A stretch of 64,000 nucleotides of DNA from Naegleria gruberi (GCA_000004985.1 GG738932.1), one strand, 5' to 3'. Shown: positions 1 to 64,000, numbered from the stretch's first letter. The notes: generated from the letters alone by a model not told the origin. A program made the numbers and translations.

Positions 1-3000
1 NNNNNNNNNNNNNNNNNNNNNNNNNNNNNNNNNNNNNNNNNNNNNNNNNNNNNNNNNNNNNNNNNNNNNNNNNNNNNNNNNNNNNNNNNNNNNNNNNNNN
101 NNNNNNNNNNNNNNNNNNNNNNNNNNNNNNNNNNNNNNNNNNNNNNNNNNNNNNNNNNNNNNNNNNNNNNNNNNNNNNNNNNNNNNNNNNNNNNNNNNNN
201 NNNNNNNNNNNNNNNNNNNNNNNNNNNNNNNNNNNNNNNNNNNNNNNNNNNNNNNNNNNNNNNNNNNNNNNNNNNNNNNNNNNNNNNNNNNNNNNNNNNN
301 NNNNNNNNNNNNNNNNNNNNNNNNNNNNNNNNNNNNNNNNNNNNNNNNNNNNNNNNNNNNNNNNNNNNNNNNNNNNNNNNNNNNNNNNNNNNNNNNNNNN
401 NNNNNNNNNNNNNNNNNNNNNNNNNNNNNNNNNNNNNNNNNNNNNNNNNNNNNNNNNNNNNNNNNNNNNNNNNNNNNNNNNNNNNNNNNNNNNNNNNNNN
501 NNNNNNNNNNNNNNNNNNNNNNNNNNNNNNNNNNNNNNNNNNNNNNNNNNNNNNNNNNNNNNNNNNNNNNNNNNNNNNNNNNNNNNNNNNNNNNNNNNNN
601 NNNNNNNNNNNNNNNNNNNNNNNNNNNNNNNNNNNNNNNNNNNNNNNNNNNNNNNNNNNNNNNNNNNNNNNNNNNNNNNNNNNNNNNNNNNNNNNNNNNN
701 NNNNNNNNNNNNNNNNNNNNNNNNNNNNNNNNNNNNNNNNNNNNNNNNNNNNNNNNNNNNNNNNNNNNNNNNNNNNNNNNNNNNNNNNNNNNNNNNNNNN
801 NNNNNNNNNNNNNNNNNNNNNNNNNNNNNNNNNNNNNNNNNNNNNNNNNNNNNNNNNNNNNNNNNNNNNNNNNNNNNNNNNNNNNNNNNNNNNNNNNNNN
901 NNNNNNNNNNNNNNNNNNNNNNNNNNNNNNNNNNNNNNNNNNNNNNNNNNNNNNNNNNNNNNNNNNNNNNNNNNNNNNNNNNNNNNNNNNNNNNNNNNNN
1001 NNNNNNNNNNNNNNNNNNNNNNNNNNNNNNNNNNNNNNNNNNNNNNNNNNNNNNNNNNNNNNNNNNNNNNNNNNNNNNNNNNNNNNNNNNNNNNNNNNNN
1101 NNNNNNNNNNNNNNNNNNNNNNNNNNNNNNNNNNNNNNNNNNNNNNNNNNNNNNNNNNNNNNNNNNNNNNNNNNNNNNNNNNNNNNNNNNNNNNNNNNNN
1201 NNNNNNNNNNNNNNNNNNNNNNNNNNNNNNNNNNNNNNNNNNNNNNNNNNNNNNNNNNNNNNNNNNNNNNNNNNNNNNNNNNNNNNNNNNNNNNNNNNNN
1301 NNNNNNNNNNNNNNNNNNNNNNNNNNNNNNNNNNNNNNNNNNNNNNNNNNNNNNNNNNNNNNNNNNNNNNNNNNNNNNNNNNNNNNNNNNNNNNNNNNNN
1401 NNNNNNNNNNNNNNNNNNNNNNNNNNNNNNNNNNNNNNNNNNNNNNNNNNNNNNNNNNNNNNNNNNNNNNNNNNNNNNNNNNNNNNNNNNNNNNNNNNNN
1501 NNNNNNNNNNNNNNNNNNNNNNNNNNNNNNNNNNNNNNNNNNNNNNNNNNNNNNNNNNNNNNNNNNNNNNNNNNNNNNNNNNNNNNNNNNNNNNNNNNNN
1601 NNNNNNNNNNNNNNNNNNNNNNNNNNNNNNNNNNNNNNNNNNNNNNNNNNNNNNNNNNNNNNNNNNNNNNNNNNNNNNNNNNNNNNNNNNNNNNNNNNNN
1701 NNNNNNNNNNNNNNNNNNNNNNNNNNNNNNNNNNNNNNNNNNNNNNNNNNNNNNNNNNNNNNNNNNNNNNNNNNNNNNNNNNNNNNNNNNNNNNNNNNNN
1801 NNNNNNNNNNNNNNNNNNNNNNNNNNNNNNNNNNNNNNNNNNNNNNNNNNNNNNNNNNNNNNNNNNNNNNNNNNNNNNNNNNNNNNNNNNNNNNNNNNNN
1901 NNNNNNNNNNNNNNNNNNNNNNNNNNNNNNNNNNNNNNNNNNNNNNNNNNNNNNNNNNNNNNNNNNNNNNNNNNNNNNNNNNNNNNNNNNNNNNNNNNNN
2001 NNNNNNNNNNNNNNNNNNNNNNNNNNNNNNNNNNNNNNNNNNNNNNNNNNNNNNNNNNNNNNNNNNNNNNNNNNNNNNNNNNNNNNNNNNNNNNNNNNNN
2101 NNNNNNNNNNNNNNNNNNNNNNNNNNNNNNNNNNNNNNNNNNNNNNNNNNNNNNNNNNNNNNNNNNNNNNNNNNNNNNNNNNNNNNNNNNNNNNNNNNNN
2201 NNNNNNNNNNNNNNNNNNNNNNNNNNNNNNNNNNNNNNNNNNNNNNNNNNNNNNNNNNNNNNNNNNNNNNNNNNNNNNNNNNNNNNNNNNNNNNNNNNNN
2301 NNNNNNNNNNNNNNNNNNNNNNNNNNNNNNNNNNNNNNNNNNNNNNNNNNNNNNNNNNNNNNNNNNNNNNNNNNNNNNNNNNNNNNNNNNNNNNNNNNNN
2401 NNNNNNNNNNNNNNNNNNNNNNNNNNNNNNNNNNNNNNNNNNNNNNNNNNNNNNNNNNNNNNNNNNNNNNNNNNNNNNNNNNNNNNNNNNNNNNNNNNNN
2501 NNNNNNNNNNNNNNNNNNNNNNNNNNNNNNNNNNNNNNNNNNNNNNNNNNNNNNNNNNNNNNNNNNNNNNNNNNNNNNNNNNNNNNNNNNNNNNNNNNNN
2601 NNNNNNNNNNNNNNNNNNNNNNNNNNNNNNNNNNNNNNNNNNNNNNNNNNNNNNNNNNNNNNNNNNNNNNNNNNNNNNNNNNNNNNNNNNNNNNNNNNNN
2701 NNNNNNNNNNNNNNNNNNNNNNNNNNNNNNNNNNNNNNNNNNNNNNNNNNNNNNNNNNNNNNNNNNNNNNNNNNNNNNNNNNNNNNNNNNNNNNNNNNNN
2801 NNNNNNNNNNNNNNNNNNNNNNNNNNNNNNNNNNNNNNNNNNNNNNNNNNNNNNNNNNNNNNNNNNNNNNNNNNNNNNNNNNNNNNNNNNNNNNNNNNNN
2901 NNNNNNNNNNNNNNNNNNNNNNNNNNNNNNNNNNNNNNNNNNNNNNNNNNNNNNNNNNNNNNNNNNNNNNNNNNNNNNNNNNNNNNNNNNNNNNNNNNNN

Positions 3001-6000
3001 NNNNNNNNNNNNNNNNNNNNNNNNNNNNNNNNNNNNNNNNNNNNNNNNNNNNNNNNNNNNNNNNNNNNNNNNNNNNNNNNNNNNNNNNNNNNNNNNNNNN
3101 NNNNNNNNNNNNNNNNNNNNNNNNNNNNNNNNNNNNNNNNNNNNNNNNNNNNNNNNNNNNNNNNNNNNNNNNNNNNNNNNNNNNNNNNNNNNNNNNNNNN
3201 NNNNNNNNNNNNNNNNNNNNNNNNNNNNNNNNNNNNNNNNNNNNNNNNNNNNNNNNNNNNNNNNNNNNNNNNNNNNNNNNNNNNNNNNNNNNNNNNNNNN
3301 NNNNNNNNNNNNNNNNNNNNNNNNNNNNNNNNNNNNNNNNNNNNNNNNNNNNNNNNNNNNNNNNNNNNNNNNNNNNNNNNNNNNNNNNNNNNNNNNNNNN
3401 NNNNNNNNNNNNNNNNNNNNNNNNNNNNNNNNNNNNNNNNNNNNNNNNNNNNNNNNNNNNNNNNNNNNNNNNNNNNNNNNNNNNNNNNNNNNNNNNNNNN
3501 NNNNNNNNNNNNNNNNNNNNNNNNNNNNNNNNNNNNNNNNNNNNNNNNNNNNNNNNNNNNNNNNNNNNNNNNNNNNNNNNNNNNNNNNNNNNNNNNNNNN
3601 NNNNNNNNNNNNNNNNNNNNNNNNNNNNNNNNNNNNNNNNNNNNNNNNNNNNNNNNNNNNNNNNNNNNNNNNNNNNNNNNNNNNNNNNNNNNNNNNNNNN
3701 NNNNNNNNNNNNNNNNNNNNNNNNNNNNNNNNNNNNNNNNNNNNNNNNNNNNNNNNNNNNNNNNNNNNNNNNNNNNNNNNNNNNNNNNNNNNNNNNNNNN
3801 NNNNNNNNNNNNNNNNNNNNNNNNNNNNNNNNNNNNNNNNNNNNNNNNNNNNNNNNNNNNNNNNNNNNNNNNNNNNNNNNNNNNNNNNNNNNNNNNNNNN
3901 NNNNNNNNNNNNNNNNNNNNNNNNNNNNNNNNNNNNNNNNNNNNNNNNNNNNNNNNNNNNNNNNNNNNNNNNNNNNNNNNNNNNNNNNNNNNNNNNNNNN
4001 NNNNNNNNNNNNNNNNNNNNNNNNNNNNNNNNNNNNNNNNNNNNNNNNNNNNNNNNNNNNNNNNNNNNNNNNNNNNNNNNNNNNNNNNNNNNNNNNNNNN
4101 NNNNNNNNNNNNNNNNNNNNNNNNNNNNNNNNNNNNNNNNNNNNNNNNNNNNNNNNNNNNNNNNNNNNNNNNNNNNNNNNNNNNNNNNNNNNNNNNNNNN
4201 NNNNNNNNNNNNNNNNNNNNNNNNNNNNNNNNNNNNNNNNNNNNNNNNNNNNNNNNNNNNNNNNNNNNNNNNNNNNNNNNNNNNNNNNNNNNNNNNNNNN
4301 NNNNNNNNNNNNNNNNNNNNNNNNNNNNNNNNNNNNNNNNNNNNNNNNNNNNNNNNNNNNNNNNNNNNNNNNNNNNNNNNNNNNNNNNNNNNNNNNNNNN
4401 NNNNNNNNNNNNNNNNNNNNNNNNNNNNNNNNNNNNNNNNNNNNNNNNNNNNNNNNNNNNNNNNNNNNNNNNNNNNNNNNNNNNNNNNNNNNNNNNNNNN
4501 NNNNNNNNNNNNNNNNNNNNNNNNNNNNNNNNNNNNNNNNNNNNNNNNNNNNNNNNNNNNNNNNNNNNNNNNNNNNNNNNNNNNNNNNNNNNNNNNNNNN
4601 NNNNNNNNNNNNNNNNNNNNNNNNNNNNNNNNNNNNNNNNNNNNNNNNNNNNNNNNNNNNNNNNNNNNNNNNNNNNNNNNNNNNNNNNNNNNNNNNNNNN
4701 NNNNNNNNNNNNNNNNNNNNNNNNNNNNNNNNNNNNNNNNNNNNNNNNNNNNNNNNNNNNNNNNNNNNNNNNNNNNNNNNNNNNNNNNNNNNNNNNNNNN
4801 NNNNNNNNNNNNNNNNNNNNNNNNNNNNNNNNNNNNNNNNNNNNNNNNNNNNNNNNNNNNNNNNNNNNNNNNNNNNNNNNNNNNNNNNNNNNNNNNNNNN
4901 NNNNNNNNNNNNNNNNNNNNNNNNNNNNNNNNNNNNNNNNNNNNNNNNNNNNNNNNNNNNNNNNNNNNNNNNNNNNNNNNNNNNNNNNNNNNNNNNNNNN
5001 NNNNNNNNNNNNNNNNNNNNNNNNNNNNNNNNNNNNNNNNNNNNNNNNNNNNNNNNNNNNNNNNNNNNNNNNNNNNNNNNNNNNNNNNNNNNNNNNNNNN
5101 NNNNNNNNNNNNNNNNNNNNNNNNNNNNNNNNNNNNNNNNNNNNNNNNNNNNNNNNNNNNNNNNNNNNNNNNNNNNNNNNNNNNNNNNNNNNNNNNNNNN
5201 NNNNNNNNNNNNNNNNNNNNNNNNNNNNNNNNNNNNNNNNNNNNNNNNNNNNNNNNNNNNNNNNNNNNNNNNNNNNNNNNNNNNNNNNNNNNNNNNNNNN
5301 NNNNNNNNNNNNNNNNNNNNNNNNNNNNNNNNNNNNNNNNNNNNNNNNNNNNNNNNNNNNNNNNNNNNNNNNNNNNNNNNNNNNNNNNNNNNNNNNNNNN
5401 NNNNNNNNNNNNNNNNNNNNNNNNNNNNNNNNNNNNNNNNNNNNNNNNNNNNNNNNNNNNNNNNNNNNNNNNNNNNNNNNNNNNNNNNNNNNNNNNNNNN
5501 NNNNNNNNNNNNNNNNNNNNNNNNNNNNNNNNNNNNNNNNNNNNNNNNNNNNNNNNNNNNNNNNNNNNNNNNNNNNNNNNNNNNNNNNNNNNNNNNNNNN
5601 NNNNNNNNNNNNNNNNNNNNNNNNNNNNNNNNNNNNNNNNNNNNNNNNNNNNNNNNNNNNNNNNNNNNNNNNNNNNNNNNNNNNNNNNNNNNNNNNNNNN
5701 NNNNNNNNNNNNNNNNNNNNNNNNNNNNNNNNNNNNNNNNNNNNNNNNNNNNNNNNNNNNNNNNNNNNNNNNNNNNNNNNNNNNNNNNNNNNNNNNNNNN
5801 NNNNNNNNNNNNNNNNNNNNNNNNNNNNNNNNNNNNNNNNNNNNNNNNNNNNNNNNNNNNNNNNNNNNNNNNNNNNNNNNNNNNNNNNNNNNNNNNNNNN
5901 NNNNNNNNNNNNNNNNNNNNNNNNNNNNNNNNNNNNNNNNNNNNNNNNNNNNNNNNNNNNNNNNNNNNNNNNNNNNNNNNNNNNNNNNNNNNNNNNNNNN

Positions 6001-9000
6001 NNNNNNNNNNNNNNNNNNNNNNNNNNNNNNNNNNNNNNNNNNNNNNNNNNNNNNNNNNNNNNNNNNNNNNNNNNNNNNNNNNNNNNNNNNNNNNNNNNNN
6101 NNNNNNNNNNNNNNNNNNNNNNNNNNNNNNNNNNNNNNNNNNNNNNNNNNNNNNNNNNNNNNNNNNNNNNNNNNNNNNNNNNNNNNNNNNNNNNNNNNNN
6201 NNNNNNNNNNNNNNNNNNNNNNNNNNNNNNNNNNNNNNNNNNNNNNNNNNNNNNNNNNNNNNNNNNNNNNNNNNNNNNNNNNNNNNNNNNNNNNNNNNNN
6301 NNNNNNNNNNNNNNNNNNNNNNNNNNNNNNNNNNNNNNNNNNNNNNNNNNNNNNNNNNNNNNNNNNNNNNNNNNNNNNNNNNNNNNNNNNNNNNNNNNNN
6401 NNNNNNNNNNNNNNNNNNNNNNNNNNNNNNNNNNNNNNNNNNNNNNNNNNNNNNNNNNNNNNNNNNNNNNNNNNNNNNNNNNNNNNNNNNNNNNNNNNNN
6501 NNNNNNNNNNNNNNNNNNNNNNNNNNNNNNNNNNNNNNNNNNNNNNNNNNNNNNNNNNNNNNNNNNNNNNNNNNNNNNNNNNNNNNNNNNNNNNNNNNNN
6601 NNNNNNNNNNNNNNNNNNNNNNNNNNNNNNNNNNNNNNNNNNNNNNNNNNNNNNNNNNNNNNNNNNNNNNNNNNNNNNNNNNNNNNNNNNNNNNNNNNNN
6701 NNNNNNNNNNNNNNNNNNNNNNNNNNNNNNNNNNNNNNNNNNNNNNNNNNNNNNNNNNNNNNNNNNNNNNNNNNNNNNNNNNNNNNNNNNNNNNNNNNNN
6801 NNNNNNNNNNNNNNNNNNNNNNNNNNNNNNNNNNNNNNNNNNNNNNNNNNNNNNNNNNNNNNNNNNNNNNNNNNNNNNNNNNNNNNNNNNNNNNNNNNNN
6901 NNNNNNNNNNNNNNNNNNNNNNNNNNNNNNNNNNNNNNNNNNNNNNNNNNNNNNNNNNNNNNNNNNNNNNNNNNNNNNNNNNNNNNNNNNNNNNNNNNNN
7001 NNNNNNNNNNNNNNNNNNNNNNNNNNNNNNNNNNNNNNNNNNNNNNNNNNNNNNNNNNNNNNNNNNNNNNNNNNNNNNNNNNNNNNNNNNNNNNNNNNNN
7101 NNNNNNNNNNNNNNNNNNNNNNNNNNNNNNNNNNNNNNNNNNNNNNNNNNNNNNNNNNNNNNNNNNNNNNNNNNNNNNNNNNNNNNNNNNNNNNNNNNNN
7201 NNNNNNNNNNNNNNNNNNNNNNNNNNNNNNNNNNNNNNNNNNNNNNNNNNNNNNNNNNNNNNNNNNNNNNNNNNNNNNNNNNNNNNNNNNNNNNNNNNNN
7301 NNNNNNNNNNNNNNNNNNNNNNNNNNNNNNNNNNNNNNNNNNNNNNNNNNNNNNNNNNNNNNNNNNNNNNNNNNNNNNNNNNNNNNNNNNNNNNNNNNNN
7401 NNNNNNNNNNNNNNNNNNNNNNNNNNNNNNNNNNNNNNNNNNNNNNNNNNNNNNNNNNNNNNNNNNNNNNNNNNNNNNNNNNNNNNNNNNNNNNNNNNNN
7501 NNNNNNNNNNNNNNNNNNNNNNNNNNNNNNNNNNNNNNNNNNNNNNNNNNNNNNNNNNNNNNNNNNNNNNNNNNNNNNNNNNNNNNNNNNNNNNNNNNNN
7601 NNNNNNNNNNNNNNNNNNNNNNNNNNNNNNNNNNNNNNNNNNNNNNNNNNNNNNNNNNNNNNNNNNNNNNNNNNNNNNNNNNNNNNNNNNNNNNNNNNNN
7701 NNNNNNNNNNNNNNNNNNNNNNNNNNNNNNNNNNNNNNNNNNNNNNNNNNNNNNNNNNNNNNNNNNNNNNNNNNNNNNNNNNNNNNNNNNNNNNNNNNNN
7801 NNNNNNNNNNNNNNNNNNNNNNNNNNNNNNNNNNNNNNNNNNNNNNNNNNNNNNNNNNNNNNNNNNNNNNNNNNNNNNNNNNNNNNNNNNNNNNNNNNNN
7901 NNNNNNNNNNNNNNNNNNNNNNNNNNNNNNNNNNNNNNNNNNNNNNNNNNNNNNNNNNNNNNNNNNNNNNNNNNNNNNNNNNNNNNNNNNNNNNNNNNNN
8001 NNNNNNNNNNNNNNNNNNNNNNNNNNNNNNNNNNNNNNNNNNNNNNNNNNNNNNNNNNNNNNNNNNNNNNNNNNNNNNNNNNNNNNNNNNNNNNNNNNNN
8101 NNNNNNNNNNNNNNNNNNNNNNNNNNNNNNNNNNNNNNNNNNNNNNNNNNNNNNNNNNNNNNNNNNNNNNNNNNNNNNNNNNNNNNNNNNNNNNNNNNNN
8201 NNNNNNNNNNNNNNNNNNNNNNNNNNNNNNNNNNNNNNNNNNNNNNNNNNNNNNNNNNNNNNNNNNNNNNNNNNNNNNNNNNNNNNNNNNNNNNNNNNNN
8301 NNNNNNNNNNNNNNNNNNNNNNNNNNNNNNNNNNNNNNNNNNNNNNNNNNNNNNNNNNNNNNNNNNNNNNNNNNNNNNNNNNNNNNNNNNNNNNNNNNNN
8401 NNNNNNNNNNNNNNNNNNNNNNNNNNNNNNNNNNNNNNNNNNNNNNNNNNNNNNNNNNNNNNNNNNNNNNNNNNNNNNNNNNNNNNNNNNNNNNNNNNNN
8501 NNNNNNNNNNNNNNNNNNNNNNNNNNNNNNNNNNNNNNNNNNNNNNNNNNNNNNNNNNNNNNNNNNNNNNNNNNNNNNNNNNNNNNNNNNNNNNNNNNNN
8601 NNNNNNNNNNNNNNNNNNNNNNNNNNNNNNNNNNNNNNNNNNNNNNNNNNNNNNNNNNNNNNNNNNNNNNNNNNNNNNNNNNNNNNNNNNNNNNNNNNNN
8701 NNNNNNNNNNNNNNNNNNNNNNNNNNNNNNNNNNNNNNNNNNNNNNNNNNNNNNNNNNNNNNNNNNNNNNNNNNNNNNNNNNNNNNNNNNNNNNNNNNNN
8801 NNNNNNNNNNNNNNNNNNNNNNNNNNNNNNNNNNNNNNNNNNNNNNNNNNNNNNNNNNNNNNNNNNNNNNNNNNNNNNNNNNNNNNNNNNNNNNNNNNNN
8901 NNNNNNNNNNNNNNNNNNNNNNNNNNNNNNNNNNNNNNNNNNNNNNNNNNNNNNNNNNNNNNNNNNNNNNNNNNNNNNNNNNNNNNNNNNNNNNNNNNNN

Positions 9001-12000
9001 NNNNNNNNNNNNNNNNNNNNNNNNNNNNNNNNNNNNNNNNNNNNNNNNNNNNNNNNNNNNNNNNNNNNNNNNNNNNNNNNNNNNNNNNNNNNNNNNNNNN
9101 NNNNNNNNNNNNNNNNNNNNNNNNNNNNNNNNNNNNNNNNNNNNNNNNNNNNNNNNNNNNNNNNNNNNNNNNNNNNNNNNNNNNNNNNNNNNNNNNNNNN
9201 NNNNNNNNNNNNNNNNNNNNNNNNNNNNNNNNNNNNNNNNNNNNNNNNNNNNNNNNNNNNNNNNNNNNNNNNNNNNNNNNNNNNNNNNNNNNNNNNNNNN
9301 NNNNNNNNNNNNNNNNNNNNNNNNNNNNNNNNNNNNNNNNNNNNNNNNNNNNNNNNNNNNNNNNNNNNNNNNNNNNNNNNNNNNNNNNNNNNNNNNNNNN
9401 NNNNNNNNNNNNNNNNNNNNNNNNNNNNNNNNNNNNNNNNNNNNNNNNNNNNNNNNNNNNNNNNNNNNNNNNNNNNNNNNNNNNNNNNNNNNNNNNNNNN
9501 NNNNNNNNNNNNNNNNNNNNNNNNNNNNNNNNNNNNNNNNNNNNNNNNNNNNNNNNNNNNNNNNNNNNNNNNNNNNNNNNNNNNNNNNNNNNNNNNNNNN
9601 NNNNNNNNNNNNNNNNNNNNNNNNNNNNNNNNNNNNNNNNNNNNNNNNNNNNNNNNNNNNNNNNNNNNNNNNNNNNNNNNNNNNNNNNNNNNNNNNNNNN
9701 NNNNNNNNNNNNNNNNNNNNNNNNNNNNNNNNNNNNNNNNNNNNNNNNNNNNNNNNNNNNNNNNNNNNNNNNNNNNNNNNNNNNNNNNNNNNNNNNNNNN
9801 NNNNNNNNNNNNNNNNNNNNNNNNNNNNNNNNNNNNNNNNNNNNNNNNNNNNNNNNNNNNNNNNNNNNNNNNNNNNNNNNNNNNNNNNNNNNNNNNNNNN
9901 NNNNNNNNNNNNNNNNNNNNNNNNNNNNNNNNNNNNNNNNNNNNNNNNNNNNNNNNNNNNNNNNNNNNNNNNNNNNNNNNNNNNNNNNNNNNNNNNNNNN
10001 NNNNNNNNNNNNNNNNNNNNNNNNNNNNNNNNNNNNNNNNNNNNNNNNNNNNNNNNNNNNNNNNNNNNNNNNNNNNNNNNNNNNNNNNNNNNNNNNNNNN
10101 NNNNNNNNNNNNNNNNNNNNNNNNNNNNNNNNNNNNNNNNNNNNNNNNNNNNNNNNNNNNNNNNNNNNNNNNNNNNNNNNNNNNNNNNNNNNNNNNNNNN
10201 NNNNNNNNNNNNNNNNNNNNNNNNNNNNNNNNNNNNNNNNNNNNNNNNNNNNNNNNNNNNNNNNNNNNNNNNNNNNNNNNNNNNNNNNNNNNNNNNNNNN
10301 NNNNNNNNNNNNNNNNNNNNNNNNNNNNNNNNNNNNNNNNNNNNNNNNNNNNNNNNNNNNNNNNNNNNNNNNNNNNNNNNNNNNNNNNNNNNNNNNNNNN
10401 NNNNNNNNNNNNNNNNNNNNNNNNNNNNNNNNNNNNNNNNNNNNNNNNNNNNNNNNNNNNNNNNNNNNNNNNNNNNNNNNNNNNNNNNNNNNNNNNNNNN
10501 NNNNNNNNNNNNNNNNNNNNNNNNNNNNNNNNNNNNNNNNNNNNNNNNNNNNNNNNNNNNNNNNNNNNNNNNNNNNNNNNNNNNNNNNNNNNNNNNNNNN
10601 NNNNNNNNNNNNNNNNNNNNNNNNNNNNNNNNNNNNNNNNNNNNNNNNNNNNNNNNNNNNNNNNNNNNNNNNNNNNNNNNNNNNNNNNNNNNNNNNNNNN
10701 NNNNNNNNNNNNNNNNNNNNNNNNNNNNNNNNNNNNNNNNNNNNNNNNNNNNNNNNNNNNNNNNNNNNNNNNNNNNNNNNNNNNNNNNNNNNNNNNNNNN
10801 NNNNNNNNNNNNNNNNNNNNNNNNNNNNNNNNNNNNNNNNNNNNNNNNNNNNNNNNNNNNNNNNNNNNNNNNNNNNNNNNNNNNNNNNNNNNNNNNNNNN
10901 NNNNNNNNNNNNNNNNNNNNNNNNNNNNNNNNNNNNNNNNNNNNNNNNNNNNNNNNNNNNNNNNNNNNNNNNNNNNNNNNNNNNNNNNNNNNNNNNNNNN
11001 NNNNNNNNNNNNNNNNNNNNNNNNNNNNNNNNNNNNNNNNNNNNNNNNNNNNNNNNNNNNNNNNNNNNNNNNNNNNNNNNNNNNNNNNNNNNNNNNNNNN
11101 NNNNNNNNNNNNNNNNNNNNNNNNNNNNNNNNNNNNNNNNNNNNNNNNNNNNNNNNNNNNNNNNNNNNNNNNNNNNNNNNNNNNNNNNNNNNNNNNNNNN
11201 NNNNNNNNNNNNNNNNNNNNNNNNNNNNNNNNNNNNNNNNNNNNNNNNNNNNNNNNNNNNNNNNNNNNNNNNNNNNNNNNNNNNNNNNNNNNNNNNNNNN
11301 NNNNNNNNNNNNNNNNNNNNNNNNNNNNNNNNNNNNNNNNNNNNNNNNNNNNNNNNNNNNNNNNNNNNNNNNNNNNNNNNNNNNNNNNNNNNNNNNNNNN
11401 NNNNNNNNNNNNNNNNNNNNNNNNNNNNNNNNNNNNNNNNNNNNNNNNNNNNNNNNNNNNNNNNNNNNNNNNNNNNNNNNNNNNNNNNNNNNNNNNNNNN
11501 NNNNNNNNNNNNNNNNNNNNNNNNNNNNNNNNNNNNNNNNNNNNNNNNNNNNNNNNNNNNNNNNNNNNNNNNNNNNNNNNNNNNNNNNNNNNNNNNNNNN
11601 NNNNNNNNNNNNNNNNNNNNNNNNNNNNNNNNNNNNNNNNNNNNNNNNNNNNNNNNNNNNNNNNNNNNNNNNNNNNNNNNNNNNNNNNNNNNNNNNNNNN
11701 NNNNNNNNNNNNNNNNNNNNNNNNNNNNNNNNNNNNNNNNNNNNNNNNNNNNNNNNNNNNNNNNNNNNNNNNNNNNNNNNNNNNNNNNNNNNNNNNNNNN
11801 NNNNNNNNNNNNNNNNNNNNNNNNNNNNNNNNNNNNNNNNNNNNNNNNNNNNNNNNNNNNNNNNNNNNNNNNNNNNNNNNNNNNNNNNNNNNNNNNNNNN
11901 NNNNNNNNNNNNNNNNNNNNNNNNNNNNNNNNNNNNNNNNNNNNNNNNNNNNNNNNNNNNNNNNNNNNNNNNNNNNNNNNNNNNNNNNNNNNNNNNNNNN

Positions 12001-15000
12001 NNNNNNNNNNNNNNNNNNNNNNNNNNNNNNNNNNNNNNNNNNNNNNNNNNNNNNNNNNNNNNNNNNNNNNNNNNNNNNNNNNNNNNNNNNNNNNNNNNNN
12101 NNNNNNNNNNNNNNNNNNNNNNNNNNNNNNNNNNNNNNNNNNNNNNNNNNNNNNNNNNNNNNNNNNNNNNNNNNNNNNNNNNNNNNNNNNNNNNNNNNNN
12201 NNNNNNNNNNNNNNNNNNNNNNNNNNNNNNNNNNNNNNNNNNNNNNNNNNNNNNNNNNNNNNNNNNNNNNNNNNNNNNNNNNNNNNNNNNNNNNNNNNNN
12301 NNNNNNNNNNNNNNNNNNNNNNNNNNNNNNNNNNNNNNNNNNNNNNNNNNNNNNNNNNNNNNNNNNNNNNNNNNNNNNNNNNNNNNNNNNNNNNNNNNNN
12401 NNNNNNNNNNNNNNNNNNNNNNNNNNNNNNNNNNNNNNNNNNNNNNNNNNNNNNNNNNNNNNNNNNNNNNNNNNNNNNNNNNNNNNNNNNNNNNNNNNNN
12501 NNNNNNNNNNNNNNNNNNNNNNNNNNNNNNNNNNNNNNNNNNNNNNNNNNNNNNNNNNNNNNNNNNNNNNNNNNNNNNNNNNNNNNNNNNNNNNNNNNNN
12601 NNNNNNNNNNNNNNNNNNNNNNNNNNNNNNNNNNNNNNNNNNNNNNNNNNNNNNNNNNNNNNNNNNNNNNNNNNNNNNNNNNNNNNNNNNNNNNNNNNNN
12701 NNNNNNNNNNNNNNNNNNNNNNNNNNNNNNNNNNNNNNNNNNNNNNNNNNNNNNNNNNNNNNNNNNNNNNNNNNNNNNNNNNNNNNNNNNNNNNNNNNNN
12801 NNNNNNNNNNNNNNNNNNNNNNNNNNNNNNNNNNNNNNNNNNNNNNNNNNNNNNNNNNNNNNNNNNNNNNNNNNNNNNNNNNNNNNNNNNNNNNNNNNNN
12901 NNNNNNNNNNNNNNNNNNNNNNNNNNNNNNNNNNNNNNNNNNNNNNNNNNNNNNNNNNNNNNNNNNNNNNNNNNNNNNNNNNNNNNNNNNNNNNNNNNNN
13001 NNNNNNNNNNNNNNNNNNNNNNNNNNNNNNNNNNNNNNNNNNNNNNNNNNNNNNNNNNNNNNNNNNNNNNNNNNNNNNNNNNNNNNNNNNNNNNNNNNNN
13101 NNNNNNNNNNNNNNNNNNNNNNNNNNNNNNNNNNNNNNNNNNNNNNNNNNNNNNNNNNNNNNNNNNNNNNNNNNNNNNNNNNNNNNNNNNNNNNNNNNNN
13201 NNNNNNNNNNNNNNNNNNNNNNNNNNNNNNNNNNNNNNNNNNNNNNNNNNNNNNNNNNNNNNNNNNNNNNNNNNNNNNNNNNNNNNNNNNNNNNNNNNNN
13301 NNNNNNNNNNNNNNNNNNNNNNNNNNNNNNNNNNNNNNNNNNNNNNNNNNNNNNNNNNNNNNNNNNNNNNNNNNNNNNNNNNNNNNNNNNNNNNNNNNNN
13401 NNNNNNNNNNNNNNNNNNNNNNNNNNNNNNNNNNNNNNNNNNNNNNNNNNNNNNNNNNNNNNNNNNNNNNNNNNNNNNNNNNNNNNNNNNNNNNNNNNNN
13501 NNNNNNNNNNNNNNNNNNNNNNNNNNNNNNNNNNNNNNNNNNNNNNNNNNNNNNNNNNNNNNNNNNNNNNNNNNNNNNNNNNNNNNNNNNNNNNNNNNNN
13601 NNNNNNNNNNNNNNNNNNNNNNNNNNNNNNNNNNNNNNNNNNNNNNNNNNNNNNNNNNNNNNNNNNNNNNNNNNNNNNNNNNNNNNNNNNNNNNNNNNNN
13701 NNNNNNNNNNNNNNNNNNNNNNNNNNNNNNNNNNNNNNNNNNNNNNNNNNNNNNNNNNNNNNNNNNNNNNNNNNNNNNNNNNNNNNNNNNNNNNNNNNNN
13801 NNNNNNNNNNNNNNNNNNNNNNNNNNNNNNNNNNNNNNNNNNNNNNNNNNNNNNNNNNNNNNNNNNNNNNNNNNNNNNNNNNNNNNNNNNNNNNNNNNNN
13901 NNNNNNNNNNNNNNNNNNNNNNNNNNNNNNNNNNNNNNNNNNNNNNNNNNNNNNNNNNNNNNNNNNNNNNNNNNNNNNNNNNNNNNNNNNNNNNNNNNNN
14001 NNNNNNNNNNNNNNNNNNNNNNNNNNNNNNNNNNNNNNNNNNNNNNNNNNNNNNNNNNNNNNNNNNNNNNNNNNNNNNNNNNNNNNNNNNNNNNNNNNNN
14101 NNNNNNNNNNNNNNNNNNNNNNNNNNNNNNNNNNNNNNNNNNNNNNNNNNNNNNNNNNNNNNNNNNNNNNNNNNNNNNNNNNNNNNNNNNNNNNNNNNNN
14201 NNNNNNNNNNNNNNNNNNNNNNNNNNNNNNNNNNNNNNNNNNNNNNNNNNNNNNNNNNNNNNNNNNNNNNNNNNNNNNNNNNNNNNNNNNNNNNNNNNNN
14301 NNNNNNNNNNNNNNNNNNNNNNNNNNNNNNNNNNNNNNNNNNNNNNNNNNNNNNNNNNNNNNNNNNNNNNNNNNNNNNNNNNNNNNNNNNNNNNNNNNNN
14401 NNNNNNNNNNNNNNNNNNNNNNNNNNNNNNNNNNNNNNNNNNNNNNNNNNNNNNNNNNNNNNNNNNNNNNNNNNNNNNNNNNNNNNNNNNNNNNNNNNNN
14501 NNNNNNNNNNNNNNNNNNNNNNNNNNNNNNNNNNNNNNNNNNNNNNNNNNNNNNNNNNNNNNNNNNNNNNNNNNNNNNNNNNNNNNNNNNNNNNNNNNNN
14601 NNNNNNNNNNNNNNNNNNNNNNNNNNNNNNNNNNNNNNNNNNNNNNNNNNNNNNNNNNNNNNNNNNNNNNNNNNNNNNNNNNNNNNNNNNNNNNNNNNNN
14701 NNNNNNNNNNNNNNNNNNNNNNNNNNNNNNNNNNNNNNNNNNNNNNNNNNNNNNNNNNNNNNNNNNNNNNNNNNNNNNNNNNNNNNNNNNNNNNNNNNNN
14801 NNNNNNNNNNNNNNNNNNNNNNNNNNNNNNNNNNNNNNNNNNNNNNNNNNNNNNNNNNNNNNNNNNNNNNNNNNNNNNNNNNNNNNNNNNNNNNNNNNNN
14901 NNNNNNNNNNNNNNNNNNNNNNNNNNNNNNNNNNNNNNNNNNNNNNNNNNNNNNNNNNNNNNNNNNNNNNNNNNNNNNNNNNNNNNNNNNNNNNNNNNNN

Positions 15001-18000
15001 NNNNNNNNNNNNNNNNNNNNNNNNNNNNNNNNNNNNNNNNNNNNNNNNNNNNNNNNNNNNNNNNNNNNNNNNNNNNNNNNNNNNNNNNNNNNNNNNNNNN
15101 NNNNNNNNNNNNNNNNNNNNNNNNNNNNNNNNNNNNNNNNNNNNNNNNNNNNNNNNNNNNNNNNNNNNNNNNNNNNNNNNNNNNNNNNNNNNNNNNNNNN
15201 NNNNNNNNNNNNNNNNNNNNNNNNNNNNNNNNNNNNNNNNNNNNNNNNNNNNNNNNNNNNNNNNNNNNNNNNNNNNNNNNNNNNNNNNNNNNNNNNNNNN
15301 NNNNNNNNNNNNNNNNNNNNNNNNNNNNNNNNNNNNNNNNNNNNNNNNNNNNNNNNNNNNNNNNNNNNNNNNNNNNNNNNNNNNNNNNNNNNNNNNNNNN
15401 NNNNNNNNNNNNNNNNNNNNNNNNNNNNNNNNNNNNNNNNNNNNNNNNNNNNNNNNNNNNNNNNNNNNNNNNNNNNNNNNNNNNNNNNNNNNNNNNNNNN
15501 NNNNNNNNNNNNNNNNNNNNNNNNNNNNNNNNNNNNNNNNNNNNNNNNNNNNNNNNNNNNNNNNNNNNNNNNNNNNNNNNNNNNNNNNNNNNNNNNNNNN
15601 NNNNNNNNNNNNNNNNNNNNNNNNNNNNNNNNNNNNNNNNNNNNNNNNNNNNNNNNNNNNNNNNNNNNNNNNNNNNNNNNNNNNNNNNNNNNNNNNNNNN
15701 NNNNNNNNNNNNNNNNNNNNNNNNNNNNNNNNNNNNNNNNNNNNNNNNNNNNNNNNNNNNNNNNNNNNNNNNNNNNNNNNNNNNNNNNNNNNNNNNNNNN
15801 NNNNNNNNNNNNNNNNNNNNNNNNNNNNNNNNNNNNNNNNNNNNNNNNNNNNNNNNNNNNNNNNNNNNNNNNNNNNNNNNNNNNNNNNNNNNNNNNNNNN
15901 NNNNNNNNNNNNNNNNNNNNNNNNNNNNNNNNNNNNNNNNNNNNNNNNNNNNNNNNNNNNNNNNNNNNNNNNNNNNNNNNNNNNNNNNNNNNNNNNNNNN
16001 NNNNNNNNNNNNNNNNNNNNNNNNNNNNNNNNNNNNNNNNNNNNNNNNNNNNNNNNNNNNNNNNNNNNNNNNNNNNNNNNNNNNNNNNNNNNNNNNNNNN
16101 NNNNNNNNNNNNNNNNNNNNNNNNNNNNNNNNNNNNNNNNNNNNNNNNNNNNNNNNNNNNNNNNNNNNNNNNNNNNNNNNNNNNNNNNNNNNNNNNNNNN
16201 NNNNNNNNNNNNNNNNNNNNNNNNNNNNNNNNNNNNNNNNNNNNNNNNNNNNNNNNNNNNNNNNNNNNNNNNNNNNNNNNNNNNNNNNNNNNNNNNNNNN
16301 NNNNNNNNNNNNNNNNNNNNNNNNNNNNNNNNNNNNNNNNNNNNNNNNNNNNNNNNNNNNNNNNNNNNNNNNNNNNNNNNNNNNNNNNNNNNNNNNNNNN
16401 NNNNNNNNNNNNNNNNNNNNNNNNNNNNNNNNNNNNNNNNNNNNNNNNNNNNNNNNNNNNNNNNNNNNNNNNNNNNNNNNNNNNNNNNNNNNNNNNNNNN
16501 NNNNNNNNNNNNNNNNNNNNNNNNNNNNNNNNNNNNNNNNNNNNNNNNNNNNNNNNNNNNNNNNNNNNNNNNNNNNNNNNNNNNNNNNNNNNNNNNNNNN
16601 NNNNNNNNNNNNNNNNNNNNNNNNNNNNNNNNNNNNNNNNNNNNNNNNNNNNNNNNNNNNNNNNNNNNNNNNNNNNNNNNNNNNNNNNNNNNNNNNNNNN
16701 NNNNNNNNNNNNNNNNNNNNNNNNNNNNNNNNNNNNNNNNNNNNNNNNNNNNNNNNNNNNNNNNNNNNNNNNNNNNNNNNNNNNNNNNNNNNNNNNNNNN
16801 NNNNNNNNNNNNNNNNNNNNNNNNNNNNNNNNNNNNNNNNNNNNNNNNNNNNNNNNNNNNNNNNNNNNNNNNNNNNNNNNNNNNNNNNNNNNNNNNNNNN
16901 NNNNNNNNNNNNNNNNNNNNNNNNNNNNNNNNNNNNNNNNNNNNNNNNNNNNNNNNNNNNNNNNNNNNNNNNNNNNNNNNNNNNNNNNNNNNNNNNNNNN
17001 NNNNNNNNNNNNNNNNNNNNNNNNNNNNNNNNNNNNNNNNNNNNNNNNNNNNNNNNNNNNNNNNNNNNNNNNNNNNNNNNNNNNNNNNNNNNNNNNNNNN
17101 NNNNNNNNNNNNNNNNNNNNNNNNNNNNNNNNNNNNNNNNNNNNNNNNNNNNNNNNNNNNNNNNNNNNNNNNNNNNNNNNNNNNNNNNNNNNNNNNNNNN
17201 NNNNNNNNNNNNNNNNNNNNNNNNNNNNNNNNNNNNNNNNNNNNNNNNNNNNNNNNNNNNNNNNNNNNNNNNNNNNNNNNNNNNNNNNNNNNNNNNNNNN
17301 NNNNNNNNNNNNNNNNNNNNNNNNNNNNNNNNNNNNNNNNNNNNNNNNNNNNNNNNNNNNNNNNNNNNNNNNNNNNNNNNNNNNNNNNNNNNNNNNNNNN
17401 NNNNNNNNNNNNNNNNNNNNNNNNNNNNNNNNNNNNNNNNNNNNNNNNNNNNNNNNNNNNNNNNNNNNNNNNNNNNNNNNNNNNNNNNNNNNNNNNNNNN
17501 NNNNNNNNNNNNNNNNNNNNNNNNNNNNNNNNNNNNNNNNNNNNNNNNNNNNNNNNNNNNNNNNNNNNNNNNNNNNNNNNNNNNNNNNNNNNNNNNNNNN
17601 NNNNNNNNNNNNNNNNNNNNNNNNNNNNNNNNNNNNNNNNNNNNNNNNNNNNNNNNNNNNNNNNNNNNNNNNNNNNNNNNNNNNNNNNNNNNNNNNNNNN
17701 NNNNNNNNNNNNNNNNNNNNNNNNNNNNNNNNNNNNNNNNNNNNNNNNNNNNNNNNNNNNNNNNNNNNNNNNNNNNNNNNNNNNNNNNNNNNNNNNNNNN
17801 NNNNNNNNNNNNNNNNNNNNNNNNNNNNNNNNNNNNNNNNNNNNNNNNNNNNNNNNNNNNNNNNNNNNNNNNNNNNNNNNNNNNNNNNNNNNNNNNNNNN
17901 NNNNNNNNNNNNNNNNNNNNNNNNNNNNNNNNNNNNNNNNNNNNNNNNNNNNNNNNNNNNNNNNNNNNNNNNNNNNNNNNNNNNNNNNNNNNNNNNNNNN

Positions 18001-21000
18001 NNNNNNNNNNNNNNNNNNNNNNNNNNNNNNNNNNNNNNNNNNNNNNNNNNNNNNNNNNNNNNNNNNNNNNNNNNNNNNNNNNNNNNNNNNNNNNNNNNNN
18101 NNNNNNNNNNNNNNNNNNNNNNNNNNNNNNNNNNNNNNNNNNNNNNNNNNNNNNNNNNNNNNNNNNNNNNNNNNNNNNNNNNNNNNNNNNNNNNNNNNNN
18201 NNNNNNNNNNNNNNNNNNNNNNNNNNNNNNNNNNNNNNNNNNNNNNNNNNNNNNNNNNNNNNNNNNNNNNNNNNNNNNNNNNNNNNNNNNNNNNNNNNNN
18301 NNNNNNNNNNNNNNNNNNNNNNNNNNNNNNNNNNNNNNNNNNNNNNNNNNNNNNNNNNNNNNNNNNNNNNNNNNNNNNNNNNNNNNNNNNNNNNNNNNNN
18401 NNNNNNNNNNNNNNNNNNNNNNNNNNNNNNNNNNNNNNNNNNNNNNNNNNNNNNNNNNNNNNNNNNNNNNNNNNNNNNNNNNNNNNNNNNNNNNNNNNNN
18501 NNNNNNNNNNNNNNNNNNNNNNNNNNNNNNNNNNNNNNNNNNNNNNNNNNNNNNNNNNNNNNNNNNNNNNNNNNNNNNNNNNNNNNNNNNNNNNNNNNNN
18601 NNNNNNNNNNNNNNNNNNNNNNNNNNNNNNNNNNNNNNNNNNNNNNNNNNNNNNNNNNNNNNNNNNNNNNNNNNNNNNNNNNNNNNNNNNNNNNNNNNNN
18701 NNNNNNNNNNNNNNNNNNNNNNNNNNNNNNNNNNNNNNNNNNNNNNNNNNNNNNNNNNNNNNNNNNNNNNNNNNNNNNNNNNNNNNNNNNNNNNNNNNNN
18801 NNNNNNNNNNNNNNNNNNNNNNNNNNNNNNNNNNNNNNNNNNNNNNNNNNNNNNNNNNNNNNNNNNNNNNNNNNNNNNNNNNNNNNNNNNNNNNNNNNNN
18901 NNNNNNNNNNNNNNNNNNNNNNNNNNNNNNNNNNNNNNNNNNNNNNNNNNNNNNNNNNNNNNNNNNNNNNNNNNNNNNNNNNNNNNNNNNNNNNNNNNNN
19001 NNNNNNNNNNNNNNNNNNNNNNNNNNNNNNNNNNNNNNNNNNNNNNNNNNNNNNNNNNNNNNNNNNNNNNNNNNNNNNNNNNNNNNNNNNNNNNNNNNNN
19101 NNNNNNNNNNNNNNNNNNNNNNNNNNNNNNNNNNNNNNNNNNNNNNNNNNNNNNNNNNNNNNNNNNNNNNNNNNNNNNNNNNNNNNNNNNNNNNNNNNNN
19201 NNNNNNNNNNNNNNNNNNNNNNNNNNNNNNNNNNNNNNNNNNNNNNNNNNNNNNNNNNNNNNNNNNNNNNNNNNNNNNNNNNNNNNNNNNNNNNNNNNNN
19301 NNNNNNNNNNNNNNNNNNNNNNNNNNNNNNNNNNNNNNNNNNNNNNNNNNNNNNNNNNNNNNNNNNNNNNNNNNNNNNNNNNNNNNNNNNNNNNNNNNNN
19401 NNNNNNNNNNNNNNNNNNNNNNNNNNNNNNNNNNNNNNNNNNNNNNNNNNNNNNNNNNNNNNNNNNNNNNNNNNNNNNNNNNNNNNNNNNNNNNNNNNNN
19501 NNNNNNNNNNNNNNNNNNNNNNNNNNNNNNNNNNNNNNNNNNNNNNNNNNNNNNNNNNNNNNNNNNNNNNNNNNNNNNNNNNNNNNNNNNNNNNNNNNNN
19601 NNNNNNNNNNNNNNNNNNNNNNNNNNNNNNNNNNNNNNNNNNNNNNNNNNNNNNNNNNNNNNNNNNNNNNNNNNNNNNNNNNNNNNNNNNNNNNNNNNNN
19701 NNNNNNNNNNNNNNNNNNNNNNNNNNNNNNNNNNNNNNNNNNNNNNNNNNNNNNNNNNNNNNNNNNNNNNNNNNNNNNNNNNNNNNNNNNNNNNNNNNNN
19801 NNNNNNNNNNNNNNNNNNNNNNNNNNNNNNNNNNNNNNNNNNNNNNNNNNNNNNNNNNNNNNNNNNNNNNNNNNNNNNNNNNNNNNNNNNNNNNNNNNNN
19901 NNNNNNNNNNNNNNNNNNNNNNNNNNNNNNNNNNNNNNNNNNNNNNNNNNNNNNNNNNNNNNNNNNNNNNNNNNNNNNNNNNNNNNNNNNNNNNNNNNNN
20001 NNNNNNNNNNNNNNNNNNNNNNNNNNNNNNNNNNNNNNNNNNNNNNNNNNNNNNNNNNNNNNNNNNNNNNNNNNNNNNNNNNNNNNNNNNNNNNNNNNNN
20101 NNNNNNNNNNNNNNNNNNNNNNNNNNNNNNNNNNNNNNNNNNNNNNNNNNNNNNNNNNNNNNNNNNNNNNNNNNNNNNNNNNNNNNNNNNNNNNNNNNNN
20201 NNNNNNNNNNNNNNNNNNNNNNNNNNNNNNNNNNNNNNNNNNNNNNNNNNNNNNNNNNNNNNNNNNNNNNNNNNNNNNNNNNNNNNNNNNNNNNNNNNNN
20301 NNNNNNNNNNNNNNNNNNNNNNNNNNNNNNNNNNNNNNNNNNNNNNNNNNNNNNNNNNNNNNNNNNNNNNNNNNNNNNNNNNNNNNNNNNNNNNNNNNNN
20401 NNNNNNNNNNNNNNNNNNNNNNNNNNNNNNNNNNNNNNNNNNNNNNNNNNNNNNNNNNNNNNNNNNNNNNNNNNNNNNNNNNNNNNNNNNNNNNNNNNNN
20501 NNNNNNNNNNNNNNNNNNNNNNNNNNNNNNNNNNNNNNNNNNNNNNNNNNNNNNNNNNNNNNNNNNNNNNNNNNNNNNNNNNNNNNNNNNNNNNNNNNNN
20601 NNNNNNNNNNNNNNNNNNNNNNNNNNNNNNNNNNNNNNNNNNNNNNNNNNNNNNNNNNNNNNNNNNNNNNNNNNNNNNNNNNNNNNNNNNNNNNNNNNNN
20701 NNNNNNNNNNNNNNNNNNNNNNNNNNNNNNNNNNNNNNNNNNNNNNNNNNNNNNNNNNNNNNNNNNNNNNNNNNNNNNNNNNNNNNNNNNNNNNNNNNNN
20801 NNNNNNNNNNNNNNNNNNNNNNNNNNNNNNNNNNNNNNNNNNNNNNNNNNNNNNNNNNNNNNNNNNNNNNNNNNNNNNNNNNNNNNNNNNNNNNNNNNNN
20901 NNNNNNNNNNNNNNNNNNNNNNNNNNNNNNNNNNNNNNNNNNNNNNNNNNNNNNNNNNNNNNNNNNNNNNNNNNNNNNNNNNNNNNNNNNNNNNNNNNNN

Positions 21001-24000
21001 NNNNNNNNNNNNNNNNNNNNNNNNNNNNNNNNNNNNNNNNNNNNNNNNNNNNNNNNNNNNNNNNNNNNNNNNNNNNNNNNNNNNNNNNNNNNNNNNNNNN
21101 NNNNNNNNNNNNNNNNNNNNNNNNNNNNNNNNNNNNNNNNNNNNNNNNNNNNNNNNNNNNNNNNNNNNNNNNNNNNNNNNNNNNNNNNNNNNNNNNNNNN
21201 NNNNNNNNNNNNNNNNNNNNNNNNNNNNNNNNNNNNNNNNNNNNNNNNNNNNNNNNNNNNNNNNNNNNNNNNNNNNNNNNNNNNNNNNNNNNNNNNNNNN
21301 NNNNNNNNNNNNNNNNNNNNNNNNNNNNNNNNNNNNNNNNNNNNNNNNNNNNNNNNNNNNNNNNNNNNNNNNNNNNNNNNNNNNNNNNNNNNNNNNNNNN
21401 NNNNNNNNNNNNNNNNNNNNNNNNNNNNNNNNNNNNNNNNNNNNNNNNNNNNNNNNNNNNNNNNNNNNNNNNNNNNNNNNNNNNNNNNNNNNNNNNNNNN
21501 NNNNNNNNNNNNNNNNNNNNNNNNNNNNNNNNNNNNNNNNNNNNNNNNNNNNNNNNNNNNNNNNNNNNNNNNNNNNNNNNNNNNNNNNNNNNNNNNNNNN
21601 NNNNNNNNNNNNNNNNNNNNNNNNNNNNNNNNNNNNNNNNNNNNNNNNNNNNNNNNNNNNNNNNNNNNNNNNNNNNNNNNNNNNNNNNNNNNNNNNNNNN
21701 NNNNNNNNNNNNNNNNNNNNNNNNNNNNNNNNNNNNNNNNNNNNNNNNNNNNNNNNNNNNNNNNNNNNNNNNNNNNNNNNNNNNNNNNNNNNNNNNNNNN
21801 NNNNNNNNNNNNNNNNNNNNNNNNNNNNNNNNNNNNNNNNNNNNNNNNNNNNNNNNNNNNNNNNNNNNNNNNNNNNNNNNNNNNNNNNNNNNNNNNNNNN
21901 NNNNNNNNNNNNNNNNNNNNNNNNNNNNNNNNNNNNNNNNNNNNNNNNNNNNNNNNNNNNNNNNNNNNNNNNNNNNNNNNNNNNNNNNNNNNNNNNNNNN
22001 NNNNNNNNNNNNNNNNNNNNNNNNNNNNNNNNNNNNNNNNNNNNNNNNNNNNNNNNNNNNNNNNNNNNNNNNNNNNNNNNNNNNNNNNNNNNNNNNNNNN
22101 NNNNNNNNNNNNNNNNNNNNNNNNNNNNNNNNNNNNNNNNNNNNNNNNNNNNNNNNNNNNNNNNNNNNNNNNNNNNNNNNNNNNNNNNNNNNNNNNNNNN
22201 NNNNNNNNNNNNNNNNNNNNNNNNNNNNNNNNNNNNNNNNNNNNNNNNNNNNNNNNNNNNNNNNNNNNNNNNNNNNNNNNNNNNNNNNNNNNNNNNNNNN
22301 NNNNNNNNNNNNNNNNNNNNNNNNNNNNNNNNNNNNNNNNNNNNNNNNNNNNNNNNNNNNNNNNNNNNNNNNNNNNNNNNNNNNNNNNNNNNNNNNNNNN
22401 NNNNNNNNNNNNNNNNNNNNNNNNNNNNNNNNNNNNNNNNNNNNNNNNNNNNNNNNNNNNNNNNNNNNNNNNNNNNNNNNNNNNNNNNNNNNNNNNNNNN
22501 NNNNNNNNNNNNNNNNNNNNNNNNNNNNNNNNNNNNNNNNNNNNNNNNNNNNNNNNNNNNNNNNNNNNNNNNNNNNNNNNNNNNNNNNNNNNNNNNNNNN
22601 NNNNNNNNNNNNNNNNNNNNNNNNNNNNNNNNNNNNNNNNNNNNNNNNNNNNNNNNNNNNNNNNNNNNNNNNNNNNNNNNNNNNNNNNNNNNNNNNNNNN
22701 NNNNNNNNNNNNNNNNNNNNNNNNNNNNNNNNNNNNNNNNNNNNNNNNNNNNNNNNNNNNNNNNNNNNNNNNNNNNNNNNNNNNNNNNNNNNNNNNNNNN
22801 NNNNNNNNNNNNNNNNNNNNNNNNNNNNNNNNNNNNNNNNNNNNNNNNNNNNNNNNNNNNNNNNNNNNNNNNNNNNNNNNNNNNNNNNNNNNNNNNNNNN
22901 NNNNNNNNNNNNNNNNNNNNNNNNNNNNNNNNNNNNNNNNNNNNNNNNNNNNNNNNNNNNNNNNNNNNNNNNNNNNNNNNNNNNNNNNNNNNNNNNNNNN
23001 NNNNNNNNNNNNNNNNNNNNNNNNNNNNNNNNNNNNNNNNNNNNNNNNNNNNNNNNNNNNNNNNNNNNNNNNNNNNNNNNNNNNNNNNNNNNNNNNNNNN
23101 NNNNNNNNNNNNNNNNNNNNNNNNNNNNNNNNNNNNNNNNNNNNNNNNNNNNNNNNNNNNNNNNNNNNNNNNNNNNNNNNNNNNNNNNNNNNNNNNNNNN
23201 NNNNNNNNNNNNNNNNNNNNNNNNNNNNNNNNNNNNNNNNNNNNNNNNNNNNNNNNNNNNNNNNNNNNNNNNNNNNNNNNNNNNNNNNNNNNNNNNNNNN
23301 NNNNNNNNNNNNNNNNNNNNNNNNNNNNNNNNNNNNNNNNNNNNNNNNNNNNNNNNNNNNNNNNNNNNNNNNNNNNNNNNNNNNNNNNNNNNNNNNNNNN
23401 NNNNNNNNNNNNNNNNNNNNNNNNNNNNNNNNNNNNNNNNNNNNNNNNNNNNNNNNNNNNNNNNNNNNNNNNNNNNNNNNNNNNNNNNNNNNNNNNNNNN
23501 NNNNNNNNNNNNNNNNNNNNNNNNNNNNNNNNNNNNNNNNNNNNNNNNNNNNNNNNNNNNNNNNNNNNNNNNNNNNNNNNNNNNNNNNNNNNNNNNNNNN
23601 NNNNNNNNNNNNNNNNNNNNNNNNNNNNNNNNNNNNNNNNNNNNNNNNNNNNNNNNNNNNNNNNNNNNNNNNNNNNNNNNNNNNNNNNNNNNNNNNNNNN
23701 NNNNNNNNNNNNNNNNNNNNNNNNNNNNNNNNNNNNNNNNNNNNNNNNNNNNNNNNNNNNNNNNNNNNNNNNNNNNNNNNNNNNNNNNNNNNNNNNNNNN
23801 NNNNNNNNNNNNNNNNNNNNNNNNNNNNNNNNNNNNNNNNNNNNNNNNNNNNNNNNNNNNNNNNNNNNNNNNNNNNNNNNNNNNNNNNNNNNNNNNNNNN
23901 NNNNNNNNNNNNNNNNNNNNNNNNNNNNNNNNNNNNNNNNNNNNNNNNNNNNNNNNNNNNNNNNNNNNNNNNNNNNNNNNNNNNNNNNNNNNNNNNNNNN

Positions 24001-27000
24001 NNNNNNNNNNNNNNNNNNNNNNNNNNNNNNNNNNNNNNNNNNNNNNNNNNNNNNNNNNNNNNNNNNNNNNNNNNNNNNNNNNNNNNNNNNNNNNNNNNNN
24101 NNNNNNNNNNNNNNNNNNNNNNNNNNNNNNNNNNNNNNNNNNNNNNNNNNNNNNNNNNNNNNNNNNNNNNNNNNNNNNNNNNNNNNNNNNNNNNNNNNNN
24201 NNNNNNNNNNNNNNNNNNNNNNNNNNNNNNNNNNNNNNNNNNNNNNNNNNNNNNNNNNNNNNNNNNNNNNNNNNNNNNNNNNNNNNNNNNNNNNNNNNNN
24301 NNNNNNNNNNNNNNNNNNNNNNNNNNNNNNNNNNNNNNNNNNNNNNNNNNNNNNNNNNNNNNNNNNNNNNNNNNNNNNNNNNNNNNNNNNNNNNNNNNNN
24401 NNNNNNNNNNNNNNNNNNNNNNNNNNNNNNNNNNNNNNNNNNNNNNNNNNNNNNNNNNNNNNNNNNNNNNNNNNNNNNNNNNNNNNNNNNNNNNNNNNNN
24501 NNNNNNNNNNNNNNNNNNNNNNNNNNNNNNNNNNNNNNNNNNNNNNNNNNNNNNNNNNNNNNNNNNNNNNNNNNNNNNNNNNNNNNNNNNNNNNNNNNNN
24601 NNNNNNNNNNNNNNNNNNNNNNNNNNNNNNNNNNNNNNNNNNNNNNNNNNNNNNNNNNNNNNNNNNNNNNNNNNNNNNNNNNNNNNNNNNNNNNNNNNNN
24701 NNNNNNNNNNNNNNNNNNNNNNNNNNNNNNNNNNNNNNNNNNNNNNNNNNNNNNNNNNNNNNNNNNNNNNNNNNNNNNNNNNNNNNNNNNNNNNNNNNNN
24801 NNNNNNNNNNNNNNNNNNNNNNNNNNNNNNNNNNNNNNNNNNNNNNNNNNNNNNNNNNNNNNNNNNNNNNNNNNNNNNNNNNNNNNNNNNNNNNNNNNNN
24901 NNNNNNNNNNNNNNNNNNNNNNNNNNNNNNNNNNNNNNNNNNNNNNNNNNNNNNNNNNNNNNNNNNNNNNNNNNNNNNNNNNNNNNNNNNNNNNNNNNNN
25001 NNNNNNNNNNNNNNNNNNNNNNNNNNNNNNNNNNNNNNNNNNNNNNNNNNNNNNNNNNNNNNNNNNNNNNNNNNNNNNNNNNNNNNNNNNNNNNNNNNNN
25101 NNNNNNNNNNNNNNNNNNNNNNNNNNNNNNNNNNNNNNNNNNNNNNNNNNNNNNNNNNNNNNNNNNNNNNNNNNNNNNNNNNNNNNNNNNNNNNNNNNNN
25201 NNNNNNNNNNNNNNNNNNNNNNNNNNNNNNNNNNNNNNNNNNNNNNNNNNNNNNNNNNNNNNNNNNNNNNNNNNNNNNNNNNNNNNNNNNNNNNNNNNNN
25301 NNNNNNNNNNNNNNNNNNNNNNNNNNNNNNNNNNNNNNNNNNNNNNNNNNNNNNNNNNNNNNNNNNNNNNNNNNNNNNNNNNNNNNNNNNNNNNNNNNNN
25401 NNNNNNNNNNNNNNNNNNNNNNNNNNNNNNNNNNNNNNNNNNNNNNNNNNNNNNNNNNNNNNNNNNNNNNNNNNNNNNNNNNNNNNNNNNNNNNNNNNNN
25501 NNNNNNNNNNNNNNNNNNNNNNNNNNNNNNNNNNNNNNNNNNNNNNNNNNNNNNNNNNNNNNNNNNNNNNNNNNNNNNNNNNNNNNNNNNNNNNNNNNNN
25601 NNNNNNNNNNNNNNNNNNNNNNNNNNNNNNNNNNNNNNNNNNNNNNNNNNNNNNNNNNNNNNNNNNNNNNNNNNNNNNNNNNNNNNNNNNNNNNNNNNNN
25701 NNNNNNNNNNNNNNNNNNNNNNNNNNNNNNNNNNNNNNNNNNNNNNNNNNNNNNNNNNNNNNNNNNNNNNNNNNNNNNNNNNNNNNNNNNNNNNNNNNNN
25801 NNNNNNNNNNNNNNNNNNNNNNNNNNNNNNNNNNNNNNNNNNNNNNNNNNNNNNNNNNNNNNNNNNNNNNNNNNNNNNNNNNNNNNNNNNNNNNNNNNNN
25901 NNNNNNNNNNNNNNNNNNNNNNNNNNNNNNNNNNNNNNNNNNNNNNNNNNNNNNNNNNNNNNNNNNNNNNNNNNNNNNNNNNNNNNNNNNNNNNNNNNNN
26001 NNNNNNNNNNNNNNNNNNNNNNNNNNNNNNNNNNNNNNNNNNNNNNNNNNNNNNNNNNNNNNNNNNNNNNNNNNNNNNNNNNNNNNNNNNNNNNNNNNNN
26101 NNNNNNNNNNNNNNNNNNNNNNNNNNNNNNNNNNNNNNNNNNNNNNNNNNNNNNNNNNNNNNNNNNNNNNNNNNNNNNNNNNNNNNNNNNNNNNNNNNNN
26201 NNNNNNNNNNNNNNNNNNNNNNNNNNNNNNNNNNNNNNNNNNNNNNNNNNNNNNNNNNNNNNNNNNNNNNNNNNNNNNNNNNNNNNNNNNNNNNNNNNNN
26301 NNNNNNNNNNNNNNNNNNNNNNNNNNNNNNNNNNNNNNNNNNNNNNNNNNNNNNNNNNNNNNNNNNNNNNNNNNNNNNNNNNNNNNNNNNNNNNNNNNNN
26401 NNNNNNNNNNNNNNNNNNNNNNNNNNNNNNNNNNNNNNNNNNNNNNNNNNNNNNNNNNNNNNNNNNNNNNNNNNNNNNNNNNNNNNNNNNNNNNNNNNNN
26501 NNNNNNNNNNNNNNNNNNNNNNNNNNNNNNNNNNNNNNNNNNNNNNNNNNNNNNNNNNNNNNNNNNNNNNNNNNNNNNNNNNNNNNNNNNNNNNNNNNNN
26601 NNNNNNNNNNNNNNNNNNNNNNNNNNNNNNNNNNNNNNNNNNNNNNNNNNNNNNNNNNNNNNNNNNNNNNNNNNNNNNNNNNNNNNNNNNNNNNNNNNNN
26701 NNNNNNNNNNNNNNNNNNNNNNNNNNNNNNNNNNNNNNNNNNNNNNNNNNNNNNNNNNNNNNNNNNNNNNNNNNNNNNNNNNNNNNNNNNNNNNNNNNNN
26801 NNNNNNNNNNNNNNNNNNNNNNNNNNNNNNNNNNNNNNNNNNNNNNNNNNNNNNNNNNNNNNNNNNNNNNNNNNNNNNNNNNNNNNNNNNNNNNNNNNNN
26901 NNNNNNNNNNNNNNNNNNNNNNNNNNNNNNNNNNNNNNNNNNNNNNNNNNNNNNNNNNNNNNNNNNNNNNNNNNNNNNNNNNNNNNNNNNNNNNNNNNNN

Positions 27001-30000
27001 NNNNNNNNNNNNNNNNNNNNNNNNNNNNNNNNNNNNNNNNNNNNNNNNNNNNNNNNNNNNNNNNNNNNNNNNNNNNNNNNNNNNNNNNNNNNNNNNNNNN
27101 NNNNNNNNNNNNNNNNNNNNNNNNNNNNNNNNNNNNNNNNNNNNNNNNNNNNNNNNNNNNNNNNNNNNNNNNNNNNNNNNNNNNNNNNNNNNNNNNNNNN
27201 NNNNNNNNNNNNNNNNNNNNNNNNNNNNNNNNNNNNNNNNNNNNNNNNNNNNNNNNNNNNNNNNNNNNNNNNNNNNNNNNNNNNNNNNNNNNNNNNNNNN
27301 NNNNNNNNNNNNNNNNNNNNNNNNNNNNNNNNNNNNNNNNNNNNNNNNNNNNNNNNNNNNNNNNNNNNNNNNNNNNNNNNNNNNNNNNNNNNNNNNNNNN
27401 NNNNNNNNNNNNNNNNNNNNNNNNNNNNNNNNNNNNNNNNNNNNNNNNNNNNNNNNNNNNNNNNNNNNNNNNNNNNNNNNNNNNNNNNNNNNNNNNNNNN
27501 NNNNNNNNNNNNNNNNNNNNNNNNNNNNNNNNNNNNNNNNNNNNNNNNNNNNNNNNNNNNNNNNNNNNNNNNNNNNNNNNNNNNNNNNNNNNNNNNNNNN
27601 NNNNNNNNNNNNNNNNNNNNNNNNNNNNNNNNNNNNNNNNNNNNNNNNNNNNNNNNNNNNNNNNNNNNNNNNNNNNNNNNNNNNNNNNNNNNNNNNNNNN
27701 NNNNNNNNNNNNNNNNNNNNNNNNNNNNNNNNNNNNNNNNNNNNNNNNNNNNNNNNNNNNNNNNNNNNNNNNNNNNNNNNNNNNNNNNNNNNNNNNNNNN
27801 NNNNNNNNNNNNNNNNNNNNNNNNNNNNNNNNNNNNNNNNNNNNNNNNNNNNNNNNNNNNNNNNNNNNNNNNNNNNNNNNNNNNNNNNNNNNNNNNNNNN
27901 NNNNNNNNNNNNNNNNNNNNNNNNNNNNNNNNNNNNNNNNNNNNNNNNNNNNNNNNNNNNNNNNNNNNNNNNNNNNNNNNNNNNNNNNNNNNNNNNNNNN
28001 NNNNNNNNNNNNNNNNNNNNNNNNNNNNNNNNNNNNNNNNNNNNNNNNNNNNNNNNNNNNNNNNNNNNNNNNNNNNNNNNNNNNNNNNNNNNNNNNNNNN
28101 NNNNNNNNNNNNNNNNNNNNNNNNNNNNNNNNNNNNNNNNNNNNNNNNNNNNNNNNNNNNNNNNNNNNNNNNNNNNNNNNNNNNNNNNNNNNNNNNNNNN
28201 NNNNNNNNNNNNNNNNNNNNNNNNNNNNNNNNNNNNNNNNNNNNNNNNNNNNNNNNNNNNNNNNNNNNNNNNNNNNNNNNNNNNNNNNNNNNNNNNNNNN
28301 NNNNNNNNNNNNNNNNNNNNNNNNNNNNNNNNNNNNNNNNNNNNNNNNNNNNNNNNNNNNNNNNNNNNNNNNNNNNNNNNNNNNNNNNNNNNNNNNNNNN
28401 NNNNNNNNNNNNNNNNNNNNNNNNNNNNNNNNNNNNNNNNNNNNNNNNNNNNNNNNNNNNNNNNNNNNNNNNNNNNNNNNNNNNNNNNNNNNNNNNNNNN
28501 NNNNNNNNNNNNNNNNNNNNNNNNNNNNNNNNNNNNNNNNNNNNNNNNNNNNNNNNNNNNNNNNNNNNNNNNNNNNNNNNNNNNNNNNNNNNNNNNNNNN
28601 NNNNNNNNNNNNNNNNNNNNNNNNNNNNNNNNNNNNNNNNNNNNNNNNNNNNNNNNNNNNNNNNNNNNNNNNNNNNNNNNNNNNNNNNNNNNNNNNNNNN
28701 NNNNNNNNNNNNNNNNNNNNNNNNNNNNNNNNNNNNNNNNNNNNNNNNNNNNNNNNNNNNNNNNNNNNNNNNNNNNNNNNNNNNNNNNNNNNNNNNNNNN
28801 NNNNNNNNNNNNNNNNNNNNNNNNNNNNNNNNNNNNNNNNNNNNNNNNNNNNNNNNNNNNNNNNNNNNNNNNNNNNNNNNNNNNNNNNNNNNNNNNNNNN
28901 NNNNNNNNNNNNNNNNNNNNNNNNNNNNNNNNNNNNNNNNNNNNNNNNNNNNNNNNNNNNNNNNNNNNNNNNNNNNNNNNNNNNNNNNNNNNNNNNNNNN
29001 NNNNNNNNNNNNNNNNNNNNNNNNNNNNNNNNNNNNNNNNNNNNNNNNNNNNNNNNNNNNNNNNNNNNNNNNNNNNNNNNNNNNNNNNNNNNNNNNNNNN
29101 NNNNNNNNNNNNNNNNNNNNNNNNNNNNNNNNNNNNNNNNNNNNNNNNNNNNNNNNNNNNNNNNNNNNNNNNNNNNNNNNNNNNNNNNNNNNNNNNNNNN
29201 NNNNNNNNNNNNNNNNNNNNNNNNNNNNNNNNNNNNNNNNNNNNNNNNNNNNNNNNNNNNNNNNNNNNNNNNNNNNNNNNNNNNNNNNNNNNNNNNNNNN
29301 NNNNNNNNNNNNNNNNNNNNNNNNNNNNNNNNNNNNNNNNNNNNNNNNNNNNNNNNNNNNNNNNNNNNNNNNNNNNNNNNNNNNNNNNNNNNNNNNNNNN
29401 NNNNNNNNNNNNNNNNNNNNNNNNNNNNNNNNNNNNNNNNNNNNNNNNNNNNNNNNNNNNNNNNNNNNNNNNNNNNNNNNNNNNNNNNNNNNNNNNNNNN
29501 NNNNNNNNNNNNNNNNNNNNNNNNNNNNNNNNNNNNNNNNNNNNNNNNNNNNNNNNNNNNNNNNNNNNNNNNNNNNNNNNNNNNNNNNNNNNNNNNNNNN
29601 NNNNNNNNNNNNNNNNNNNNNNNNNNNNNNNNNNNNNNNNNNNNNNNNNNNNNNNNNNNNNNNNNNNNNNNNNNNNNNNNNNNNNNNNNNNNNNNNNNNN
29701 NNNNNNNNNNNNNNNNNNNNNNNNNNNNNNNNNNNNNNNNNNNNNNNNNNNNNNNNNNNNNNNNNNNNNNNNNNNNNNNNNNNNNNNNNNNNNNNNNNNN
29801 NNNNNNNNNNNNNNNNNNNNNNNNNNNNNNNNNNNNNNNNNNNNNNNNNNNNNNNNNNNNNNNNNNNNNNNNNNNNNNNNNNNNNNNNNNNNNNNNNNNN
29901 NNNNNNNNNNNNNNNNNNNNNNNNNNNNNNNNNNNNNNNNNNNNNNNNNNNNNNNNNNNNNNNNNNNNNNNNNNNNNNNNNNNNNNNNNNNNNNNNNNNN

Positions 30001-33000
30001 NNNNNNNNNNNNNNNNNNNNNNNNNNNNNNNNNNNNNNNNNNNNNNNNNNNNNNNNNNNNNNNNNNNNNNNNNNNNNNNNNNNNNNNNNNNNNNNNNNNN
30101 NNNNNNNNNNNNNNNNNNNNNNNNNNNNNNNNNNNNNNNNNNNNNNNNNNNNNNNNNNNNNNNNNNNNNNNNNNNNNNNNNNNNNNNNNNNNNNNNNNNN
30201 NNNNNNNNNNNNNNNNNNNNNNNNNNNNNNNNNNNNNNNNNNNNNNNNNNNNNNNNNNNNNNNNNNNNNNNNNNNNNNNNNNNNNNNNNNNNNNNNNNNN
30301 NNNNNNNNNNNNNNNNNNNNNNNNNNNNNNNNNNNNNNNNNNNNNNNNNNNNNNNNNNNNNNNNNNNNNNNNNNNNNNNNNNNNNNNNNNNNNNNNNNNN
30401 NNNNNNNNNNNNNNNNNNNNNNNNNNNNNNNNNNNNNNNNNNNNNNNNNNNNNNNNNNNNNNNNNNNNNNNNNNNNNNNNNNNNNNNNNNNNNNNNNNNN
30501 NNNNNNNNNNNNNNNNNNNNNNNNNNNNNNNNNNNNNNNNNNNNNNNNNNNNNNNNNNNNNNNNNNNNNNNNNNNNNNNNNNNNNNNNNNNNNNNNNNNN
30601 NNNNNNNNNNNNNNNNNNNNNNNNNNNNNNNNNNNNNNNNNNNNNNNNNNNNNNNNNNNNNNNNNNNNNNNNNNNNNNNNNNNNNNNNNNNNNNNNNNNN
30701 NNNNNNNNNNNNNNNNNNNNNNNNNNNNNNNNNNNNNNNNNNNNNNNNNNNNNNNNNNNNNNNNNNNNNNNNNNNNNNNNNNNNNNNNNNNNNNNNNNNN
30801 NNNNNNNNNNNNNNNNNNNNNNNNNNNNNNNNNNNNNNNNNNNNNNNNNNNNNNNNNNNNNNNNNNNNNNNNNNNNNNNNNNNNNNNNNNNNNNNNNNNN
30901 NNNNNNNNNNNNNNNNNNNNNNNNNNNNNNNNNNNNNNNNNNNNNNNNNNNNNNNNNNNNNNNNNNNNNNNNNNNNNNNNNNNNNNNNNNNNNNNNNNNN
31001 NNNNNNNNNNNNNNNNNNNNNNNNNNNNNNNNNNNNNNNNNNNNNNNNNNNNNNNNNNNNNNNNNNNNNNNNNNNNNNNNNNNNNNNNNNNNNNNNNNNN
31101 NNNNNNNNNNNNNNNNNNNNNNNNNNNNNNNNNNNNNNNNNNNNNNNNNNNNNNNNNNNNNNNNNNNNNNNNNNNNNNNNNNNNNNNNNNNNNNNNNNNN
31201 NNNNNNNNNNNNNNNNNNNNNNNNNNNNNNNNNNNNNNNNNNNNNNNNNNNNNNNNNNNNNNNNNNNNNNNNNNNNNNNNNNNNNNNNNNNNNNNNNNNN
31301 NNNNNNNNNNNNNNNNNNNNNNNNNNNNNNNNNNNNNNNNNNNNNNNNNNNNNNNNNNNNNNNNNNNNNNNNNNNNNNNNNNNNNNNNNNNNNNNNNNNN
31401 NNNNNNNNNNNNNNNNNNNNNNNNNNNNNNNNNNNNNNNNNNNNNNNNNNNNNNNNNNNNNNNNNNNNNNNNNNNNNNNNNNNNNNNNNNNNNNNNNNNN
31501 NNNNNNNNNNNNNNNNNNNNNNNNNNNNNNNNNNNNNNNNNNNNNNNNNNNNNNNNNNNNNNNNNNNNNNNNNNNNNNNNNNNNNNNNNNNNNNNNNNNN
31601 NNNNNNNNNNNNNNNNNNNNNNNNNNNNNNNNNNNNNNNNNNNNNNNNNNNNNNNNNNNNNNNNNNNNNNNNNNNNNNNNNNNNNNNNNNNNNNNNNNNN
31701 NNNNNNNNNNNNNNNNNNNNNNNNNNNNNNNNNNNNNNNNNNNNNNNNNNNNNNNNNNNNNNNNNNNNNNNNNNNNNNNNNNNNNNNNNNNNNNNNNNNN
31801 NNNNNNNNNNNNNNNNNNNNNNNNNNNNNNNNNNNNNNNNNNNNNNNNNNNNNNNNNNNNNNNNNNNNNNNNNNNNNNNNNNNNNNNNNNNNNNNNNNNN
31901 NNNNNNNNNNNNNNNNNNNNNNNNNNNNNNNNNNNNNNNNNNNNNNNNNNNNNNNNNNNNNNNNNNNNNNNNNNNNNNNNNNNNNNNNNNNNNNNNNNNN
32001 NNNNNNNNNNNNNNNNNNNNNNNNNNNNNNNNNNNNNNNNNNNNNNNNNNNNNNNNNNNNNNNNNNNNNNNNNNNNNNNNNNNNNNNNNNNNNNNNNNNN
32101 NNNNNNNNNNNNNNNNNNNNNNNNNNNNNNNNNNNNNNNNNNNNNNNNNNNNNNNNNNNNNNNNNNNNNNNNNNNNNNNNNNNNNNNNNNNNNNNNNNNN
32201 NNNNNNNNNNNNNNNNNNNNNNNNNNNNNNNNNNNNNNNNNNNNNNNNNNNNNNNNNNNNNNNNNNNNNNNNNNNNNNNNNNNNNNNNNNNNNNNNNNNN
32301 NNNNNNNNNNNNNNNNNNNNNNNNNNNNNNNNNNNNNNNNNNNNNNNNNNNNNNNNNNNNNNNNNNNNNNNNNNNNNNNNNNNNNNNNNNNNNNNNNNNN
32401 NNNNNNNNNNNNNNNNNNNNNNNNNNNNNNNNNNNNNNNNNNNNNNNNNNNNNNNNNNNNNNNNNNNNNNNNNNNNNNNNNNNNNNNNNNNNNNNNNNNN
32501 NNNNNNNNNNNNNNNNNNNNNNNNNNNNNNNNNNNNNNNNNNNNNNNNNNNNNNNNNNNNNNNNNNNNNNNNNNNNNNNNNNNNNNNNNNNNNNNNNNNN
32601 NNNNNNNNNNNNNNNNNNNNNNNNNNNNNNNNNNNNNNNNNNNNNNNNNNNNNNNNNNNNNNNNNNNNNNNNNNNNNNNNNNNNNNNNNNNNNNNNNNNN
32701 NNNNNNNNNNNNNNNNNNNNNNNNNNNNNNNNNNNNNNNNNNNNNNNNNNNNNNNNNNNNNNNNNNNNNNNNNNNNNNNNNNNNNNNNNNNNNNNNNNNN
32801 NNNNNNNNNNNNNNNNNNNNNNNNNNNNNNNNNNNNNNNNNNNNNNNNNNNNNNNNNNNNNNNNNNNNNNNNNNNNNNNNNNNNNNNNNNNNNNNNNNNN
32901 NNNNNNNNNNNNNNNNNNNNNNNNNNNNNNNNNNNNNNNNNNNNNNNNNNNNNNNNNNNNNNNNNNNNNNNNNNNNNNNNNNNNNNNNNNNNNNNNNNNN

Positions 33001-36000
33001 NNNNNNNNNNNNNNNNNNNNNNNNNNNNNNNNNNNNNNNNNNNNNNNNNNNNNNNNNNNNNNNNNNNNNNNNNNNNNNNNNNNNNNNNNNNNNNNNNNNN
33101 NNNNNNNNNNNNNNNNNNNNNNNNNNNNNNNNNNNNNNNNNNNNNNNNNNNNNNNNNNNNNNNNNNNNNNNNNNNNNNNNNNNNNNNNNNNNNNNNNNNN
33201 NNNNNNNNNNNNNNNNNNNNNNNNNNNNNNNNNNNNNNNNNNNNNNNNNNNNNNNNNNNNNNNNNNNNNNNNNNNNNNNNNNNNNNNNNNNNNNNNNNNN
33301 NNNNNNNNNNNNNNNNNNNNNNNNNNNNNNNNNNNNNNNNNNNNNNNNNNNNNNNNNNNNNNNNNNNNNNNNNNNNNNNNNNNNNNNNNNNNNNNNNNNN
33401 NNNNNNNNNNNNNNNNNNNNNNNNNNNNNNNNNNNNNNNNNNNNNNNNNNNNNNNNNNNNNNNNNNNNNNNNNNNNNNNNNNNNNNNNNNNNNNNNNNNN
33501 NNNNNNNNNNNNNNNNNNNNNNNNNNNNNNNNNNNNNNNNNNNNNNNNNNNNNNNNNNNNNNNNNNNNNNNNNNNNNNNNNNNNNNNNNNNNNNNNNNNN
33601 NNNNNNNNNNNNNNNNNNNNNNNNNNNNNNNNNNNNNNNNNNNNNNNNNNNNNNNNNNNNNNNNNNNNNNNNNNNNNNNNNNNNNNNNNNNNNNNNNNNN
33701 NNNNNNNNNNNNNNNNNNNNNNNNNNNNNNNNNNNNNNNNNNNNNNNNNNNNNNNNNNNNNNNNNNNNNNNNNNNNNNNNNNNNNNNNNNNNNNNNNNNN
33801 NNNNNNNNNNNNNNNNNNNNNNNNNNNNNNNNNNNNNNNNNNNNNNNNNNNNNNNNNNNNNNNNNNNNNNNNNNNNNNNNNNNNNNNNNNNNNNNNNNNN
33901 NNNNNNNNNNNNNNNNNNNNNNNNNNNNNNNNNNNNNNNNNNNNNNNNNNNNNNNNNNNNNNNNNNNNNNNNNNNNNNNNNNNNNNNNNNNNNNNNNNNN
34001 NNNNNNNNNNNNNNNNNNNNNNNNNNNNNNNNNNNNNNNNNNNNNNNNNNNNNNNNNNNNNNNNNNNNNNNNNNNNNNNNNNNNNNNNNNNNNNNNNNNN
34101 NNNNNNNNNNNNNNNNNNNNNNNNNNNNNNNNNNNNNNNNNNNNNNNNNNNNNNNNNNNNNNNNNNNNNNNNNNNNNNNNNNNNNNNNNNNNNNNNNNNN
34201 NNNNNNNNNNNNNNNNNNNNNNNNNNNNNNNNNNNNNNNNNNNNNNNNNNNNNNNNNNNNNNNNNNNNNNNNNNNNNNNNNNNNNNNNNNNNNNNNNNNN
34301 NNNNNNNNNNNNNNNNNNNNNNNNNNNNNNNNNNNNNNNNNNNNNNNNNNNNNNNNNNNNNNNNNNNNNNNNNNNNNNNNNNNNNNNNNNNNNNNNNNNN
34401 NNNNNNNNNNNNNNNNNNNNNNNNNNNNNNNNNNNNNNNNNNNNNNNNNNNNNNNNNNNNNNNNNNNNNNNNNNNNNNNNNNNNNNNNNNNNNNNNNNNN
34501 NNNNNNNNNNNNNNNNNNNNNNNNNNNNNNNNNNNNNNNNNNNNNNNNNNNNNNNNNNNNNNNNNNNNNNNNNNNNNNNNNNNNNNNNNNNNNNNNNNNN
34601 NNNNNNNNNNNNNNNNNNNNNNNNNNNNNNNNNNNNNNNNNNNNNNNNNNNNNNNNNNNNNNNNNNNNNNNNNNNNNNNNNNNNNNNNNNNNNNNNNNNN
34701 NNNNNNNNNNNNNNNNNNNNNNNNNNNNNNNNNNNNNNNNNNNNNNNNNNNNNNNNNNNNNNNNNNNNNNNNNNNNNNNNNNNNNNNNNNNNNNNNNNNN
34801 NNNNNNNNNNNNNNNNNNNNNNNNNNNNNNNNNNNNNNNNNNNNNNNNNNNNNNNNNNNNNNNNNNNNNNNNNNNNNNNNNNNNNNNNNNNNNNNNNNNN
34901 NNNNNNNNNNNNNNNNNNNNNNNNNNNNNNNNNNNNNNNNNNNNNNNNNNNNNNNNNNNNNNNNNNNNNNNNNNNNNNNNNNNNNNNNNNNNNNNNNNNN
35001 NNNNNNNNNNNNNNNNNNNNNNNNNNNNNNNNNNNNNNNNNNNNNNNNNNNNNNNNNNNNNNNNNNNNNNNNNNNNNNNNNNNNNNNNNNNNNNNNNNNN
35101 NNNNNNNNNNNNNNNNNNNNNNNNNNNNNNNNNNNNNNNNNNNNNNNNNNNNNNNNNNNNNNNNNNNNNNNNNNNNNNNNNNNNNNNNNNNNNNNNNNNN
35201 NNNNNNNNNNNNNNNNNNNNNNNNNNNNNNNNNNNNNNNNNNNNNNNNNNNNNNNNNNNNNNNNNNNNNNNNNNNNNNNNNNNNNNNNNNNNNNNNNNNN
35301 NNNNNNNNNNNNNNNNNNNNNNNNNNNNNNNNNNNNNNNNNNNNNNNNNNNNNNNNNNNNNNNNNNNNNNNNNNNNNNNNNNNNNNNNNNNNNNNNNNNN
35401 NNNNNNNNNNNNNNNNNNNNNNNNNNNNNNNNNNNNNNNNNNNNNNNNNNNNNNNNNNNNNNNNNNNNNNNNNNNNNNNNNNNNNNNNNNNNNNNNNNNN
35501 NNNNNNNNNNNNNNNNNNNNNNNNNNNNNNNNNNNNNNNNNNNNNNNNNNNNNNNNNNNNNNNNNNNNNNNNNNNNNNNNNNNNNNNNNNNNNNNNNNNN
35601 NNNNNNNNNNNNNNNNNNNNNNNNNNNNNNNNNNNNNNNNNNNNNNNNNNNNNNNNNNNNNNNNNNNNNNNNNNNNNNNNNNNNNNNNNNNNNNNNNNNN
35701 NNNNNNNNNNNNNNNNNNNNNNNNNNNNNNNNNNNNNNNNNNNNNNNNNNNNNNNNNNNNNNNNNNNNNNNNNNNNNNNNNNNNNNNNNNNNNNNNNNNN
35801 NNNNNNNNNNNNNNNNNNNNNNNNNNNNNNNNNNNNNNNNNNNNNNNNNNNNNNNNNNNNNNNNNNNNNNNNNNNNNNNNNNNNNNNNNNNNNNNNNNNN
35901 NNNNNNNNNNNNNNNNNNNNNNNNNNNNNNNNNNNNNNNNNNNNNNNNNNNNNNNNNNNNNNNNNNNNNNNNNNNNNNNNNNNNNNNNNNNNNNNNNNNN

Positions 36001-39000
36001 NNNNNNNNNNNNNNNNNNNNNNNNNNNNNNNNNNNNNNNNNNNNNNNNNNNNNNNNNNNNNNNNNNNNNNNNNNNNNNNNNNNNNNNNNNNNNNNNNNNN
36101 NNNNNNNNNNNNNNNNNNNNNNNNNNNNNNNNNNNNNNNNNNNNNNNNNNNNNNNNNNNNNNNNNNNNNNNNNNNNNNNNNNNNNNNNNNNNNNNNNNNN
36201 NNNNNNNNNNNNNNNNNNNNNNNNNNNNNNNNNNNNNNNNNNNNNNNNNNNNNNNNNNNNNNNNNNNNNNNNNNNNNNNNNNNNNNNNNNNNNNNNNNNN
36301 NNNNNNNNNNNNNNNNNNNNNNNNNNNNNNNNNNNNNNNNNNNNNNNNNNNNNNNNNNNNNNNNNNNNNNNNNNNNNNNNNNNNNNNNNNNNNNNNNNNN
36401 NNNNNNNNNNNNNNNNNNNNNNNNNNNNNNNNNNNNNNNNNNNNNNNNNNNNNNNNNNNNNNNNNNNNNNNNNNNNNNNNNNNNNNNNNNNNNNNNNNNN
36501 NNNNNNNNNNNNNNNNNNNNNNNNNNNNNNNNNNNNNNNNNNNNNNNNNNNNNNNNNNNNNNNNNNNNNNNNNNNNNNNNNNNNNNNNNNNNNNNNNNNN
36601 NNNNNNNNNNNNNNNNNNNNNNNNNNNNNNNNNNNNNNNNNNNNNNNNNNNNNNNNNNNNNNNNNNNNNNNNNNNNNNNNNNNNNNNNNNNNNNNNNNNN
36701 NNNNNNNNNNNNNNNNNNNNNNNNNNNNNNNNNNNNNNNNNNNNNNNNNNNNNNNNNNNNNNNNNNNNNNNNNNNNNNNNNNNNNNNNNNNNNNNNNNNN
36801 NNNNNNNNNNNNNNNNNNNNNNNNNNNNNNNNNNNNNNNNNNNNNNNNNNNNNNNNNNNNNNNNNNNNNNNNNNNNNNNNNNNNNNNNNNNNNNNNNNNN
36901 NNNNNNNNNNNNNNNNNNNNNNNNNNNNNNNNNNNNNNNNNNNNNNNNNNNNNNNNNNNNNNNNNNNNNNNNNNNNNNNNNNNNNNNNNNNNNNNNNNNN
37001 NNNNNNNNNNNNNNNNNNNNNNNNNNNNNNNNNNNNNNNNNNNNNNNNNNNNNNNNNNNNNNNNNNNNNNNNNNNNNNNNNNNNNNNNNNNNNNNNNNNN
37101 NNNNNNNNNNNNNNNNNNNNNNNNNNNNNNNNNNNNNNNNNNNNNNNNNNNNNNNNNNNNNNNNNNNNNNNNNNNNNNNNNNNNNNNNNNNNNNNNNNNN
37201 NNNNNNNNNNNNNNNNNNNNNNNNNNNNNNNNNNNNNNNNNNNNNNNNNNNNNNNNNNNNNNNNNNNNNNNNNNNNNNNNNNNNNNNNNNNNNNNNNNNN
37301 NNNNNNNNNNNNNNNNNNNNNNNNNNNNNNNNNNNNNNNNNNNNNNNNNNNNNNNNNNNNNNNNNNNNNNNNNNNNNNNNNNNNNNNNNNNNNNNNNNNN
37401 NNNNNNNNNNNNNNNNNNNNNNNNNNNNNNNNNNNNNNNNNNNNNNNNNNNNNNNNNNNNNNNNNNNNNNNNNNNNNNNNNNNNNNNNNNNNNNNNNNNN
37501 NNNNNNNNNNNNNNNNNNNNNNNNNNNNNNNNNNNNNNNNNNNNNNNNNNNNNNNNNNNNNNNNNNNNNNNNNNNNNNNNNNNNNNNNNNNNNNNNNNNN
37601 NNNNNNNNNNNNNNNNNNNNNNNNNNNNNNNNNNNNNNNNNNNNNNNNNNNNNNNNNNNNNNNNNNNNNNNNNNNNNNNNNNNNNNNNNNNNNNNNNNNN
37701 NNNNNNNNNNNNNNNNNNNNNNNNNNNNNNNNNNNNNNNNNNNNNNNNNNNNNNNNNNNNNNNNNNNNNNNNNNNNNNNNNNNNNNNNNNNNNNNNNNNN
37801 NNNNNNNNNNNNNNNNNNNNNNNNNNNNNNNNNNNNNNNNNNNNNNNNNNNNNNNNNNNNNNNNNNNNNNNNNNNNNNNNNNNNNNNNNNNNNNNNNNNN
37901 NNNNNNNNNNNNNNNNNNNNNNNNNNNNNNNNNNNNNNNNNNNNNNNNNNNNNNNNNNNNNNNNNNNNNNNNNNNNNNNNNNNNNNNNNNNNNNNNNNNN
38001 NNNNNNNNNNNNNNNNNNNNNNNNNNNNNNNNNNNNNNNNNNNNNNNNNNNNNNNNNNNNNNNNNNNNNNNNNNNNNNNNNNNNNNNNNNNNNNNNNNNN
38101 NNNNNNNNNNNNNNNNNNNNNNNNNNNNNNNNNNNNNNNNNNNNNNNNNNNNNNNNNNNNNNNNNNNNNNNNNNNNNNNNNNNNNNNNNNNNNNNNNNNN
38201 NNNNNNNNNNNNNNNNNNNNNNNNNNNNNNNNNNNNNNNNNNNNNNNNNNNNNNNNNNNNNNNNNNNNNNNNNNNNNNNNNNNNNNNNNNNNNNNNNNNN
38301 NNNNNNNNNNNNNNNNNNNNNNNNNNNNNNNNNNNNNNNNNNNNNNNNNNNNNNNNNNNNNNNNNNNNNNNNNNNNNNNNNNNNNNNNNNNNNNNNNNNN
38401 NNNNNNNNNNNNNNNNNNNNNNNNNNNNNNNNNNNNNNNNNNNNNNNNNNNNNNNNNNNNNNNNNNNNNNNNNNNNNNNNNNNNNNNNNNNNNNNNNNNN
38501 NNNNNNNNNNNNNNNNNNNNNNNNNNNNNNNNNNNNNNNNNNNNNNNNNNNNNNNNNNNNNNNNNNNNNNNNNNNNNNNNNNNNNNNNNNNNNNNNNNNN
38601 NNNNNNNNNNNNNNNNNNNNNNNNNNNNNNNNNNNNNNNNNNNNNNNNNNNNNNNNNNNNNNNNNNNNNNNNNNNNNNNNNNNNNNNNNNNNNNNNNNNN
38701 NNNNNNNNNNNNNNNNNNNNNNNNNNNNNNNNNNNNNNNNNNNNNNNNNNNNNNNNNNNNNNNNNNNNNNNNNNNNNNNNNNNNNNNNNNNNNNNNNNNN
38801 NNNNNNNNNNNNNNNNNNNNNNNNNNNNNNNNNNNNNNNNNNNNNNNNNNNNNNNNNNNNNNNNNNNNNNNNNNNNNNNNNNNNNNNNNNNNNNNNNNNN
38901 NNNNNNNNNNNNNNNNNNNNNNNNNNNNNNNNNNNNNNNNNNNNNNNNNNNNNNNNNNNNNNNNNNNNNNNNNNNNNNNNNNNNNNNNNNNNNNNNNNNN

Positions 39001-42000
39001 NNNNNNNNNNNNNNNNNNNNNNNNNNNNNNNNNNNNNNNNNNNNNNNNNNNNNNNNNNNNNNNNNNNNNNNNNNNNNNNNNNNNNNNNNNNNNNNNNNNN
39101 NNNNNNNNNNNNNNNNNNNNNNNNNNNNNNNNNNNNNNNNNNNNNNNNNNNNNNNNNNNNNNNNNNNNNNNNNNNNNNNNNNNNNNNNNNNNNNNNNNNN
39201 NNNNNNNNNNNNNNNNNNNNNNNNNNNNNNNNNNNNNNNNNNNNNNNNNNNNNNNNNNNNNNNNNNNNNNNNNNNNNNNNNNNNNNNNNNNNNNNNNNNN
39301 NNNNNNNNNNNNNNNNNNNNNNNNNNNNNNNNNNNNNNNNNNNNNNNNNNNNNNNNNNNNNNNNNNNNNNNNNNNNNNNNNNNNNNNNNNNNNNNNNNNN
39401 NNNNNNNNNNNNNNNNNNNNNNNNNNNNNNNNNNNNNNNNNNNNNNNNNNNNNNNNNNNNNNNNNNNNNNNNNNNNNNNNNNNNNNNNNNNNNNNNNNNN
39501 NNNNNNNNNNNNNNNNNNNNNNNNNNNNNNNNNNNNNNNNNNNNNNNNNNNNNNNNNNNNNNNNNNNNNNNNNNNNNNNNNNNNNNNNNNNNNNNNNNNN
39601 NNNNNNNNNNNNNNNNNNNNNNNNNNNNNNNNNNNNNNNNNNNNNNNNNNNNNNNNNNNNNNNNNNNNNNNNNNNNNNNNNNNNNNNNNNNNNNNNNNNN
39701 NNNNNNNNNNNNNNNNNNNNNNNNNNNNNNNNNNNNNNNNNNNNNNNNNNNNNNNNNNNNNNNNNNNNNNNNNNNNNNNNNNNNNNNNNNNNNNNNNNNN
39801 NNNNNNNNNNNNNNNNNNNNNNNNNNNNNNNNNNNNNNNNNNNNNNNNNNNNNNNNNNNNNNNNNNNNNNNNNNNNNNNNNNNNNNNNNNNNNNNNNNNN
39901 NNNNNNNNNNNNNNNNNNNNNNNNNNNNNNNNNNNNNNNNNNNNNNNNNNNNNNNNNNNNNNNNNNNNNNNNNNNNNNNNNNNNNNNNNNNNNNNNNNNN
40001 NNNNNNNNNNNNNNNNNNNNNNNNNNNNNNNNNNNNNNNNNNNNNNNNNNNNNNNNNNNNNNNNNNNNNNNNNNNNNNNNNNNNNNNNNNNNNNNNNNNN
40101 NNNNNNNNNNNNNNNNNNNNNNNNNNNNNNNNNNNNNNNNNNNNNNNNNNNNNNNNNNNNNNNNNNNNNNNNNNNNNNNNNNNNNNNNNNNNNNNNNNNN
40201 NNNNNNNNNNNNNNNNNNNNNNNNNNNNNNNNNNNNNNNNNNNNNNNNNNNNNNNNNNNNNNNNNNNNNNNNNNNNNNNNNNNNNNNNNNNNNNNNNNNN
40301 NNNNNNNNNNNNNNNNNNNNNNNNNNNNNNNNNNNNNNNNNNNNNNNNNNNNNNNNNNNNNNNNNNNNNNNNNNNNNNNNNNNNNNNNNNNNNNNNNNNN
40401 NNNNNNNNNNNNNNNNNNNNNNNNNNNNNNNNNNNNNNNNNNNNNNNNNNNNNNNNNNNNNNNNNNNNNNNNNNNNNNNNNNNNNNNNNNNNNNNNNNNN
40501 NNNNNNNNNNNNNNNNNNNNNNNNNNNNNNNNNNNNNNNNNNNNNNNNNNNNNNNNNNNNNNNNNNNNNNNNNNNNNNNNNNNNNNNNNNNNNNNNNNNN
40601 NNNNNNNNNNNNNNNNNNNNNNNNNNNNNNNNNNNNNNNNNNNNNNNNNNNNNNNNNNNNNNNNNNNNNNNNNNNNNNNNNNNNNNNNNNNNNNNNNNNN
40701 NNNNNNNNNNNNNNNNNNNNNNNNNNNNNNNNNNNNNNNNNNNNNNNNNNNNNNNNNNNNNNNNNNNNNNNNNNNNNNNNNNNNNNNNNNNNNNNNNNNN
40801 NNNNNNNNNNNNNNNNNNNNNNNNNNNNNNNNNNNNNNNNNNNNNNNNNNNNNNNNNNNNNNNNNNNNNNNNNNNNNNNNNNNNNNNNNNNNNNNNNNNN
40901 NNNNNNNNNNNNNNNNNNNNNNNNNNNNNNNNNNNNNNNNNNNNNNNNNNNNNNNNNNNNNNNNNNNNNNNNNNNNNNNNNNNNNNNNNNNNNNNNNNNN
41001 NNNNNNNNNNNNNNNNNNNNNNNNNNNNNNNNNNNNNNNNNNNNNNNNNNNNNNNNNNNNNNNNNNNNNNNNNNNNNNNNNNNNNNNNNNNNNNNNNNNN
41101 NNNNNNNNNNNNNNNNNNNNNNNNNNNNNNNNNNNNNNNNNNNNNNNNNNNNNNNNNNNNNNNNNNNNNNNNNNNNNNNNNNNNNNNNNNNNNNNNNNNN
41201 NNNNNNNNNNNNNNNNNNNNNNNNNNNNNNNNNNNNNNNNNNNNNNNNNNNNNNNNNNNNNNNNNNNNNNNNNNNNNNNNNNNNNNNNNNNNNNNNNNNN
41301 NNNNNNNNNNNNNNNNNNNNNNNNNNNNNNNNNNNNNNNNNNNNNNNNNNNNNNNNNNNNNNNNNNNNNNNNNNNNNNNNNNNNNNNNNNNNNNNNNNNN
41401 NNNNNNNNNNNNNNNNNNNNNNNNNNNNNNNNNNNNNNNNNNNNNNNNNNNNNNNNNNNNNNNNNNNNNNNNNNNNNNNNNNNNNNNNNNNNNNNNNNNN
41501 NNNNNNNNNNNNNNNNNNNNNNNNNNNNNNNNNNNNNNNNNNNNNNNNNNNNNNNNNNNNNNNNNNNNNNNNNNNNNNNNNNNNNNNNNNNNNNNNNNNN
41601 NNNNNNNNNNNNNNNNNNNNNNNNNNNNNNNNNNNNNNNNNNNNNNNNNNNNNNNNNNNNNNNNNNNNNNNNNNNNNNNNNNNNNNNNNNNNNNNNNNNN
41701 NNNNNNNNNNNNNNNNNNNNNNNNNNNNNNNNNNNNNNNNNNNNNNNNNNNNNNNNNNNNNNNNNNNNNNNNNNNNNNNNNNNNNNNNNNNNNNNNNNNN
41801 NNNNNNNNNNNNNNNNNNNNNNNNNNNNNNNNNNNNNNNNNNNNNNNNNNNNNNNNNNNNNNNNNNNNNNNNNNNNNNNNNNNNNNNNNNNNNNNNNNNN
41901 NNNNNNNNNNNNNNNNNNNNNNNNNNNNNNNNNNNNNNNNNNNNNNNNNNNNNNNNNNNNNNNNNNNNNNNNNNNNNNNNNNNNNNNNNNNNNNNNNNNN

Positions 42001-45000
42001 NNNNNNNNNNNNNNNNNNNNNNNNNNNNNNNNNNNNNNNNNNNNNNNNNNNNNNNNNNNNNNNNNNNNNNNNNNNNNNNNNNNNNNNNNNNNNNNNNNNN
42101 NNNNNNNNNNNNNNNNNNNNNNNNNNNNNNNNNNNNNNNNNNNNNNNNNNNNNNNNNNNNNNNNNNNNNNNNNNNNNNNNNNNNNNNNNNNNNNNNNNNN
42201 NNNNNNNNNNNNNNNNNNNNNNNNNNNNNNNNNNNNNNNNNNNNNNNNNNNNNNNNNNNNNNNNNNNNNNNNNNNNNNNNNNNNNNNNNNNNNNNNNNNN
42301 NNNNNNNNNNNNNNNNNNNNNNNNNNNNNNNNNNNNNNNNNNNNNNNNNNNNNNNNNNNNNNNNNNNNNNNNNNNNNNNNNNNNNNNNNNNNNNNNNNNN
42401 NNNNNNNNNNNNNNNNNNNNNNNNNNNNNNNNNNNNNNNNNNNNNNNNNNNNNNNNNNNNNNNNNNNNNNNNNNNNNNNNNNNNNNNNNNNNNNNNNNNN
42501 NNNNNNNNNNNNNNNNNNNNNNNNNNNNNNNNNNNNNNNNNNNNNNNNNNNNNNNNNNNNNNNNNNNNNNNNNNNNNNNNNNNNNNNNNNNNNNNNNNNN
42601 NNNNNNNNNNNNNNNNNNNNNNNNNNNNNNNNNNNNNNNNNNNNNNNNNNNNNNNNNNNNNNNNNNNNNNNNNNNNNNNNNNNNNNNNNNNNNNNNNNNN
42701 NNNNNNNNNNNNNNNNNNNNNNNNNNNNNNNNNNNNNNNNNNNNNNNNNNNNNNNNNNNNNNNNNNNNNNNNNNNNNNNNNNNNNNNNNNNNNNNNNNNN
42801 NNNNNNNNNNNNNNNNNNNNNNNNNNNNNNNNNNNNNNNNNNNNNNNNNNNNNNNNNNNNNNNNNNNNNNNNNNNNNNNNNNNNNNNNNNNNNNNNNNNN
42901 NNNNNNNNNNNNNNNNNNNNNNNNNNNNNNNNNNNNNNNNNNNNNNNNNNNNNNNNNNNNNNNNNNNNNNNNNNNNNNNNNNNNNNNNNNNNNNNNNNNN
43001 NNNNNNNNNNNNNNNNNNNNNNNNNNNNNNNNNNNNNNNNNNNNNNNNNNNNNNNNNNNNNNNNNNNNNNNNNNNNNNNNNNNNNNNNNNNNNNNNNNNN
43101 NNNNNNNNNNNNNNNNNNNNNNNNNNNNNNNNNNNNNNNNNNNNNNNNNNNNNNNNNNNNNNNNNNNNNNNNNNNNNNNNNNNNNNNNNNNNNNNNNNNN
43201 NNNNNNNNNNNNNNNNNNNNNNNNNNNNNNNNNNNNNNNNNNNNNNNNNNNNNNNNNNNNNNNNNNNNNNNNNNNNNNNNNNNNNNNNNNNNNNNNNNNN
43301 NNNNNNNNNNNNNNNNNNNNNNNNNNNNNNNNNNNNNNNNNNNNNNNNNNNNNNNNNNNNNNNNNNNNNNNNNNNNNNNNNNNNNNNNNNNNNNNNNNNN
43401 NNNNNNNNNNNNNNNNNNNNNNNNNNNNNNNNNNNNNNNNNNNNNNNNNNNNNNNNNNNNNNNNNNNNNNNNNNNNNNNNNNNNNNNNNNNNNNNNNNNN
43501 NNNNNNNNNNNNNNNNNNNNNNNNNNNNNNNNNNNNNNNNNNNNNNNNNNNNNNNNNNNNNNNNNNNNNNNNNNNNNNNNNNNNNNNNNNNNNNNNNNNN
43601 NNNNNNNNNNNNNNNNNNNNNNNNNNNNNNNNNNNNNNNNNNNNNNNNNNNNNNNNNNNNNNNNNNNNNNNNNNNNNNNNNNNNNNNNNNNNNNNNNNNN
43701 NNNNNNNNNNNNNNNNNNNNNNNNNNNNNNNNNNNNNNNNNNNNNNNNNNNNNNNNNNNNNNNNNNNNNNNNNNNNNNNNNNNNNNNNNNNNNNNNNNNN
43801 NNNNNNNNNNNNNNNNNNNNNNNNNNNNNNNNNNNNNNNNNNNNNNNNNNNNNNNNNNNNNNNNNNNNNNNNNNNNNNNNNNNNNNNNNNNNNNNNNNNN
43901 NNNNNNNNNNNNNNNNNNNNNNNNNNNNNNNNNNNNNNNNNNNNNNNNNNNNNNNNNNNNNNNNNNNNNNNNNNNNNNNNNNNNNNNNNNNNNNNNNNNN
44001 NNNNNNNNNNNNNNNNNNNNNNNNNNNNNNNNNNNNNNNNNNNNNNNNNNNNNNNNNNNNNNNNNNNNNNNNNNNNNNNNNNNNNNNNNNNNNNNNNNNN
44101 NNNNNNNNNNNNNNNNNNNNNNNNNNNNNNNNNNNNNNNNNNNNNNNNNNNNNNNNNNNNNNNNNNNNNNNNNNNNNNNNNNNNNNNNNNNNNNNNNNNN
44201 NNNNNNNNNNNNNNNNNNNNNNNNNNNNNNNNNNNNNNNNNNNNNNNNNNNNNNNNNNNNNNNNNNNNNNNNNNNNNNNNNNNNNNNNNNNNNNNNNNNN
44301 NNNNNNNNNNNNNNNNNNNNNNNNNNNNNNNNNNNNNNNNNNNNNNNNNNNNNNNNNNNNNNNNNNNNNNNNNNNNNNNNNNNNNNNNNNNNNNNNNNNN
44401 NNNNNNNNNNNNNNNNNNNNNNNNNNNNNNNNNNNNNNNNNNNNNNNNNNNNNNNNNNNNNNNNNNNNNNNNNNNNNNNNNNNNNNNNNNNNNNNNNNNN
44501 NNNNNNNNNNNNNNNNNNNNNNNNNNNNNNNNNNNNNNNNNNNNNNNNNNNNNNNNNNNNNNNNNNNNNNNNNNNNNNNNNNNNNNNNNNNNNNNNNNNN
44601 NNNNNNNNNNNNNNNNNNNNNNNNNNNNNNNNNNNNNNNNNNNNNNNNNNNNNNNNNNNNNNNNNNNNNNNNNNNNNNNNNNNNNNNNNNNNNNNNNNNN
44701 NNNNNNNNNNNNNNNNNNNNNNNNNNNNNNNNNNNNNNNNNNNNNNNNNNNNNNNNNNNNNNNNNNNNNNNNNNNNNNNNNNNNNNNNNNNNNNNNNNNN
44801 NNNNNNNNNNNNNNNNNNNNNNNNNNNNNNNNNNNNNNNNNNNNNNNNNNNNNNNNNNNNNNNNNNNNNNNNNNNNNNNNNNNNNNNNNNNNNNNNNNNN
44901 NNNNNNNNNNNNNNNNNNNNNNNNNNNNNNNNNNNNNNNNNNNNNNNNNNNNNNNNNNNNNNNNNNNNNNNNNNNNNNNNNNNNNNNNNNNNNNNNNNNN

Positions 45001-48000
45001 NNNNNNNNNNNNNNNNNNNNNNNNNNNNNNNNNNNNNNNNNNNNNNNNNNNNNNNNNNNNNNNNNNNNNNNNNNNNNNNNNNNNNNNNNNNNNNNNNNNN
45101 NNNNNNNNNNNNNNNNNNNNNNNNNNNNNNNNNNNNNNNNNNNNNNNNNNNNNNNNNNNNNNNNNNNNNNNNNNNNNNNNNNNNNNNNNNNNNNNNNNNN
45201 NNNNNNNNNNNNNNNNNNNNNNNNNNNNNNNNNNNNNNNNNNNNNNNNNNNNNNNNNNNNNNNNNNNNNNNNNNNNNNNNNNNNNNNNNNNNNNNNNNNN
45301 NNNNNNNNNNNNNNNNNNNNNNNNNNNNNNNNNNNNNNNNNNNNNNNNNNNNNNNNNNNNNNNNNNNNNNNNNNNNNNNNNNNNNNNNNNNNNNNNNNNN
45401 NNNNNNNNNNNNNNNNNNNNNNNNNNNNNNNNNNNNNNNNNNNNNNNNNNNNNNNNNNNNNNNNNNNNNNNNNNNNNNNNNNNNNNNNNNNNNNNNNNNN
45501 NNNNNNNNNNNNNNNNNNNNNNNNNNNNNNNNNNNNNNNNNNNNNNNNNNNNNNNNNNNNNNNNNNNNNNNNNNNNNNNNNNNNNNNNNNNNNNNNNNNN
45601 NNNNNNNNNNNNNNNNNNNNNNNNNNNNNNNNNNNNNNNNNNNNNNNNNNNNNNNNNNNNNNNNNNNNNNNNNNNNNNNNNNNNNNNNNNNNNNNNNNNN
45701 NNNNNNNNNNNNNNNNNNNNNNNNNNNNNNNNNNNNNNNNNNNNNNNNNNNNNNNNNNNNNNNNNNNNNNNNNNNNNNNNNNNNNNNNNNNNNNNNNNNN
45801 NNNNNNNNNNNNNNNNNNNNNNNNNNNNNNNNNNNNNNNNNNNNNNNNNNNNNNNNNNNNNNNNNNNNNNNNNNNNNNNNNNNNNNNNNNNNNNNNNNNN
45901 NNNNNNNNNNNNNNNNNNNNNNNNNNNNNNNNNNNNNNNNNNNNNNNNNNNNNNNNNNNNNNNNNNNNNNNNNNNNNNNNNNNNNNNNNNNNNNNNNNNN
46001 NNNNNNNNNNNNNNNNNNNNNNNNNNNNNNNNNNNNNNNNNNNNNNNNNNNNNNNNNNNNNNNNNNNNNNNNNNNNNNNNNNNNNNNNNNNNNNNNNNNN
46101 NNNNNNNNNNNNNNNNNNNNNNNNNNNNNNNNNNNNNNNNNNNNNNNNNNNNNNNNNNNNNNNNNNNNNNNNNNNNNNNNNNNNNNNNNNNNNNNNNNNN
46201 NNNNNNNNNNNNNNNNNNNNNNNNNNNNNNNNNNNNNNNNNNNNNNNNNNNNNNNNNNNNNNNNNNNNNNNNNNNNNNNNNNNNNNNNNNNNNNNNNNNN
46301 NNNNNNNNNNNNNNNNNNNNNNNNNNNNNNNNNNNNNNNNNNNNNNNNNNNNNNNNNNNNNNNNNNNNNNNNNNNNNNNNNNNNNNNNNNNNNNNNNNNN
46401 NNNNNNNNNNNNNNNNNNNNNNNNNNNNNNNNNNNNNNNNNNNNNNNNNNNNNNNNNNNNNNNNNNNNNNNNNNNNNNNNNNNNNNNNNNNNNNNNNNNN
46501 NNNNNNNNNNNNNNNNNNNNNNNNNNNNNNNNNNNNNNNNNNNNNNNNNNNNNNNNNNNNNNNNNNNNNNNNNNNNNNNNNNNNNNNNNNNNNNNNNNNN
46601 NNNNNNNNNNNNNNNNNNNNNNNNNNNNNNNNNNNNNNNNNNNNNNNNNNNNNNNNNNNNNNNNNNNNNNNNNNNNNNNNNNNNNNNNNNNNNNNNNNNN
46701 NNNNNNNNNNNNNNNNNNNNNNNNNNNNNNNNNNNNNNNNNNNNNNNNNNNNNNNNNNNNNNNNNNNNNNNNNNNNNNNNNNNNNNNNNNNNNNNNNNNN
46801 NNNNNNNNNNNNNNNNNNNNNNNNNNNNNNNNNNNNNNNNNNNNNNNNNNNNNNNNNNNNNNNNNNNNNNNNNNNNNNNNNNNNNNNNNNNNNNNNNNNN
46901 NNNNNNNNNNNNNNNNNNNNNNNNNNNNNNNNNNNNNNNNNNNNNNNNNNNNNNNNNNNNNNNNNNNNNNNNNNNNNNNNNNNNNNNNNNNNNNNNNNNN
47001 NNNNNNNNNNNNNNNNNNNNNNNNNNNNNNNNNNNNNNNNNNNNNNNNNNNNNNNNNNNNNNNNNNNNNNNNNNNNNNNNNNNNNNNNNNNNNNNNNNNN
47101 NNNNNNNNNNNNNNNNNNNNNNNNNNNNNNNNNNNNNNNNNNNNNNNNNNNNNNNNNNNNNNNNNNNNNNNNNNNNNNNNNNNNNNNNNNNNNNNNNNNN
47201 NNNNNNNNNNNNNNNNNNNNNNNNNNNNNNNNNNNNNNNNNNNNNNNNNNNNNNNNNNNNNNNNNNNNNNNNNNNNNNNNNNNNNNNNNNNNNNNNNNNN
47301 NNNNNNNNNNNNNNNNNNNNNNNNNNNNNNNNNNNNNNNNNNNNNNNNNNNNNNNNNNNNNNNNNNNNNNNNNNNNNNNNNNNNNNNNNNNNNNNNNNNN
47401 NNNNNNNNNNNNNNNNNNNNNNNNNNNNNNNNNNNNNNNNNNNNNNNNNNNNNNNNNNNNNNNNNNNNNNNNNNNNNNNNNNNNNNNNNNNNNNNNNNNN
47501 NNNNNNNNNNNNNNNNNNNNNNNNNNNNNNNNNNNNNNNNNNNNNNNNNNNNNNNNNNNNNNNNNNNNNNNNNNNNNNNNNNNNNNNNNNNNNNNNNNNN
47601 NNNNNNNNNNNNNNNNNNNNNNNNNNNNNNNNNNNNNNNNNNNNNNNNNNNNNNNNNNNNNNNNNNNNNNNNNNNNNNNNNNNNNNNNNNNNNNNNNNNN
47701 NNNNNNNNNNNNNNNNNNNNNNNNNNNNNNNNNNNNNNNNNNNNNNNNNNNNNNNNNNNNNNNNNNNNNNNNNNNNNNNNNNNNNNNNNNNNNNNNNNNN
47801 NNNNNNNNNNNNNNNNNNNNNNNNNNNNNNNNNNNNNNNNNNNNNNNNNNNNNNNNNNNNNNNNNNNNNNNNNNNNNNNNNNNNNNNNNNNNNNNNNNNN
47901 NNNNNNNNNNNNNNNNNNNNNNNNNNNNNNNNNNNNNNNNNNNNNNNNNNNNNNNNNNNNNNNNNNNNNNNNNNNNNNNNNNNNNNNNNNNNNNNNNNNN

Positions 48001-51000
48001 NNNNNNNNNNNNNNNNNNNNNNNNNNNNNNNNNNNNNNNNNNNNNNNNNNNNNNNNNNNNNNNNNNNNNNNNNNNNNNNNNNNNNNNNNNNNNNNNNNNN
48101 NNNNNNNNNNNNNNNNNNNNNNNNNNNNNNNNNNNNNNNNNNNNNNNNNNNNNNNNNNNNNNNNNNNNNNNNNNNNNNNNNNNNNNNNNNNNNNNNNNNN
48201 NNNNNNNNNNNNNNNNNNNNNNNNNNNNNNNNNNNNNNNNNNNNNNNNNNNNNNNNNNNNNNNNNNNNNNNNNNNNNNNNNNNNNNNNNNNNNNNNNNNN
48301 NNNNNNNNNNNNNNNNNNNNNNNNNNNNNNNNNNNNNNNNNNNNNNNNNNNNNNNNNNNNNNNNNNNNNNNNNNNNNNNNNNNNNNNNNNNNNNNNNNNN
48401 NNNNNNNNNNNNNNNNNNNNNNNNNNNNNNNNNNNNNNNNNNNNNNNNNNNNNNNNNNNNNNNNNNNNNNNNNNNNNNNNNNNNNNNNNNNNNNNNNNNN
48501 NNNNNNNNNNNNNNNNNNNNNNNNNNNNNNNNNNNNNNNNNNNNNNNNNNNNNNNNNNNNNNNNNNNNNNNNNNNNNNNNNNNNNNNNNNNNNNNNNNNN
48601 NNNNNNNNNNNNNNNNNNNNNNNNNNNNNNNNNNNNNNNNNNNNNNNNNNNNNNNNNNNNNNNNNNNNNNNNNNNNNNNNNNNNNNNNNNNNNNNNNNNN
48701 NNNNNNNNNNNNNNNNNNNNNNNNNNNNNNNNNNNNNNNNNNNNNNNNNNNNNNNNNNNNNNNNNNNNNNNNNNNNNNNNNNNNNNNNNNNNNNNNNNNN
48801 NNNNNNNNNNNNNNNNNNNNNNNNNNNNNNNNNNNNNNNNNNNNNNNNNNNNNNNNNNNNNNNNNNNNNNNNNNNNNNNNNNNNNNNNNNNNNNNNNNNN
48901 NNNNNNNNNNNNNNNNNNNNNNNNNNNNNNNNNNNNNNNNNNNNNNNNNNNNNNNNNNNNNNNNNNNNNNNNNNNNNNNNNNNNNNNNNNNNNNNNNNNN
49001 NNNNNNNNNNNNNNNNNNNNNNNNNNNNNNNNNNNNNNNNNNNNNNNNNNNNNNNNNNNNNNNNNNNNNNNNNNNNNNNNNNNNNNNNNNNNNNNNNNNN
49101 NNNNNNNNNNNNNNNNNNNNNNNNNNNNNNNNNNNNNNNNNNNNNNNNNNNNNNNNNNNNNNNNNNNNNNNNNNNNNNNNNNNNNNNNNNNNNNNNNNNN
49201 NNNNNNNNNNNNNNNNNNNNNNNNNNNNNNNNNNNNNNNNNNNNNNNNNNNNNNNNNNNNNNNNNNNNNNNNNNNNNNNNNNNNNNNNNNNNNNNNNNNN
49301 NNNNNNNNNNNNNNNNNNNNNNNNNNNNNNNNNNNNNNNNNNNNNNNNNNNNNNNNNNNNNNNNNNNNNNNNNNNNNNNNNNNNNNNNNNNNNNNNNNNN
49401 NNNNNNNNNNNNNNNNNNNNNNNNNNNNNNNNNNNNNNNNNNNNNNNNNNNNNNNNNNNNNNNNNNNNNNNNNNNNNNNNNNNNNNNNNNNNNNNNNNNN
49501 NNNNNNNNNNNNNNNNNNNNNNNNNNNNNNNNNNNNNNNNNNNNNNNNNNNNNNNNNNNNNNNNNNNNNNNNNNNNNNNNNNNNNNNNNNNNNNNNNNNN
49601 NNNNNNNNNNNNNNNNNNNNNNNNNNNNNNNNNNNNNNNNNNNNNNNNNNNNNNNNNNNNNNNNNNNNNNNNNNNNNNNNNNNNNNNNNNNNNNNNNNNN
49701 NNNNNNNNNNNNNNNNNNNNNNNNNNNNNNNNNNNNNNNNNNNNNNNNNNNNNNNNNNNNNNNNNNNNNNNNNNNNNNNNNNNNNNNNNNNNNNNNNNNN
49801 NNNNNNNNNNNNNNNNNNNNNNNNNNNNNNNNNNNNNNNNNNNNNNNNNNNNNNNNNNNNNNNNNNNNNNNNNNNNNNNNNNNNNNNNNNNNNNNNNNNN
49901 NNNNNNNNNNNNNNNNNNNNNNNNNNNNNNNNNNNNNNNNNNNNNNNNNNNNNNNNNNNNNNNNNNNNNNNNNNNNNNNNNNNNNNNNNNNNNNNNNNNN
50001 NNNNNNNNNNNNNNNNNNNNNNNNNNNNNNNNNNNNNNNNNNNNNNNNNNNNNNNNNNNNNNNNNNNNNNNNNNNNNNNNNNNNNNNNNNNNNNNNNNNN
50101 NNNNNNNNNNNNNNNNNNNNNNNNNNNNNNNNNNNNNNNNNNNNNNNNNNNNNNNNNNNNNNNNNNNNNNNNNNNNNNNNNNNNNNNNNNNNNNNNNNNN
50201 NNNNNNNNNNNNNNNNNNNNNNNNNNNNNNNNNNNNNNNNNNNNNNNNNNNNNNNNNNNNNNNNNNNNNNNNNNNNNNNNNNNNNNNNNNNNNNNNNNNN
50301 NNNNNNNNNNNNNNNNNNNNNNNNNNNNNNNNNNNNNNNNNNNNNNNNNNNNNNNNNNNNNNNNNNNNNNNNNNNNNNNNNNNNNNNNNNNNNNNNNNNN
50401 NNNNNNNNNNNNNNNNNNNNNNNNNNNNNNNNNNNNNNNNNNNNNNNNNNNNNNNNNNNNNNNNNNNNNNNNNNNNNNNNNNNNNNNNNNNNNNNNNNNN
50501 NNNNNNNNNNNNNNNNNNNNNNNNNNNNNNNNNNNNNNNNNNNNNNNNNNNNNNNNNNNNNNNNNNNNNNNNNNNNNNNNNNNNNNNNNNNNNNNNNNNN
50601 NNNNNNNNNNNNNNNNNNNNNNNNNNNNNNNNNNNNNNNNNNNNNNNNNNNNNNNNNNNNNNNNNNNNNNNNNNNNNNNNNNNNNNNNNNNNNNNNNNNN
50701 NNNNNNNNNNNNNNNNNNNNNNNNNNNNNNNNNNNNNNNNNNNNNNNNNNNNNNNNNNNNNNNNNNNNNNNNNNNNNNNNNNNNNNNNNNNNNNNNNNNN
50801 NNNNNNNNNNNNNNNNNNNNNNNNNNNNNNNNNNNNNNNNNNNNNNNNNNNNNNNNNNNNNNNNNNNNNNNNNNNNNNNNNNNNNNNNNNNNNNNNNNNN
50901 NNNNNNNNNNNNNNNNNNNNNNNNNNNNNNNNNNNNNNNNNNNNNNNNNNNNNNNNNNNNNNNNNNNNNNNNNNNNNNNNNNNNNNNNNNNNNNNNNNNN

Positions 51001-54000
51001 NNNNNNNNNNNNNNNNNNNNNNNNNNNNNNNNNNNNNNNNNNNNNNNNNNNNNNNNNNNNNNNNNNNNNNNNNNNNNNNNNNNNNNNNNNNNNNNNNNNN
51101 NNNNNNNNNNNNNNNNNNNNNNNNNNNNNNNNNNNNNNNNNNNNNNNNNNNNNNNNNNNNNNNNNNNNNNNNNNNNNNNNNNNNNNNNNNNNNNNNNNNN
51201 NNNNNNNNNNNNNNNNNNNNNNNNNNNNNNNNNNNNNNNNNNNNNNNNNNNNNNNNNNNNNNNNNNNNNNNNNNNNNNNNNNNNNNNNNNNNNNNNNNNN
51301 NNNNNNNNNNNNNNNNNNNNNNNNNNNNNNNNNNNNNNNNNNNNNNNNNNNNNNNNNNNNNNNNNNNNNNNNNNNNNNNNNNNNNNNNNNNNNNNNNNNN
51401 NNNNNNNNNNNNNNNNNNNNNNNNNNNNNNNNNNNNNNNNNNNNNNNNNNNNNNNNNNNNNNNNNNNNNNNNNNNNNNNNNNNNNNNNNNNNNNNNNNNN
51501 NNNNNNNNNNNNNNNNNNNNNNNNNNNNNNNNNNNNNNNNNNNNNNNNNNNNNNNNNNNNNNNNNNNNNNNNNNNNNNNNNNNNNNNNNNNNNNNNNNNN
51601 NNNNNNNNNNNNNNNNNNNNNNNNNNNNNNNNNNNNNNNNNNNNNNNNNNNNNNNNNNNNNNNNNNNNNNNNNNNNNNNNNNNNNNNNNNNNNNNNNNNN
51701 NNNNNNNNNNNNNNNNNNNNNNNNNNNNNNNNNNNNNNNNNNNNNNNNNNNNNNNNNNNNNNNNNNNNNNNNNNNNNNNNNNNNNNNNNNNNNNNNNNNN
51801 NNNNNNNNNNNNNNNNNNNNNNNNNNNNNNNNNNNNNNNNNNNNNNNNNNNNNNNNNNNNNNNNNNNNNNNNNNNNNNNNNNNNNNNNNNNNNNNNNNNN
51901 NNNNNNNNNNNNNNNNNNNNNNNNNNNNNNNNNNNNNNNNNNNNNNNNNNNNNNNNNNNNNNNNNNNNNNNNNNNNNNNNNNNNNNNNNNNNNNNNNNNN
52001 NNNNNNNNNNNNNNNNNNNNNNNNNNNNNNNNNNNNNNNNNNNNNNNNNNNNNNNNNNNNNNNNNNNNNNNNNNNNNNNNNNNNNNNNNNNNNNNNNNNN
52101 NNNNNNNNNNNNNNNNNNNNNNNNNNNNNNNNNNNNNNNNNNNNNNNNNNNNNNNNNNNNNNNNNNNNNNNNNNNNNNNNNNNNNNNNNNNNNNNNNNNN
52201 NNNNNNNNNNNNNNNNNNNNNNNNNNNNNNNNNNNNNNNNNNNNNNNNNNNNNNNNNNNNNNNNNNNNNNNNNNNNNNNNNNNNNNNNNNNNNNNNNNNN
52301 NNNNNNNNNNNNNNNNNNNNNNNNNNNNNNNNNNNNNNNNNNNNNNNNNNNNNNNNNNNNNNNNNNNNNNNNNNNNNNNNNNNNNNNNNNNNNNNNNNNN
52401 NNNNNNNNNNNNNNNNNNNNNNNNNNNNNNNNNNNNNNNNNNNNNNNNNNNNNNNNNNNNNNNNNNNNNNNNNNNNNNNNNNNNNNNNNNNNNNNNNNNN
52501 NNNNNNNNNNNNNNNNNNNNNNNNNNNNNNNNNNNNNNNNNNNNNNNNNNNNNNNNNNNNNNNNNNNNNNNNNNNNNNNNNNNNNNNNNNNNNNNNNNNN
52601 NNNNNNNNNNNNNNNNNNNNNNNNNNNNNNNNNNNNNNNNNNNNNNNNNNNNNNNNNNNNNNNNNNNNNNNNNNNNNNNNNNNNNNNNNNNNNNNNNNNN
52701 NNNNNNNNNNNNNNNNNNNNNNNNNNNNNNNNNNNNNNNNNNNNNNNNNNNNNNNNNNNNNNNNNNNNNNNNNNNNNNNNNNNNNNNNNNNNNNNNNNNN
52801 NNNNNNNNNNNNNNNNNNNNNNNNNNNNNNNNNNNNNNNNNNNNNNNNNNNNNNNNNNNNNNNNNNNNNNNNNNNNNNNNNNNNNNNNNNNNNNNNNNNN
52901 NNNNNNNNNNNNNNNNNNNNNNNNNNNNNNNNNNNNNNNNNNNNNNNNNNNNNNNNNNNNNNNNNNNNNNNNNNNNNNNNNNNNNNNNNNNNNNNNNNNN
53001 NNNNNNNNNNNNNNNNNNNNNNNNNNNNNNNNNNNNNNNNNNNNNNNNNNNNNNNNNNNNNNNNNNNNNNNNNNNNNNNNNNNNNNNNNNNNNNNNNNNN
53101 NNNNNNNNNNNNNNNNNNNNNNNNNNNNNNNNNNNNNNNNNNNNNNNNNNNNNNNNNNNNNNNNNNNNNNNNNNNNNNNNNNNNNNNNNNNNNNNNNNNN
53201 NNNNNNNNNNNNNNNNNNNNNNNNNNNNNNNNNNNNNNNNNNNNNNNNNNNNNNNNNNNNNNNNNNNNNNNNNNNNNNNNNNNNNNNNNNNNNNNNNNNN
53301 NNNNNNNNNNNNNNNNNNNNNNNNNNNNNNNNNNNNNNNNNNNNNNNNNNNNNNNNNNNNNNNNNNNNNNNNNNNNNNNNNNNNNNNNNNNNNNNNNNNN
53401 NNNNNNNNNNNNNNNNNNNNNNNNNNNNNNNNNNNNNNNNNNNNNNNNNNNNNNNNNNNNNNNNNNNNNNNNNNNNNNNNNNNNNNNNNNNNNNNNNNNN
53501 NNNNNNNNNNNNNNNNNNNNNNNNNNNNNNNNNNNNNNNNNNNNNNNNNNNNNNNNNNNNNNNNNNNNNNNNNNNNNNNNNNNNNNNNNNNNNNNNNNNN
53601 NNNNNNNNNNNNNNNNNNNNNNNNNNNNNNNNNNNNNNNNNNNNNNNNNNNNNNNNNNNNNNNNNNNNNNNNNNNNNNNNNNNNNNNNNNNNNNNNNNNN
53701 NNNNNNNNNNNNNNNNNNNNNNNNNNNNNNNNNNNNNNNNNNNNNNNNNNNNNNNNNNNNNNNNNNNNNNNNNNNNNNNNNNNNNNNNNNNNNNNNNNNN
53801 NNNNNNNNNNNNNNNNNNNNNNNNNNNNNNNNNNNNNNNNNNNNNNNNNNNNNNNNNNNNNNNNNNNNNNNNNNNNNNNNNNNNNNNNNNNNNNNNNNNN
53901 NNNNNNNNNNNNNNNNNNNNNNNNNNNNNNNNNNNNNNNNNNNNNNNNNNNNNNNNNNNNNNNNNNNNNNNNNNNNNNNNNNNNNNNNNNNNNNNNNNNN

Positions 54001-54619
54001 NNNNNNNNNNNNNNNNNNNNNNNNNNNNNNNNNNNNNNNNNNNNNNNNNNNNNNNNNNNNNNNNNNNNNNNNNNNNNNNNNNNNNNNNNNNNNNNNNNNN
54101 NNNNNNNNNNNNNNNNNNNNNNNNNNNNNNNNNNNNNNNNNNNNNNNNNNNNNNNNNNNNNNNNNNNNNNNNNNNNNNNNNNNNNNNNNNNNNNNNNNNN
54201 NNNNNNNNNNNNNNNNNNNNNNNNNNNNNNNNNNNNNNNNNNNNNNNNNNNNNNNNNNNNNNNNNNNNNNNNNNNNNNNNNNNNNNNNNNNNNNNNNNNN
54301 NNNNNNNNNNNNNNNNNNNNNNNNNNNNNNNNNNNNNNNNNNNNNNNNNNNNNNNNNNNNNNNNNNNNNNNNNNNNNNNNNNNNNNNNNNNNNNNNNNNN
54401 NNNNNNNNNNNNNNNNNNNNNNNNNNNNNNNNNNNNNNNNNNNNNNNNNNNNNNNNNNNNNNNNNNNNNNNNNNNNNNNNNNNNNNNNNNNNNNNNNNNN
54501 NNNNNNNNNNNNNNNNNNNNNNNNNNNNNNNNNNNNNNNNNNNNNNNNNNNNNNNNNNNNNNNNNNNNNNNNNNNNNNNNNNNNNNNNNNNNNNNNNNNN
54601 NNNNNNNNNNNNNNNNNNN
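1..54619. other. N run / assembly gap (no sequence information)
   Basis: Uninterrupted n from 1 to 54619. Nothing can be called here. Confidence 0.99.
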
Positions 54620-55648
54620 CACATTTGGAATGACTTGATATTCGACGTTTTTCTTGGCAGAGTCCAAAATAGTTGCCAAAGAACACTTGCTATTCACAGT
54701 AACTATTTGTTTGATATTGTGGGACAAGCTGTTGTAAACAATGATAGAATGTTGATCATCATTGGTAACATCCAAACTATCTGATAAGACACTATTACTA
54801 TCAATTTCCAAAACGTGTTGAGTGAGTGATTTGTGAAGGGACTTCATATCTTGAATGACTGAAGCAAGTTGGGACATGTAATCATTATAAACATGTCTTC
54901 TACAAGTACCAGTAATGGCATCGTGGTGTTGTACCAACCCAACAGTTTGTCTAGATCTTTGAATAGTATTAAATGTGTCTACCCAGTTGAACATGCTATT
55001 TTGGTGAGTCATCTTTACTCTTGCAAGAGCATACAACATTTCAGTTGATGTGAGCGCTGATTCAGCAGTTCTGGCAGACTTTTTAAGGTTTGGTAAGGAG
55101 GTAAAGTAACCAGTCCAATAACTATCTGGGTAGTCAGCATATGGTACAAAGTCTTGTTTAACGACTGGGAACTTGGTACTGCTACCGTAGTTTTTGAATA
55201 ATTCATTAAAGTATTCAGTAGTGGTGGCATATTGAACCTTAACTCCTAGATCATGATTATCCAAAAACTGAATAACTCTATCCATATTTGAAAATTGGGC
55301 TCCGGCATCTCTGAATTTAAAGTCGTCGCCCATTGGAACAAGAATGTATGGTGTTCTGTATGCTGAAGATCTCTTCCTCATGTCTTCAATAAATTCGTGA
55401 GCTTTTCTTTCCACATTTTGATCATTGATAAATTCCGCACCTGGTTTTTCAAAATCAAAATTTCTAGGACTAGAATAGTGAGTATGAAGTACTTCAGTGA
55501 AGATGGTATTGTTTGAGCTGATGTTCCAAATAAATTCCAATGCCTTTTCGTCCTTCATTACAGATTTGATGGAAAAGTGAACTCTGTTAATTACGAGAGC
55601 ATCAAATCCCATTTGACTGAATATTTGTGGAATTTTTCCGTCATGACC
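54620..55648 (-). CDS. Lysosomal-type alpha-mannosidase (glycoside hydrolase family 38), downstream exon; 3' end truncated by the N gap
   Basis: Minus-strand frame is open for exactly 343 codons from 55648 down to the gap edge at 54620. The translation GHDGKIPQIFSQMGFDALVINRVHF...MGDDFKF...QDFVPYADYPDSYWTGYFTSLPNLKK...VQHHDAITGTCRRHVYNDYMSQLA...IIVYNSL aligns block by block with human lysosomal alpha-mannosidase as recalled from memory ([25 protein letters not shown] / MGSDFQY / [26 protein letters not shown] / [24 protein letters not shown] / VIVYNPL). It is absent from the ORF track only because it runs off into the N run without a stop. Confidence 0.85.
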
Positions 55649-55697
55649 CTTAATTCATCATCATATATTAATCTTTCCTCGAGATGTGAAAACTTAC
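55649..55697 (-). other. Spliceosomal intron (49 nt, phase 0) of the mannosidase gene
   Basis: On the minus strand, GTAAGT follows directly after ...AWQIDPF, and the intron ends ...AATTAAG before GGTCATGAC. Splicing joins IDPF|GHDG, restoring the conserved GH38 'DPFGH' block. Left unspliced, the frame stops after VSFHISRKD*. Confidence 0.8.
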
Positions 55698-56004
55698 AAA
55701 AGGATCAATTTGCCAAGCAACTCTCGGTCTCACTCCAAATCTTCTCAAAAGATATTCATGACCTACAGTCATTGAGTTAATGATTGAAGTGTATGATGCA
55801 CAAGCTTCATCTGTTTGAATCCAACCTCCTCCGACAAATTCGAATCTATTTGTTTTAATTAGCTTTTTCACTTGTTGTTGTCTTGGTGCTGGTTGTTGTT
55901 CGAACCACTCCTTAAAGTAGAGAACATCACCCCACACATATCTTGTATGTGGTTTTTCCCAATAATTGACCAATAACACTGTCCAAAATGAGAAGGTTCT
56001 GATG
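55698..56004 (-). CDS. Lysosomal-type alpha-mannosidase (GH38), upstream exon; 5' end lost in the 50-N gap
   Basis: Translation ...KPHTRYVWGDVLYFKEWFEQQPAPRQQQVKKLIKTNRFEFVGGGWIQTDEACASYTSIINSMTVGHEYLLRRFGVRPRVAWQIDPF matches the GH38 N-terminal catalytic region (human: [20 protein letters not shown]...[54 protein letters not shown]). The frame continues into the N run. Confidence 0.85.
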
Positions 56005-56054
56005 NNNNNNNNNNNNNNNNNNNNNNNNNNNNNNNNNNNNNNNNNNNNNNNNNN
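56005..56054. other. 50-N placeholder gap (true size unknown)
   Basis: Exactly 50 n. The mannosidase N-terminus (signal peptide plus ~70-100 aa) is missing and is not encoded in 56055-56207, so the real gap must be larger than 50 bp. Confidence 0.7.
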
Positions 56055-56099
56055 AATCAATTCTTCATTACTATCAATATTGTACAAAACCCTAATTAA

Positions 56100-56106
56100 T
56101 ATAAAT
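56100..56106 (+). promoter_or_regulatory. TATAAAT motif about 100 bp upstream of the A20-finger gene ATG; possible TATA box
   Basis: tataaat lies in an AT-rich intergenic stretch. It is followed by A-tracts (aaaaaaaacag...aaaaaaaaaactcttaaaaATG). The call rests on position only. Confidence 0.3.
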
Positions 56107-56207
56107 TTAATCTTGATCTCAATGATGTTTACAATGAACAACAAGCATTCCATTTCAAAATTGAAAAAAAACAGAAAACATAAACTTTAAAAAAAAAACT
56201 CTTAAAA

Positions 56208-56693
56208 ATGTCCCTCTGCAAAGACAATTGTGGTTTCTACGGCAATGACAATTACGAAGGTTATTGTTCAACATGCTATCGAAAGAGAAATGCAAAACCA
56301 GGTGATGATCAATCATCGTTATCGGTAATTAATTCTACTCCAGTTTATACTCCACCAATGCCATCTTTCTCCTCCGATGAGGAATTGGCTGTTTTTATCA
56401 AATTGATCAGTAATATGCCAGAGATAACTTCTGGAAAGATTGATAATGTGTTGCAGACTTTGAATGTTTATTTCACTGAGAAGCAGGCAAGAGAATTGTT
56501 GACTGCTATTGGAAAGGTCACCTTGGATGGAAATAATTTCATTTATCATCATGCTGTGTATTGTAGAGTGGTGGATCGTTATAATTTACAAGAATGTTTT
56601 GGAGCTGAAGGATATTATTATGTTGCACGAGGAAAGAAACCTCAAGATGATTACAAAGTATGGGATCATCAACATTCATTCTTGAAACATTAA
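56208..56693 (+). CDS. A20-type zinc-finger protein (161 aa) with a possible CUE-like ubiquitin-binding segment; single exon
   Basis: The N-terminus MSLCKDNCGFYGNDNYEGYCSTCYRK fits the A20 finger pattern C-x3-C-G-F-Y-G-x7-C-S-x-C. Residues ~58-100 (EELAVFIKLISNMPEITSGKIDNVLQTLNVYFTEKQARELL) resemble a CUE/UBA-like helical module, with an M-P motif and a terminal LL. The start codon sits in an A-rich context (ttaaaaATGtc) and the stop is TAA. No AN1 finger is present. Confidence 0.8.
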   Translation: MSLCKDNCGFYGNDNYEGYCSTCYRKRNAKPGDDQSSLSVINSTPVYTPPMPSFSSDEELAVFIKLISNMPEITSGKIDNVLQTLNVYFTEKQARELLTAIGKVTLDGNNFIYHHAVYCRVVDRYNLQECFGAEGYYYVARGKKPQDDYKVWDHQHSFLKH

Positions 56694-56735
56694 ATTTCAT
56701 TACAATTTTTCATATTGAAATTATTCTATTATGAA

Positions 56736-56741
56736 ATTAAA
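56736..56741 (+). terminator. ATTAAA polyadenylation-signal variant, 43 nt after the A20-finger gene stop
   Basis: The hexamer attaaa lies in the short 3'-3' spacer between the A20 gene and the convergent membrane-protein gene. Confidence 0.35.
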
Positions 56742-56756
56742 CAAAATATTGAACAT

Positions 56757-57589
56757 TTACTTAGTTTTAATACCGGCATTATCTTGGTGGAACATTGGCA
56801 AGACACTAGGTCTGTCCTTTCTACCTCTTCTTCTCACCATCAAAGTGAGAGAAAGACAGCAGAATCCACAAACAGCAAGCAAGAGGGCAACAATAACAAA
56901 CACCCAGAATGGAACCTTTTCTCTTGGTGGTTTAGGAACTTGAGCAGCAGGAATCTTCCTGGTTTCGATTGGTTTTTCTTCCTTCTTTTCCTCAATAATA
57001 TTAATCTTTTTATCTTCTTCTTCGGCAGTTCTAATTTCTTCTTCAGCAGTTTCCTCAACAGTTTCGTCATCTTCCAATCCCAAATCATTAATTTCCTTAT
57101 TGTTGGTATCTTCATCAACAGTGTCCTTTTTAGAGATTGGAACAAAACCTTTTCCACTAAAAGTCATTGCAGCAAAGTAAGATTTGATAGATGTTGCAGG
57201 AAGGGTAATGGTGTATGGTGAAATACCACCAATGGCCAATAATTTTCTACCACCAGCATTCTTTTCCATTTCAGCAATAGCTTCATCAGAAAGGAAGACC
57301 CCTTCTTGATCGGTGTTTTGGCCTCCTTCGCCTTTGAGTTTAACTTCTTTAGTAAAATCAAATCTCATTACTGCATCCTTCTTGAATCTCAACTTTCTCT
57401 TTTCCTCACTGACTTCATAAATGAGATTGAGAGAACGTTCTCTAAGATCAGAAACTTCAATACCCTCAGAGAAGAGAGTACTAAAATCAATTGTTAATGG
57501 CTTAGATGGATGTAAATTTTGTAATCTAATAGCAACTTCATCAGAAGAAATACCTCTAGCCTGCAAGGAGATGATTTGAGCTGTGGATG
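56757..57589 (-). CDS. C-terminal ~277 aa of a large type I membrane protein (acidic juxtamembrane region, one TM helix, short basic cytoplasmic tail); 5' part lost in the N gap
   Basis: The minus frame is open from the gap edge to a TAA stop (plus 56757-59). The translation ends ...DEDTNNKEINDLGLEDDETVEETAEEEIRTAEEEDKKINIIEEKKEEKPIETRKIPAAQVPKPPREKVPFWVFVIVALLLAVCGFCCLSLTLMVRRRGRKDRPSVLPMFHQDNAGIKTK*. That is a ~23-residue hydrophobic helix followed by an RRRGRK stop-transfer signal, which gives a type I topology. No family could be assigned from memory. The 1585-aa ORF in the track is an artefact of translating 3.75 kb of N. Confidence 0.7.
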
Positions 57590-60500
57590 NNNNNNNNNNN
57601 NNNNNNNNNNNNNNNNNNNNNNNNNNNNNNNNNNNNNNNNNNNNNNNNNNNNNNNNNNNNNNNNNNNNNNNNNNNNNNNNNNNNNNNNNNNNNNNNNNNN
57701 NNNNNNNNNNNNNNNNNNNNNNNNNNNNNNNNNNNNNNNNNNNNNNNNNNNNNNNNNNNNNNNNNNNNNNNNNNNNNNNNNNNNNNNNNNNNNNNNNNNN
57801 NNNNNNNNNNNNNNNNNNNNNNNNNNNNNNNNNNNNNNNNNNNNNNNNNNNNNNNNNNNNNNNNNNNNNNNNNNNNNNNNNNNNNNNNNNNNNNNNNNNN
57901 NNNNNNNNNNNNNNNNNNNNNNNNNNNNNNNNNNNNNNNNNNNNNNNNNNNNNNNNNNNNNNNNNNNNNNNNNNNNNNNNNNNNNNNNNNNNNNNNNNNN
58001 NNNNNNNNNNNNNNNNNNNNNNNNNNNNNNNNNNNNNNNNNNNNNNNNNNNNNNNNNNNNNNNNNNNNNNNNNNNNNNNNNNNNNNNNNNNNNNNNNNNN
58101 NNNNNNNNNNNNNNNNNNNNNNNNNNNNNNNNNNNNNNNNNNNNNNNNNNNNNNNNNNNNNNNNNNNNNNNNNNNNNNNNNNNNNNNNNNNNNNNNNNNN
58201 NNNNNNNNNNNNNNNNNNNNNNNNNNNNNNNNNNNNNNNNNNNNNNNNNNNNNNNNNNNNNNNNNNNNNNNNNNNNNNNNNNNNNNNNNNNNNNNNNNNN
58301 NNNNNNNNNNNNNNNNNNNNNNNNNNNNNNNNNNNNNNNNNNNNNNNNNNNNNNNNNNNNNNNNNNNNNNNNNNNNNNNNNNNNNNNNNNNNNNNNNNNN
58401 NNNNNNNNNNNNNNNNNNNNNNNNNNNNNNNNNNNNNNNNNNNNNNNNNNNNNNNNNNNNNNNNNNNNNNNNNNNNNNNNNNNNNNNNNNNNNNNNNNNN
58501 NNNNNNNNNNNNNNNNNNNNNNNNNNNNNNNNNNNNNNNNNNNNNNNNNNNNNNNNNNNNNNNNNNNNNNNNNNNNNNNNNNNNNNNNNNNNNNNNNNNN
58601 NNNNNNNNNNNNNNNNNNNNNNNNNNNNNNNNNNNNNNNNNNNNNNNNNNNNNNNNNNNNNNNNNNNNNNNNNNNNNNNNNNNNNNNNNNNNNNNNNNNN
58701 NNNNNNNNNNNNNNNNNNNNNNNNNNNNNNNNNNNNNNNNNNNNNNNNNNNNNNNNNNNNNNNNNNNNNNNNNNNNNNNNNNNNNNNNNNNNNNNNNNNN
58801 NNNNNNNNNNNNNNNNNNNNNNNNNNNNNNNNNNNNNNNNNNNNNNNNNNNNNNNNNNNNNNNNNNNNNNNNNNNNNNNNNNNNNNNNNNNNNNNNNNNN
58901 NNNNNNNNNNNNNNNNNNNNNNNNNNNNNNNNNNNNNNNNNNNNNNNNNNNNNNNNNNNNNNNNNNNNNNNNNNNNNNNNNNNNNNNNNNNNNNNNNNNN
59001 NNNNNNNNNNNNNNNNNNNNNNNNNNNNNNNNNNNNNNNNNNNNNNNNNNNNNNNNNNNNNNNNNNNNNNNNNNNNNNNNNNNNNNNNNNNNNNNNNNNN
59101 NNNNNNNNNNNNNNNNNNNNNNNNNNNNNNNNNNNNNNNNNNNNNNNNNNNNNNNNNNNNNNNNNNNNNNNNNNNNNNNNNNNNNNNNNNNNNNNNNNNN
59201 NNNNNNNNNNNNNNNNNNNNNNNNNNNNNNNNNNNNNNNNNNNNNNNNNNNNNNNNNNNNNNNNNNNNNNNNNNNNNNNNNNNNNNNNNNNNNNNNNNNN
59301 NNNNNNNNNNNNNNNNNNNNNNNNNNNNNNNNNNNNNNNNNNNNNNNNNNNNNNNNNNNNNNNNNNNNNNNNNNNNNNNNNNNNNNNNNNNNNNNNNNNN
59401 NNNNNNNNNNNNNNNNNNNNNNNNNNNNNNNNNNNNNNNNNNNNNNNNNNNNNNNNNNNNNNNNNNNNNNNNNNNNNNNNNNNNNNNNNNNNNNNNNNNN
59501 NNNNNNNNNNNNNNNNNNNNNNNNNNNNNNNNNNNNNNNNNNNNNNNNNNNNNNNNNNNNNNNNNNNNNNNNNNNNNNNNNNNNNNNNNNNNNNNNNNNN
59601 NNNNNNNNNNNNNNNNNNNNNNNNNNNNNNNNNNNNNNNNNNNNNNNNNNNNNNNNNNNNNNNNNNNNNNNNNNNNNNNNNNNNNNNNNNNNNNNNNNNN
59701 NNNNNNNNNNNNNNNNNNNNNNNNNNNNNNNNNNNNNNNNNNNNNNNNNNNNNNNNNNNNNNNNNNNNNNNNNNNNNNNNNNNNNNNNNNNNNNNNNNNN
59801 NNNNNNNNNNNNNNNNNNNNNNNNNNNNNNNNNNNNNNNNNNNNNNNNNNNNNNNNNNNNNNNNNNNNNNNNNNNNNNNNNNNNNNNNNNNNNNNNNNNN
59901 NNNNNNNNNNNNNNNNNNNNNNNNNNNNNNNNNNNNNNNNNNNNNNNNNNNNNNNNNNNNNNNNNNNNNNNNNNNNNNNNNNNNNNNNNNNNNNNNNNNN
60001 NNNNNNNNNNNNNNNNNNNNNNNNNNNNNNNNNNNNNNNNNNNNNNNNNNNNNNNNNNNNNNNNNNNNNNNNNNNNNNNNNNNNNNNNNNNNNNNNNNNN
60101 NNNNNNNNNNNNNNNNNNNNNNNNNNNNNNNNNNNNNNNNNNNNNNNNNNNNNNNNNNNNNNNNNNNNNNNNNNNNNNNNNNNNNNNNNNNNNNNNNNNN
60201 NNNNNNNNNNNNNNNNNNNNNNNNNNNNNNNNNNNNNNNNNNNNNNNNNNNNNNNNNNNNNNNNNNNNNNNNNNNNNNNNNNNNNNNNNNNNNNNNNNNN
60301 NNNNNNNNNNNNNNNNNNNNNNNNNNNNNNNNNNNNNNNNNNNNNNNNNNNNNNNNNNNNNNNNNNNNNNNNNNNNNNNNNNNNNNNNNNNNNNNNNNNN
60401 NNNNNNNNNNNNNNNNNNNNNNNNNNNNNNNNNNNNNNNNNNNNNNNNNNNNNNNNNNNNNNNNNNNNNNNNNNNNNNNNNNNNNNNNNNNNNNNNNNNN

Positions 60501-61340
60501 NNNNNNNNNNNNNNNNNNNNNNNNNNNNNNNNNNNNNNNNNNNNNNNNNNNNNNNNNNNNNNNNNNNNNNNNNNNNNNNNNNNNNNNNNNNNNNNNNNNN
60601 NNNNNNNNNNNNNNNNNNNNNNNNNNNNNNNNNNNNNNNNNNNNNNNNNNNNNNNNNNNNNNNNNNNNNNNNNNNNNNNNNNNNNNNNNNNNNNNNNNNN
60701 NNNNNNNNNNNNNNNNNNNNNNNNNNNNNNNNNNNNNNNNNNNNNNNNNNNNNNNNNNNNNNNNNNNNNNNNNNNNNNNNNNNNNNNNNNNNNNNNNNNN
60801 NNNNNNNNNNNNNNNNNNNNNNNNNNNNNNNNNNNNNNNNNNNNNNNNNNNNNNNNNNNNNNNNNNNNNNNNNNNNNNNNNNNNNNNNNNNNNNNNNNNN
60901 NNNNNNNNNNNNNNNNNNNNNNNNNNNNNNNNNNNNNNNNNNNNNNNNNNNNNNNNNNNNNNNNNNNNNNNNNNNNNNNNNNNNNNNNNNNNNNNNNNNN
61001 NNNNNNNNNNNNNNNNNNNNNNNNNNNNNNNNNNNNNNNNNNNNNNNNNNNNNNNNNNNNNNNNNNNNNNNNNNNNNNNNNNNNNNNNNNNNNNNNNNNN
61101 NNNNNNNNNNNNNNNNNNNNNNNNNNNNNNNNNNNNNNNNNNNNNNNNNNNNNNNNNNNNNNNNNNNNNNNNNNNNNNNNNNNNNNNNNNNNNNNNNNNN
61201 NNNNNNNNNNNNNNNNNNNNNNNNNNNNNNNNNNNNNNNNNNNNNNNNNNNNNNNNNNNNNNNNNNNNNNNNNNNNNNNNNNNNNNNNNNNNNNNNNNNN
61301 NNNNNNNNNNNNNNNNNNNNNNNNNNNNNNNNNNNNNNNN
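57590..61340. other. N run / assembly gap (3751 nt)
   Basis: Uninterrupted n. All ORFs reported across it (1264, 1259, 1286, 1260 and 1585 aa) are poly-X artefacts. Confidence 0.99.
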
Positions 61341-61562
61341 ATTTTTCCATTTTAGAATATTTACAGTAATAGAAACCTCAGGCAGACATTCTCGTTTGCA
61401 ATATTTTAGTGTGTTTCGTTTTCTTCCCAAGAGAGATCCGTAGATATCAGAGATAAACAGACGGGGTGAGTTCACCTTTCGAATAAAAACACATTTTCTT
61501 CCTCCCCTCACCATCTTTCAACTCAAAAAAAAATCAAAGCTCTCATTTCTTCCTTATTCTCA

Positions 61563-61866
61563 ATGAAATCCCATTGTTTATTCCTAGCTCTGCTTTCCTT
61601 CTCATTGAGCGTACTTCTCGTTCAATGCCAAGAAATGGGCACTGTGCCTGTCACTCAAGAATTTACAGATGCCATCGATTCTGGAATGCAAGATGTCATT
61701 ACTGACACTTCCTTTAGTTTTCAATACTACAAACTCATGCTGTTCAACGTTCCTGCCATTGAAATTTGCACCACACGAGCTAAATACCCAACTAAGAATC
61801 CATTTATTGGAAGAACTCAACTCAACATGTGCATTGAATTGGGAACTATTTATCCACATTATGAAG
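61563..61866 (+). CDS. Exon 1 of a secreted SBP_bac_3-like (periplasmic solute-binding protein family 3 / GlnH-like) GPI-anchored protein; signal peptide plus start of domain
   Basis: ATG in an A-rich context (ttctcaATGaaa). MKSHCLFLALLSFSLSVLLVQCQ is a typical cleavable signal peptide. The exon ends in phase 1 at a GTAAGT donor. Unspliced, the frame stops 5 codons later. Confidence 0.7.
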
Positions 61867-61888
61867 GTAAGTTGATTTTCTAGTTGAG
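61867..61888 (+). other. Intron 1 of the SBP-like gene (22 nt, gtaagttgattttctagttgag, phase 1)
   Basis: A GTAAGT donor at 61867 and an AG at 61887-88 are the only combination that joins exon 1 to the downstream open frame in phase. Splicing gives ...YPHYE-V-VEFNWEIVKHLVSKML, which aligns with GlnH ...KYVGFDVDLWAAIAKELKL. The intron is unusually short, so this boundary is the least certain. Confidence 0.5.
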
Positions 61889-62140
61889 TGGTGGAATTTA
61901 ATTGGGAAATAGTCAAGCATTTGGTATCCAAAATGTTGGTTGATAAGATTAATGCCAATTACAAGATTAATTTAAAGGTGGAATATAGATATTTGAATAC
62001 TTCCAAATTGGGATTTTTTGCAACAATGAGACAAGGTGTTGATTCTGGATATTGTGATATGATTTCATCGAATACTACACCAACTGATGAGAGAAAGAAA
62101 GTGTCTCATTTCCAATGTAGTTATGGAACTACAGCTCAAG
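61889..62140 (+). CDS. Exon 2 of the SBP_bac_3-like protein (lobe 1, including the T-x-ERKK signature)
   Basis: Translation VEFNWEIVKHLVSKMLVDKINANYKINLKVEYRYLNTSKLGFFATMRQGVDSGYCDMISSNTTPTDERKKVSHFQCSYGTTAQ. The 'TPTDERKKVSHF' stretch matches the family-3 SBP hallmark (E. coli GlnH 'ITITDERKKAIDFS'). The exon ends at a GTAAGA donor in phase 1. Confidence 0.75.
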
Positions 62141-62224
62141 GTAAGAAATTGATATATTTCTAATGAAAATAACTTTCGTAAATTTTTCTAATGATGTGAA
62201 TACGAAATTATACATGAAAAATAG
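62141..62224 (+). other. Intron 2 of the SBP-like gene (84 nt, GTAAGA...ATAG)
   Basis: Donor aag|gtaaga and acceptor aaaatag| restore the frame in phase 1. The intron is AT-rich and has two TTCTAAT branch-point-like motifs. Confidence 0.7.
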
Positions 62225-62437
62225 GATTCTTGAGATCAGGATTGGAACCTGAACGTAAATTGTCTTCTTTAAATGATTTGAATCAAACTGGAATTATTGT
62301 AGGAGCTTATGCAGGAACAACATACGAAACTTTGGTAAAAACTAAACTCTCTGCAGCCACCTACGTTCCTTTCTATGAAGTAAATAATCAATATCAGTCA
62401 ATTAATGCCAAATCTGTTCATGCCTTAATTGGAGATG
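62225..62437 (+). CDS. Exon 3 of the SBP_bac_3-like protein (lobe 2)
   Basis: Translation (G)FLRSGLEPERKLSSLNDLNQTGIIVGAYAGTTYETLVKTKLSAATYVPFYEVNNQYQSINAKSVHALIGD. This fits the SBP3 pattern G-x-x-V-G-x-x-x-G-T-x-x-E...(hinge)...vdAvi-D. The exon ends at a GTATGT donor in phase 1. Confidence 0.7.
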
Positions 62438-62482
62438 GTATGTTTTTTCAATAATTTTTTAATGATTTTTGACATTTGAAAG
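62438..62482 (+). other. Intron 3 of the SBP-like gene (45 nt, GTATGT...AAAG)
   Basis: Splicing gives ...ALIGD-A-VQYLIWQAANN, aligning with GlnH ...AVLHDTPNILYFIKTAG. Read-through would instead end the protein as ...GDGMFFQ* with no C-terminal anchor signal. Confidence 0.65.
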
Positions 62483-62670
62483 CTGTTCAATACTTAATTT
62501 GGCAAGCAGCCAACAATGCCACCTGTGGAGGATGCTCAGTAAAGATCTACAGCGAACCATATACTTACGGAACTTTTACAACAGGAAACATTACAAAAAG
62601 TTCAGCAAGTTCAATTCAATTTTTATTACAAAATATTCTTCTCATTTCTTTACTTATTCTTTACTTTTAA
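62483..62670 (+). CDS. Exon 4 of the SBP_bac_3-like protein: end of domain plus predicted GPI-attachment signal
   Basis: Translation VQYLIWQAANNATCGGCSVKIYSEPYTYGTFTTGNITKSSASSIQFLLQNILLISLLILYF*. The 'YGTF' stretch corresponds to the conserved YG-x-A/F motif of SBP3. The C-terminus is a small-residue omega region (SSASS), a short spacer and a ~17-residue hydrophobic tail ending at the stop, which is a classic GPI signal. Confidence 0.7.
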
Positions 62671-62674
62671 TAAA
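62669..62674 (+). terminator. AATAAA polyadenylation signal overlapping the SBP-like gene stop codon (TAATAAA)
   Basis: aataaa begins inside the TAA stop. The convergent minus-strand ORF ends only ~40 bp away. Confidence 0.4.
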
Positions 62675-62711
62675 AACAAATACAAATTTCCAATTGTCAA
62701 TTCTTTCAACT

Positions 62712-62975
62712 TTACAATGAATATTTACAAGGAACAGATTTGCAAATTTGTGCTAATTTAGAAAGTATGGTCGAGCAAAAAATTGGCTCCTCATAATAAT
62801 CTTCCAATTGTTCTGCCCATTTGCTTGACTTTTCAGTTTCTCTTTCCAATTTTGACAGTTGACTCAACAATTTCTCATTCAGAAAGACATTTTCAGCAAA
62901 TGTTGGGAACATGACTTTCAATAAGGGAATAAAGGCAGTAATTTGATTATTCGAATCATGATTGAACTTTTTCAA
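62712..62975 (-). CDS. Hypothetical small protein (87 aa); possibly a partial or terminal exon
   Basis: A 264-nt open frame in an AT-rich region: MKKFNHDSNNQITAFIPLLKVMFPTFAENVFLNEKLLSQLSKLERETEKSSKWAEQLEDYYEEPIFCSTILSKLAQICKSVPCKYSL*. A TAA lies in frame 18 codons upstream of the ATG. No recognisable domain. Support is ORF length and codon composition only. Confidence 0.3.
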   Translation of the reverse strand: MKKFNHDSNNQITAFIPLLKVMFPTFAENVFLNEKLLSQLSKLERETEKSSKWAEQLEDYYEEPIFCSTILSKLAQICKSVPCKYSL

Positions 62976-63082
62976 TGAAATTCCAGATGAAAAGTTTAGT
63001 ATTTCGTAATGATGATTAGATGATCTTTATGAGGATTGAAACTAGGATGAGTTTAATGATCAATGGATTGGCGGTTATTCCA

Positions 63083-63110
63083 ATTAATTTAGTGTTTTAA
63101 TTTTTAGTGT
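63083..63110 (+). repeat. Left 28-bp inverted repeat arm
   Basis: Exact reverse complement of 63338-63365. Confidence 0.9.
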
Positions 63111-63298
63111 CCAAATAATCCCACCATTGAGTTTCTTTAAAGTTTGACATTTTTTTTGTTTAACTAAAAGCAACAGCAGACACATTTTCACATTAATGTG
63201 ATTTTAGATCTACTATTATCATATTGTTAATTGTTATTCATCAACATTTCATTTAAAAAAGAAAAGGACGGGAAAATTCTTACAAATTTCAACAATTT

Positions 63299-63304
63299 TT
63301 TATT
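63299..63304 (-). terminator. AATAAA (minus strand) ~90 nt downstream of the Gly/Tyr-rich gene stop, inside the inverted-repeat element
   Basis: Plus-strand tttatt at 63299-63304 reads aataaa on the minus strand. Confidence 0.3.
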
Positions 63305-63337
63305 CACTCTTTCTTCACTCTATATAGAAATATCAAA

Positions 63338-63365
63338 ACACTAAAAATTAAAACACTAAATTAAT
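63338..63365 (-). repeat. Right 28-bp inverted repeat arm (lies 29 nt downstream of the Gly/Tyr-rich gene stop, in its 3' flank/UTR)
   Basis: Exact reverse complement of 63083-63110. Confidence 0.9.
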
Positions 63366-63393
63366 CTAATCTTTGATTGGATCTTTACACCAA

Positions 63394-63849
63394 CTAACAA
63401 CCCAAACCACCATATCCACCATATCCACCATAACCAACACCATAACCAAAACCACCTCCATATCCATAACCACCGCCATATCCACCATAACCACCATAAA
63501 ATGGAACACCTCCATATCCACCATATCCACCATAGCATGGAATTCCTCCTCCGTATCCACCATAGAAAGGCATTGAATAGGCACTTCCATAATTGGTTCC
63601 ATAACTACTTGGTCCAGTATATGAAGATCCATAACTTGAGTATGGACTTGAGTTGACTGCATTCACTTGATTCAAGTAGGATTGAGTATTTTGTCCATAT
63701 TGATTGTAATTTCCTCCAGTGACTCCATAATTAGAACCAGCACCTCCTGATGTACCATAATTAGTACCGTAATTGTTGCTATATTGACAGTTGACCAAGC
63801 AAGTAGCCAAAAGTAAGGTTGCAACTAGAGCAGCGATGAATTTGTTCAT
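63394..63849 (-). CDS. Secreted glycine/tyrosine-rich low-complexity protein (151 aa; GYGG/GYGGYGG repeats); single exon
   Basis: ATG at plus 63847-49 in context aaacaATGaac. MNKFIAALVATLLLATCLVNCQ is a signal peptide. The N-terminal half is N/S/Y/G/T-rich (NYGTNYGTSGG...) and the C-terminal half is (GYGG)n with scattered P, F and C, ending LGC. The stop is TAG. The two overlapping minus-strand ORFs (W-rich, M/V/D-rich) are other frames of the same repeat. Confidence 0.7.
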   Translation of the reverse strand: MNKFIAALVATLLLATCLVNCQYSNNYGTNYGTSGGAGSNYGVTGGNYNQYGQNTQSYLNQVNAVNSSPYSSYGSSYTGPSSYGTNYGSAYSMPFYGGYGGGIPCYGGYGGYGGVPFYGGYGGYGGGYGYGGGFGYGVGYGGYGGYGGLGC

Positions 63850-63910
63850 TGTTTTTGAGTTGTTTTTTTATGTGTGAATTGATTTTGAATGAGGATGTTG
63901 TTCATTGGGT

Positions 63911-63917
63911 ATTTATA
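63911..63917 (-). promoter_or_regulatory. TATAAAT (minus strand) ~62-68 bp upstream of the Gly/Tyr-rich gene ATG; possible TATA box
   Basis: Plus-strand atttata reads tataaat on the minus strand. The call rests on position only. Confidence 0.3.
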
Positions 63918-64000
63918 TGTTTTTTGAAAGATNTGTGTTTTTGCAAACCATNGTGTTTTAACAGTTTGTTTCCAAATGTAAAATGACAAAAAAGGAATGG

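Follow-up and report, generated by a model that had tools for sequence, protein, structure and literature searches.

A candidate MITE with perfect 28-bp terminal inverted repeats between two minus-strand genes of Naegleria gruberi

Introduction

MITEs, or miniature inverted-repeat transposable elements, usually measure tens to a few hundred base pairs, a range into which the 283-bp segment described here falls. Terminal inverted repeats (TIRs) 24-28 bp long have a length that is usual for ends of the mariner type, and elements of the CACTA (En/Spm) type have the termini 5'-CACTA...TAGTG-3'. The hallmarks of hAT elements are an 8-bp target-site duplication, a YARNG terminal motif and targets of the NNTNNANN type, while the TIRs of Tc1/mariner elements vary widely in sequence (PMC3014272). 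The termini of piggyBac elements are CC[C/T]T, with TIRs of 12-19 bp (PMC2872659). Kolobok elements, which have been reported in Naegleria, duplicate TTAA and have termini of the form 5'-RR...YY-3' (PMC9587614). For the Emigrant MITE, binding of the transposase to the TIR and to subterminal repeats has been documented (PMC1636448).

The N. gruberi genome comprises 40.9 Mb in 1977 contigs and 784 scaffolds, with 35% G+C and 5.1% repeats, and DNA transposons represent 1.25% of the genome of N. lovaniensis (PMC6125883). Classified transposable elements account for only 0.28% of the N. gruberi genome (bioRxiv 10.64898/2026.06.24.734286), and a small fraction of its repeats can be assigned to DNA transposons or retrotransposons (PMC12344493). 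Our literature searches turned up no account of a MITE in Naegleria.

Here we describe a segment of N. gruberi DNA that had been predicted, from the sequence alone, to be MITE-like. We report its repeats and their significance, its position, its possible target-site duplications and its folding, and we weigh the MITE reading against other origins.

Results

The window and its genes

The window is the whole stretch of DNA that was analysed, 64,000 nucleotides from N. gruberi (GCA_000004985.1 GG738932.1). It contains N at 58422 positions (91%), and the real sequence amounts to 5578 nt in three blocks, in agreement with the 5.5 kb given in the original prediction. The gaps near the element region are 50 N and 3751 N long.

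1-54619, N
54620-56004, real sequence
56005-56054, N
56055-57589, real sequence
57590-61340, N
61341-64000, real sequence, with single N calls at 63933 and 63952

The DNA of the window is A+T-rich, gene-dense and eukaryotic, with short spliceosomal introns (~46-85 nt) and standard stop codons. A ciliate-type genetic code was ruled out, as the open reading frames (ORFs) terminate sensibly at TAA or TAG. Pfam hits were obtained for a GH38 alpha-mannosidase, a zf-A20 protein and an SBP_bac_3-like protein whose C-terminus is hydrophobic. This SBP-like protein is 99% identical to a predicted Naegleria gruberi protein, which places the window in the nuclear DNA of that species, and its N. lovaniensis and N. 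fowleri relatives show 46-54% identity.

The two GH38 alpha-mannosidase paralogues are arranged in tandem with the zf-A20 ORF between them, and an assembly gap truncates each paralogue.

54620-56153, minus strand, first GH38 paralogue
56208-56693, plus strand, zf-A20 ORF
56757-57589, minus strand, second GH38 paralogue

At its end the second GH38 fragment has an acidic stretch, then a transmembrane segment and then a basic tail, and by eye its C-terminal region is similar to that of a full-length metagenomic GH38 (L004). The nearest GH38 relatives (47-54% identity) lie on the JGI metagenome contigs L003 and L004, which are eukaryotic, contain introns and have 37-40% G+C. Two convergent gene pairs are only 63 nt (56694-56756) and 41 nt (62671-62711) apart, so their 3' UTRs must be very short or overlapping.

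A perfect inverted repeat far beyond chance

The 28-bp inverted repeat was found where it had been predicted. All 28 of the 28 positions are complementary and 227 nt lie between the arms. The features of the repeat and of the segment that it bounds are listed here.

63083-63365, whole element, 283 bp, 23% G+C
63083-63110, left arm, 28 nt, ATTAATTTAGTGTTTTAATTTTTAGTGT, 100% complementary to 63338-63365
63338-63365, right arm, 28 nt, ACACTAAAAATTAAAACACTAAATTAAT
Arm of the inverted repeat, TAGTGTTTTAATTTTTAGTGT
63111-63337, internal segment, 227 nt, non-coding, 25% G+C

The repeat cannot be extended outwards (63082 is A and 63366 is C). Its inner boundary is equally abrupt at the DNA level, with no Watson-Crick extension over the 40 positions past 28 nt; the Watson-Crick-only score beyond 28 nt is 0, and DNA-level similarity in that region is not significant taken alone.

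Composition-matched sequences of 5578 nt were simulated with a first-order Markov model (n = 300). Among perfect inverted repeats whose arms lay no more than 1 kb apart, the longest in each simulated sequence had a mean length of 12 nt and in no case exceeded 17 nt, and the expected number of perfect 28-mer inverted repeats at such spacing is ~1e-9. The next-longest inverted repeats in the three real blocks measure 9-11 nt, and the arm did not occur twice in any of 100 dinucleotide shuffles. With 28 nt observed against a simulated maximum of 17, the original description of the repeat as far beyond chance stands.

Internal segment, short motifs and neighbouring reading frames

The element has no coding capacity. 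It holds no ORF longer than 37 aa, and the largest (26-37 aa) have non-ATG starts. A tRNA search gave no match in the element, and a search of 61341-64000 with the Rfam 15 covariance models returned only two sub-threshold hits, neither of them inside it. Several short motifs are repeated at or near its ends.

63088-63095 and 63103-63110, plus strand, direct pair of TTTAGTGT in the left arm, 15 nt apart
63338-63345 and 63353-63360, other strand, mirrored copies of TTTAGTGT in the right arm
63303-63310 and 63314-63321, two copies of TTCACTCT in the right subterminal region
63188-63201, 14-bp perfect palindrome TCACATTAATGTGA, which includes the hexamer ATTAAT, as do the element termini

There are five exact matches to TTTAGTGT in the window, where 0.29 would be expected, and 4 of the 5 lie inside the arms. 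On this distribution we regard the TTTAGTGT pairs as candidate transposase-binding motifs. The fifth match (61405-61412) lies upstream of the SBP-like gene, at a distance of 158 nt; a single extra match agrees with an expectation of 0.29, and its alignment score is at background level. The palindrome TCACATTAATGTGA was considered as a sign of nested ends and rejected, as about one such 14-bp palindrome is expected by chance per 5.5 kb.

The element lies between two ORFs that are both on the minus strand.

63394-63849, minus strand, upstream neighbour, Gly/Tyr-rich ORF of 151 aa, stop codon at 63394-63396
62712-62975, minus strand, downstream neighbour, small ORF of 66 aa counted from the first in-frame ATG

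The right arm lies 29 nt past the stop codon of the Gly/Tyr-rich ORF, as predicted. On the other side, 108 nt separate the element from the upper end of the small ORF, with the element on its upstream side. The spacer between the two ORFs is 419 bp long and is mostly filled by the element; it would measure ~136-150 bp without it.

The N-terminus encoded by the Gly/Tyr-rich ORF resembles a signal peptide, and the ORF carries GGY repeats, rich in Gly and Tyr, with a 9-nt periodicity; several other frames are open over the repeats too. Neither this ORF nor the small ORF matched a Pfam family. Since no matching N. gruberi protein was found for the Gly/Tyr-rich ORF in a collection of 5.8 billion proteins, it is apparently unannotated and its transcript hypothetical. 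Its sole homologue (P0020, 58% identity) is encoded on a Logan contig with bacterial-looking gene calls (a 2098-aa A2M/MG2-domain protein and a glycosyltransferase).

Possible target-site duplications

The outermost six bases of the repeat form the palindrome ATTAAT. The TTAA that the original prediction placed at both ends is present, inside this palindrome, and it is not independent evidence for a duplication: any palindrome within an inverted repeat shows up at both ends, so the pair adds little. Because the terminal sequence is palindromic, a duplication is inseparable from the repeat itself. Four registers can be read, in which the element is 269-279 bp long.

TA (Tc1/mariner-like), 63085-63086 at the left terminus and 63362-63363 at the right; two further outer bases must pair by chance
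TAA (PIF/Harbinger-like), 63085-63087 and 63362-63364; the ends are offset by 1 nt
TTAA, 63084-63087 and 63361-63364; one further base must pair by chance, the TIR is 23 bp, and the element starts with TTTAGTG and has TT...AA ends
8 bp, AATTAATT at 63082-63089 and AATTAATC at 63359-63366; the element extends from 63090 to 63358 (269 bp) with 21-bp TIRs and the termini TAGTG...CACTA

The two 8-bp sequences are identical at 7 of 8 positions, AATTAAT(T/C), and are palindromic, hence not independent of the repeat. In this register, which was picked post hoc, the hAT YARNG motif is present at both ends (TAGTG at 63090-63094, CACTA at 63354-63358). Since the rough likelihoods of the four registers lie within one order of magnitude, no superfamily was assigned.

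A search for a non-palindromic direct repeat flanking the arms found none. The hexamer GATTGG, found on each side of the element (at 63066-63071, 11 nt ahead of the left arm, and at 63375-63380, 9 nt past the right arm), was considered as a duplication and rejected; the stretches that separate it from the arms have no inverted similarity, and its presence on both sides is probably due to chance.

Search for further copies and transposase genes

Smith-Waterman alignment of both strands revealed no second copy, full or partial, in the remaining 5.3 kb of real sequence (scores of 12-16, at background level). A stretch upstream of the Gly/Tyr-rich ORF (63953-63977) matches the left arm region at 20 of 25 positions, also with a background-level score. 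The 23-nt arm core was scanned against the TARA metagenome, IMG/VR viral and prokaryotic genome collections. One TARA and one IMG/VR contig were recovered, both with single arms, unrelated flanks and a bacterial or phage coding context, and these were attributed to chance; the prokaryotic genomes gave no match. A full-text literature search for the arm sequence returned unrelated 12-mer coincidences only.

No transposase was found in the window with Pfam, and no hAT transposase was seen in the Naegleria sequence examined. Two N. lovaniensis loci with SBP paralogues (42 kb) were examined for an orthologous empty site; they lack synteny with the window, and no sequence resembling the arm was found in them at 5 mismatches or fewer. 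One of the N. lovaniensis contigs (L005, PYSW02000035.1) carries two transposition-related genes, which adjoin two SBP_bac_3 paralogues.

4391-5470, OrfB_IS605/Cas12f-like TNB (TnpB/Fanzor-like) ORF
6504-7824, DDE_Tnp_4 (Harbinger-type) gene
6099-6119 and 7956-7976, inverted repeat of 21 nt and 86% identity that brackets the DDE_Tnp_4 gene, with no obvious TWA duplication

The repeats flanking the DDE_Tnp_4 gene were compared with the element as those of a possible relative and are unrelated to it. The DDE_Tnp_4 and TnpB-like genes show that cut-and-paste machinery exists in the genus.

Folding and polyadenylation signals

When the element was folded as DNA, both the minimum-free-energy structure and the centroid retained the 28-bp stem. 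When it was folded as RNA, the minus strand (sense for both neighbouring ORFs) reached -77.7 kcal/mol (z = -8.5) and the plus strand -53.6 kcal/mol (z = -5.9). For the internal 227 nt taken alone, z was -2.3 (minus strand) and -0.3 (plus strand). The difference in fold energy between the strands arises because the stem continues inwards on the minus strand.

63111-63124 with 63324-63337, minus strand, RNA only, inner stem extension in which 12 of 14 positions pair (6 Watson-Crick, 6 G·U)

At the six G·U positions the plus strand has A·C or C·A mismatches instead. Of 20000 shuffles, 106 (0.5%) reached as good an extension on one strand or the other, a comparison made post hoc. The G·U extension is a modest signal that could reflect the imperfect subterminal palindromy of a transposon family, chance, or a constraint at the RNA level, and we do not take it as evidence of function; as a strand-specific feature it hints, weakly, at more than an ordinary MITE.

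The only minus-strand AATAAA between the two ORFs (62976-63393) is located at 63299-63304 and thus inside the element, as had been noted. The further proposal that the insertion supplied the polyadenylation signal of the Gly/Tyr-rich gene found no support, as AATAAA occurs within 60 nt of the stop codon at only 1 of 4 other gene ends. That one end belongs to the SBP gene, where AATAAA overlaps the stop codon; the 63-nt spacer shared by the ends of the zf-A20 and GH38 genes lacks it. A TGTAAA is present 4 nt past the Gly/Tyr-rich stop codon, upstream of the element. Nothing in these data shows that this organism depends on AATAAA.

Discussion

The evidence leads us to favour, by a modest degree of confidence, the reading of the segment as a single copy of a non-autonomous cut-and-paste DNA transposon (MITE) inserted between two minus-strand genes, with one copy known. 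The original MITE-like designation holds for every structural hallmark that a single copy can display (TIRs, size, non-coding and A+T-rich sequence, proximity to genes and end motifs), a textbook combination for a MITE; the target-site duplication is ambiguous. We infer that the segment was mobile along the following lines. A transposase encoded elsewhere in the genome would bind both TTTAGTGT motifs in each 21-28-bp TIR, pair the ends and excise the element, which would then reinsert into a short palindrome rich in A+T, whose duplication would now be hidden in the outer ATTAAT of the repeat. The abrupt end of the repeat at the DNA level fits termini that are kept intact for recognition by a transposase, and an A+T-palindromic outer end is as expected where a palindromic target duplication abuts the TIR. 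Taking the element out would leave a spacer of ~136-150 bp, which agrees with the very short distances between convergent genes in this window (41 and 63 nt).

Several observations count against the MITE reading. One copy was seen, and there was no second one in the remaining 5.3 kb of the window or in the 42 kb of N. lovaniensis sequence. N. gruberi is poor in transposons (5.1% repeats, 0.28% classified transposable elements). A stem extension that exists only through G·U pairs on the transcribed strand is not predicted for an element acting purely at the DNA level. Against the TTAA register chosen in the original prediction in particular, the termini fail to match either of the two superfamilies known to generate TTAA.

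An assembly or cloning artefact was considered since the draft is rich in gaps here, with a window that is 91% N, gaps of 50 N and 3751 N close by, isolated N calls (63933 and 63952), and two GH38 paralogues in the region that can confuse assembly. We find this explanation barely credible. The element lies within a gap-free block of 2660 nt with the nearest N 568 nt away, and while an assembler can invert the spacer between repeats, it does not invent the repeats. To our knowledge the arms match no sequencing adaptor or linker, and the structure, at 283 bp, is shorter than one read of the Sanger shotgun from which the JGI N. gruberi assembly was made. The main rival to the MITE is an origin in place, without mobility, in which replication template switching, or else an inverted duplication of short length, placed the reverse complement of ~28 nt at a site ~230 nt away, or in which either process homogenised an older imperfect repeat. 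Template switching makes perfect inverted repeats and turns near-perfect ones perfect (PMC5453318), and it can create and maintain RNA hairpins (PMC8794818). An imperfect, transition-rich continuation past 28 nt would fit partial homogenisation, though that similarity is not significant at the DNA level, where the Watson-Crick-only score is 0. The single known copy and the transposon-poor host also speak for a local event. However, the events described in PMC5453318 are short-range (fragments of at least 10 bp, with switch points at most 30 bp from the mutation cluster), and a local origin leaves unexplained both the doubled TTTAGTGT of each arm and the A+T-palindromic outer end. We hold a local origin to be unlikely.

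The large hairpin that the original prediction offered as its alternative would be a functional structure in a minus-strand transcript, possibly transposon-derived, with a stem of ~40 bp. The RNA concerned would be either a 3' UTR or read-through product from the Gly/Tyr-rich gene or the 5' leader of the next gene, and the proposed roles are 3'-end formation or termination between packed genes, or service as a substrate for a double-strand-specific RNase or RNAi. The neighbouring ORFs are both on the minus strand, the strand on which the fold is the stronger (z = -8.5 versus -5.9, and -2.3 versus -0.3 for the internal 227 nt), and all six transition differences give G·U pairs on that strand only (0.5% of shuffles). 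On the other side, the p value of ~0.005 is post hoc, the candidate structure matches no Rfam family, and a loop of 227 nt makes a poor processing hairpin. A perfect Watson-Crick stem of 28 bp also exceeds what an RNA usually needs and is typical of transposon ends. A functional hairpin appears quite unlikely. In its most specific form, a strand-specific hairpin of ~40 bp (28 Watson-Crick pairs plus the G·U extension) would insulate the two tandem genes by 3'-end cleavage or termination, or would feed RNAi; this is very unlikely, and if true it would represent a transposon-derived terminator or regulator in a heterolobosean.

If the MITE reading is correct, a mobile element fills most of a 419-bp spacer that houses the 3' end of one gene and the promoter of the next. 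If the element were confirmed as multi-copy, Naegleria would have its first described MITE family, to judge by the literature searched, although the type of element is well known. Its termini would then point to the autonomous mover, whether hAT-like, Tc1/mariner-like, PIF-like or an unusual TTAA type. A confirmed family would be useful for annotation and would not surprise a transposon specialist.

The segment shares with the known MITEs (Stowaway, Tourist, Emigrant, mPing) its short length, perfect TIRs, non-coding and A+T-rich sequence and position next to genes, as well as the repeated short motifs at the ends and the potential to fold into a hairpin. What defines a MITE family is a large number of homogeneous copies with a target-site duplication that can be recognised, whereas here there is one known copy with an ambiguous duplication. 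In the 8-bp register, the likeness to hAT-derived MITEs lies in the termini TAGTG...CACTA and in the flanks AATTAATT and AATTAATC, whose third position is T and whose sixth is A (compare NNTNNANN); the difference is that this register is post hoc and needs a near-palindromic target and one later mutation. A TTAA such as piggyBac and other TTAA MITEs duplicate can be read at both ends, but in that register the segment would begin with TTTAGTG in place of CC[C/T]T and its TIR would be 23 bp rather than 12-19 bp. The same TTAA reading would apply for Kolobok, but the termini would be 5'-TT...AA-3' and not RR...YY. For Tc1/mariner (Stowaway-like) and PIF/Harbinger (Tourist-like) MITEs, the two ends admit a TA or a TAA reading. 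The CACTA (En/Spm) type was rejected, as the motifs occur here in the opposite order, 5'-...TAGTG ... CACTA...-3'. With the inverted repeats produced by template switching, the segment has in common that the repeat is perfect and non-coding, that an imperfect continuation adjoins it, and that it is capable of forming an RNA hairpin (PMC5453318, PMC8794818). It differs from them in its spacer of ~230 nt, compared with the short range of the published screen, and in arms that carry internal direct repeats and A+T-palindromic ends.
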